Part shown: positions 1 to 64,000 of the stretch, one piece after another | Layout of the letters: each line of letters starts with the position of its first letter | Position numbering within the stretch: position 1 is the stretch's first letter | Assembly (NCBI GenBank): GCA_951406725.2 | Contig: OX597814.1 | Coordinates: forward strand, 221,898,001-221,962,000 | Direction: 5' to 3' | From: Octopus vulgaris | Lineage: Eukaryota | Length of the DNA stretch: 64,000 nt | Translations under genes and position numbers: made by a program | Notes under the pieces: model-generated | What the model saw: the letters and a program-made list of their open reading frames with translations, nothing else | What the model was told of the DNA's origin: nothing | The model's database searches: none

Positions 1-13760: not shown

Positions 13761-15016
13761 TGAGTTGAAAATACATACTATTAGAAGGGATGTGACTGGA
13801 AGACTTTCATGCTTATTTTACCAAAAGACATCACTGGCGTAAGTAAAATAGTTTCGCTGAAGGGAAAACTAAAAATTAAAGTAGATTTGCAAGCTCAGAA
13901 TGATAGGAATTTGCCAGTGTTCTAAGCAACTGACTAACATTTCTTCATATAAATCCTGTGATATTTTCTTCCGAAAATGAAATAAATCTTACTTGAAAGC
14001 CGTTTACTATGTTTCATTCATATTCAAGAAGTGAATAAAAACAGATTGTAGTATAATTCTTTCATTTCAATTCCGATTTTAATACGAATGGTTCATTATC
14101 TTTGTCAGAAGAAGCCGCTGGATGATTTCATATCATCCATTTCTTAATGAAGGACAATGTTATTAATTTAAACTCTGTCACACCAATAATTATCTTAATA
14201 TTAGAGACGGGTAATTAAATTATTATTCTGTCTGAACGTGATTTGTTCGCGGTGTTGCCATAAATCTGTGTTCATGAAAAATTATTCTGTTCAAAGTATT
14301 AGAGGCCAGAAATTGATTATTGGGGTCAGACAAATGATCCTCTTCATTCTCTGAACTATGTTTAAGAGATCAAGGGTTGTAATAGAGGCTAAACTAACTA
14401 TTTGTATCTCCTAAGGTATAATTACTCTATTCTAACAGAATCGTAATGACCAGGAAACGAATATTTCAAAATAAGAGCTTAGTATGGGGGGGAGATTATA
14501 TACCTTGTTAATCTATTTGCTGCGTCTTATTCAACGAATATCTGAACTCGCTCACTTCAACCGCGAATGAAATACACAAAGATCGACAAGATGATAAACT
14601 AACCAGAAATTAATGAAGCATTTGAAGATTTTCAAGGACTGTGATTAAATATTCGAGATATAGACAACCAGTTTCATATAAACACAGGACCATGTAGATG
14701 CAAACGGACACACGGACATACATGCTCGTGCAAGCGCATATATAAACTACACAGGCACATACATTAAATATACAAGGGTATATACATATATGTATATGCA
14801 TATATGTATATAAATACATACATATATATACACATATTTAGATATATATATGCACACACACACGCACACACACAAACACACATATATATACATATGTATG
14901 TATGCATGCATGCATGTATGTATGTATGTATGTATATATGTATGTATGCATGTATGTATGTATGTATGCATGTATGTATGTGTGTGCGTATATACATGCA
15001 TATATATATACATAAC

Positions 15017-15406
15017 TTTTGTCTTTCACTTGTTTCAGTCATTGCACTGCGGTCGGGTTAGGACTCCAACTCGAAGGGGTTTACTCGAAGAAATTGACTC
15101 GTGTACTTTAATTTTTAAACATGGTACTCATTATATCAGTTCTTATGTCAAACGTCTAAGTTATGGGTATGTAAACAAACTACGATTGTAAAGCAGTTGT
15201 AGGTGCACCTGGAAACACAAATATATAGATATATACATTTATAGAAGACATGCTTCTTTCAGTTTCCCTGTCTATCAAATCAACTCTCAAGGCTTTAGTC
15301 AGTCCAGGGTTATAGCAGCAGATTCTTGCCGAAGGTGCCACGCAGTGATACTACGCCCGGAAACATGGGGTTGGGAAGCAAACCTCATATCATAGGGCCA
15401 TACCTA
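15017..15406 (-). mobile_element. SINE family A, diverged copy
   Basis: Reverse complement matches the 61263-61662 copy (GCGTGGCACCTT ... AACTGAAAGAAGC ... ATGACTGAAACAAG). Confidence 0.8.
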
Positions 15407-15442
15407 CATCTATATATGTATGTATGTATACATATGTATGTG

Positions 15443-15492
<50 letters not shown>

Positions 15493-15604
15493 AATGTATG
15501 TGTGTACATACACACACACTCACAAATATTTACTTTTTGAGATATATAGATAGACGGATAGACATGATAGACATGTATGTATATATATATATATATATAT
15601 ATAT

Positions 15605-15877
15605 GGGCTGCGTGTTGTGTTCTTGAGCAAAGCACTTTATTTCACGTTGCTCCAGTTCACTCAGCTGTAGAAATGAGTTGCGACGTCACAGGTGCCAAGC
15701 TGTATCGACCTTTGTCTTTCCCTTGGATAACACTGGTGGCGTGGAGAGGGGAGGCTGGTATGCATGGGCGACTGCTGGTCTTCCATAAACAACCTTGCCC
15801 GGACTTGTGTCTAGGAGGGTAACTTTCTAGGTGCAATCCCATGGTCATTCATGACCGAAGGGGGCCTTTACCCCTTT
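15605..15877 (+). mobile_element. SINE family D, 5'-truncated
   Basis: GTGTTCTTGAGCAAAGCACTTTATTTCACGTTGCTCCAG core-like domain and CCTTTA tail; flanked by (TA)n. Confidence 0.65.
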
Positions 15878-16126
15878 ATATATATATATACATATGATTA
15901 CTAAATGAATATGTATTTGAAAATATTTATATAGATATTATCTTTTAATTATCATCATTAGTAATATTGTCAGTGATTGGTGTTTACTTTAGATAAATTT
16001 TCGACACTGGTTTTCATAGCAATGTTGGCATCGCGTGTGCCCAATTATAATTATATACATACGTAATACATACATATATGTATATATGTATATATATATA
16101 TATATGTTGTATGTAGATATATATAT

Positions 16127-16853
16127 AAACTTAGATAAACTTAGATATGTTTCGACCAATAATTGGTCCAGGCCATGTCTAACTTAATAGCACCACCTGA
16201 TAGGATTATTTGAATCCTGTTTAAGTCAAGTTTTGTTTATGGTCCATTCAAGTAGTGAGTTTTTGTTGGGTGAGTTGTATCCAATTATGGGTGGCTTATC
16301 TGGTATTCCTTGAAGGAATCTATCCAGACTCCGTTTAAAGTTGATGGGATCCTGTTCCTCTTTGATCTCTTTCGGGACAATGTTAAATAGGGCAGTGCCT
16401 GTTGAGGAAAAGAAATTATGTTGTAGTGTACATGTATGCTGTGATCTTGAATTGGGCAGGGGACGTATGGCCCGTGGTCCCAGTCTTGGATGAACCTTGA
16501 AGCTGTAGAACGTTTCCGCGGATTCCAACATTTGCCAATTTGGTGAGTAGGATATTATGGTCTACCCTGTCGAACGCTTTACTGAAGTCAAGATATATGA
16601 CATCAGAGTTCGAACCTGTTCACAGGACTTTGAGTACATCTTCAATGTGGTGTAAGAGCTGTGTTAGACAGTCCCTGACACAGCGAAAGCCATGCTGATT
16701 TGCATTTAGGAGTTTATGGGTCTCCAGGAAGTCAGCTATCCTTGATCTTAACACTCTTTCAAACACTTTGATGATGTGGGAGGTGAGTGAGATTGGGCGA
16801 TAGTTGAGTGCGAGGGATCTGTTTCCCTGTTTGAAAACCGGGATGACTGACTG

Positions 16854-16858
<5 letters not shown>
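16127..16858 (-). mobile_element. CR1/L2-group LINE fragment (RT N-terminal part joined to 3' end by an internal deletion)
   Basis: VIPVFKQG..NYRPISLTS..NQHGFR..YLDFSKAFDRVDH, then the C-terminal FKRSLDRFLQGIPDKP; 3' UTR ends in the tandem ATCTAAGTTT x2. Confidence 0.9.
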
Positions 16859-16938
<80 letters not shown>

Positions 16939-17229
16939 GGATAGATGTACATATATGTGTGTTTGAGTATACATATATAGGAACTTATATGAGGGTGCGT
17001 AAGTCTATGTGTGTTTCTGAATGTCTCACTGGAAATGAAATATTGAGTGAGAAGTTAGTTTCGCACTACAAACTTTACAACGCAAACTTTAACTTGTTGT
17101 TCTCTTTAATATGTTATTCCTTTATTACATTCCCTTTTGTCGATTCCAGCCGCTCACGTATTTCCAGAATATAAAACAGTCAGACAACCTTAAATAATTC
17201 TCTACCCAGCACTGTACCCACACGTTATT

Positions 17230-17305
<76 letters not shown>

Positions 17306-17310
17306 GAAGG

Positions 17311-17361
17311 AGCTTCTACAGGACTAGAACTGTTTCATTCAAGAGAAATCTTCAGGAAGCT
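17311..17361 (-). ncRNA. Mirror copy of the 17358-17408 hammerhead
   Basis: Follows from the perfect palindrome. Confidence 0.8.
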
Positions 17362-17408
17362 TCCTGAAGATTTCTCTTGAATGAAACAGTTCTAGTCCTG
17401 TAGAAGCT
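17358..17408 (+). ncRNA. Type I hammerhead ribozyme motif
   Basis: AGCTTC-CTGAAGA-tTTC tctt GAAt-GAA-ACAG ttctagtc CTGT-A-GAAGCT; AATAAA just downstream. Confidence 0.85.
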
Positions 17409-17491
17409 CCTTCTATATAATAAATTAATTTTACTCTGCTATGTATTGAGTACCTTATTTACTGTGGTTAACCCCGAATCAACCCGGGACC

Positions 17492-17589
<98 letters not shown>

Positions 17590-18968
17590 GCGGCTGAAGC
17601 AGCATTAGTACCAAAGATAATCTTTATATGCAATTAACCTGGGATGTCTTGCTTACACCAAGTGCTTCTATGGGAAGTTCTCTTAAAGCTAATAATGCTG
17701 TATACAGTGTCCTAAGAATACATGCGATTAAGTTGGATTTATTTTTGGGCGCGCACTTGTGCATGTGAATGTCTCGAAGCCGATTCAGCTGACAATTTGA
17801 AGTCGCTGCGGACTTTTACCATGTAAAAATAAATCTAATACTGTTTTTTAATATGCTGGGTAATACTTAAGTGTATATATATTTATATACATTACATAAA
17901 TGCATACAAACTCTCACATACACATACACACACAGACGAGCACACATACACAACGAGCGCACACAGGCACTTACATACACACATGTTTGTATGTGTACAA
18001 AAGGAATGAAATTTTATTGTAGCCTTGAATTTTGTAATTGATAAGTTTTAACAAAAACCTTAAGCGATGTAGTTGAGAAGATAGGCAAAGTTTGTAAGGT
18101 GATGCCAATGAATAGAAAAACTCAGGAGACATTTTATAATTCGACACAGGTTGCTTAATGCTTTCCTAATATTTTGGGTAAGATTCCCCTTATCAAATAT
18201 TAGACAGAAAATGATCCAAAAGTTTGGAGACAAGTTTTATTGTGTAAACGCAATAACTTATTTTACTTATTGGTCGCTCCTTATACACTTTTCCAAATTT
18301 CTCACCTGCATACACACATGCACACACAAGCACATACACACACACACATATATGTGGGTGCTTATATGCATATATTTGCACGTAAGTAAATTAAGTAAGT
18401 TGGCAAGCTCTTACAAAATACGTGTAACTTATTAACATTAGAGTAAGATATCTTAAAAATTTTTCATAGTTCTAACAAGCCTCATTTACATCAGAATTGA
18501 TGTTAAGCTATTCTCCTTTAACCACATAACAACTTACGCATGAAACAATATTATATAGTTACATACGGAAGGAAGAAGGAAGGGTGTGAAACAAAATCAA
18601 AGAGATGTAGCCAGAAATAATAGAGTTAAAATAAAAATAACAGGAAATAGGGAAAAAAGTAAGTACAAAACGAAAAAAAAAGAACCGGTTAATGTGAATT
18701 CATGGAAATGTTCGCTTTAAGAGATTAATGAAACGAGACATTTAATTCGGATATTGTGGTATCTTTACCTTTAATTGACGGTACTCAACGTTGTTTAGCA
18801 CTTACATCTTTTGTTTTCTTTTTCCGCTTTCATTGAATGCTCTCTTTACTTGCCCCTTTACCTTTCCAGTATTATATCTATGTATGTCTGTATATGTATC
18901 CTTAGATCTTTCCATTTATCTATGTTTATCTATCTACACACATACACACGCTTGCATATATGTGTGTG

Positions 18969-19005
<37 letters not shown>

Positions 19006-19275
19006 AGAGAGAGAGAGAGAGAGAGGACACAGAGAGAGACAGAGAGGGAGAGAAAGAGAGAGAGAGAAAGAGAAGGAGAGAAATGTATGCACATATATCT
19101 GTGTGCCCATTGATATATACACTCATATATACAAAGATATCTCTTCACACATGTGTATGTATATGTGTATATATATATATACATATATATATACATACAT
19201 ATACACACACGCACTTATACACACACACGCACGCACACACACACAGACACACACACGCGCACACACACACACACG

Positions 19276-19325
<50 letters not shown>

Positions 19326-19631
19326 TATAATAGATTAAGATAGGAACAATCAGAAACATACATGTCTTGCACTTTATTGATAGACTCCTTCACTTCAAGA
19401 GCTGGGATACGAGCATAAATTCATATCGCAGGCAATTACACATTCGACTATCTTTCTCTAAGATTACATACATCATTAATACAGACACATGCTATAGTTA
19501 TAGATTCGCCCAATCACATTACAATTGTTTAATTCGTTTAGACAAATGCAATTATTTCAGTCTTAAATCTTTCCATTTTCATTTATCATCATCATCATTA
19601 TCAACAGTAGCAGCAGAATCTTCATTATTCT

Positions 19632-19935
19632 ACTCTTTAACTCTTTTACTTGCTTCAGTCATTTGACCGTGGCCATGCTGGAGCACCCCCTTTAGTCGAG
19701 AAAATCGACCCCAGGACTTATTCTTTGTAAGCCTAGTACTTCTATCGCTCTCTTATGCCGAACCGCTAAGTGACGGGGACGTAAACACACCAGCATCGGT
19801 TGTCAAGCGATGTTGGGGGACAAACACTGACACACAAATATATACACACATACATATACATATACATACATACATACAACGGGCTTCTTTCAGTTTCCGT
19901 CTACCAAATCCACTCATAAGACTTTGGTCGGCCCG
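19632..19935 (-). mobile_element. SINE family A, 3' two-thirds
   Basis: Matches the other family A copies, including the internal (TATG)n/(TG)n tract. Confidence 0.88.
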
Positions 19936-19959
19936 ACGAAGTAAACTTTGCCTTTCATT

Positions 19960-21520
19960 TGCATATGTGGATTGTTTCGTTTCGTTTGTATTATTCAATA
20001 GTTTCTTGCGTAAGATGTGGTTGTTCCTAAGAGGGTTAGTTATTGGATAAAGTGTAGTGTTGAGGGTCCAGGTATAAGTTCTACATTTTAGTTCATATGT
20101 TGCTTCTTTTTTGTGATATCCAGTGTTCTGTTTATAACTGGTATTGTTTCCATCTTCACACCCCACATTTTTAATACTTCAATTTCGAGGTCTTGGTACT
20201 TTGGCAATTTATCAACCTTTTGGACAATATTTTGATCAGAAGGGACTGCAATGTTTATTAATAAGCAGGTGTCTTTTTTTGCCATCCTTGATTATTATGT
20301 CTGGGCGATTAGCTATTATTTCTTTATCAGTTTGAACAGGCATATCCCAGATTATTATGGCCTGGTCGTTGTAATGTGCTTTGTTTGACATATGTTTATA
20401 CCATTTATTGTCAGTTTTTATGCTTTAGTGATGGCGTCTTTTCTAATAGATGTAACTATTTACATCTGAATATATATTTAGATTTGGCAAGGACTAGACA
20501 GCCAGAAAATATGTGGTCAACTGTTTCATTGTGCTGGTTGAACATTCTGCATTTGGTGTTAGGGCCTGTTTTCATTATTTTGCTTTTATAGTTGTTTGTA
20601 ATCAGGCATTGGTCTTGTGCAATGAGAATCAGTCCTTCTCTTTCAGATTTTAGTCCAGAGCTTTCGAATCATTGTTGGCTTTTACTTACGCTCACTTACT
20701 CTCTATCGAGTCTTGCAGAGTATCGGCCACGCAGTGAATTTTCTCTCCATTTCTTCTTTATTCATTTTCTTTTTGGTATTTCTGTTTTCATGCTGCTTTT
20801 TGTCGCTTTGACCATTTCTACTATGCTTTCATTTGTGATCAGTATATCATCGTAGTTTGTTTCTGTTATGTATTTTGTCGCCTCTCTGTGTAGAGACCAA
20901 AGTGTTTTCTCTTCTTGTGTTGCTTTTATTATACGTAATACTTTCCCACTTTTATTTCTAAGTACTTTTCTAGTCCAGTTGTTGTTATTTTATGGTAGTC
21001 CTCCGTCTCTGTCAGGAAACAGCCTCTTTCTGAGCGGGGGGTGGATATATTCTGTCTGCATTTGCTCTGGGATGGTGACATCTAGTTTTTCTATCTACGT
21101 TTCTTAATTAACCTTATTATCCTATTTTTAGCATTGGTTCAGAATATAATATTAGTCTAACTCTTCTGTAATACTATCTTCTAATTGTCGCATTCATTTT
21201 TGTGAATTGTATTTTAGCTGTTTCATCTATTCCTATATATTTGTATGGGCGATTGTAGTCTAATTCTCTGCTTCCCGCGTCTATATCAAATGCAGCGTTT
21301 TCAGTGCTGATTAACTTGCCTCTTCTCAGTGTCACTTCGGCACATTTGTCCAGTCTCTTGCTCATCCCGATGTCCTTGCAGAAACTATGGACAATTTATG
21401 AAGGTTTCTCTTTTCCGTGGTATTCTTAATGACATTTTAAAAATCATCTATTAACAGGAAAGGATTTATTTTTTGTACATAATATCTATAACCCACAGCG
21501 GTTTCATCTAAGAAGATGAG
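19960..21520 (-). mobile_element. Decayed R4/Dong-type (restriction-like endonuclease) non-LTR retrotransposon, 3' half
   Basis: RT end LDKCA..RRGK..YKYIG; decayed CCHC KCRMFNQHNETVDHIFSGC; RLE motif ANRPDIII..LLINIAVP..KYQDL. Confidence 0.85.
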
Positions 21521-21569
21521 TATTGAAGAATAAATGAATGTTTCGAAAAGATAGTAAATCTAACCTTTT

Positions 21570-22252
21570 TGTTGTTGTCGGGGAACGAAACCTATCCCCA
21601 TATAGGAGGAGAAATCAGACATTATCCGCACTTTTGCCATAACATATCTTTATTATTGTCACACTGCCTTCTGCGTTGGTGCTATTGTGATTACGTGCTC
21701 GGATTTTGGGCCTGATCGCGACAGTGTAAGCATGGCCGGTCCAATAGCTATGTGAACCAAAGAAGAACAAAGAAGAGTGATCTGATTTCTCTGGAAAAGG
21801 AGAGTAATATCAACAGTGCAAGATACTTTGCTGGACAACAAACTGAAACCAGCAATTCTCACCAAACACCGAAGCCTCTTGACGAAGAAAGTTTTGTTGT
21901 TGCATGATAATGCACGCCAACACACGGCCACCCAGACGGTTGAAAGCATTCACCAAATGGATTTTGAGGTGCTGAAATACACTGCCAACAGTCCAGATCT
22001 TACCCTTCCGACTATCATATATTTGAACAGGCTCAAAGATAGTTTACGAGGTCGTGAAGGAAGCAGTGTATAAATGGTTGCGCGACAAACCGAAATCCTT
22101 CTTCTTGGAGGGAATACAGCAAACTAGCGGACCGCTGGGCCATGTTCATCGGAAAGGAAGGAGGAAATATAGAAAAATGACGAACTCCTTTCTCCCCTGC
22201 AAAATACACTGAAAAAAACAAGAGTGCGTATAAAGTTTGACTCTTCTTCGTA
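21570..22252 (+). mobile_element. Internally deleted mariner fragment
   Basis: LLLHDNARQH and NSPDL motifs; ends ...TCTTCTTCGTA (TIR-like plus TA). Confidence 0.8.
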
Positions 22253-22312
22253 CATTTAACCACACTAAACTTCACCTTGTCGTCATATTGTATACATGTG
22301 TGCGTGTATGTG

Positions 22313-22399
<87 letters not shown>

Positions 22400-23299
22400 G
22401 TACGTAGATATTCATGCGTTTATACTTATATTTACACTCATGCACATATACATATTTTGTTTTGATATATTATAACCTTAATTGTATACAGACACCCTGC
22501 TTACAGGGCCACTAATACTAACATTAGTTAAACTAATTTGTATATATAAAACGTTCTAAGAAGTTATGATAAGCACATTACTGGTGCATTAGCATATAAG
22601 AAAGTGTTCGATTAAAAATGTATGAATATTTTTTTCAGTACATAGGTTCCTGAATTAAAAAAATCATATTAAAAAAGCAAACAAAAGATTTTGCACTCAA
22701 CATATTCGGTTTGCATTATCTGTTTTTAATCATAGAATATTTCATTTCCACATTATTTAAAGTTATTTTGGGCGTAGAACTTCTCAATATCACCAGGTGA
22801 TCAGATACTGAATGAATATAATTTAAAAGAAATTTTAAATCACATTCAGAGTACTAGTCGAAGGTATTTAGGCTTCTTGACGAGAGCATTTCTTCCATTG
22901 GTCAGCTGAGATTACGTAGTTGATTTTGCTATCATAGTGACATCAGTTCTTCTACTGAAAGTTACACGTACTACAACAGACAGCGTGTTGGCATCAACAT
23001 AGTTGGCATTCCGTAGGGCATGATATTTTAGCGACATCAGCTTTTTACTTTGGATGCTATGTGTAACTAGGCAGACGTTAGTTAGTCGTCACTCAGTTCG
23101 TTGGGGAATATTTCAGCGACAACAGTTATCACAAGAAGAGTTAAGCAAAAGACTTTACGTAACCAGCAATAGTGGATAAGATAAGGATAAAAACATCTGC
23201 AATTACGAACATTGGAGGAGCTGGAGCTTGTAATTCCCATATCTGCCTCTGTGAAAAACTGTAAATACATACCATTACTCTACCAAGCTGCAATCTCTA

Positions 23300-23930
23300 T
23301 CTATCAATGAGAAAATGGACCTAGTTTATTGTTGCCACCAAAGGTAAAACTCTAAACTCCTTCAAAGTAGGATCTTGACTTCAATGCCCTTGTAGCGCTC
23401 CAGCCACTTCGTGAATGCACCATGGAAGTCCTCAAAAGTGAAGATGGCCAAAACCCTTCATCTTCTCCTTCAGCTTTGGCTAACAGCTAAAAGTCACAGG
23501 GAGCAAGGTTTGGTTTATTGGGAGGGAGAGTGAGGGACAGTTTTGACGTTAGTCTCTGTCAAGTAGCTGGTTACCAGTAATAAGTTGGGGAGTTGTGCGT
23601 TGGCCTTGTGTAACCGATCGGCTCTTTTGTGATAAAATCTCGTCCTGAACTTACTAAAACCCCCGCAACGTACACTTTTTCGACGATCTGGCCAGGGAAA
23701 CCCAGCAGGTGTTAATGATGCCCTTGCAATGGAAAAAGGGGATCATCATGAATTTCCCGTAGGACTTGCTTTGCTTGGCCTCTTATGCAAGCAGAAAACA
23801 AAAGCTCGGCTCATACAAGTTAATCAATAAGCAATCTGGAGCATTTCATAAGTTCCTGTGTCATTTTTACCCAATTTAACACAAAACTTTATTGCTTAGT
23901 GAGATTCTGCATTGTCTTCAGGTGCCGACT
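23300..23930 (-). mobile_element. Decayed mariner fragment
   Basis: Minus-strand translation LVTSYLTETNVKTVPHSP ... LAPCDF (cf. LVTNYLTEMGIKTVPHPPYSPDLAPCDF). Confidence 0.7.
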
Positions 23931-24340
23931 ACATTCTTCAGACTAGTCATCAGTAATAAGCAGTGTTTAGAATAGTGTGTTCAAAGTAGTGGTATAGCCT
24001 GTTTCTTCAGTCTGGAATAACGAAATTTAGCAACTCAGATTATTAGATATACAGTAATGACATACTGAATCAGAGTAACCTAGGACTGCCTCTCTTAATA
24101 TAGTTTCAGAATATCTGGAAAGTGATACACACATATACACACAATATATGCACACGCACATGCGCATATATATATATATTTCCCTCACGGGCTACTTTTT
24201 ACTGGAAGGCGATACTTTGTATTGCATTACTGATATTTTGAAACTTCTTCACCGTTTCTCGTGCTGTTAGCGTTCCGCATTTCAGTCGAGTGTGATAGTA
24301 TTAATGTGGTAACATCGTAAATTTCGTCTTGGTATATGCT

Positions 24341-24410
24341 TGGCTGATGAAGGTAAAATAAAATATGGGTGAGAGACATATCTTGTAAAACCTGAAACCT
24401 GCAGGTCCCA
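24341..24410 (+). ncRNA. Minimal type I hammerhead ribozyme motif in a Penelope-like pLTR remnant (about 24180-24605)
   Basis: TGG-CTGATGA-AGGT...ACCT-GAA-ACC tgca GGT-C-CCA; stem III region is the palindrome ACCTGCAGGT; GUC triplet; module flanked by (TA)n. Confidence 0.85.
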
Positions 24411-24601
24411 CATTATCCTTTTCCGGGTGTTTCATCTTTCAGATGTTCTCCCTGGAGGTAAGACGTTTTTTTGCTCTAGTTTGTTGCACACACGCATTTT
24501 TGCTAATACATACGCGGTGAAGCTACACATTAGCGTCGTATTTTTACGTTCGCTATTTCCAGTAAATATCGGTACTTAGTTGTGCCATTTATTTACTAAT
24601 T

Positions 24602-24660
<59 letters not shown>

Positions 24661-24861
24661 AACGATGAATAGCCTTTGCGCAAACCACTGATTCGTTTTG
24701 TTCTCTTACTTTATTATCATCTTATAATCATCTCATAATAATGACCTTTATGACTCGTATTACTACCTCAGTCAATCTAAATGTTTATATTTGTCACTAC
24801 CTGTCATAAATAGCCTTTTTCTATTTGCAATATGCATTTTCATTGATTTTTCATATTTTAC

Positions 24862-24923
<62 letters not shown>

Positions 24924-24924
<1 letters not shown>

Positions 24925-25121
24925 AAATAAGAAAATAGAGCGGATACAAAATGACATACATCACCCGGTAGACAATTCCAGTGTGTTTATTTATTCCAAA
25001 GCATTAGAAGAAAATATACACTTGTAGTAAATATGTTTTCTTCTAATGCTTTCTAATAGACACACTGGAATTGTCTACCGAATGATGTATGTCGTTTTGT
25101 ATCTTTTCCATTTTCTTATTT
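24924..25121. repeat. Imperfect inverted repeat (about 95-bp arms) between (TA)n tracts
   Basis: CAAATAAGAAAAT...GGTAGACAATTCCAGTGTGT...AAAGCATTAGAAGAAAA vs TTTTCTTCTAATGCTTT...ACACACTGGAATTGTCTACC...ATTTTCTTATTTG. Confidence 0.9.
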
Positions 25122-25292
25122 GCCGTTTAAATTAAGAGTAAACCACTTTTTACCCCCGCCCTTATATGACACTCAATTGCGAGATTGCCACGCAATAACC
25201 AGCATTTGGGTATGAATAATTGGGTACACTACCAGCAGTATATTGGATAGGTACCATCCCTTGGTTGGTTTCCCAACTTCTATTTCTCACAG

Positions 25293-25360
<68 letters not shown>

Positions 25361-25579
25361 CAATATTAGGGTAGCAAAAAATTCAATAGAAATTATTTTG
25401 CCACCAGCGGTCTAGTGAGAAAGAGGAAATAGTCAGAGACTATTAATAAATTCAACAACAAATTGAGGAACGGCTATAATAGGCCGTTCGACCCACTAGA
25501 AATAGCAACCAGGGCTAACCGCAAATAGTAGTAATTCCGGAATCAGAGGAAAAATTAAAAAAACATTTACCCTGTTCTT

Positions 25580-25689
25580 CTTTAGACAATGCATTGTTTC
25601 AGCGTTTTTTAATGGTAAACCAGCCTGATTAAATTAAATTAAACTTAATCAAGTCAATCTTCCAAAGGCCAACGCGTTCATCAGTAAAG
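25580..25689 (-). ncRNA. Type I hammerhead ribozyme motif (inverted copy)
   Basis: Reverse complement of 25938-26047. Confidence 0.88.
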
Positions 25690-25937
25690 GAGCCAGAAGG
25701 GACAGAAATTACATGAGGCAGCTACTAGACCGCTGGTGGCAAAATAATTTCAATTGAATTTTTTGCTACCCTAATATTGATTAATTGATAATTTTCTGAT
25801 TAATTCCGAAATTGAATCGGCAGTTTATATTTGCTGCCGATAAGTTGGCGCGAGTACGACGATTTTGAAAATTTTAGGTCAGATATTACCGAGGCATGAG
25901 GGTAGCTGCCTCGTGTAATTTCTGTCCCTTCTGGCTC

Positions 25938-26047
25938 CTTTACTGATGAACGCGTTGGCCTTTGGAAGATTGACTTGATTAAGTTTAATTTAATTTAATC
26001 AGGCTGGTTTACCATTAAAAAACGCTGAAACAATGCATTGTCTAAAG
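25938..26047 (+). ncRNA. Type I hammerhead ribozyme motif with long stem II
   Basis: CTTTA-CTGATGA-AcGCGTT...AACGCT-GAA-ACAATGCATTGT-C-TAAAG; palindromic stem III, GUC triplet. Confidence 0.9.
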
Positions 26048-26171
26048 AAGAACAGGGTAAATGTTTTTTTAATTTTTCCTCTGATTCCGGAATTACTACT
26101 ATTTGCTGTTAGCCCTGGTTGCTATTTCTAGTGGGTCGAACGGCCTATTATAGCCGTTCCTCAATTTGTTG

Positions 26172-26239
<68 letters not shown>

Positions 26240-27856
26240 ATATACATATATATATATATATACACGGTTCCATACATACGGATATATACAAAGATACAAA
26301 GGTACAAAAACAGATAAGATAGTAAATGATTTAGTTTCCTTATTTTGGTCGAATGCGCCAAAGAAATAGATGTGAAAACATAAAAGTTTACATGGTACAG
26401 TTTCAATTCAAGTTTCGCCAACAACTTTATTGGTTTTCCAGTCAAAATAAGTCTTGCCTGTGTTTTGAAGAATATTTTGCCTATGATTTCATTAGCATTC
26501 ATTTTCTCGTAAAAAAATTGTACAGTACTATATGAGGGAAGTATACCTATTATCATTAGCAGGATGATTGTAGGGTGGTTGCAAGAACCCTTACACTGAT
26601 ATTTCGTAATACCTCTTTAGTTCTCAGTTCATATCCACCAATGTCAAAACCAGTGTAATATTGGGTACAGTGCATAGAAACAATCGCACTAGGACAACGT
26701 ACTGAGGTAATGTATTCGCATGTGGGAGGACACCAGAGCTAAAACAGACTACCATGTAATTCTTTCAAAACAAGTCTATAAAACAACTAATAATTGGAAT
26801 CGCGTGAAAATCTGATACAAGAAAAAGAAAAAAATTTCGAGCGTGTTATATTCGCTGAAAATGTTTCCATGGAAATTCAATATTTTAATTTTTTTTATTT
26901 TATATTTTCGAAGAAGTAAAATTTGTGCAGTACAGACAAAGATTGTAGCCCCGTACGCATACTCAGCATAAGTAACGAAAATAACAATGTTACAAATAAA
27001 TTTGTATCTGTCAGATAAGTTATTACTGTAGAAATACGCATTGATTCGAATATTTAATTGCTCACTGACTTCACCTTTAATAGTTCGAATTCACTTCATC
27101 TTACTACAAAAACAACAGATGTGTGTGAGATATGATTTATATCGAAATATAATTTATGACTTTCTATCAAAGAAATAGAGGAGCTTCGAAACTGTGGTAA
27201 AGCAGTCATCGCGATAGGCGTTCGATTTCTTAAAAGAACATTTCAAAACAGTGTCATTCTTTTGCAGACTTCAGGTTGTTTTACTAAAAACTATTTAAAT
27301 GCAAAACCGTTGCCAGTGGACCAGTGATCAAGGAACGTGTCGTAACTTTTTGACGTGTTATCTACACAACTCGAAAGCTACAGTTAGCTTATATATTATA
27401 TACACAGGACCTTCCTTGGGAAGAATCTTAATAAAGCAGACCAAGACAAAACAACACCTTATACATATCGCCCTATAGTTTTATCACACATGAAGTTGTA
27501 TGCTTGTGGTCTTACGTGTTGTATAAAACTATGTACTCGAAAGTAACATCGAACATGTTCTCACAGGCGTTAAAAAATAACTTTATGCTAATCTTGTGTC
27601 AAAATCAATAATTATTTTAAATTCAGTAAAATTAATGCACAGCTTGTCTGCAATTTTGGTAGGTGATGCTTGTTATAAAATTATCACATTTTAGCTTGTT
27701 AAGCAGGTCAGACTCAAAAAGTTCAGGTGCTTTATTTCATAATATCATTGCCGAACTTGTTTTCTGTGGATGCATCCGCATTCTCTTTCTAGAGAAACAA
27801 GAATTTCAACCTCATGTTTAGATCAAGTATTTAGTATTTCCAATAAGACATTTAAC

Positions 27857-27924
<68 letters not shown>

Positions 27925-29622
27925 CGTCTTGCGTCTTGGTGAGGGGGGGTTATTACGCCAGTAATAAAGATAATACACGCACTGGTTCAGTACCACTTCT
28001 TTACTTTTAGTCAATTGATTGAGTATCTAAACAACTAACTAATCGATCGTTTTTTATAATTAGCTGGTTAAACAATCAACCGGTTGTTTATAAATCGAAG
28101 TCCTTTCCTCGCTATTCGTGACCTCCTTAATGACTTGGTTTCTCTCTTGAAGGTCTCCCTTGAGTCTGTATGACAAGTGATATTATGTATTCCTGTATAT
28201 ATAGAGATGTGTGTATGCTTAGAAGAGAAAGTATGGGTAAGAGTGGACGAAGAGTTCGTGGAGACAATGTGTAAGAGTCACTGTAGGCGAGTGGTCGTGC
28301 GCGTAATCGTGCGTGTATATTTGGTTGTGTGCGTATACCCGCATGACAGTAACTGTGTTTGTGATTTGTATGTGTGACTGTGCATTAGCCATCCATGATC
28401 CATTAGAAGTTCGGCCATTTGTTTAAGGCCAGTTCAATCCCAGATCTGATGGAACGTGCGCACCTAACTGGATGTGTATGGATATTATACATGTATTTAT
28501 TAATAAGTTTCCATGCACTCTGCGGTCAGCAGGGTACAGTAAAGTCCATAGAAATATATACATTTTTGTGCCTTCAGTAGAAAGGATTATCATGCGAACA
28601 GCGTCAGTATTATTTGTAGTTGTTGAATTTTCATGCCTGTCTCCAGAACGTGCCGTATTTCTGCTCTGTATCTACACGAATGTTAGTTATATGGTAGTGG
28701 CTAACGACCATTTTTGGTCAGTGATACAAACGCACAGCTAGATAATGTTTTAAAGAGCAATATATAATGACAAAAAATGGGATGCACCTTCTTTGAAAGC
28801 TGCTTTTCCTTGTAGTTCCTAGACAGAACAATAAAATAGAAGAGTGTCAGCAGGCTGGAAACGAAAAATAAAACAAAGGAACTAGAAACTGAAGCGCGAT
28901 GATAATAGAGATACTTGATATATTATTATAAAGAAAATACATTATTAATTGTTTTTTCTTAAGATCAGAGATCGAAACAAAAAAAAAATCACTGAGCAGT
29001 ATTCGAGAATGGCATACTGTTGAAAGAAAGTTATTGTTATTTCTTTATAATCCTTCGTAGAGGCTCGGGTATCTAATCATCTCATAAGGCTCGATTCCTG
29101 ATTATATCTCATTCTATTCTTTTACGTCGCTAATTCTTCTACGAAACGATAAAAATGTTGTCATAGTATCTCTACCTTCTGAAATCAAATGAAATGATCA
29201 GGTATTATTGAAGTTCTCTAACAACAGCAAAGAACGAACGCCTTGTGAAATATTATATTTATAATGACAGGCCATTTAAACTCTTTCAGTAGACAAGCGG
29301 TTTTGATTTGTAGTCTGCAGTAGTACGTAACATGTTAAACGTTGCCTTGGTGCTTGCGTGTATGTAGGGGTGCGTGCATGTGTGTAGGGGCGCGTGCATG
29401 TGTGTATGTGCGTGCATACGTGTGTGTGCGTGTTTGTGTACTCACGCGTGTGTGTGCGGATGCATTGTTTCTCTCACTATCTCTCTCTCTCGCTTTCATT
29501 GTTTCTCTGTTCAGTTTGCTTCCGATGATTCATTGAAAGTCTGTTCACGATTTCTCTGTCCACGAACACAAACACAATCACACACACGCACGCACACTCA
29601 TACATACATATATACATACATA

Positions 29623-29696
<74 letters not shown>

Positions 29697-29705
29697 GGGG
29701 GGGGG

Positions 29706-30067
29706 GGTAAAAAGCTTGTTTCACAAGCACATGGTTCCGGGTTCGGATCCACTTCATGGCACCTTGGGTAAGTGTCTTCTACTATAGTTTCGGGCCGACC
29801 AAACCTTTGTGAGTGGATTTGGTAGACAGAAACTGAAAGAAGCCCGTCGTAAATATATATGTATGCATGTATTTGTGTCTGTGTTTGTCCCTCCCGCCAT
29901 TGCATGACAACCGATGCTAGTCTGTTTATGTCCCCGTAACATCGGATTGGCGAAAAAGGCAAATAGAATAAATACTAGGCTTACAAAGAATTAGTTTGTT
30001 CGACTAAAACTCCGTAAGGTAGTGCTCCAGCATGGCTGCAGTTAGGTGAGTGAAACAAATAAAAGAA
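29706..30067 (+). mobile_element. SINE family A
   Basis: GGTTCCGGGTTCGG B-box region, GGCACCTTGGG core, TGAAACAAATAAAAGA tail. Confidence 0.88.
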
Positions 30068-30407
30068 TATATATATATATATATATATCACGATAATATA
30101 TATTCTTCCATTTGAAGCGACAATTTTTATATACAAACAAATGACCGAAAAATGATGAGCTAATTAATCCTATCCAGAATCAAACCACAAATCAACGCTT
30201 ACAGGGCTCCTTGCTCATCCCATTGGGACAAACGTTCACCCATCAATTCCAGTCATATTTAATGAATATATACTTAAACTGTCTAATACTACATAATATA
30301 TTTGGAAGTAAAAACCATAAAGGCTTTGTAAGTTACGGAGTGTAAGCTACTCACACACACATACATATATTTCACTTTGGCATTGCGGGACTGATAACTC
30401 AGTGTAT

Positions 30408-30487
30408 GCCTCCGATGAAGCTATAAGGTGTCACTCAAGTACTCAACTATAAGTTTACTTCATCTCATAACAGAAACAGATGTGAGC
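30408..30487 (+). ncRNA. Decayed hammerhead motif
   Basis: CCGATGA core, long imperfect stem II (GCTATAAGGTG/CATCTCATAAC), GAA-ACAGATGT-G; non-cleavable GUG triplet. Confidence 0.5.
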
Positions 30488-30552
30488 TAATGAAGTTCAT
30501 ATAATAATCATTTATTCTTTTGTCATCTTATTTTCTTTTATATGCATACATA

Positions 30553-30693
30553 GGCGCAGGAGTGGTTGTGTGTAAGAAGCTTGCTTCTCAAACACCTGAT
30601 TCCGGATTCAGTCCCACTGCGTCCCACTTCGGCAAGTGTCTTCTACTATAGCCTCGTGTCGACCAAAGCTTTGTAAGTGGATTTGGTAGACGC
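30553..30693 (+). mobile_element. SINE family A, 5' half
   Basis: GGCGCAGGAGTGGTTGTGTG head through GGATTTGGTAGAC. Confidence 0.85.
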
Positions 30694-30985
30694 AGGTGAG
30701 CCCCTAGTGAGGATTGCCCCACAACCATCCTATGGCCGGGAGTGGCACGCAGTTTTTATTTGTCTGGTTGTTGAGGTAGTATGGTGGACACATCTGAAAG
30801 GGCTAAAGTTAGACACTTTCTTCTTTGGCCAGGCCCTCATCAACTTTTTCAAGTTTCACTTGAAAAGGAAGTTGAGGGTGGAGAAAGAAGTGTTGCTTTG
30901 TAGTAAGTTTGTTGAAAGGTGGGTATATGTTGGAAGAATGGCCAATTCTGAGTGTACATTTGTAAAAAAGGGAATTAAAGGAGAA
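30694..30985 (+). mobile_element. L1/Tx1-like LINE ORF2 C-terminal fragment
   Basis: HLKRKLRVEKEVL..SKFVERW is homologous to NLKRKIRVERDVL..SQFAERW at 40670-40750. Confidence 0.6.
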
Positions 30986-30986
30986 A

Positions 30987-31163
30987 GGCGGTGATTTGGC
31001 AGAAGCATTACCGCGCCAAACTAGATGCTTAACGTCATATTTTCCATCTTTAGGTGCTGAGCTCAAATTCCGCCGAGACCGAATTTGCCTTTCATTCTTT
31101 CGGGGTCGATAAAACAAATACCACTCGATGTAATCGACTTCCTTCTCTCCACTACGAAATTTC
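30987..31163 (+). mobile_element. SINE family C, near full length
   Basis: Head GGCGGTGATTTGGCAGAAG, GAGCTCAAATTCCGCCGAG and TTCGGGGTCGATAAA. Confidence 0.8.
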
Positions 31164-32347
31164 ATGTGAGTGAGTAAGACAAAACAGAGGAATATACTAT
31201 CTTGAAAGCTGGATGCGTTAGGTTAGAAGACGCTGATAGTCGTTTAAAATGGATGAAAAGAACACGAAAAGAATGGAACACCAATAAAAGAATGTATTTC
31301 CTATGCAGTCTATCATTGAGAAAACACTTTCTACAAGAAATATCTCAATATGATATAATGGATTTTGTTTCATATCATTGCATTGAAGGTGAGTGATACG
31401 CTAGCAAGTTAACGATATGTTGCCATTTACCGCATTGCATTTTATTTTCCCCTCATTTTATAAGAAAAGTAGACATTGAATGGAGCTATAGTTATAGACC
31501 TAACAGTATATATTAAGATTAACGAAAACGTAAGTTCTGGTTTAACCAATAGCTTACACGGGTAAAACAGAATTATTTTACTTACCAGCGAATGAAAAAC
31601 TGAATCAAAAATAGCAATATATCTGATGTTATCTTCTAATTGGAAGTAATGTTTGACCAAATAGCCATTGTGAGATTCGGAAATGAAACCGAAAATGAAA
31701 TATTCTCTACATATGTGATCAGTATTTGATTGTAATTTTTACTATTTACTAATACAACTACCGATATCATCAATACATTGCACATTGTCACGTTCACTAT
31801 ATATGTGAATACATTTCAATTGGATTTTCATTTTCGCGAATTTAATAATGTGTAAACTGAAACTGGGAGACAGACTCGCTAAAAGGCAAAGTGACTGAAA
31901 ACAATATTAGAAATAAAACTTATTTCAGTGATTTTCGATATAGAGGTGCGATGACTTATGCCAACAAGCAATCGGGCAAGCGTAGGCAAATCAATGGCAT
32001 ATAACATTTTGAAAGCTGGATGTGCAAGGTTAAGAGACGCTGGTAGTTATATAAAATGGACGGGAAAAAATATAACTATCATGCTGTTAATATATATCTT
32101 CAAATGTTATCAAACCAGATATTTATAAAATTATTTCAGAAAAAACTTCTACACAATATTGGTTTCCCTTTTCTCTTTAAAGATATGCCTATTTTTATTA
32201 CATTTGTATGTATGTATGTATGTATGTATGTATGTATGTATGTATGTATGTATGTATGTATGTATATATGTATATATGTATATATGTTTATATATATATA
32301 GAGAGAGAGAGAAAGAGAGGGAGACGGAAAGAGATGCATGCGTGCTT

Positions 32348-32442
<95 letters not shown>

Positions 32443-33527
32443 TTGATCTCTTATCTGTAGTTCACCCGTCAGGTTTAATTCATCAAGTTCTGATTTATCA
32501 ATGTAAATTCAATGAAAATCTAAATTAATCTTTTCAGGCATTGGCAACTGTATTCTTGCTCTCTTTATTCTTCATTGAATATGAGTCATTCCACATTATG
32601 GGAGGGGGGGATGTTGCTGCAGATAGAGTCCTTGTCTGCAGAAAACTTTGCAATATATACATTTTCTTTGGAGTTGAACAAAAATCTAAAATATCAATTT
32701 CGTTCTCTGAATAGATTTAAAATGAATATTACGTAAGGTCCATTCTTTCTTTTATTACAGTCTTTACCGATTGCAGCCAAGAACTGAAAACAAACATTAG
32801 GTATAGAACAGATAACCTTGAAGACAATGTGGCGCATATTTAGCGAGATTTTAAGATGATTGTTTGCGAACACTAAGTCAGACATTTCTTCGAAGTCTTT
32901 GACAGAGAAATTAACATTTTATTGTTTCCCTCTCAATCACTCAACATCTTGTATTTTCCTTTCTCTCTTTCGTTCTTTGCTGGTTTGTTTATTTGACACA
33001 ATCAGCATCTAAAACAGGCTGAACAGAAAGTGACATATTTGTTTTATTTTTCTCAGCCATACCGGGTCTTTTCGCTTTTACTATTTTATTTATATTGTTT
33101 TTTTTTCTTTCGCTTCTAAATTTTGATTTGGTAAACTGAAAATACTGAGATTTCATTATATTTGCCAGCGATATACCATGGAAACGGTGTTGGTGCACTA
33201 AGACAACTTCAGGCAAAAGTTCGATACTCCAACAACTCAGCGTTTCACAGCTTCTAAAACCTCGAGTCTTTGAATTTCAAACATGACTCACACGCATTAA
33301 CACTAATATTGATCATATCACGAATAATCCCCTACGCACACAGTCAAACAGCCTATTTGAATTGGCAGCCAAATCTATTTCAAAGCACATCCTACTTTAT
33401 CTAAAAGAAAAATTGGAGGAGACATTCGAAACTATGCTTCTAAATGTACAAAAGCTGAAAGACACAGGATGGTCATATGTGAGACGGACTTTGGTCATCG
33501 ATTGAGTCTGACTTGGCTTAAATAACA

Positions 33528-33882
33528 GTGGTGGAAGCACTCCGTCGGTTACGACGATGAGGGTTCCGGCTGATCCGAATTAACGGAACAGCCTGCTCGT
33601 GAAATTAACGTGTAAGTGGCTGGGTACTCCACAGACACGTGCACCCTTAACGTAGTTCTCGGGGATAATCAGCATGACACAGAGAGTGACAAGGCCGGCC
33701 CCTTGAAATACAGGTACAACAGAAACAGGAAGTAAGAGTATCACCACCATCCCCTACCGGAGCCTCATGGAGCTTTTAGGTGTTTTCGCTCAATAAACAC
33801 TCACAACGCCCGGTCTGGGAATCGAAACCGCGATCTTATGACCGCGAGTCCGCTGCCCTAACCACTGGGCCATTGCGCCTCC
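33528..33882 (-). mobile_element. tRNA-derived SINE family B with TSD
   Basis: A and B boxes on the minus strand; TSD GCTTAAATAACA (33516) / GCTTAAGTAACA (33883). Confidence 0.92.
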
Positions 33883-34498
33883 GCTTAAGTAACAACGACG
33901 ACGACGACGACTGCAACAACAACACCTAATATCATGATGTACAACAAAAAGGAAACCAAATAAATTCATCTACGAGCAAAAATAAATGAAGTTAGCTCTG
34001 TAAACTTAATGATATTCCAATAGATAAAAAGTGATAATTTGTTTACAATTACGTTCGCTACATTCCTGAGAAAATAAAATTATCTTCTGAATGGGATCAA
34101 ATTATCTGAGAGTTACATAGAAGAGAAACCCACAGAAATTAAAATAAATTAAAAATTGCTATTACCATGGTCAGTAGAGATTTGATTACTCAGTGGATAG
34201 TTCACAGATAATTCAGTTTAATTTATTGGTTCCATATGGTTAATTTCCGCTCAGAGAAAAAAGGTTGTGAAACAGAATGTAATCGAGTAAGACATTTCAA
34301 ATGATACTTATTGCTTGTGCGTGATGAACTTTCGCAAAAGAGGCAATGCGAACACTAGCGATCACTTAGAGACATATCATTATCTCGTTGCACTCTCCGT
34401 GAACATAAGATAATTTGAAATACTACGCTGCAATAAAAAATCATTTCCTAATAACAGAGCGAACTTGCTTTTATTTATTTATCTATTTATTTATTTAG

Positions 34499-34533
<35 letters not shown>

Positions 34534-34774
34534 TTTTTCAGTGGTGAAGTGTAGTTAAACACAGCATCTGTTTGCATCTAAGTAGGTGTCTAGACCGTAA
34601 TGAAGAATTTGATTTAACGAGAATTTCTGCTGCTCGTTTCAATACGAGATCAGAGTATCTTGGTTGGAAGCGCTGCGCTGTGCCAATAACCATTTTTTAA
34701 CTGCTGATGACTCAGTTCACCTAGCTGATTAAAACAAATAATTAAAATCATCTCTCCCTAGAGTATAATATTTT

Positions 34775-35145
34775 CTTTTATTCTTTTACTTCTTTCAGTC
34801 ATTTGACTGCAGCCATACTGGAGCAACGCCTTGAAGGGTTTTGGTTGAACAAATCGGACCCAAAACTTCATTTTATTTTCTAAGCCTAGTACTTATTCTA
34901 TCGGTTCTTTTACCGAACCGCTAATTTACGAGAACGTAAACACACCAACACCAGTTGTCAAGCGGTGATGGGATGGACAAATGCAGACACAAAAACACAC
35001 AAAGATACACATACACACACACACACATACATACATACATACATACATACATACATACATACATACATACATACAACGGGCTGCTTTCAGTTTCCACCTA
35101 CGAAATCCACTCACAAGACCTTTGGTCAATCCGACGCTATAGTAG
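34775..35145 (-). mobile_element. SINE family A, 3' part with expanded internal (CATA)n
   Basis: Matches the family A consensus. Confidence 0.85.
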
Positions 35146-35256
35146 TATATAAAACATTGTTTTATTATGTTTTCAAAAATCCCCACCATTATCGCAGAGT
35201 CGAAGCAATTTGTTTATTATTAAGTACTTTACAAAAATGTGGGGGGTCAAGATAAA

Positions 35257-35392
35257 ATATTCCTTTCTACTAAAGGCACAAGGCTTGAGATTTCGGGGGA
35301 GGGGCTAGGTCGATTACATTGATCCCTAGTACTAATTTGGTACTCGATTTCTCGATCCCGCAAGGGTGAAAGCCGGTGTCGACCTCAGCGGG
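35257..35392 (-). mobile_element. SINE family C fragment
   Basis: ATTCCTTTCTACTAAAGGCACAAGG shared with 53419-53568. Confidence 0.65.
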
Positions 35393-36619
35393 TGGTCAAG
35401 ATAAACTATTAAGACTGTAATGTTAACTAAAAGTGTCCGCCCAGCTGAGTTTTTTTACAGAAGCATAACACAAAGATTTATTCAAAATTTAACCATTCAT
35501 ACAATATCTGATGCTTAAGTATGTGAAATATTTATAATTAGTGTATTAGTAAGGTTTCTTTTTTCAATTGCTCTTATTGTTGTTAACGTTATCATTCATG
35601 TTACTATTATGCTAATCAAATATATTAATTACGTTGACTAGACAGAAAAAAACTAATGACAATGTTTTAAATACACTACTCAAAAGCTGACGTAAAGAGA
35701 TTATATTTACCACAAATTGTATCGCAGATATCTTCTTTTTATATTTCATTCGAAAATCTTGTAGTAGCTTTATTTTCTAGAATGAATGAGTTGCTTAAAT
35801 ATACATATGAAATAGAAACATTCCTCGGGCATCTAATTTAATCGCGTTCATTGTTGAAATGAATGGTCATAGAAATATCCATGTTTTATAAGCGTGTTTA
35901 AAGTTAATGTGTGTGGTTAATATTAACAATTATATTTAATGCTAATAAAAATCTGAAAGGTTATAAATGCTGTGCTGAAAATGCCCTGATAATACTTACA
36001 GGTTCTTGCATAACTTTTTAAATTGAATATTTCTCTATCTATCCTTAGAGGGAATTTTAAATATACTTATACATACAGTGGGATATTACTCCAGTTTTAT
36101 GCCAATTGCAAATGAGACGATAAGCATATCATATTATAGTCATTTAGTTTAATAAATTATTGTCTTTTGGGTCATGGAGAATATTAGAATTTGTTATTGT
36201 TATCTAGAGTTTTGTCTATATTTTAAACTTCCATAGTATTTTATGCTGTCATTTTAAAGAAGGATGTTCTTCTTGGGTAGATGAAACTGTGTGCTTACAC
36301 ATATAGAACAGTATATTTTCCGCAGTTAAAGTGAAACAACTTCATACAATGAGTTAGGCTGTCCCAGGAAATATCATATGGTCGACATGTGACATGAATG
36401 TTGAAGGCCTTTTAAACATACTTTTCTTTATATCAGGTGAGAGTTGCATGCTCTTCTATCAAAGTAACAAAATATTAGAAATTGCTTTAGACATCGAACG
36501 GTTAAATTTTGAAACTGAAGCAGTAGCAAAAACAGACATAGAAAGAGCATAGAGCTGGAATGTCATCATGAAGCAAAATGGTGCACTTCATATAAGAAGC
36601 ATTTACCTGAAATTCATTC

Positions 36620-36651
36620 TACACACACACACACGCACACACACACACACG

Positions 36652-36683
<32 letters not shown>

Positions 36684-36700
36684 CACACACACACGCACAC

Positions 36701-36741
<41 letters not shown>

Positions 36742-36797
36742 CACACGCACACACACACACACGCACACACACACACATACACACACACATACACACA
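36620..36797. repeat. (CA)n microsatellite
   Basis: Dinucleotide tract with CG interruptions. Confidence 0.95.
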
Positions 36798-36809
36798 TTT
36801 ACGTATGTA

Positions 36810-38044
36810 CAGGGGTTGGACAAAATAATGGAAACACCTAGCATCATAGCAGCATAATTTTGAAATATCTATAAAGCCGCCAAAAACTTATTTTTATGTT
36901 TTTTGATATATTATTAGTGTTGCCTAACATATTTTGCTAAAATTGCCGTTTCTTTTCAGACATCATCAGAAAAAAGGTAATTAAAATTCATTAAAATGAT
37001 AGATCTATCGAACTTTCAAAGCAGTCAAATTGTTGGTGCTACAGTAATGAAAACGGCCGAAATGTTTTGTGTATCAAGGAGTACTGTCCCGAAAGTAATG
37101 ACAGCCTGTGAGAAAGAAGTAAAAGCCTTCTCGTCGAAAACCAAAGAAAACCAAAGCTTTCAGATAGGGACTGTCGGAATCTTACGCGAATTGTTAGAAT
37201 GGATCACAAAAGTACAGCTTTCCAAATTACTGTAGAGTTTTATGACAACCTCGAGAAACCAGTTTTCACAAAATCTCTTGGCCGGGAGCTGCACCAAACC
37301 GGATTTCACGGGGCTGCAATCAGATAAAAGCTATTTTCAAAAACAAACGTTGCAAAGCGTTTGAGTGGAGTAAAAACCTACAGAATTGGTCCCTAGAGCA
37401 GTGGGAGAATGTTGTTTTCTCGGATGAGTCATCCTTAACCTTATATCCGATCAACAGCCGAGTATATGTGTGGAGACAGCCAAAAGAAGCATTTAACCCA
37501 CACTGCCTTCTTCCAACTGTTAAACATGGAGGAGGATCTGTGATGATCGGGGGTGGGGGGGCTATATCTTGGAAATCCGCCAGCCCAATGGCTTTCCTTC
37601 ATTGCAGAATTAATAGTCAAGATTATTTAAGCATTTTATCTAATCAAATTCATCCTATGATTGCGGAACTGTTTCCGGAGGGAAACGCAATCTTTCAGGA
37701 TGATAATGCACCAATTCACACAGCCAAAGTTGTTACTGAATGGCACGAGAAACATTCTAGTAAAGTTGAACATCATATCTGGCCACCACAGTCCCCAGAT
37801 ATCAATATTATTGAAAATTTATGGTGTATTTTAGAAAAACAAGTAAGGAGTCGATATCCACCACCCTCATCACTACAAGAACTGGAGACTGTTTGAGCTA
37901 AAGAATGGACAAAAATTCCTTTGGAAACAATTCAAACAATTCATAACTCGTAGACTTCAAGCTGTAATTACTGCCAGAGGCGATCCTACGCCATATTGAA
38001 ATGATTTGTTTGAAAGGTGTTTCCATTATTTTGTTCAACCTCTG
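36810..38044 (+). mobile_element. Tc1-family (DD34E) DNA transposon, both ends present, frameshifted transposase
   Basis: 30-bp TIRs CAGGGGTTGGACAAAATAATGGAAACACCT (2 mismatches), TA on both flanks; FSDES, VKHGGGSVM, FQDDNAPIH and WPPQSPDINIIENLW motifs. Confidence 0.95.
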
Positions 38045-38529
38045 TATGTTAATATATTACAATAGAAAAAAAAAACACACTTCAGAGCACTAATATATCT
38101 TATCCAAGGAGATATATAGTATATAACAGCAATATCAAGTGGACGTTAGGTGCTTTGTATTATGACCAATGCCATTCCCGCAAAAATATGCTTACGGGTA
38201 GGTTTCAGTGCATTCGTCTTGAAACGAACTTGGGGAAACCTGGCGGAGTCGTGGAGTGCGTTTGAATAAATTTGGCTGGAGTATTTTCATCTTTCTGCGG
38301 ATATGTAACCTGGTTTCTGGATAATCTTTCTTTCATGATGATACGTTGCTTCAATTATAGTATTTGTATACTCATATATTCTGTGTTTATTAATCGATAT
38401 TCTATTTTATATGTTCACTATATAACGCTCATACCTATACTACTTTTATGTATCTCTGTTTAATACATCCACACACATTCTATTCTATTGTACATATGAG
38501 TCTTTAGAGACAAGTGATGATAGCATTTA

Positions 38530-38692
38530 GCGGAATCATTAGCGTTTCAGAGAAAATGTTTAGCGGCATTTCTGACTCGGCTCTTTACAATTTTGTCAAA
38601 TTCCTTCGATGTCAGCTTTGATTTTTCACCTTTCTGGGTCCACAAAATAAGTACCAGTGAGCATTGGAGTCGAGGTGACCGACTAACTCCCT
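38530..38692 (+). mobile_element. SINE family C, diverged
   Basis: GAATCATTAGC..AAAATGTTTAGCGGCATTTC..AAATAAGTACCAGT. Confidence 0.6.
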
Positions 38693-39240
38693 TTGAGTGT
38701 TTCTCCGTTTCTTTTAGAGATACATTGTTATCTGTTGATATTGATAAATCGATTAGAAGGTATTTTTCTTGATGATCTCTGACAACTCTCTCCGGTCAAT
38801 TAACCTTTATTTCTCAATCTGTGTGTATTGGTATAACTCAGGGTATGGTTGCTTGTTCCTTTTCTGAGACCTTTTCTTGGGTGTGCCTATATCACCTTTT
38901 CTCTGCTGTCATTCTATAGTATTGGCATAGATTTCAGTATATATAGGTCCCAAACCTCTCATGTCTGTGAATATATTCCTACTTAGTCAGGAATAGGTAG
39001 CCAGAGACAATATGATCTATTATTTCTTCTCCATCACCACATATTCTACAGTTTCTTGTATTTTCTTTTCTTTTTCATTATGAGTTTTGATGATTTCTGG
39101 TGGGAACGCTTTGATCTTGTGATGTAATTAAAACTCCTTCCGGCTCTGCTTCGAGTCCTGAGCTTCTTGACCATCGTTGGGTTTTTATTTTGTCCATTTC
39201 TTTTCTGTTTAGTTTAATCCAATATTTGCCATGTAAGGGC
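38693..39240 (-). mobile_element. Second R4/Dong-type LINE fragment
   Basis: NCRICGDGEEIIDHIVSG..EYIHRHER..YRHTQEK (CCHC and pre-RLE region). Confidence 0.8.
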
Positions 39241-39244
39241 TAAA

Positions 39245-40765
39245 TCTCACTCTCTCTTAGGCCCCTCAAAAGCGAGAAGCTGTTTCTGGTCCCCTTCTAC
39301 TGTGGCTAGAGACTGGCCGAAATAATCATACAAAATGTGCCGCTAGAAATCACTATTCCTTAGCTAATTGCTGCAGTAACAATAGGTACCGAGGAAAATT
39401 CTATCAGACCGAAAAGCAGAACTGGTCCGAGATGGCGATAGTTTTCAACCAAACAAGCCCTCAAAAATGTGGATTTTATCCCAGACCAGATCTATCTTTC
39501 TGGAAGGCAGTATTATTCAAGTCAGAGTAGATGGAAGGAAAGTAAAGTGCCACATTTGCTTTTCAACCATTCATCTAAAGCCTTCTGCTCTAGATTGAGA
39601 AGGAAAAAGAGAGCCTGGCATCTCTCCTCCCAACACCAACAACAGCCACCAGAACTCGAGCGATAACAGTAGCAGCACCATCAGCATCAGCATCAGAATA
39701 TTCAGCATGAATTTCAGCCATACCGACACTGAGTTCCTCCAAACACTTTTCAGCGCCTGAAGATGTTTCCCTTCCAGATGCCGAACGAGCGGACATAACA
39801 TCTGGAAAGTCTGATCGCGATGAGGAGTGGAAGACAAAGAAAAGAACAAAAAAAAAGACAGAAAAAACCCCACAATTCTATGGACAAACAGCAACAATCT
39901 TCATCAACACAAGCAGCAGCGAGGGAAAAGGAAGGCAACAAAAATAAAAGCACCAAAAACAGATACTACATCGCCACCACTACCGCAAACACCTGAAACA
40001 CTACTTCAACCAACAACACCACAAACACAATCCATCCCCCACATAAGAACCACCACAACAACAATCACAACTACAACAACAATACTAAAACAACAAACAC
40101 AAAGTAAAGAGACTAGCATTACAAACAACATGGCAATAACCACAAAAACCAAGATTTGATGAATTATATAATAACATACACAAACATAACACCAACAGAT
40201 TTTTGTTGCACCCACAACTCCCTACCTCCATACATACAAATTGTTCAAACAACACGGAATACATACGCACACTTAAAAACCCAATTCCCACAGGAAGTCG
40301 GAGATTTTCGAGGGAATATCATCAAGAGAATTCTTGGTGATTTGTGGTCCCTTTAGCTGAGCTGCAGTCCTGGAGGGGGCATCTGGAAAGTGGAATGTCT
40401 TCAAGCGCTCATAACCTTCAGTCAGTGGAACGTCCACTCGAAAATTCTATAGAGGTTTAGTGGAGGGAAAGTGCGACGACATTCTTGGAGAGACCTTGGG
40501 CGTCGAAGATCAGTTAGCCGCTCTTTTCCGGAGAACCTTCGGCCCGGGACCAATGGATAACTTTCAAAAACCTCTAGCCTTGCAGTGCTACCTGTTGCAG
40601 ATTTGCCTGTTCGAGAAGAACTACACAAGCACAGAAGTACTGTCAGCTGAGCATGTCCGAGATGCTCGCAACTTGAAAAGAAAAATAAGGGTAGAGAGGG
40701 ATGTGTTGCCTTTTAGCCAGTTTGCTGAACGGTGGATGAAAGTGGTGGGAATAATGCAAGTGAAT
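39245..40765 (+). mobile_element. Rearranged L1/Tx1-like LINE (ORF1 zinc-knuckle and Thr/Pro-rich region plus ORF2 C-terminus)
   Basis: KCHICFSTIHLK zinc-knuckle remnant near 39545, low-complexity T/P/Q linker, C-terminal LKRKIRVERDVL..FAERW. Confidence 0.6.
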
Positions 40766-40831
40766 GGGCGTGGTAGTGGTTGTAGTAGTAGAAGTAAAGT
40801 GATTAAGTTGTACCGACGGTAGCAATACTAT

Positions 40832-40985
40832 TTTACTCTTTTACTCGTTTCACTCATTTGATTGTGGCCTTTAGTCGAGCAAATCGACCCCAGGACTTAT
40901 TCTTTGCAAGGCTAGTATTTATTCTATCGCTCTCTTTTGCCGAACCGCTAAGTTACTGGTACTTAATCACATCAGTATCGGTTGT

Positions 40986-41036
<51 letters not shown>

Positions 41037-41261
41037 GAATAAAAAATGGAGTTAACATGTGTCGAAAGTAAAAATACTTGTTTACACCTGCGTTAACTCC
41101 ATTTTTTATTCATATTATTCAAAATATTCTACGTAAACACGAAGTTTCTACCTTTATAAACAAGGAGTTACAACACCTTTACTTGTGAGATTTTTGCTGC
41201 CCTGGTAACTATTTATTTATTTTTCCGTGTTAATTGTTAACGAGGTAAAAATACACTCATT

Positions 41262-41340
<79 letters not shown>

Positions 41341-41502
41341 GACGGGATTCTTTGAGTTTCCGTGTACCAAATCTACTCACAAGGCTTTGGTCGGCCCGAG
41401 GCTATTGTAGAAGACACTTGCCCAAGGTGCCACGCAGTGGGACTAAACCCGGAACCATGTGGTTGGTAAACAAGCTACTTACCACGCAGCCACTCCTACG
41501 CC
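40832..41502 (-). mobile_element. SINE family A split by an insertion in its internal microsatellite
   Basis: 3' part at 40832-40990 and 5' part at 41340-41502 are collinear; foreign sequence 41033-41262 lies between them. Confidence 0.85.
41033..41115. repeat. Perfect 24-bp inverted repeat in a Penelope-like remnant
   Basis: ATATGAATAAAAAATGGAGTTAAC / GTTAACTCCATTTTTTATTCATAT. Confidence 0.9.
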
Positions 41503-42327
41503 CAATAGTAGGAAAAGTAATAGCAAGTGTAGCTCTAGTTGATGGTTATTGTTCTGTCCAACGCGGAACTTCATTCAGCAAAAAGATACAACCAAAGGCA
41601 TTCCAACGCTGAACATTCCACTGTTCTTTCTTTTTTTTTTTTCTTTCACCAGGTACAATGTACTTTAATGTACACAAACCAAATTGCCATTCATTTTCTT
41701 TTTGAAACAACAGGCGCTGATTTGAATAAAAAATTTGGTTGCTATCTCTAACAAGTGTACTGTCCACGTTGCTGATAATTTTTGTTATAGTTATTTTTTA
41801 AATTTATTTTTTATTTATTTTTTTCTTCTAATGGTAAGAGTGGGATACTCGTTGGTGTCTTTAGTATCGGTGATAATATTCCGTGCCAAAGTCTGCTATA
41901 TTTAATCGTCGAATGAAGTGGAATCATTGACGTCATGTTCCGTGTAAACATGACTAAACCATTAACTAGATAACAAAACGCCAATCAAAATACGTGGATC
42001 TGTTGTAATGTAGAAGGCTGAAGTTTTATGTGAAAGGAAGTTGTGTGATGTGGCGGTCTATGAACTGTTGCGCACTATGTGAGTTGAAGCGACGAGTGTG
42101 GTTGGCGCTGGTTGGCGCTGGGCTTATCACAATTTAACCATACTGGAAATAAATCAAATTACAATTTCACGTTTCTTTCCTATTTTTTTTTTTCTATTTT
42201 GTATGCTGGCTTCTTTCCTTCTTTCTTTCTTTCTTTCTTTCTTTCCTTTTTATTGTTTATTTTTTAGTATGTTTGTGTGATATTTTATTTTATTTGAAAA
42301 GTTTATTTCGTCTGTGTGGCAGCATCG

Positions 42328-42414
42328 CGATGACGACGACAATGATGATGATAATGATGATGATGATATCTATCATCATCATCATCGTCGTCGTCGTCGT
42401 CGTCGCCGTCATCG

Positions 42415-42446
<32 letters not shown>

Positions 42447-42613
42447 TTCCCACGTCTTTTCCAGTTTTATTTTTCCTACCTCATATTGACAATCAGCACC
42501 GCCATAAAACTCCCGCCAAACTTCTCCCGTCACCCTCCGCTTACTCCGCCTTTTCCTCTTTATTTCCCAACATTCCGGACATTTCATTCCATACTTGTGT
42601 TGCAATCATCATT

Positions 42614-42645
<32 letters not shown>

Positions 42646-42905
42646 TGTTGCATAGCAATACGATGATAATTATGTTGGCAGAATTGTTAGCGTTGATGCT
42701 ATTGTTGTTTTTGCTGTTGTGGTTGCTGGTAGTGGTGGCGGTCATAATCACGACGCCGACGATGCTGACGACGATGATGATGATATAGTTAATGAGTGCT
42801 GTGATAGATACACTTGTTGGCGTTAATTATTATTACTTATGACGACGAAATAGATAGTATTGGTGTGTTTGATGACGACGACGACGATGATGATGATGAT
42901 GATGC
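42328..42905. repeat. (GAT)n/(CAT)n/(CGT)n trinucleotide cluster
   Basis: Several imperfect trinucleotide tracts in both orientations. Confidence 0.9.
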
Positions 42906-42920
42906 AATATTTAATCTATG

Positions 42921-43085
42921 GTCGTCCACCTTTACGTTCTGAGTTTAAATGCTGCCGAGTTCGACTTTGCCGTTTATCCCTTAGGTATCGACAAAATAAG
43001 TACAAGTTAAGCACTGGGATCGATGTAATCGATTTCTCCCTTTACCCGAAATTGCTGGCCTTGTGCCAAAATTCGGAATCAATAT
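42921..43085 (+). mobile_element. SINE family C, 3' part
   Basis: TTTACGTTCTGAGTTTAAAT..GACTTTGCC..GATGTAATCGA. Confidence 0.75.
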
Positions 43086-43673
43086 TTAATCTATGGGGTA
43101 TCTATTAATAGTCTGGACAGGTTGTACCCTCTCCAATACCTGATCTATTGTTCTAATCCTGTTCTTTTCGTTTAACCACAGGACGATGATAATGGAGCTG
43201 ACCGACTATTTATCAAAGTCACTCTAGTCTTAACAATTCAGCCTCTGTACATAAGGATTAATTGTCCCATGTATCTTTTTATACATAAAATATTAAGGGA
43301 TAGTTATAGAAAGATTTGGTTGCTATTTCTAGCATGTCACCAGTAGACTTGTACGTGTACAGTGGAAGCATCAATGGTTATTGTTTTGTTGTCTTTATCG
43401 TCCTTGCATAGTGATTGGGAGCTCATAGCTTTATTGATACTGTGAACTATTTATCATATCAATAAAAGGGAGGATGTGTGTGCGTGTATGTGAGCGTGTG
43501 TGTACGTAATTGTAATTTATGCACGTCCACAAATTAGCACGCATGTCGCTCAAATTTTAGGAGGACATTTTTCAACATCCTCTCTGTGTTTTGTCAAATT
43601 ATTTTTACCCCGAGGCACCCGTGGGTAGCGTAAATATCTATTTTCAGACATAGCTTTTAGCCACGAAAAATAT

Positions 43674-43934
43674 CAGCCTTGGCTTTTTTGATGGTGTCTA
43701 AAAAAATATGATAAAGAAAAGTGGAAGAAGGAGGCAGAAAGTTTCACGGGAAAGACAAAGTGTGAGAGGGAGAGGGAGAGAGTTAAATGCCAACGTTCAT
43801 AAACAGCCTTAGCTTTTTTGCCAGCGTCTAACAAAAAAAAAGATAAAGAAAAGTGGAAGAAGGAGGCAGAGATTTTCACGGGAAAACAAAGTGAGAGAGG
43901 GAGGGAGAGAGAGAGTAAGTTATGACGTTCATAA
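43674..43934. repeat. Two-copy tandem repeat of about 130 bp
   Basis: CAGCCTT..GATAAAGAAAAGTGGAAGAAGGAGGCAGA..TTCACGGGAAA..ACGTTCATAAA occurs twice. Confidence 0.9.
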
Positions 43935-44166
43935 AAAATAAAATGTAAAATGTTTTGTTTTTTGTTTTTGAAAGACCCTTTATTTTATAATCATAGTATA
44001 ATATACTTTAGTAAAAATCGTGCGTGTGTTAATCTACAAATTTAACAACATTTTTTCATTCATTTCTGTTTATGAACATGTATGCGTGCACAAAACATGC
44101 AATAGGTGTACGTACGTAGTGTGTGTACGTGTGTTCGTGTCTGTTGGCCATATATATTTATATTTT

Positions 44167-44257
<91 letters not shown>

Positions 44258-44258
<1 letters not shown>

Positions 44259-44286
44259 GAGGCGCAATGGCCCAATGGTTAGGGCC
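44258..44286 (+). mobile_element. SINE family B head fragment
   Basis: GGAGGCGCAATGGCCCAATGGTTAGGGC. Confidence 0.75.
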
Positions 44287-44422
44287 ATAAACAGTTATTT
44301 ATTGATTATCTATTGACGATACACTATTATTAAATTTTTATTGTTGATTTAGCATGTCTGCCCCGACAGGATACTATCAAAGTATTAATTTAAAATAGTC
44401 ATCTACACAATATTTAGTGTAT

Positions 44423-44695
44423 GGAGGCGCAATGGCCCAGTGGTTAGGTCGTAGGATCGCGGTTTCGAGTCCCAGATCGGGCGTTGTGAGTGTTTATTAA
44501 GCGAAAACACCTAAAAGCTCCACGAGGCTCCGGCAGGGGGTCGTGATCTCTGCTGTACTCTTTCACCACTCTTTCTTTCACTCTTTCTTCTGTTGGCCTG
44601 CTCGCATCATTCGAAGGCTAAAACAATGGGAAGTTCATTGTGACCAGCGATGTGTAACAACATCTGATGGTCTGGTCGGTCACATGATCAGGTGA
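44423..44695 (+). mobile_element. SINE family B variant with a different 3' tail
   Basis: Same tRNA head and body as 12418 and 54597, but the tail reads GAAGGCTAAAACAATG..CATCTGATGGTCTGGTCGG. Confidence 0.85.
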
Positions 44696-47600
44696 TATAT
44701 ATATATATATTATATATATATAATATAACTAATTTCAACGGATTTCGCCCAAATTTGACGTCTATATTACTTAGTTTGGTTTGAAATAAAGAACTTGATT
44801 AGGTTAATAATCGTAGCTTAATCCTGGGCAAGGCCGGGTTATATTGTTAGTTCTGAATATGTTTGTAAAAGTACGATTAGTGATCCGGTGTTAACAGCTT
44901 GAGAGAAACTATGGCTCGCATATAATTATCAGCATTCCCTTTATTTACTTTCGTTTTACCGTGATCTTATCTTGCAGAGCATTTGAAATAAGTACCCTTC
45001 ATTTTAAATGTGATAGTGAGTCTAGCTGTGAGAAAATATTGTCAGAATAAGTATTAAAAACAACAATAACGGATAATCAGTCCTTGTTGCAAATGATTAC
45101 AGACTGATATAATTTATAGCAAGCGGGTTCAAATTACTACATAATTATTTACGAGTAATTTGGGAAGGAAAGACAATGCTGTTAACGTTTTATTTATTCA
45201 AATGTTTTTCTCGAGATATTTGGAAGAAGCGATCCTCATACAGTTGTCTGTTCTGAATGCTTGCAGTAGATTGTATGAAAGGCACCCAAGAAGTCCAGGG
45301 TGACGGGTAAATTTGCCGTCCAAGAATTTAGAATGCAAAGAAGATCGGGACAAATATCGCGAAATATCTAATAGTTTCACTAATTCTCCATGGCTGTTCG
45401 CTATTCTTTCAACTCTGAAAAATTGTAAGTCAAGGTTCACCCAAGCAGTATGTGAACTCAGAGCTCTGTGTGTCGAAGCAAATGATGCAAGGCATTTATC
45501 ATGGGTCTAATTTAAAATTTAATATGCCGTGTAATGAAAATATTTAATCCACGCGATGTCGACCTATGTTAATATATTCGACAATAATGTAATATTGAAA
45601 AAGAATTCAGTTAGTTTCCCAGCATGGTTCCTAGCATTTTAGCCCTTTCCTGATCGTTGCATTAGATGTGCTGATATCTGTTTCATGACGTTATAATTGC
45701 CAACAGGTTTTATTTTCATTGTCCAAGAAACAAATCTCTCTTTAATTAGGAGTGTTTGCATTTCATACATCATCTGCCTGAAATCATTTAATTTCATACC
45801 CATGTCCACACGACTTATTTCTCTTATCTTATTCTTTGTAATTACTCAAAATTTTAAAATCTTTATTGAAGGCAAAATTCTTAGAAATTTTTGTTCAGAC
45901 TAGATTTGAATAGTTTATATCTTATGGTGAGGCCTAATACGACCTGAACATGTATCTTGAAGTTCAGCAAAGATAATATTTTTCCATTAAGCTAAAACAA
46001 ATTTATGGAAATGAATTTTAAAATTCCTCTTGAAATTATCTTGTTTACTTTCAGAATCTTGAACATTACCACAGAATTATCTATTTTGTTTCTCCAGATT
46101 TTAATTCCTTTCGAATTCATTTTTAAATTTTTGCATGCATTATTCAGTGCATAGAATACCTGAATTATTTATCGTTTATTATTTGTATAGCCTCTTGGAA
46201 GATTAGAATTTATATATTTGTCTTCGTGGACATTTTAACCGGTAAATTCCCATCTTCAAATCAAAGGACGGCTTGGATTAGTCAGAAGTTTCAATGTAGA
46301 AGCCTTGGCTATTATTTGGTTAGAAGCTTACATCATAGAGTTGTTTTCAGACGTTATTATATCTAGAACTAGAACTACCTTAACTGTAGTAGCCTTATAA
46401 AGAATGTAGGACCTGATTTAATGGCGTTAAACCAAAGAGAAATGGTGAATTGATATGTGGTGATTGGTTGTGCAGTACATTTATAGTTATCGACGATCGT
46501 AATTTAGTATTAAGTGAGCAAATATTTGTTGGGAGTATTTCTGTTTTAAGCATTTAAAGATTTTTTCTTTTTCTAATTGTAAATTTTGTCCATATCTAGC
46601 TCTCGTGTAGAACTGAAGTTATAGCAGTTTACAATCAGCTTTAATATTATTCGTTTTGTTTGTTATAATTCTTTTCTAACTTTTATTATTCTCATAATAT
46701 GTCTGATTCTGTCATCGACAAGTTAATCACAAAAAAGAAAATTAAGTTTTTACATGGAAAAGGGAAGATTTAAAGTTTTTAACTATTCCAGCTTTGCAAA
46801 TAATGGCTTTTCTGTTTGGAATTAATAAAGCTGGATCGGAAGGAATTAGTAACTATTACCATTATCAACAATCTATAATTTGTAGTCGTGAGTGAGTGTA
46901 CGTATCTATGCGTGTGCATGTTTGTTACGTGTTTCTGCGGGCGCTCGTGTAAGTCGTGTGTGTCGTGGGGTATTATTGATGTCTCCGAACAAGATCTTAT
47001 ATTACAAATTCTAATACACAGCAGTATTGATTGAACGAATGTCATACTCAACATACAATTACCACTTTCAAAATGCCAATACCATACCGCCACCAACACC
47101 ACAAGAATTAACACTACTATCACTGACAAAACATCCACATTCTTTTAAGCTAGCATTCACACACATTCACACTCACAGCTATGCAATTTGTTTCAAACGA
47201 GTATACACACTATAACAATGATGACAAATCTGGATATATTCGTTTCATTTCACTTCAGTTACAAATAATCGCATTATCCTAGCAGGAATCGTGAAATGGG
47301 GATTGCATTTCTCTATAGAGTAATGCGTTGTCTGTCATAGATACTTGCTCAACTATAAGTATCGAAACATTGCTTCTATCATTGGTCATCAGGTATAAGT
47401 GGAAGCAATGTACAGCTTCTATCGATTAACTGCTTTTCTTAGCATGTTCATATCCATAATAATGTGCTAAACATAAACGCTATCATACAACAATACGTAG
47501 TGGTTAAACGGTCAATAATTCTCTAACTATACGAGACTCAAAGTGTCAGTTTTCAAATTGACGCTCTCTCTTGGATTTAAAATCAATAAATACCTTTATC

Positions 47601-48163
47601 CAGATTATTCATTAAATGCCTTGATTTCGGACTTACAAACACAACTAATTGAATGAAACATTTCGAACTGAAAAGAAAGTTTCAGCAAGCGAAATAGCAT
47701 GTTTAAGAATCGCATGCCGATCCGAAATTCAAATCTAACTTGAGACACGAAACGTAAATTATTCGATGACAAATCATTGGAATGCTCTTAATTTGATATG
47801 GAATAAACCAGCAATGGTTTGTGATGCAAGTACTTAATAAACGGATTAAATGACAATGTTTATTATATGTTGATCTTGAAACCAATAAATACTAATATCT
47901 TAAAGTTATCTTTACTATCAATCTCTACACTAAATCATTATCAAGATTGATTTATTTTCTCTTTATTTTCAAGTAGCTGCTACTAAACATTCGTCCGAAT
48001 TCGTAGACTAATGACGCAGTATTTCATACAACAATGGAAAGGTGAGCCTTCTGTTATGGAAGATGTTTCACCGTTATTTAACACATATACACTAGCACAT
48101 AAATACATACATACATACAAACATACATACATACATACATACATACATACATACATACATACA

Positions 48164-48196
<33 letters not shown>

Positions 48197-48674
48197 GCAT
48201 AGCTTAGTGTGTAGAAGCACCACACGTTACACATACTAGCTACGATTTCCTTCTCATGCAACTATAGTATGAATGTTTTAATATTTACTATGCATATATA
48301 TATTCATGTGTGCATGTGTTTGTATGCGTGTACGTGTGTGTGGGTGTACGTACGTATGTTATGTATGCATGTATGTATATGATTGGCTAAAACGTCTGTT
48401 CGTTTTAAAACGAAAATAAACCACGTTTGAACGAGAAGGAATTATCAATAATATAATAACCGTTTAGTTTCAGTATCTTTTGGCATCTGGCTGTCAAACC
48501 CATTATTCCCATTATAATAATTTATCACAATATATTACTTGACATTGGCCAGTGTTGTTTCGTTTGGCTATTTCACCAACAAGCATTCCAACAATTCCAT
48601 CGTTTTGATATTACCTTCAAAAGGAAAAGAAAAATTGTATGCAAATTACACGTAGAGAGATAAAGATTCATCAC

Positions 48675-48785
48675 AAAATCATTACGAAAAACTGATACTC
48701 AGAGTTTCATGTTCACGTTCAATCTAAACTGTCCGATGAACGGGAACTTGAAACTTTGAGTAGCAGATTTTCTTGATATTTTTGC
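48675..48785. repeat. Diverged palindrome containing a decayed hammerhead (48729-48766, +)
   Basis: Left arm reverse complement TGAACGTGAACATGAAACTCTGAGTATCAG vs right arm TGAACGGGAACTTGAAACTTTGAGTAGCAG; CTGT-CCGATGA...GAA-ACTttgAGT-A-GCAG. Confidence 0.7.
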
Positions 48786-48885
48786 TATGCTTTGCAGCTT
48801 TAATAATAATTAAGAATATTACTCTACCTCCAGTATTCGAGTTCTATATTCTCCCACTTTGTTTCACATGTATGTGCCTACTTTG

Positions 48886-48938
<53 letters not shown>

Positions 48939-49279
48939 AAATGGAAAGATGAATTATCTTGTTACGGATTATTCAAAAGTTTAACCGATACCTGGGTAGC
49001 AAAATCACAGCAGAAAAAACATTAAAATATTCAGAACATTAACTTTGGTCACACAGAACATCTCCACACCCCTTGTTCTCATTAATTCCTCACCTACTAG
49101 ATTTGACCGCGGCCTGACCTGGATTTATTCCAACGGACCTTTTGTCGGCTCCCACCAACCCCCACCAACCAACGTACATTGATGAACATTTTACCCATGG
49201 GCTCTTAAGGAGCTTCCTCGTTCGAATTGCTTTGCTGCGCCTTTGTTTTGTTTTGTTCTGACAACGTAATTCCTGGTTT

Positions 49280-49359
49280 TTCCTGAAGAGAAAGCTGCAA
49301 TATGGTATACTTATTTAATCAGAATTTGGAAAATTGTGGCCTTTGAAACATGTGTAGAA
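49280..49359 (+). ncRNA. Minimal type I hammerhead ribozyme motif in a Penelope-like remnant (about 48933-49420)
   Basis: TTC-CTGAAGA-GAAAGCTGCAAT...ATTGTGGCCTTT-GAA-ACATGTGT-A-GAA, followed by AATAAA; module bounded by (TA)n. Confidence 0.75.
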
Positions 49360-49417
49360 TGTAATAAAAGGAATACTGTACAATCTTCGTTCAACTCCAT
49401 TTCTTCCATTCCCTAAT

Positions 49418-49449
<32 letters not shown>

Positions 49450-49566
49450 TATGTCTGTGTGCATATATGCAAACATAATTAAATCTACACACACATATGA
49501 ATATGTTGTTTATACATAACCATAAATTTGTGTATGTGTGCAAATATATATATGTATATATATATA

Positions 49567-49682
<116 letters not shown>

Positions 49683-49830
49683 CATATATATAAATGTATG
49701 TATATTTTTTCAATGTGTACAAATAACACGGAAAACATAAATAAATAGTTACCAGGTTAGCAAAAATTCACATAAGTACCATTGATGAAATAGCCTACTG
49801 ATTAAGGGTTAAGTGAAATTTTTTTTAAAC

Positions 49831-50411
49831 ATAGAAAAATAAATAAATAGAGTTAAATGCAGATGATTTTCATATCTTTATACATCCGACATATATTTTA
49901 AAGAAAACATTGGTATTATTTGAGAAGGTTGGATGTGGGGTAAATAGGTTGGTTACAAACTACATGGTTCCAGGTTCGGTCCCACTGCGTGGCACTTTGG
50001 GCTAATTTCTTCTACTATAATCTCAAGTCGACTAAAACATTGTGAGTGGATTTAGGTAACAGAAACTGAAAGAACCCCGTCGTATATGTTTGTGTGTCTG
50101 TGTTTCTTCCCCAACATCTCTTGACAACCGATGCTGGTGTGTAAGTTAGTGATTCGGCAAAAGAGACCAACAGAATAAGTACTAGGCTTACAAAGAATAA
50201 GTCTTGGGGTCGATTTGCTTGCCGGTGCTCCAGCATGGCTGCAGTGAAATACTGAACAAATAAACGAATAGAAAATAAAACAAAGAGATCGCATCGTTTT
50301 ACATCATTTTATTCCTTCTGAAATAATACCAATGTTTTTTTCGAAACATATGTCGGAAGTATAAATATTTGAATAACTCCTGCATTTAACTCCATTTAGT
50401 TATTTATCTAT
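49831..50411. repeat. Diverged inverted repeat (about 98-bp arms) with a family A SINE in the spacer
   Basis: 49831-49928 vs 50314-50411 are reverse-complementary. Confidence 0.8.
49935..50278 (+). mobile_element. SINE family A
   Basis: GGTTCGGTCCCACTGCGTGGCAC ... GGTGCTCCAGCATGGC. Confidence 0.85.
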
Positions 50412-50524
50412 ATTATATATATATCAGTAATAATGTAGGGAAAAATTAATTAATTTAGAATAATCATTAATTTCACCATGTAGATTTCGGCATGTAAAAG
50501 CCCCATTTGAGGAAAGTTTAAGTA

Positions 50525-50776
50525 ATACTAAGTAATTAAGGGTTTAGCAACGATTTGCCTCACCACACACCGAATTTAGAAATAGCAGTCAAGGAGTTAT
50601 AGCTATTCCTTTCTACTAAAAGGGAGATCTCAGTAAAATCACCTGTCTGTGTTTGCCTTTCAAGTGCTGTGGTTTTACTGAGATCTCCTTTTTAGTAGAA
50701 AGGAATAGCTATAACTCCTTGACTGCTATTTCTAAATTCGGTGTGTGGCAAATCGTCTAAACCCTTAATTACTTAG

Positions 50777-50779
<3 letters not shown>
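50525..50779. repeat. Near-perfect inverted repeat (about 115-bp arms, 26-nt spacer) between (TA)n tracts
   Basis: 50525-50642 vs 50669-50779; a third partial copy of the terminus at 50862-50891. Confidence 0.93.
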
Positions 50780-50807
<28 letters not shown>

Positions 50808-50902
50808 TATATAAAATATTATTAGAGAAAAACACTATTTTGCAAAACAAACAGGCAAAATACGTTGCTAAACCCTTAATTACTTAGTATTGATCCACCT
50901 GA

Positions 50903-50947
<45 letters not shown>

Positions 50948-50983
50948 CGGATTTAATCCTAAATCTGTATCAATATTTATTAT

Positions 50984-51045
<62 letters not shown>

Positions 51046-51849
51046 TTGTATCACTATATCGACGAGAGTATCGGATGTTGTTATGCAGTGCTTGCCACAA
51101 TGCATTTCCAATTATCTCTTGACTGCACACTTTTTCCTATGTTAGCCCATATGGTGTGAATAAGCCGACTTCCTACCATCGTTGAGGCCTTTGTGTGGCC
51201 TTTACCCATCTCTTGGATATGAAGAAAAGAAAGAGAATTAGACAGAGGACGATATTAAACATAATAAACCTCTCTTAACAAATGATTGATGCATGTTAAG
51301 ATTTAGAATTTGTATATTTTTATATAGGTATTTACCTTATTGGTGTATCCATCAATTTCATTTTATTCTTAAATACTTATCTGGAATTGAATATATTGAG
51401 GATTTTTACTTTTGTGGCATGTATTTATTTCGGCTACATTCAGGTGTGAAAGTGAAATAATTACATGTGAAAGAGACACTTCAGCCATTCATGGTAATAA
51501 GTTGCGTGCTTAAATTTTTCGGGGACAATTAGTTCAACTAGTGTATATGAGAAATGGAAGTCAGTTATCTGTATTCAGAGAATGTTATAATCATATTATA
51601 TTGTACGATGGTCTCATTCCAAGCCACGAGGCAGCAATGCGTTTCTGATACTGGAATAAATTTTATGGTTATGTGTAATGCTGGAAGAGACAAGATAACT
51701 TAATTTTAAGAGAATTATTTGCTAAATTTTCTTTTACAGATAGTAATTTCATTTAAAGAAAGCAATTGTTAAATCTCAAATTTACATTGGTTGCTGTAGA
51801 AATTTATAGTTGATTTATAATATTGAAAACAACCACAACGACGACGACG

Positions 51850-51904
<55 letters not shown>

Positions 51905-51930
51905 TAATAATAATAGTAATGATGATGATA
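51850..51930. repeat. (AAT)n microsatellite
   Basis: Trinucleotide tract. Confidence 0.95.
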
Positions 51931-52837
51931 AAATATTAGCCAACAGTTACCGAGTGGTATAAGTTCACATGATAATGGAAATCAGACGATTAGATAACAA
52001 ATCATATTAACACATTATATTATCCAAGCCAAGAGGTGAAAGTGGCTCACTAATAATGAAAAAATTTTATGGATGTGTGCCACACTGTCTGAGAGGCAAA
52101 TTAAATTTACTTTAAGGGGGTAACTGCTAGATGTTAATCAACATTAGCGGAAAGTGAAATAAATTAATATCTCTTTATTCAGAAATATTTTACTGAATGT
52201 GCTAGCCGGCAAAAAACCTCTTTCACTTTCTTTTCGACATAAAGAAATATATTACATAAATGTATCGATATGTCAGGATGGGAGGGGTATACGAAGGAAA
52301 AACATTCTAGAAAATATTATTTCGATAAACTAGAATTAGACATAGAAACTAAACAAATAGCAGCATAGGAAGAATAAAATTGGCGAACATATATATAATG
52401 TTCGCTTGCAAATCTTATCCACTAAAGATAACAAATATAATTTGATAAAAGAAATATGATAAAAAAGTTGCTATCTTTTTAAAAGAAATTAAATACGGAT
52501 TTGTAACGTAATCTTTCTTTATTTTACGCTATTTTTTTAGTTTCTGAAAAATATTTCACGTCACACATTTTTTGCATAAGCAAAATAGACATATAACATA
52601 AAATATAAATAAAATATGATTTATTTGAGAATATTTGTTTAGAGAACTGTTTTGATTTGTTTCGGCTGAGTTAGTCGGTGGAAAGAATTCTTGATTTTGT
52701 CGCAGAAACAGATAAGACTAACACCTCTGTATTCTTTTCCAAATATCGGGAAAGTTTCAGATTATTGGCCATGAAATGATGCAAGTCTAAGGTATTCGGA
52801 ATTTAAATTGAAAATGTAATGCACGGTACATATTCGT

Positions 52838-53005
52838 CCATGCCGGATAAAAATCTTAGCTGCATTTATTCCGGTTTTACTTTCTGAGTTCAAATTCTGC
52901 TTTAGGGGTCGATGAAATAAGAACCAGTTGAGCACTGGAATCGATGAAATTAACTTGCCTATCCCCTCAAAATTCGGGCCTTTTACATATAGTAGAAGTA
53001 ATCAT
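52838..53005 (+). mobile_element. SINE family C, internally deleted
   Basis: TTCTGAGTTCAAATTCTGC..GGGGTCGATGAAATAAG..CACTGG. Confidence 0.7.
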
Positions 53006-53418
53006 TATAGTTAATGTAACTAGTTTCAGGAAATTCAGATATCCCAATGAGAGAGGTTACACCATAATACATCAGAAAAGCGAAAAAAGAAAAATAACTT
53101 TCGGATTTGGATACGAATATTTCTTTATTTGCCACAAGACTGAAATTAATACAAGAATTTATTATCATTTTTTTTCTAAACATGTAATTCACAAAATAAT
53201 ATAAGAAACGAAGCTAAAGTATATCACGTAATGATTTTTACCACATTGGTACAAGCAGATGCATGAGACCTGGGGTTACAAGCAGACGAATGTTTATAAT
53301 GTACTAAATGTACGATGAGGCATACTAAAATTGTTTTCTAAACATCTTCGGAAATTAAGAGTGAGTGTTTTACCATGTATGAACGACATGCGCATGCGCT
53401 GAAATATGTTCCCATTGA

Positions 53419-53568
53419 TATTCCTTTCTACTAAAGGCACAAGGCATGAGATCTTGCAGGAGGGGGGAAAATCGATTGCAAGTATTTACTACTCAACTGG
53501 TACCCGGTCGACGAAATGCCGCGAAGTATTTTGCGTGGCGTGATAACGATTCTGCCAGCTCGCTGCCT
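53419..53568 (-). mobile_element. SINE family C, internally deleted
   Basis: GATTCTGCCAGCTCGCTGCC is the reverse complement of the family head. Confidence 0.7.
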
Positions 53569-54596
53569 TTATTTTCCCTTTAATATTGATATCATATTAA
53601 TCCTAAACTACAAGAAGCTCTAGATGATTAGAGGGAGGGAATGCAACCAATTGGTGTAATCCAGCGTAATATTTACTTTATCGCCCATGGAGCGATAACA
53701 CATCAAGTCGATTATGGTGTAAGTTGAAGTCAAATATACTTAAAGGTTCAGTATAAACTGCCGTTTCTACTAATTCCAGGCCTTATAGAACTACAAATAT
53801 TACGGCCATGAGTTTATTCAGCTAAATCTTCTGCACTTTATTTCATCATCATATGCAGGAAAAGTAACTTTTGAACAGAGAGGGATGTGACGAAGCCCAT
53901 TACATTTTCCAGCTTTGTTCATCTATTCCTCTCAAGGAATTTCTAAGATTACATTACTGAATATGCCTTCTTATTTTTTGATAATAATGGAATGTGGCTT
54001 TTATGAAGATTTAGCAGCTATTTCTGGCACGTCAAACATCACATAAAATAAAAGATAAAGTATGTGCATAAATGTCTCTATAATGTTACAAAGAGTAACC
54101 TCTAGATATTTTCTTAATATCATTCTGCGATTTCGCTATTACCATCGCTTAATCCAATACCGTACTCTCTCTTTGTATATTTTATTTTTACTTTTTTATG
54201 TATTAGTGGATACCTCTCTCAAAATGTTTGATCTGTGGCATAATATCAGAATTTCTCTTGTGTGGTGGATTATAAACTCTGTTGAGCATTTAACAAAGCA
54301 TACGAGATAGTTAGTCACGTCCTTTTCATATTAAACTCCATTAGAAACGTCTTTGATTCTTGCCAGTACGAAGATGATAAAATATATACTTGTGAATTAC
54401 TGAAGTTTATATCAAAATAATCGATAGTACACTTTTTACTGATGTATGGCATTGTACCTCTAATATAGGCAAAGGACATTGCACCAGGAGAAACAATAAA
54501 GCTCCATACAATTATTGTAACCAATGCAATCTATTTACCCATCTCTGAATTGTGGGTCATTGCGCCTATGTGAGGGTATACTACTGTAAACTATGT

Positions 54597-54982
54597 TGGA
54601 AGCACTCCGTCGGTTACGACGACGAGGGTTCCGGGTTGATCCGAATCAACGGAACAGTCTGCTCGTGAAATTAACGTGTAAGTGGCTGAGCACTCCACAG
54701 ACACGTGTACCCTTGAACGTAGTTCTCGGGGATATTCAGCGTGACACAGAGAGTGACAAGGCCGGCCCTTTGAAATACAGGTACAACAGAAACAGGAAGT
54801 AAGAGTGAGAGAAAGTTGTGGTGAAAGAGTACAGCAGGGATCACCACCATCCCCTGCCGGAGCCTCGTGGAACTTTTAGGTGTTTTCGCTCAATAAACAC
54901 TCACAACGCCCGATCTGGGAATCGAAGCCACGATCCTATGACCGCGAGTCCGCTGCCCTAACTACTGGGCCATTGCGCCTCC
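54597..54982 (-). mobile_element. tRNA-derived SINE family B, full length, young
   Basis: Perfect 14-bp TSD ACTGTAAACTATGT at 54583 and 54983; highly similar to the 33528-33882 copy. Confidence 0.95.
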
Positions 54983-55579
54983 ACTGTAAACTATGTAGTG
55001 CAATAAGGAAAGCATTAGTATAGCAGTAAAACACACACTCTGAAATAAATGTCATACACAATTTACATTTCGTCGCTCGACATCAGGAATTCAAGCATTG
55101 GTATGGCTGAATCTTTTATAATGATATAAAACAGAAACGAATATTTATAGATAATTACTATTCTAGCAATATTGTTAATTAATCGACTGTGATATTGCAT
55201 CCAAAAGTTTATGTTGTGTAACTACTGAAAATTATCAACATTTTATCCTAGAAATATTTCGTAGGTAACATCATCTAAATTAACTATTATGTTATTTTCT
55301 AGTTTTCTATTATTTACAATTCAAGGGTGGAGAGGCAAAATCAATATAAACTCAAACTTAAAATGTGTTGAAGAATTCTATTCCCAATTCAAGTAACGTT
55401 CGAGTCGACATTTCTAGAATTCATTCAGAACAGCGAAATAAATACCACTAAAGTACTTGATCCATTTAATCTTGGTATTCCTTTAAAATTCAGATCCTGG
55501 TGCTGCATAAACCCTTCTATTTCATTTTACCATTTTCAATCTTTATACTCAGTTGGAGTATTAGAACTTTATAAAAATG

Positions 55580-55760
55580 CCTTGCGGCATTTCTCCCGAC
55601 TCTTTACGTTCTGAGTTCAAATTCCTTTAAGGTTAACTTTGCCGTTCATCCATTCGGCGTCGAAAAAGTAAGTGTAATCGAGTATCCGATCGATGTAAAC
55701 GACCAGCCCCAATTTTTTTTTTGCAAACAGTAGGCTTTGTCCGTAAATTAACAACTGTTA
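55580..55760 (+). mobile_element. SINE family C
   Basis: GCGGCATTTC..TTTACGTTCTGAGTTCAAATTCC..CTTTGCC. Confidence 0.7.
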
Positions 55761-55979
55761 TTATGTTAATCTTGTGATTGCAGCATTGTATTGCCCATCC
55801 CGACGGGAATCACAGTGAGCTGTGTTATATTCAAAGGAGTTTCATTCGTCATCACTACTGTTTTTATTCAGTCAAAGTGAATCCATATTTACTTTATTCA
55901 AAACTAACTATAAAACTAAACTCCGTGCGGACTTTTAAGCTAACTCCTGAGGAGGACTAATAGCAATACAGCATTTATT

Positions 55980-57356
55980 GGTGCCCTGCCATCTCAGATT
56001 TATATTATAGAGTTTCTCATTTGTAAAATGTACCACTGTGACATATGGAGTTCACTGTAAACAGTAGAATAAACCACATTCTTGGTTTAACCATTTGGTG
56101 TGAATATGAAGAGATTGTTGTCATTTCCAACTCTGGAACAACCAGCACAGAGCTGACCATGAGAAAAACACTGCTGCATGAAGTGAAGTCCAAACTTTTC
56201 TGAGATTATCCTTGAGACTTGTTAATTGACATTGCAAAACTAACTCTTACTGGAAATTGAAATCACTCGAATTCAAAGGGTGTGTCTGTTGGAATCAGCG
56301 GATTTCTTGGAATGAATACATTTCCTCTAGTTCCTTGTCCAGTGAGGATTGTTGCTTCCAAAAGATGTAGATGCATTTGCCTGACAACCAATCTTCTACC
56401 ATTGCATAGCTTTGGAGGATCCAGACTTCTCAAAGGCATGATTAGAAATCCTTTCTTCAATGCCAGTTTGTAAGAACGCATTCCAGGATGATCCAAAGAG
56501 TTAAGAATATCAGTAGGATAATTCAAAGCCTCAATGGGGTCCACAGCTATATCAGTTGAGAAATGTTTTTCCTCAGTATTGATTCATTGCATAAGTTTCT
56601 AAATGACAACCAGGACAGTTTCATTCTTTGGTGCAAGTAAGGCTCTTTCACATGATCTTGAATATTATGTCCAATGATTGGGGAACTCTGGTAGTCAACA
56701 CTTCTACAGTTTTGACCTAAATGCTACAGCCATTTGAAAAAGTGATGTCTCCATTATTATCTTGCTGAATGCTTTTATTTCCCAGACCCAGTAGCGGAAC
56801 TTCAAATCTTCCAGCATCCATATCTTTGAATAAACTAACTCCACCGAAAGTCCGATGAGGCTGAAAGTCCGATCTGACCGAGAGTCCGATTTGGGAGGAA
56901 ATCTGATTTGGGCCGAAAGTCCAAGTTGGGCTGAAAGTTTGAGTTCTTCGATATTTCCTTCCGAACGCTTCAATTCACAAACTCCGCCGAACTTCGAAAC
57001 CTCACGAACACAAAACCCCGCACCCTCAATTGGATCTAGTTTTAAATGAACTCAATGGAAAATATTTTTTCAGTTCACAAAGTAGTATTACTTTCGATTC
57101 AGTTTAATATGTTCACAAATTTTTGGAGTTCATTTAAAATTTGAATTTTCAACTGTGAGTTTATAACACGTCATCTAGACCTGATCTTAATGCTACTTGT
57201 TCAAGAACCAAATGAAGGGCAGTTTTCCAATCCCGGGATTATCCCAATTCCGAAACATATAATAATGTCTATGTAGAGAAAATGTTGACTGAGATACAGG
57301 GATCCCAGACGGACGGACGGATAGACATAATTTCGCGTATATTATAATATATATAG
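55980..57356 (-). mobile_element. Internally deleted Helitron with PIF1-helicase pseudogene fragment
   Basis: YPTDILNSL..LCNG.RL..ILTG..VFIPR..QFPVRVSFAMSINKSQG..CFSHGQL..SRV (56060-56650); 5' end CTATATATATTATAATATACGCG..GTCCGTCCGT at 57356. Confidence 0.88.
56842..56945. repeat. Minisatellite of about 18 bp inside the Helitron
   Basis: Five to six degenerate copies of (GG)CYGAAAGTCCGATTTG. Confidence 0.8.
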
Positions 57357-57880
57357 CCTGAAGCTCGTTTTAAATGGTAAATTCTATATCTCGAGTAAGA
57401 TTGATTTGGCTGCTTTTTCTAACAGGTTAAACAAAGACACAGTGACTGTTGGTTCAGCGTTTATATATTCGTTGTCATGACTACTGTTTGTTTCTTGTCT
57501 TCATTTACTTTGTAATTCTGAAGAAAAATTTGCAAGACATCCTGCATGCAATGTCATAAAAACTTTTGAACAGAAGCGGAAGAAATAACTAGGATAAACT
57601 GAATACTCATAACGCATATATAAGATGATGATGATGATGGTGGTGGTGGTGGTGATGATGATGACTATGATGATGATGATGATGATGATGGGCTGAACTC
57701 GATAATTTATTGTATTGATTTCAATATTTTTTATAGAATAATAGCTTGTAAAATTGCACGTATAAGCCTTTGTTACATTTGCACACATGACTATAATTTC
57801 TTCACTTATGAATTTTATTTTAAAATACACACATAAACACACATACACGCACACACACACGCATGCACATACAAGCGAGT

Positions 57881-57922
<42 letters not shown>

Positions 57923-58044
57923 GTGCACGGAAAATAATTTATTTTTTATCTCTTTATTTTTTTTTTAATACAGGAGATTAACAGATGCATTAAAATAGCA
58001 GAAAGTAGAACGAAAAAACATCTATTCAATGAGAAATGATATTT

Positions 58045-58286
58045 ATGATGGTGATGGTGATGTTGATAGCAATGATGGTGAAAGATGATGGTGAATGCTG
58101 ATCAAAAATGACGACGACGACGACGATGATGATGACGATGATGGTGATGATGAGGAGGAGGATGAGGAGGATGATGATGATGATGAGGAGGAGGAGGAGG
58201 AGGAATGAGAGGTTGTGATGATGATGATGAGGAGGAGGAGGAGAAGGAGGAGGAGGAATGAGAGGGTTGTGATGATGATGATGATT
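58045..58286. repeat. (GAT)n/(GAG)n compound microsatellite with a local duplication
   Basis: The unit (GAT)n(GAG)nGAATGAGAG(G)GTTGT occurs twice. Confidence 0.9.
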
Positions 58287-58339
58287 GCGAAGTTTATATT
58301 GAGCAGACCGTAATTGACAATGTAAGGGACGTGATGATG

Positions 58340-59100
58340 TATTAATTGTATACGTTTACCTTTTATCTCAATATTTCAGGCTTAGTATCTATCCTCCAGC
58401 AAATTACCATTGTTTCTTGACTATTCTGTTCTATAGTGCATGTGTATGAAGAATTGTTTTGCATCGTTACGCTTGGCCAATCAGCAGCGTTCATTTCAAC
58501 CCTGGTCTGCGAGTTGTACTTGTTAATAGCTTTTATTAATCACACCTTCTCAACGATTCTTTCTATAGCTTCAACGGAAACCTTGGTGTATTAGGTGCTT
58601 TTTGACGAAAGACCATTAGCATTGAGGTATTCCTTAAACCATAAGTGTATATGTCCGGTGGTACTTCGGTGGTACTTTCTATGTAGAATTCTCTACATTT
58701 ACACAGGAGTGACAGCTATTGAGTGCTCTGAGTTATAACCGGTCATGTATATGATGATGATCTTACTAATTCGACCGCATCGGCAGTCCAGAGATTTATT
58801 TCTAAATGGGCCCCACATACTGGAAGATATTGTTGTCCCCTATAGTATTCAATAGTTCATGGATATCTAGAGCTGTTGTCATAAAGCAGTCAAGATAATA
58901 AAAGGCAATGTGTTCAGCTGATAAGTTGATAGTTGCGATTGCAGTGTCAGAGAGAATAGCGAAACACCGTCTTAGCTAAAAGTGAAGCTAATTTTTTCTA
59001 AGTAAGGATGGTTTGTAACTATTCATCTTGCTCATCATGACTAAGGAAGAGATTTCAACATGTTCTGGGAAGGTTTAAAATAGCAGTTTGAGAATTTTAG
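58340..59100 (-). mobile_element. Possible decayed Penelope GIY-YIG endonuclease and 3' end
   Basis: IIIY...CKCREFYIESTT (cf. GxIY..CxCGxxYIGxT) across a frameshift near 58660-58765. Confidence 0.35.
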
Positions 59101-59886
59101 ACAATAGACTTTGTGGAAGTCTCTTTTAATAATGGAAAAATAGGACTGATTTAAAAGTTTAGTCCTGCCTTTTATGTGTTTTTTTTTTGTTGTTTTTTTC
59201 GAAGCGGTGATAGAAGGTGGAGAATGTACGGTTCTTAGCGAAGAAGTTGCTCTTAATTTTGTTCGAGAGTCTTCACTGTTCTAATAGATATTCGTCCTGA
59301 AGGAGTTTATCGTTGTTTCGAGCTTGCTCGATGTGATGTTACTGACTTTTTCATATTATATAGTGTTGTTTACGTAATCGAATGCCAGCTCGTCGTATAT
59401 ATTCTAATCTATAAAACAGAATTATCTTCATGTTTTCTAAAGAGAAGTACGTAAAGTTTTTTTGAACATAGGTTTTGTAAGGAGAGAAAGTAAGATCTGC
59501 AGAGATTAAAAGCAAGAAGCGTAATGTTTTTATAAGATTAAATCAAATGTTTCTATCTCATTAGATTAATAATAGTTTCCTGGTTAGTAGGAGAGTGAAG
59601 TGAGTTTTCTGGGTGGTGGGTGGGGTTGTCTGAATGGTTGGTGAGGTTGTCTGGGAGGTGGTAGGGAGTCTAGTGGTGGCCATAGTAGAGTTGGAGCTAG
59701 AGATAGTGTTATTGGAGGATGGGGAGTTAGGGTTTACACACACACTTCATAAAGAAGAATAGGGAATAATACATATTCAGTATTTGTTTATTACAAATTC
59801 CAAACTGACGAGCGTTTCTACTGGATAAGTGTTTTAATGTCCTTTGATGCAGTATTTCTCTGCATTTAGTTGGTTCAGTTGCAGCA

Positions 59887-60021
59887 CATATTCATCCAAT
59901 AGAGACGTTAATATGCATCTTTGTTCAAGGTTTTACCCATGCGTGTAGGTAAACTGAATTCACCCACGTGGGTATAACCTTGACCAAAACTGCATAGCAA
60001 TATCTACGTTGGGTGAATATG
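59887..60021. repeat. Diverged inverted repeat (about 57-bp arms)
   Basis: CATATTCATCCAA..TCAAGGTTTTACCCA vs TGGGTATAACCTTGA..TTGGGTGAATATG. Confidence 0.8.
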
Positions 60022-60044
60022 TATAATTCTCCATTCTTATTTAT

Positions 60045-60940
60045 GATGTTTTGATTATATACTCTATATGCTGTAGTGTGGAAGTGTCACGTTGGGGGTT
60101 GGGTCGAAGGTTTAGGAAGTGCTTGAGTGCAAGAAGTTCTTTGTTGTGTGGAATCACCGTATATAGACTCTTGATATGAAGAATGAAGAGCAGTTTAGAG
60201 GGACCAGAAAGGAAGAAGAAAGAGTTGGAGAGACGGAGAACATAGTTACTGTCGTGGATGTGGGAGGGGTGGAAAACCACTGGGGTGGGGGCAAGGACAC
60301 GGGTGAGGTATCTTGCGATCATTTCCGTGGGGCAGTTACAGGTGGAGAGGATGGGGCAGCCAGGGTTGTTGGGATCGTGGATTTTGGGAAGGAAGTCAAT
60401 GGTAGAGGTGCGTGGAATGCGAACAATAAGGTTGGAGGCGGTGGGAGGGAGACGGAAGTGGGTGATGAGATCATGGATAGTGGAGAACACAGTCTGTTGG
60501 TAGTTAGGTGTAGGGTTGGAGGGCAGAGTGCAATAGAAGGAGGTGTCTTGAAGTTGGCGGAGAACTTCAACATTGCAGAGATCTGCGCGTCACACCACCA
60601 CGGCTCCACCTTTGTCAGCCGGCTTTATGATGATATCTTTGTGGGGACATCGAAAGGCCGAGAGTTCGGTCGGGGAGATGTTAAAATGTCGGGGACGCCT
60701 ACGAAAGTTAAACCGGTCCACAACAGGTTGAAAGATGCTTGCAAAATGATCGACTGCTTGGAACTAGCCAGTAGCTGGCGTCCAGGTTGGATGGTCGGCG
60801 ACCCAGGTCGGTGAGGCAGTTCTCTTCATTAGATGCAGGTAGAGTGTTGTGGAATAGTGCATATAGCCTGACGCGGCGCACAAAGCTTTGAATATCAGCA
60901 AAGGTCTGAAATTTGTTACTAGATAGAACTAATATCAGCA
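60045..60940 (-). mobile_element. Penelope-like element reverse transcriptase fragment (decayed)
   Basis: DIIIKPADKGGAVVV, LPKIHDPNNPGCPILSTCNCPTE (cf. LPKIHKPxxPGRPI) and LHIKSLYTVIPH (cf. LDxxSLYTxIP) are PLE-diagnostic motifs. Confidence 0.92.
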
Positions 60941-60944
60941 TGGG

Positions 60945-61047
60945 TCTTTCTCACTTTCTCACTTTCCCGAGCGTCAAACTAATACACCTGCTTGTTGTTC
61001 ATACACCTGTCTGCATCTTTTGTTTTCTTATAAATTTCAACTATATA
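60945..61047 (+). mobile_element. Probable inverted pLTR 3' tail attached to the 5'-truncated Penelope fragment
   Basis: Non-coding block that abuts the RT truncation point and ends in (TA)n; orientation inferred from typical PLE structure. Confidence 0.5.
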
Positions 61048-61262
61048 AATATATATATATATATACATATATATATTAGGAATAATGTAAAGAAAAAATC
61101 TGAGATGGATAAGGTATTAGTTCCCTGCTAAGAATACATGAAATGAATATTGAGTGTCTTAACGTTTCTGACGTGAGATATGCGAACCAAAGAATGGAGA
61201 ACCAAAGGAAGAGTCGTTGAAAGAGAAAGAAGGATACGCACGAAAAATAAAAATGAAACATC

Positions 61263-61662
61263 AGGAATGGCTGTGTGGTAAGTAGCTTGCTAACCAACCA
61301 AATGGTTTCGGGTTCAGTCCCACTGCGTGGCACCTTGGGCGAGTGTCTTCTGCTATAGCCCCGGGCCAACCAATGCCTTGTGAGTGGATTTGGTAGGCGG
61401 AAACTGAAAGAAGCCTGTCGTATATATGTATATTTATGTATATGTATGTGTGTGTATATGTTTGTGTGTCTGTGTTTGTCCTCCCAATATTGCTTGACAA
61501 CCGATGCTGTTGTGTTTACGTCCCCGTCACTTAGCGGTTCGGCAAAAGAGACCGATAGAATAAGTACTGGGCTTACAAAGAATAAGTCCCGGGGTCGATT
61601 TGCTCGACTAAAGGTTGTGCTCCAGCATGGCCGCAGTCAAATGACTGAAACAAGTAAAAGAA
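61263..61662 (+). mobile_element. SINE family A, full length
   Basis: AGGAATGGCTGTGTGGTAAG (A box), GGGTTCAGTCCC (B box), internal (TA/TG) tract, AAGTAAAAG(AAAG)n tail. Confidence 0.92.
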
Positions 61663-62715
61663 AAGAAAGAAAGAAAGATACCAAATATTTCTTAGTTAAA
61701 CAATAATTTCAGTGCAGTTATTTATCCAAGGCCAACTCTAATCCTCCCTTATTTATGCCATATACACTCGTCGTATCTTACGTACTCGCCTCTGAATCTG
61801 AATTTATCCCTCTTGTTTTTGACTGGCCGCACATCTGGTTTTATACAAAGACGTTTTGTGTTACATATGTAAGCCGCTGTAACTTATTGATTAACTTGGT
61901 ATTTCTGCATTATCTACTCTATTATCAGAATGTTTCATTTTGTTTTTGCTTTCTTTTTACCAGTATTATCAGCTTATTAGTTTTTTTTATCACTTTTCTA
62001 TTCCTTTGATCCTCTACCATACTTCTTGAATCCTTTCATGATTCCGAACCACTTCAGCATTATCTTCCGTTTAAATCTATTTTTCACGAGAAAATTCTTT
62101 CTGGACTTTCTTATTTTACAAACACTATTGGTTTTTTTCCCCTTCTGTATACAATCAAACAGAATAATATGACATCTCATAGTATTTTAGTCATTTTAAA
62201 TTGTCAAGTGGTTAAGCTGTTGAGCTCAGGATCATACGTACATGAAGTCAATTTCTGAACCGGGGGCGTTTCATTTCGCGTTGCTCCAATCTTCTTAACT
62301 CTAATTAGTACCAGCCTAGTGCTGGTATAGTACTCACTGCCTTCCGTTGTTATCCGCGATGTTCAGCAGGTTCAAGGTGTAAAACGTATTAGAGTTATAA
62401 GAGATCGTGTTTTCTTTCAACTCACAAATTTCGCCCATCTTCAACTGTGCTCTACACGATCACTCAAATAGCAGAAAGTATAATATACTACCCTCCTTAA
62501 GGAAATCAAACTGGATATTATGGTTTTAGATAGATTATACTCGAACACAGTATGGTTGCAGAATGAAAGACTTTAGTGTTACATCTAGCGTACAGCAACG
62601 GAATAACTTTAGCCTCGGTACGTGACGGCGTTGTGTTATGTTTCAAAGTATTCTTGGATAAAGTTTAATTCTTGCTAGCTGACTTATTTTTGTGTCAGCG
62701 ACTTAATCGATTATA

Positions 62716-62935
62716 CGAGGGGCTGCTGAAAAGGTCCTAGCTTTGGGTAACAGAAAATAGAGGAGAATCAGTTAATTATGATTTTATCCAACATATTACC
62801 CTGAGATTCACACAATTATTGCAGCAGTGCTTCAATTTTCTTAGATCTGTAAAAACAACTCGAAAAGCTGGGCCCCCCCCCCAAAGATGCCTTTCGCGAT
62901 ACTCATAAAGCCAGGAAATTTTTAGCACCCCTTCA
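62716..62935. mobile_element. Mariner-derived MITE (about 220 bp)
   Basis: Imperfect TIRs CGAGGGGCTGCTGAAAAGGTCCTAGCTTT / AAAGCCAGGAAATTTTTAGCACCCCTTCA with flanking TA. Confidence 0.75.
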
Positions 62936-63483
62936 TAAGGTTCATATGATCGGCAAACTATGAGCACAAATGTGAAATCTGGAAGAGTCAATCACTTAAC
63001 CATTTGAGTGAAGAAGGTCTCCATTTTACACGATTAAAGCGTTGCACTACTTTTAAAAATTGTTATGGTAGTTAAGTACTTTATTGGAACTCAAAAGCCA
63101 GATCGGAGCTTTTTATTGAGCTACTGTAATAAAGTCAGCATTTGTTGAGAAAGATTTTATAACATTGATTTGTGATTGCGTAGAAGATGCGGTTTTATTG
63201 GTATAAATAAACTGAATATCCTGAGTATATAATGTCCCTATATCAATTAGGAATATTAGGATTGTGCCTAAATGTGTGAAGTCAAATATATTTTATTACG
63301 ATATTTTACGGATTCATTTCTTACTTTCACCGTTTCTGCGCTCATATTCATTGTCTTTCACTTTCTGATTTCATTGTCCAAGTACTTTGAAACGGTTTTC
63401 AACTTTAATTTTTCTTTTCAGAGCAGGTGTTGGCTGACACAGATTCAATTATCCATTAAAGGCTTAGTCTCTCTCTCTCTCAT

Positions 63484-63491
63484 TCTTTTTT

Positions 63492-63543
<52 letters not shown>

Positions 63544-63600
63544 TATTCCTTTCTTTCTTTCTTGCTTTCTATCCTTCTTTCTTTCTTTCATTTTTCTTTT
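63484..63600. repeat. (CTTT)n microsatellite
   Basis: Tetranucleotide tract. Confidence 0.93.
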
Positions 63601-63685
63601 CGTAATACGCTTGTTGATAATCTTGACAGTGTAGTAGCGCAGAGCATTGATGAACGCAGTGTTTGGTGCATCTTTAAACGTTGTG

Positions 63686-63719
63686 ATCATCATCATCATT
63701 ATCATCATCATCATCATCA

Positions 63720-63778
<59 letters not shown>
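63686..63778. repeat. (CAT)n(TAT)n microsatellite
   Basis: Trinucleotide tracts adjoining a SINE tail. Confidence 0.95.
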
Positions 63779-64000
63779 TACTCTTTTACTCTTTTACTTG
63801 TTTCAGTCATTTGACTGCGGCCATGCTGGAGCACCGCCTTTAGTTGAGCAAATCGACCCCGGGACTTATTATTTGTAAGCCCAGTACTTATTCTATCGGT
63901 CTCTTTTGCCGAACCGCTAAGTGACGGGGACGTAAACACACCAGCATCGGTTGTCAAGCAATGCTAGGGGGAACAAACACAGACACACAAACACACACAC
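63779..64000 (-). mobile_element. SINE family A, 3' part (runs off window)
   Basis: Near-identical reverse complement of 61468-61662. Confidence 0.92.

What the first reader, a model, noticed from the sequence alone, without database searches (positions are those of the whole stretch)
17297..17495. Perfect 126-bp palindrome whose symmetry axis lies in hammerhead stem I, giving a ribozyme motif on both strands
The fold-back centre AAGCTT overlaps the 5' strand of stem I (AGCTTC), so both strands encode the same hammerhead. The right arm continues into AATAAA and a tail of about 75 nt, while the left arm stops at TATATAATA inside the (TA)n target. Inference: a very recent insertion in which the cDNA 3' end self-primed on the palindromic stem I sequence and was then joined through TA microhomology. 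In RNA, the 63-bp hairpin would compete with ribozyme folding.
Basis: partly seen in the sequence, partly recalled or inferred. Interest (0 to 1): 0.75.

Follow-up and report, generated by a model that had tools for sequence, protein, structure and literature searches.

The report
Penelope stub folded at RNA cap
This mirror-image DNA is one of more than 800 back-to-back stubs of a Penelope-type jumping gene in this genome, and its copies suggest that the two halves were likely copied separately from a capped RNA that begins right at the ribozyme, which bears on the open question of how these elements insert.

Summary
The 126-bp palindrome (17297-17422) is exact, with a hammerhead motif on each strand. 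It is not a one-off: 819 sites in the genome have two such arms head to head within 30 nt. The parent is a ~5.2-kb, (TA)n-targeting Hydra-clade Penelope-like element. Head-to-head ends with a one-sided tail are a published layout. Junctions do cluster at stem I, but likely because the RNA starts there: TATAAA lies at -29, 29 of 45 single arms joined to (TA)n carry a non-native G before +1, and 6 of 50 junctions have that G on both arms. Best model: both cut target ends prime on sense RNA at two sites, run off the cap and are end-joined. Cleavage, transcription start and polymorphism were not shown. I did not find the cap/dual-priming reading in six paper searches. This scan noted it before on other genomes, and dual starts elsewhere in this one.

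The parts
17234..17296 (.). (TA)n target, left part
17297..17361 (-). Short arm: element +1..+65, ending near the short priming site (most copies end at +68)
17358..17361 (.). AGCT shared by both arms; symmetry axis 17359|17360; inferred 4-bp annealing of the two cDNA ends; 17358 (+) and 17361 (-) are the inferred transcription start, +1
17358..17497 (+). Long arm: element +1..+140, identical to the reference copy L118
17358..17408 (+). Type I hammerhead motif: stem I 17358-17363/17403-17408, CUGAAGA 17364-17370, weak stem II 17371-17382, GAAA 17383-17386, stem III to 17401, predicted cut after GUA at 17402|17403
   Evidence: activity untested
17311..17361 (-). Same hammerhead motif on the minus strand
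17423..17497 (+). One-sided tail of about 72-75 nt between the two inferred priming sites; ends in CTACATAT, which overlaps the target repeat
17495..17587 (.). (TA)n target, right part, then (TG)n

Best explanation
The palindrome is a minimal head-to-head insertion of the front end of an abundant Hydra-clade Penelope-like retroelement in a (TA)n repeat, likely made when both cut target ends each primed reverse transcription on a capped sense RNA, ran off its 5' end and were joined. Shown from sequence: the parent element, the copy numbers, two fixed outer ends (+68 and +140), the sharp inner edge at +1, TATAAA at -29 and the extra G. Inferred: transcription starts at the A of AGCTTC, so the 5' strand of stem I is the first six bases of the RNA; the endonuclease cuts both strands of (TA)n; one end primes near +68 and the other near +140 through TA microhomology; each cDNA ends ...GAAGCT plus a C copied from the cap; the ends anneal over AGCT (this locus; 13 of 50 junctions), over 2 bp using the cap C (7-nt junction), or are joined with inserted bases. 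Priming at the downstream copy of the same sites would give the kilobase-sized inverted insertions. The stub has no upstream TATA box and its read-through RNA is predicted to form a 63-bp hairpin, so it is likely inert.
For: Family: 8,832 matches to the 3' half of the motif; 819 close head-to-head sites; 49 of 51 examined have one long and one short arm, with 24 different junctions among the 49, so they formed independently. Parent: full units of 4.8-5.7 kb (10 copies); 718-residue open frame in L137 with the first Met at +183. RNA start: TATAAA at -29 in 5 of 7 native upstream sequences from four subfamilies, CATAAA in the other 2. Of 69 single arms joined to (TA)n, 45 keep AGCTTC and 29 of those have G before it, against 6 A, 6 T, 4 C (hand count; 28 of 41 among the 62 loci fetched; p=3e-8 against one in four). 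The native base is T or C. An extra G marks the cap at full-length L1 insertions (PMC11702581, passages). Two separate cDNAs: 6 of 50 junctions have G on both arms, four with a spacer of only 1-2 nt or a differing +1 base; the 7-nt junction favours neither arm (91 vs 78, p=0.36); the short-tail arm is the longer in 12 of 28 longer insertions, by up to several kb; G-bearing single arms end at the short site in 11 and the long site in 13 of 28, 4 unclear (read); in the stem-I-joined class the short arm holds the full core in 10 of 12. In vitro, a Penelope protein nicks and extends both strands, starts at two internal sites that define the tail, and is predicted to be a dimer (PMC11167929, parts 1-2 of 4).
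Against: No RNA end was observed; the cap is inferred from DNA. Arms of one insertion nearly always share subfamily variants (71 of 72 at +34; 91 of 91 in 24 long pairs), which fold-back also predicts; my model needs one RNA copied twice or two RNAs from one source. Secondary deletions at palindrome centres could shorten either arm; 3 of the 28 long pairs (L046, L050, L061) carry nested or complex sequence, and 5 were fetched for having the ORF. The 7-nt junction was not checked in independent data. The 29 stem-I-joined sites could arise by later deletion between direct repeats. A non-templated C could be added at an uncapped end. Priming here shows TA microhomology, unlike the non-homologous priming reported for the anole element.
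Confidence: 0.75

Rival explanations
1. One cDNA, primed at the long tail site, folds back at or near AGCT, copies itself to the short site and is joined to the target through TA microhomology.
For: Arms share subfamily and most source variants. The 7-nt junction can be drawn as a 2-bp stem with a 3-nt loop. One private variant is shared by both arms in L075.
Against: It predicts that the long-tail arm always reaches at least as far 5' as the short arm: violated in 78 of 169 7-nt junctions and 12 of 28 long pairs. The perfect centre would need a 2-nt loop. It cannot put a cap G on both arms (6 of 50) or on short-tail single arms. The snap-back that stem I would favour has the wrong arm complete in 10 of 12.
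Confidence: 0.1
2. The edge at +1 is a structural stop of the reverse transcriptase on a longer RNA, or another processed end, with a non-templated C; two cDNAs are still joined.
For: Stem I is the most stable helix of the isolated motif. In D. virilis Penelope an intron end maps to the 5' end of helix I (PMC4209133, part 2), and its promoter is TATA-less (PMC2377424, passages).
Against: 1,940 copies read through this site into native upstream sequence. TATAAA keeps its -29 spacing while the spacer diverges. The native bases before +1 are CT, AT or CC, not an AG splice acceptor. The ribozyme would cut at +45|+46, not at +1.
Confidence: 0.08
3. Self-priming on an antisense transcript, as proposed for rotifer Penelope elements.
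For: Proposed in print for head-to-head palindromic junctions (PMC3846280, Discussion read).
Against: The extra G sits at the sense 5' end, 29 nt behind a sense TATA box; both outer ends are fixed sense 3' sites.
Confidence: 0.04
4. Assembly or sequencing artefact.
For: This locus was not confirmed by reads; single-arm lesions in short palindromes may be technical.
Against: 819 sites with varied junctions and a consistent long/short asymmetry; centre-crossing contigs in 4 of 4 other runs.
Confidence: 0.02

Closest known systems
Hydra clade of Penelope-like elements (Craig et al. 2021, PMC8557442; passages, the Hydra section as shown, supplement search)
   Same: C-terminal GIY-YIG-type domain, DKT, CxCx5C linker, CxxC and CxH, hammerhead, (TA)n targeting; the RT motifs resemble Hydra-1_Obim and Hydra-2_Amil by eye.
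   Different: RWR rather than RWK; unit of about 5.2 kb with a 3-kb simple-repeat 3' region, against under 3 kb; three family-specific motifs were absent from the supplement as held (long runs are cut there), and the hammerhead differs from that of Hydra-1_Obim.
Inverted pLTR plus one-sided tail of EN+ Penelope-like insertions (Arkhipova et al. 2013, PMC3846280, passages and Discussion; Craig 2021 Fig. 2 legend)
   Same: Head-to-head inverted ends, palindromic junction with overlap, tail on one side.
   Different: Tail of about 72 nt rather than 30-40; junctions pile up at one base with an extra G; the paper infers antisense self-priming, which these copies do not favour.
Minimal hammerheads of metazoan PLEs (Cervera and de la Pena 2014, PMC4209133, parts 1-2 of 4)
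   Same: Type I motif in the pLTR; the paper notes dual motifs on opposite strands about 100-700 bp apart.
   Different: Here stem II is short with U-U at its base, stem III has 4 bp and an 8-nt loop, and the two motifs overlap.
Anolis Poseidon element in vitro (Frangieh et al. 2024, PMC11167929, parts 1-2 of 4)
   Same: Both strands cut and extended; two internal start sites bound the tail; cleavage not needed for insertion.
   Different: Different clade; its ORF starts inside the hammerhead; the parts read do not address how the inversion junction forms.
L1 twin priming and cap G (PMC11702581, passages)
   Same: Second priming from the other target end; extra G at full-length 5' ends; microhomology joins.
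   Different: L1 twin priming inverts adjacent, non-overlapping pieces; here both arms copy the same stretch.

Membership tests
Hydra-clade PLE (parent element) | Single ORF with RT and C-terminal GIY-YIG endonuclease | tested here: met
   718-residue frame in L137 with YRDD at 352 and Y..YIG at 593-610. Pfam did not detect RVT_1 or GIY-YIG; the assignment rests on motifs and by-eye likeness to published Hydra proteins.
Hydra-clade PLE (parent element) | DKG modified to DKT; GxKF/Y not conserved | tested here: met
   DKT at 121; no G.K[FY] (definition)
Hydra-clade PLE (parent element) | RWK motif | tested here: inconclusive
   RWR at 43, a conservative variant
Hydra-clade PLE (parent element) | CxCx5C linker; CxxC and CxH near the C-terminus | tested here: met
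   CNCHDKTTC at 572, CDLC at 672, CMH at 700
Hydra-clade PLE (parent element) | Insertion into (TA)n; hammerhead in the pLTR | tested here: met
Hydra-clade PLE (parent element) | Generally under 3 kb | tested here: not met
   Units of 4.8-5.7 kb in 10 copies; the paper gives length as a tendency, and the excess is a simple-repeat 3' region
Hydra-clade PLE (parent element) | Placement in the Hydra clade on an RT tree | not tested
   Reference proteins could be viewed but were not available to the tree tools
Neptune/Nematis PLE | CX2-5CxxC linker | tested here: not met
   Linker is CxCx5C; my first guess, dropped
Type I hammerhead ribozyme | CUGANGA and GAAA core, NUH triplet, three stems | tested here: met
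   CUGAAGA, GAAA, GUA; 6-bp stem I, 4-bp stem III, 3-bp stem II
Type I hammerhead ribozyme | G10.1-C11.1 pair closing stem II | tested here: not met
   U-U at that place; conservation stated in PMC4209133
Type I hammerhead ribozyme | Rfam hammerhead model match | tested here: not met
   No hit at gathering score or among 51 matches to E=10
Type I hammerhead ribozyme | Self-cleavage | not testable with these tools
   Needs an in vitro assay
Non-LTR retrozyme | Head-to-tail tandem units each with a hammerhead | tested here: not met
   Units are head to head; definition from bioRxiv 10.64898/2026.07.22.740005, part 1 of 5

The most novel reading that the evidence does not exclude
Dual target-primed reverse transcription is the normal insertion route of this family: every insertion is built from two cDNAs started at two fixed sites on a capped sense RNA whose first six bases are hammerhead stem I, and the junctions record the cap, misreading of the cap-adjacent A (G-T-GCTTC at 7 of 69 single arms) and, at +46/+49, copying across a ribozyme-cut RNA. 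The genome would then hold thousands of in vivo footprints of PLE template polarity and of hammerhead cleavage.
Probability: 0.3. Interest if true: 0.75.

Novelty: new member of a known kind. Interest (0 to 1): 0.5.

Why it matters
The locus itself is one inert stub among hundreds. The family matters because how Penelope-like elements make inverted ends, and which RNA strand they copy, is stated as open in the papers read (PMC3846280, PMC8557442, PMC11167929). The copies point to a capped sense template copied from both target ends and give exact predictions: a CAGE peak at +1, priming at about +68 and +140, end-to-end cDNA joining.

Tried and rejected
DNA search of the own genome found nothing because common words are skipped; patterns were used. 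Rfam matched only generic hairpin (miRNA) models below gathering score. Pfam missed the parent ORF. The RT/GIY-YIG ORF in L103 and the long ORFs in L046, L050 and L105 are other elements, not the parent. Neptune assignment dropped. Lesions at +45..+50 (mostly loss of G46, the base after the predicted cut, and G49): 27 of 144 arms in 72 short palindromes, 9-fold above other positions, never identical in both arms; 354 genome-wide for the two commonest forms. I first read them as proof of separate copying across a cleaved RNA. They are rare in single arms (2 of 49 scorable) and in arms with native upstream (3 of 100 listed), slightly strand-skewed (153 vs 201, p=0.02), and not confirmed in other runs (run X1 shows no depth attributable to the lesion). 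A hairpin-related technical or mutational cause is not excluded, so they are not counted as support. Raw reads of X21 gave only 8 laid reads. RNA-guess contigs cover the motif but cannot show a start, strand or level. Presence/absence was not tested: both flanking (TA)n tracts exceed the 31-letter word of the contigs. No target-site duplication can be read inside (TA)n. An A-to-G signal for one RNA copied twice was not seen: 1 of 11 shared private changes in 24 pairs.

Full report
Observation. The palindrome is exact: arms 17297-17359 and 17360-17422, no spacer; the other long palindromes of the window are (TA)n runs. Each strand carries AGCUUC-CUGAAGA-(weak stem II)-GAAA-(stem III)-GUA-GAAGCU, a type I hammerhead motif. 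I number the element from the A of AGCTTC (+1 = 17358). The left arm is +1..+65, the right arm +1..+140, and they share AGCT. Rfam does not recognise the motif, its folding is no better than shuffles and the base of stem II is U-U, so activity is open. In the read-through RNA the hairpin (-119 kcal/mol) is predicted to abolish stem I. Even in the native 5' transcript the model gives stem I little weight (0.001), so folding help would be needed.

It is one of many. A 43-nt piece has 1,794 exact matches in the 2.8-Gb own genome, the 3' half of the motif 8,832, and 819 sites have two cores head to head within 30 nt. Of 51 examined (50 listed plus this one), 49 have one short and one long arm in (TA)n, with 24 different junctions; the perfect centre is the commonest, 13 of the 50. 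Long arms end at CTACATAT in 68 of 76; short arms end at +62 to +72, mostly +68. Contigs of four other runs cross the perfect centre at full identity, though not by the 31 letters a side that the tool asks for.

The parent. Following long inverted copies led to an ORF end, then to 129 protein matches and full units of 4.8-5.7 kb: hammerhead, tail, ORF, about 3 kb of simple repeats, hammerhead, tail. L137 has a 718-residue open frame with DKT, YRDD, a CxCx5C linker, a GIY-YIG-type motif, CxxC and CxH. These are the Hydra-clade marks of Craig et al. 2021, and published Hydra proteins look alike by eye. Pfam did not detect it and no tree was made.

None of 50 keeps native upstream bases, and only 17 sites have both arms reaching 4 or more bases upstream within 30 nt. 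But palindromic sequence is not the likely cause, since GTTAAC just upstream is the centre only once among these 17. Three things mark +1 as the RNA start. TATAAA stands at -29 in 5 of 7 native upstream sequences from four subfamilies whose spacers differ (CATAAA in 2). Single arms joined straight to (TA)n have a non-native G before +1 in 29 of 45 (hand count after merging overlapping rows into 69 sites; the other 24 lack the A at +1). One of them, L115, continues into the ORF. Six of 50 palindrome junctions have that G on both arms. An extra G is the recognised trace of the cap at full-length L1 insertions. This remains an inference from DNA.

One cDNA or two. Fold-back of a cDNA begun at the long site predicts that the long-tail arm contains the short arm. 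The 7-nt junction, where one arm is complete and the other starts at about +5, has the long arm complete 91 times and the short arm 78 times (a few rows have added bases or two long arms). In 34 longer insertions examined, 2 had no pair in the stretch, 4 were left out for near-equal arms or two long tails, and of 28 the long-tail arm was longer in 16 and the short-tail arm in 12. G-bearing single arms end at the short site about as often as at the long one (11 and 13 of 28), so the short end is a start site in its own right. Both arms ending in the cap-derived base with 1-2 nt between them, or with different bases at +1, cannot come from a hairpin. Against this: arms share subfamily variants almost without exception, which needs one RNA read twice or two RNAs of one source; later deletions can shorten either arm; and the single-arm lesions at +46/+49, which looked like strong support, are confined to short palindromes and unconfirmed in other data, so I do not count them.

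Mechanism. Transcription from the pLTR TATA box gives a capped RNA starting AGCUUC (inferred). The protein, a predicted dimer in a related element that cuts and extends both strands from two internal sites, opens (TA)n. One target end primes near +68, the other near +140 (inferred from the fixed ends and TA overlaps). Using the 5' copy of these sites, both run off the cap after 65-140 nt, and the cDNA ends join: here over AGCT. Using the 3' copy, they stop at random and give kilobase inverted arms. Hammerhead cleavage at +45|+46 does not set the axis. The stub lacks the upstream TATA box, and the variety of junctions shows that stubs form anew and do not spread as palindromes.

Comparison and novelty. 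Inverted pLTRs with a one-sided tail and palindromic junctions and opposite-strand hammerhead pairs are published, so the structure is known and the family is a new member of the Hydra kind. The 2013 paper infers antisense self-priming and calls the question open. I found no paper giving the cap-end, two-cDNA account in searches; the library lacks most subscription papers, only one supplement was searched, and parts of several papers were not read, so an earlier statement may exist. The scan's own notes reached similar readings on other genomes and, for dual starts, on this one. My note of the cap and two-cDNA idea preceded those look-ups and my Hydra assignment preceded; the one-RNA note prompted the test. 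They are not independent support.

Verdict. Observation confirmed; interpretation partly supported; ordinary locus, informative family. Interest 0.5.

Noticed in passing
window 10454-10510 (-) and about 10755-10780 (+): A second, different hammerhead-like motif (CUGAUGA core) on the minus strand, with a partial copy of its 3' half on the plus strand about 250 nt away; likely an older head-to-head remnant of another family.
   Followed up: partly
L103 1059-7541: A different Penelope-like element (775-residue RT plus GIY-YIG frame, a 557-residue frame before it, 1-kb direct and 0.5-kb inverted ends) nested in the 3' region of this family.
   Followed up: partly
L046 4254-7298; L050 4611-7727: Open endonuclease-RT LINE frames of 1015 and 1039 residues inside the simple-repeat region of this element.
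   Followed up: no
L062 4140-7560: The family's 3' region is about 3 kb of mixed TA/TG/TATG repeats, so it carries its own target and spreads microsatellite-like DNA.
   Followed up: partly
single arms listed: G-T-GCTTC (A at +1 read as T behind the extra G) at 7 of 69 sites and in 2 of 50 palindrome junctions; may reflect misreading of a modified cap-adjacent A (recalled idea, untested).
   Followed up: partly
72 short palindromes, element positions +46 and +49: Recurrent single-arm loss or change of two G residues at and just after the predicted cut; biological or technical origin unresolved.
   Followed up: yes
L266-L277 (29 sites): Junctions joining one arm's 5' end to +46..+53 of the other over GAAGCTC; the long arm lacks the core in 10 of 12; the same joint appears in one contig of run X3.
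   Followed up: partly
protein search: Many copies share open frames of exactly 506 or 280 residues instead of 718, suggesting broken lineages that spread in trans.
   Followed up: no
window 16620-16850 (-), 37246-37896 (+), 60041-60589 (-): Frames that look like a LINE RT fragment, a Tc1/mariner transposase fragment and another retroelement RT fragment (names recalled, not tested).
   Followed up: no

What the first reader, a model, noticed from the sequence alone, without database searches (positions are those of the whole stretch)
25357..26173. Interleaved double inversion (A-B-A'-B') carrying two opposed, intact hammerheads
The about 270-bp B arms are almost identical and interleave with a 60-bp A/A' pair, all between (TA)n tracts. 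The hammerhead has a 12-nt palindromic stem III (ACAATGCATTGT) and an unusually long stem II extension (CTTGATTAAGTT/AATTTAATCAGG). B also contains a separate perfect hairpin GAACGGC-TATAATAG-GCCGTTC. This suggests a young insertion made by repeated template switching or fold-back.
Basis: partly seen in the sequence, partly recalled or inferred. Interest (0 to 1): 0.7.

Follow-up and report, generated by a model that had tools for sequence, protein, structure and literature searches.

The report
Two-armed Penelope-type hammerhead retrozyme insertion
This 815-base stretch is one young copy of a many-copy, protein-less repeat of about 487 bases that carries a predicted self-cutting hammerhead RNA; it sits as two back-to-back arms that were likely copied separately from its RNA by a Penelope-type retrotransposon enzyme, so it is a single inversion of a known kind of genomic parasite, not a double inversion.

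Summary
The geometry and both hammerheads are real, but there is no double inversion. The family is a circularly permuted ~487-bp non-coding monomer. Here the left arm is one inverted piece (monomer 177>487>57) and the right arm is 486>447; the A-B-A'-B' look follows from the permutation. Copies end at two fixed 3' sites ~100 nt apart (E1, E2) against (TA)n. 89 of 91 classifiable head-to-head copies carry one of each: the Penelope inverted-arm-plus-one-tail footprint. Each arm here holds sequence the other lacks, which excludes simple fold-back. Arms elsewhere run up to 3.7 seamless turns with near-identical repeats, as expected from reverse transcription around an RNA circle. Hammerhead stems covary across subfamilies. 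Best reading: a non-LTR retrozyme inserted by two-sided target-primed reverse transcription by a Penelope-like enzyme. Cleavage, circles and the partner element are not shown; this copy is predicted inactive. Opposite-strand hammerhead pairs and one-sided tails are in print, and this scan noted similar families before, in this genome and others. New member of a known kind; the strict end-pairing rule is the useful part.

The parts
25295..25357 (.). (TA)n tract, left side of the target
   Evidence: 175 of 191 arm 3' ends in the family abut (TA)n, against 2.9% background
25358..25725 (-). Left arm: one continuous 368-nt piece of the monomer (177>487>57), 5'-truncated, ending at the downstream 3' site E2 (tailed arm)
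25358..25454 (-).
25580..25689 (-). Type I hammerhead motif, left-arm copy; predicted cut after 25585
   Evidence: identical to the + copy
25724..25725 (.). Single head-to-head junction of the two arms, 2-bp overlap
25724..26172 (+). Right arm: 449-nt piece of the monomer (486>487>447), ending at the upstream 3' site E1 (untailed arm)
25783..25901 (+). Monomer segment 58-176, present only in the right arm
25938..26047 (+). Type I hammerhead motif with 12-nt palindromic stem III and 77-nt stem II region; predicted cut after C26042
26138..26159 (+). 7-bp hairpin just upstream of E1 (mirror copy 25468-25489); candidate part of the enzyme-binding signal (inferred)
26173..26262 (.). (TA)n tract, right side of the target

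Best explanation
This is one copy of a dispersed, non-coding ~487-bp hammerhead repeat, sitting as two head-to-head arms in a (TA)n tract, that was likely inserted by a Penelope-like (PLE) reverse transcriptase/GIY-YIG enzyme acting in trans. Shown: circularly permuted monomer, two fixed 3' ends about 100 nt apart, one of each per two-armed insertion, variable 5' ends, (TA)n targets, multi-turn arms with homogenised repeats, covarying hammerhead stems. Inferred steps: (1) source loci with two co-oriented hammerheads are transcribed, self-cleave and give a ~485-nt monomer, most likely circularised; (2) the enzyme nicks both strands of a (TA)n tract; (3) each nick primes cDNA synthesis internally on the RNA, one at E1 and one at E2; (4) each cDNA runs a variable distance, sometimes more than once round; (5) the two cDNA ends are joined through short overlaps or filler bases, giving one inversion with both 3' ends pointing outward. 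This copy has under one turn per arm and its hammerheads would be buried in the B:B' duplex, so it is predicted to be a dead end.
For: Permuted monomer and single junction. End pairing: 60 E1+E2, 2 E1+E1, 0 E2+E2 and 5 with one unclassified end among 67 two-arm loci (123 unique of 215 fetched). Separate tail-anchored sample: 19 E1+E2, 0 same-end, 4 unclassified of 23 (58 new of 70 fetched). A further 10 E1+E2 and 2 unclassified of 12, counted by eye (16 new of 30). Pooled 89 of 91 classifiable, 11 set aside, p=3e-24 against 0.5. (TA)n at 175 of 191 3' ends. Neither arm nested in the other in 33 of 59. Arms of 1044, 1321 and 1806 nt; four full turns at L312 differ by 0-3 of ~483 nt, against 6-84 to other loci. 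Tandem repeats within one arm share 253 non-majority alleles against 76 discordant positions (27 loci, 4203 positions); 17 of the shared alleles occur in at most one other locus. First stem II pair is A-T 44, G-C 38, G-T 3, never mismatched, in 85 of 86 parsed hammerheads; a compensated palindromic stem III occurs in another subfamily. Autonomous RT+GIY-YIG PLEs that end in (TA)n with optional ~40-nt tails are present and young in this genome. Literature: tail at one end and inverted 5'-truncated arm (PMC8557442, PMC3846280); purified PLE protein cleaves and extends both strands and starts internally at two sites bounding the tail (PMC11167929).
Against: No autonomous element sharing sequence with the monomer was found. 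No cleavage or circle data. Rfam has no hammerhead match. The active fold is not the minimum-energy fold (-22.5 against -26.0 kcal/mol; stem I probability about 0.16 in the right arm alone). The tail is ~100 nt, not the 30-40 nt in print. PMC11167929 saw no strand difference in start site and found hammerhead cleavage unnecessary in vitro. In 26 of 59 loci one arm is nested in the other, and five loci have both arms starting at the same base (L009, L285, L330, L344, L376), which fold-back could also give. The excess of 5' ends just downstream of the predicted cut is modest (25/94 against 9/69, p=0.027) and not significant in the second sample (11/47 against 4/36, p=0.12). Shared alleles could also come from tandem source arrays or gene conversion.
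Confidence: 0.62

Rival explanations
1. Same PLE-driven two-sided insertion, but the template is a linear multimeric transcript from tandem source loci and the hammerhead plays no part in making it.
For: Tandem arrays exist; PMC11167929 found uncut RNA to be the main substrate in vitro; five long arms start at monomer 195-211, which could mark a transcript start.
Against: Longer arms pass that point; near-private alleles are shared by both repeats of an arm in 9 of 27 loci; hammerhead stems covary across subfamilies; pooled excess of 5' ends just after the cut site, 36/141 against 13/105, p=0.008.
Confidence: 0.25
2. LINE-type twin priming: a LINE enzyme primes at the RNA 3' end and a second time internally, inverting the 5' part (mechanism recalled from L1 literature, not from a call).
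For: It gives head-to-head arms with short overlaps; this locus alone fits it (59-bp duplication).
Against: The second priming site is fixed (E2, monomer 49-69) rather than random; arms overlap by hundreds of bases; no poly(A) or LINE-type tail; internal double start and one-sided tail are PLE hallmarks (PMC11167929, PMC8557442).
Confidence: 0.06
3. One reading: two interleaved inversions made by repeated template switching or cDNA fold-back.
For: The A-B-A'-B' pattern is real; 26 of 59 other loci have nested arms and five have symmetric centres, so fold-back may occur in some copies.
Against: A, spacer and B are contiguous in the family, so only one junction exists; each arm here holds sequence absent from the other (25417-25454; 25783-25901).
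Confidence: 0.04
4. Assembly artefact (palindromic chimeric read).
For: No contig bridged the junction in 4 of 4 runs laid, but those contigs are short fragments of a repeat, so this says little.
Against: The arms differ at 3 positions, each a single-arm departure from the family majority; they end at different biological sites; about 100 other loci show the same plan with different junctions.
Confidence: 0.02

Closest known systems
Metazoan non-LTR retrozymes (Cervera and de la Pena 2020, PMC7229834; Li et al. 2026, bioRxiv 10.64898/2026.07.22.740005)
   Same: Non-coding, low-GC, short repeat with a type I hammerhead; monomers, dimers and multimers; PLEs proposed as the mobiliser.
   Different: Monomer of 474-497 bp, slightly above the 150-450 bp cited; mostly dispersed, 5'-truncated, two-armed insertions with fixed ends; circular RNA not shown here; no matching PLE pLTR found, whereas Li et al. 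found such matches for 21 of 57 Xenopus families.
EN+ Penelope-like element insertions (PMC8557442, PMC3846280, PMC11167929)
   Same: Partial tandems, adjacent inverted 5'-truncated arm, tail at one end, AT-rich or (TA)n targets, hammerhead upstream of the 3' end.
   Different: No ORF; tail about 100 nt rather than 30-40 nt; tail-plus-no-tail pairing is near-absolute here (89 of 91), whereas the papers call the tail optional or often at one end; arms wrap up to 3.7 times.
Minimal hammerheads of PLEs (Cervera and de la Pena 2014, PMC4209133)
   Same: Type I topology, 5-bp stem I, palindromic stem III suited to dimer cleavage; pairs on opposite strands 100-700 bp apart were already reported.
   Different: Stem III can form 4 bp as a monomer; stem II carries a 60-70-nt extension; the bulge is after the first stem II pair.

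Membership tests
Type I hammerhead ribozyme | Core CUGANGA / GAAA / UH in type I order | tested here: met
   canonical in both window copies and in 69 of 85 parsed copies; 9 more are U4C, 7 are single-copy decays; 286 exact descriptor matches genome-wide, 0 for the reversed control
Type I hammerhead ribozyme | Three stems supported by covariation | tested here: met
   pair 10.1-11.1 never mismatched; several alternative stem II pair sets; compensated stem III palindrome; sixth stem I pair T-A or A-T in two groups but mismatched in the window's own group. Copies are related, so events are fewer than counts.
Type I hammerhead ribozyme | Match to an Rfam hammerhead model | tested here: not met
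   the long stem II insert is the likely cause (inference)
Type I hammerhead ribozyme | Self-cleavage | not testable with these tools
   only indirect: 5' end excess after the predicted cut
Non-LTR retrozyme | Short non-coding repeat with a type I hammerhead, no ORF | tested here: met
   no frame of 120 aa or more within the element; no PLE protein match inside arms
Non-LTR retrozyme | Head-to-tail copies with two or more complete hammerheads (family level) | tested here: met
   L312 has four in tandem at 483-nt spacing; L301, L306, L184 and others have two or three
Non-LTR retrozyme | Two consecutive hammerhead units at this locus (Li et al. definition of active) | tested here: not met
   one hammerhead per arm, on opposite strands
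Non-LTR retrozyme | Expressed as linear and circular monomer RNA | not testable with these tools
   only contigs of runs guessed to be RNA were available
PLE-type insertion footprint | Inverted 5'-truncated arm and partial tandems | tested here: met
PLE-type insertion footprint | Tail at one end from two RT start sites | tested here: met
   89 of 91; length about 100 nt, longer than published
PLE-type insertion footprint | AT-rich or microsatellite target | tested here: met
   175 of 191
PLE-type insertion footprint | Target-site duplication | not testable with these tools
   both flanks are (TA)n; no empty allele available
Autonomous PLE | RT plus GIY-YIG ORF | tested here: not met
Derivative of a specific PLE | Sequence homology to the pLTR of an autonomous PLE | tested here: inconclusive
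   none in 50 GIY-YIG loci examined, drawn from 150 scored of 6136 candidates; the one hit (L088) was a nested stub

The most novel reading that the evidence does not exclude
The family is a genome-scale record of a PLE enzyme dimer copying a circular ribozyme RNA from both nicks of one target with obligate asymmetry: one active site always starts at E1 and the other at E2, 100 nt apart, and either can roll several times round the circle, possibly on two RNA circles held together by the palindromic stem III. This would explain inverted arms, one-sided tails and tandem pLTRs of Penelope elements by one mechanism and tie animal retrozyme circles directly to PLE enzymes.
Probability: 0.3. Interest if true: 0.68.

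Novelty: new member of a known kind. Interest (0 to 1): 0.42.

Why it matters
How Penelope-like elements make inverted, one-tailed insertions, and whether animal retrozymes travel as circles copied by PLE enzymes, are both open questions (PMC8557442, PMC11167929, PMC7229834). This small family gives counts that any model must fit: one start site per strand in 89 of 91 two-arm copies, arms not copied from each other, and multi-turn homogenised arms. It also offers a 487-nt substrate for an in vitro test. The locus itself is an ordinary dead-end copy; if transcribed it would form about 270 bp of near-perfect double-stranded RNA.

Tried and rejected
Rfam scan: no hammerhead match. Search for the autonomous partner: GIY-YIG loci; the L088 lead was a 55-bp E1 stub beside an unrelated older repeat family; ORF fragments near 7 family loci were neighbours in shared (TA)n tracts or undecidable; none in a further 100 loci beyond one already seen and one short hit in L376 that I did not follow up. 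A hard 5' limit at monomer 195-211 was considered after and dropped. Covariation in the E1-E2 region: 81 sequences aligned, too conserved, and the consensus fold did not recover the single-sequence fold, so that structure is only predicted. Sequencing runs: no RNA holder listed; no contig bridged the locus junction in 4 runs; neither is evidence for or against. A recount with looser alignment scoring gave 74 E1+E2, 2 E1+E1 and 10 with unclassified ends among 157 unique of 275 loci. The scan's sequence look-up found nothing. No host gene context was established. No paper supplements were opened; Fig. S2 of PMC11167929 and the family lists of PMC7229834, PMC13282606 and the 2026 preprint may bear on end-pairing and on whether this family is already catalogued.

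Full report
Observation. B (25455-25725) and B' (25902-26172) are inverted copies with 2 mismatches in 271 bp, A (25358-25416) and A' (25724-25782) with 1 in 59 bp, interleaved, between (TA)n tracts. Both B copies hold an identical type I hammerhead motif with the predicted cut at GUC 26040-26042. Rfam did not recognise it.

The family. The host genome G000 has 2.8 Gb in 227 contigs; its size and microsatellites look octopus-like (my inference, not tested). The right arm finds 1403-2356 candidate places per search, of which 40 are scored each time. A hammerhead descriptor has 286 exact matches and a 20-nt tail motif 346, with 0 for reversed controls. In other copies B' runs straight into the 40-nt spacer and then into A'; a contig of run X17 shows the same join. 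The unit is therefore a circularly permuted monomer of about 487 bp (474-497 in other subfamilies). With position 1 at window 25726, the left arm is one inverted piece 177>487>57 and the right arm is 486>447. There is one junction, with a 2-bp overlap at 25724-25725. The double inversion is an effect of the permutation.

Two fixed ends. Arms have scattered 5' starts but stop at two 3' sites: E1 (about 445-450) and E2 (49-69, mostly 56-67), roughly 100 nt apart. 175 of 191 such ends abut (TA)n, against 2.9% of random window positions; 25 of 54 single-arm 5' ends do too. Of 123 unique loci (215 fetched), 67 were head-to-head: 60 E1+E2, 2 E1+E1, 0 E2+E2, 5 with one end unclassified; 54 were single arms and 2 complex. 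Older subfamilies added 10 E1+E2 and 2 unclassified, counted by eye. A tail-anchored sample added 19 E1+E2, no same-end pair and 4 unclassified. Pooled: 89 of 91 classifiable, 11 set aside; independent choice of ends gives at most half (p=3e-24). The E2 window was 52-69 and 48-69, and arms under 30 nt were not scored. Loci were found by one arm, so the partner arm was not selected. The two exceptions are L009 (symmetric) and L271 (four arms).

Not fold-back. Fold-back copies one arm from the other, so one must be nested in the other. Here each arm has its own sequence (25417-25454 left, 25783-25901 right). Across 59 simple two-arm loci, 33 are not nested and 26 are; five loci have symmetric centres, so fold-back is not excluded for a minority. 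Junctions show overlap in 23, blunt joins in 7 and extra bases in 29 of 59; some of the extra bases are duplications of nearby element sequence and some may be alignment erosion.

Template. Arms reach 1044 (L184), 1321 (L301) and 1806 nt (L312, 3.7 turns) while keeping the fixed ends. Full turns within L312 differ by 0-3 nt, against 6-84 nt to other loci. Over 27 loci with tandem overlap, repeats share 253 non-majority alleles against 76 discordant sites, and 17 shared alleles in 9 loci occur in at most one other locus. Both repeats are thus regenerated from one sequence, which a circular monomer explains directly; tandem source arrays or conversion could also do so. 5' ends pile up just downstream of the predicted cut (318-347 against 288-317): 25/94 against 9/69, p=0.027; 11/47 against 4/36, p=0.12 in the second sample; pooled p=0.008. 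A stall at the ribozyme or joining in the adjacent T-rich tract would look similar, so this is only a hint of cleavage in vivo.

Ribozyme. Of 86 complete motifs, 85 parsed. The first stem II pair is A-T 44, G-C 38, G-T 3 and never mismatched, and subfamilies use different complementary stem II sets. Stem III is the exact palindrome in 76, a wobble variant in 7, broken in 2; another subfamily has a fully compensated palindrome. Alone, the 12-mer does not fold but dimerises at -15.1 kcal/mol, in line with dimer cleavage proposed for PLE hammerheads (PMC4209133). Against activity: the active fold is 3.5 kcal/mol above the minimum (z=-2.07 for the region). In a transcript through the whole insertion all 110 hammerhead bases pair with the opposite arm. 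With one motif per strand this copy could not release a monomer; it is predicted to be a dead end. Arm divergence is 0.9% (95% range 0.2-2.6%), so it is young.

Partner. The genome holds a young PLE family (479-aa ORF plus 781-aa RT/GIY-YIG ORF, most copies 97-99% alike) that ends in (TA)n with an optional ~40-nt tail, and a second PLE at L352 with a ~45-nt tail on one arm. Neither shares sequence with the monomer. L294 joins a two-turn E2 arm head-to-head, without (TA)n between, to a pLTR stub resembling the 781-aa family; L024 continues directly from a PLE 3' end. Either could be a co-insertion or a later insertion into the same tract; in L294 both arms are tailed, which breaks the rule above. 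The partner is not identified.

Comparison with what is known. It works like a PLE insertion: inverted 5'-truncated arm, tail often at one end only, microsatellite bias (PMC8557442, passages; PMC3846280, passages). Purified PLE protein cleaves and extends both strands, prefers AT-rich DNA, is predicted to be a dimer and starts internally at two sites that bound the tail, with no strand difference seen (PMC11167929, parts 1-2 of 4). Opposite-strand hammerhead pairs 100-700 bp apart were reported in 2014 (PMC4209133, part 1 of 4). By membership the family fits non-LTR retrozymes except for the untested circular RNA (PMC7229834, passages; bioRxiv 10.64898/2026.07.22.740005, part 1 of 5 and passages). 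PMC13282606 (passages) lists 31 recently active Penelope-like families in an octopus genome and does not mention ribozymes. In four literature searches and the passages read I found no count of strict one-tail pairing or of multi-turn arms with fixed PLE ends; I did not open supplements. L1 twin priming is recalled, not read. The scan's own notes describe similar families in this genome and others; they came after my reading was formed and I did not test them.

Verdict. Observation confirmed; interpretation partly supported; new member of a known kind. Identity as a PLE-type non-autonomous hammerhead element about 0.9; the full mechanism with a circular template about 0.6. Interest 0.42.

Noticed in passing
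window 24344-24407 (+): A second hammerhead-like motif of another family, with a palindromic stem III, in a stub between (TA)n tracts (about 24180-24603); one 76% relative seen in L128.
   Followed up: partly
window 24657-24863 and 24923-25294: Two more repeat stubs separated by (TA)n tracts; the first recurs as inverted arms beside a PLE ORF in L072/L354, the second begins with a ~200-nt near-perfect hairpin (-116 kcal/mol). The region 24180-26260 looks like a row of serial insertions into one TA tract.
   Followed up: partly
window 60041-60589 (-): Frame resembling a decayed PLE-type reverse transcriptase by eye; no Pfam match and no tblastn match to the two PLE proteins used.
   Followed up: partly
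window 37246-37896 (+): Frame resembling a Tc1/mariner transposase fragment, recognised from memory.
   Followed up: no
L116-L131: Young two-ORF PLE family (479 aa plus 781 aa, CX4CXXC linker before GIY-YIG) with a hammerhead-like motif of the U3/A8 type in its pLTR, (TA)n targets and an optional ~40-nt tail.
   Followed up: partly
L294:2320-2600 (L351): Retrozyme arm joined head-to-head, through a short duplicated motif and without (TA)n, to a pLTR stub resembling the 781-aa family: possible co-insertion and the only hint at a partner.
   Followed up: partly
run X17, contig 24, laid on window 25726-26172: About ten T>C changes in one contig of a run guessed to be RNA, nearly all absent from DNA run X1: possible A-to-I hyper-editing of an antisense transcript of some copy; single contig, no matched DNA.
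   Followed up: no
L073, L274, L302, L224, L225, L323: Apparent single arms that by eye carry a 5-25-nt inverted stub of the opposite end type, which would extend the E1+E2 rule; not counted formally.
   Followed up: partly
L136-L160: An older (about 83% alike) repeat family, also with head-to-head arms in some copies and a decayed hammerhead-like motif.
   Followed up: partly
L344: Both arms begin at monomer 317, the predicted cut site; the junction was not examined at base level.
   Followed up: no
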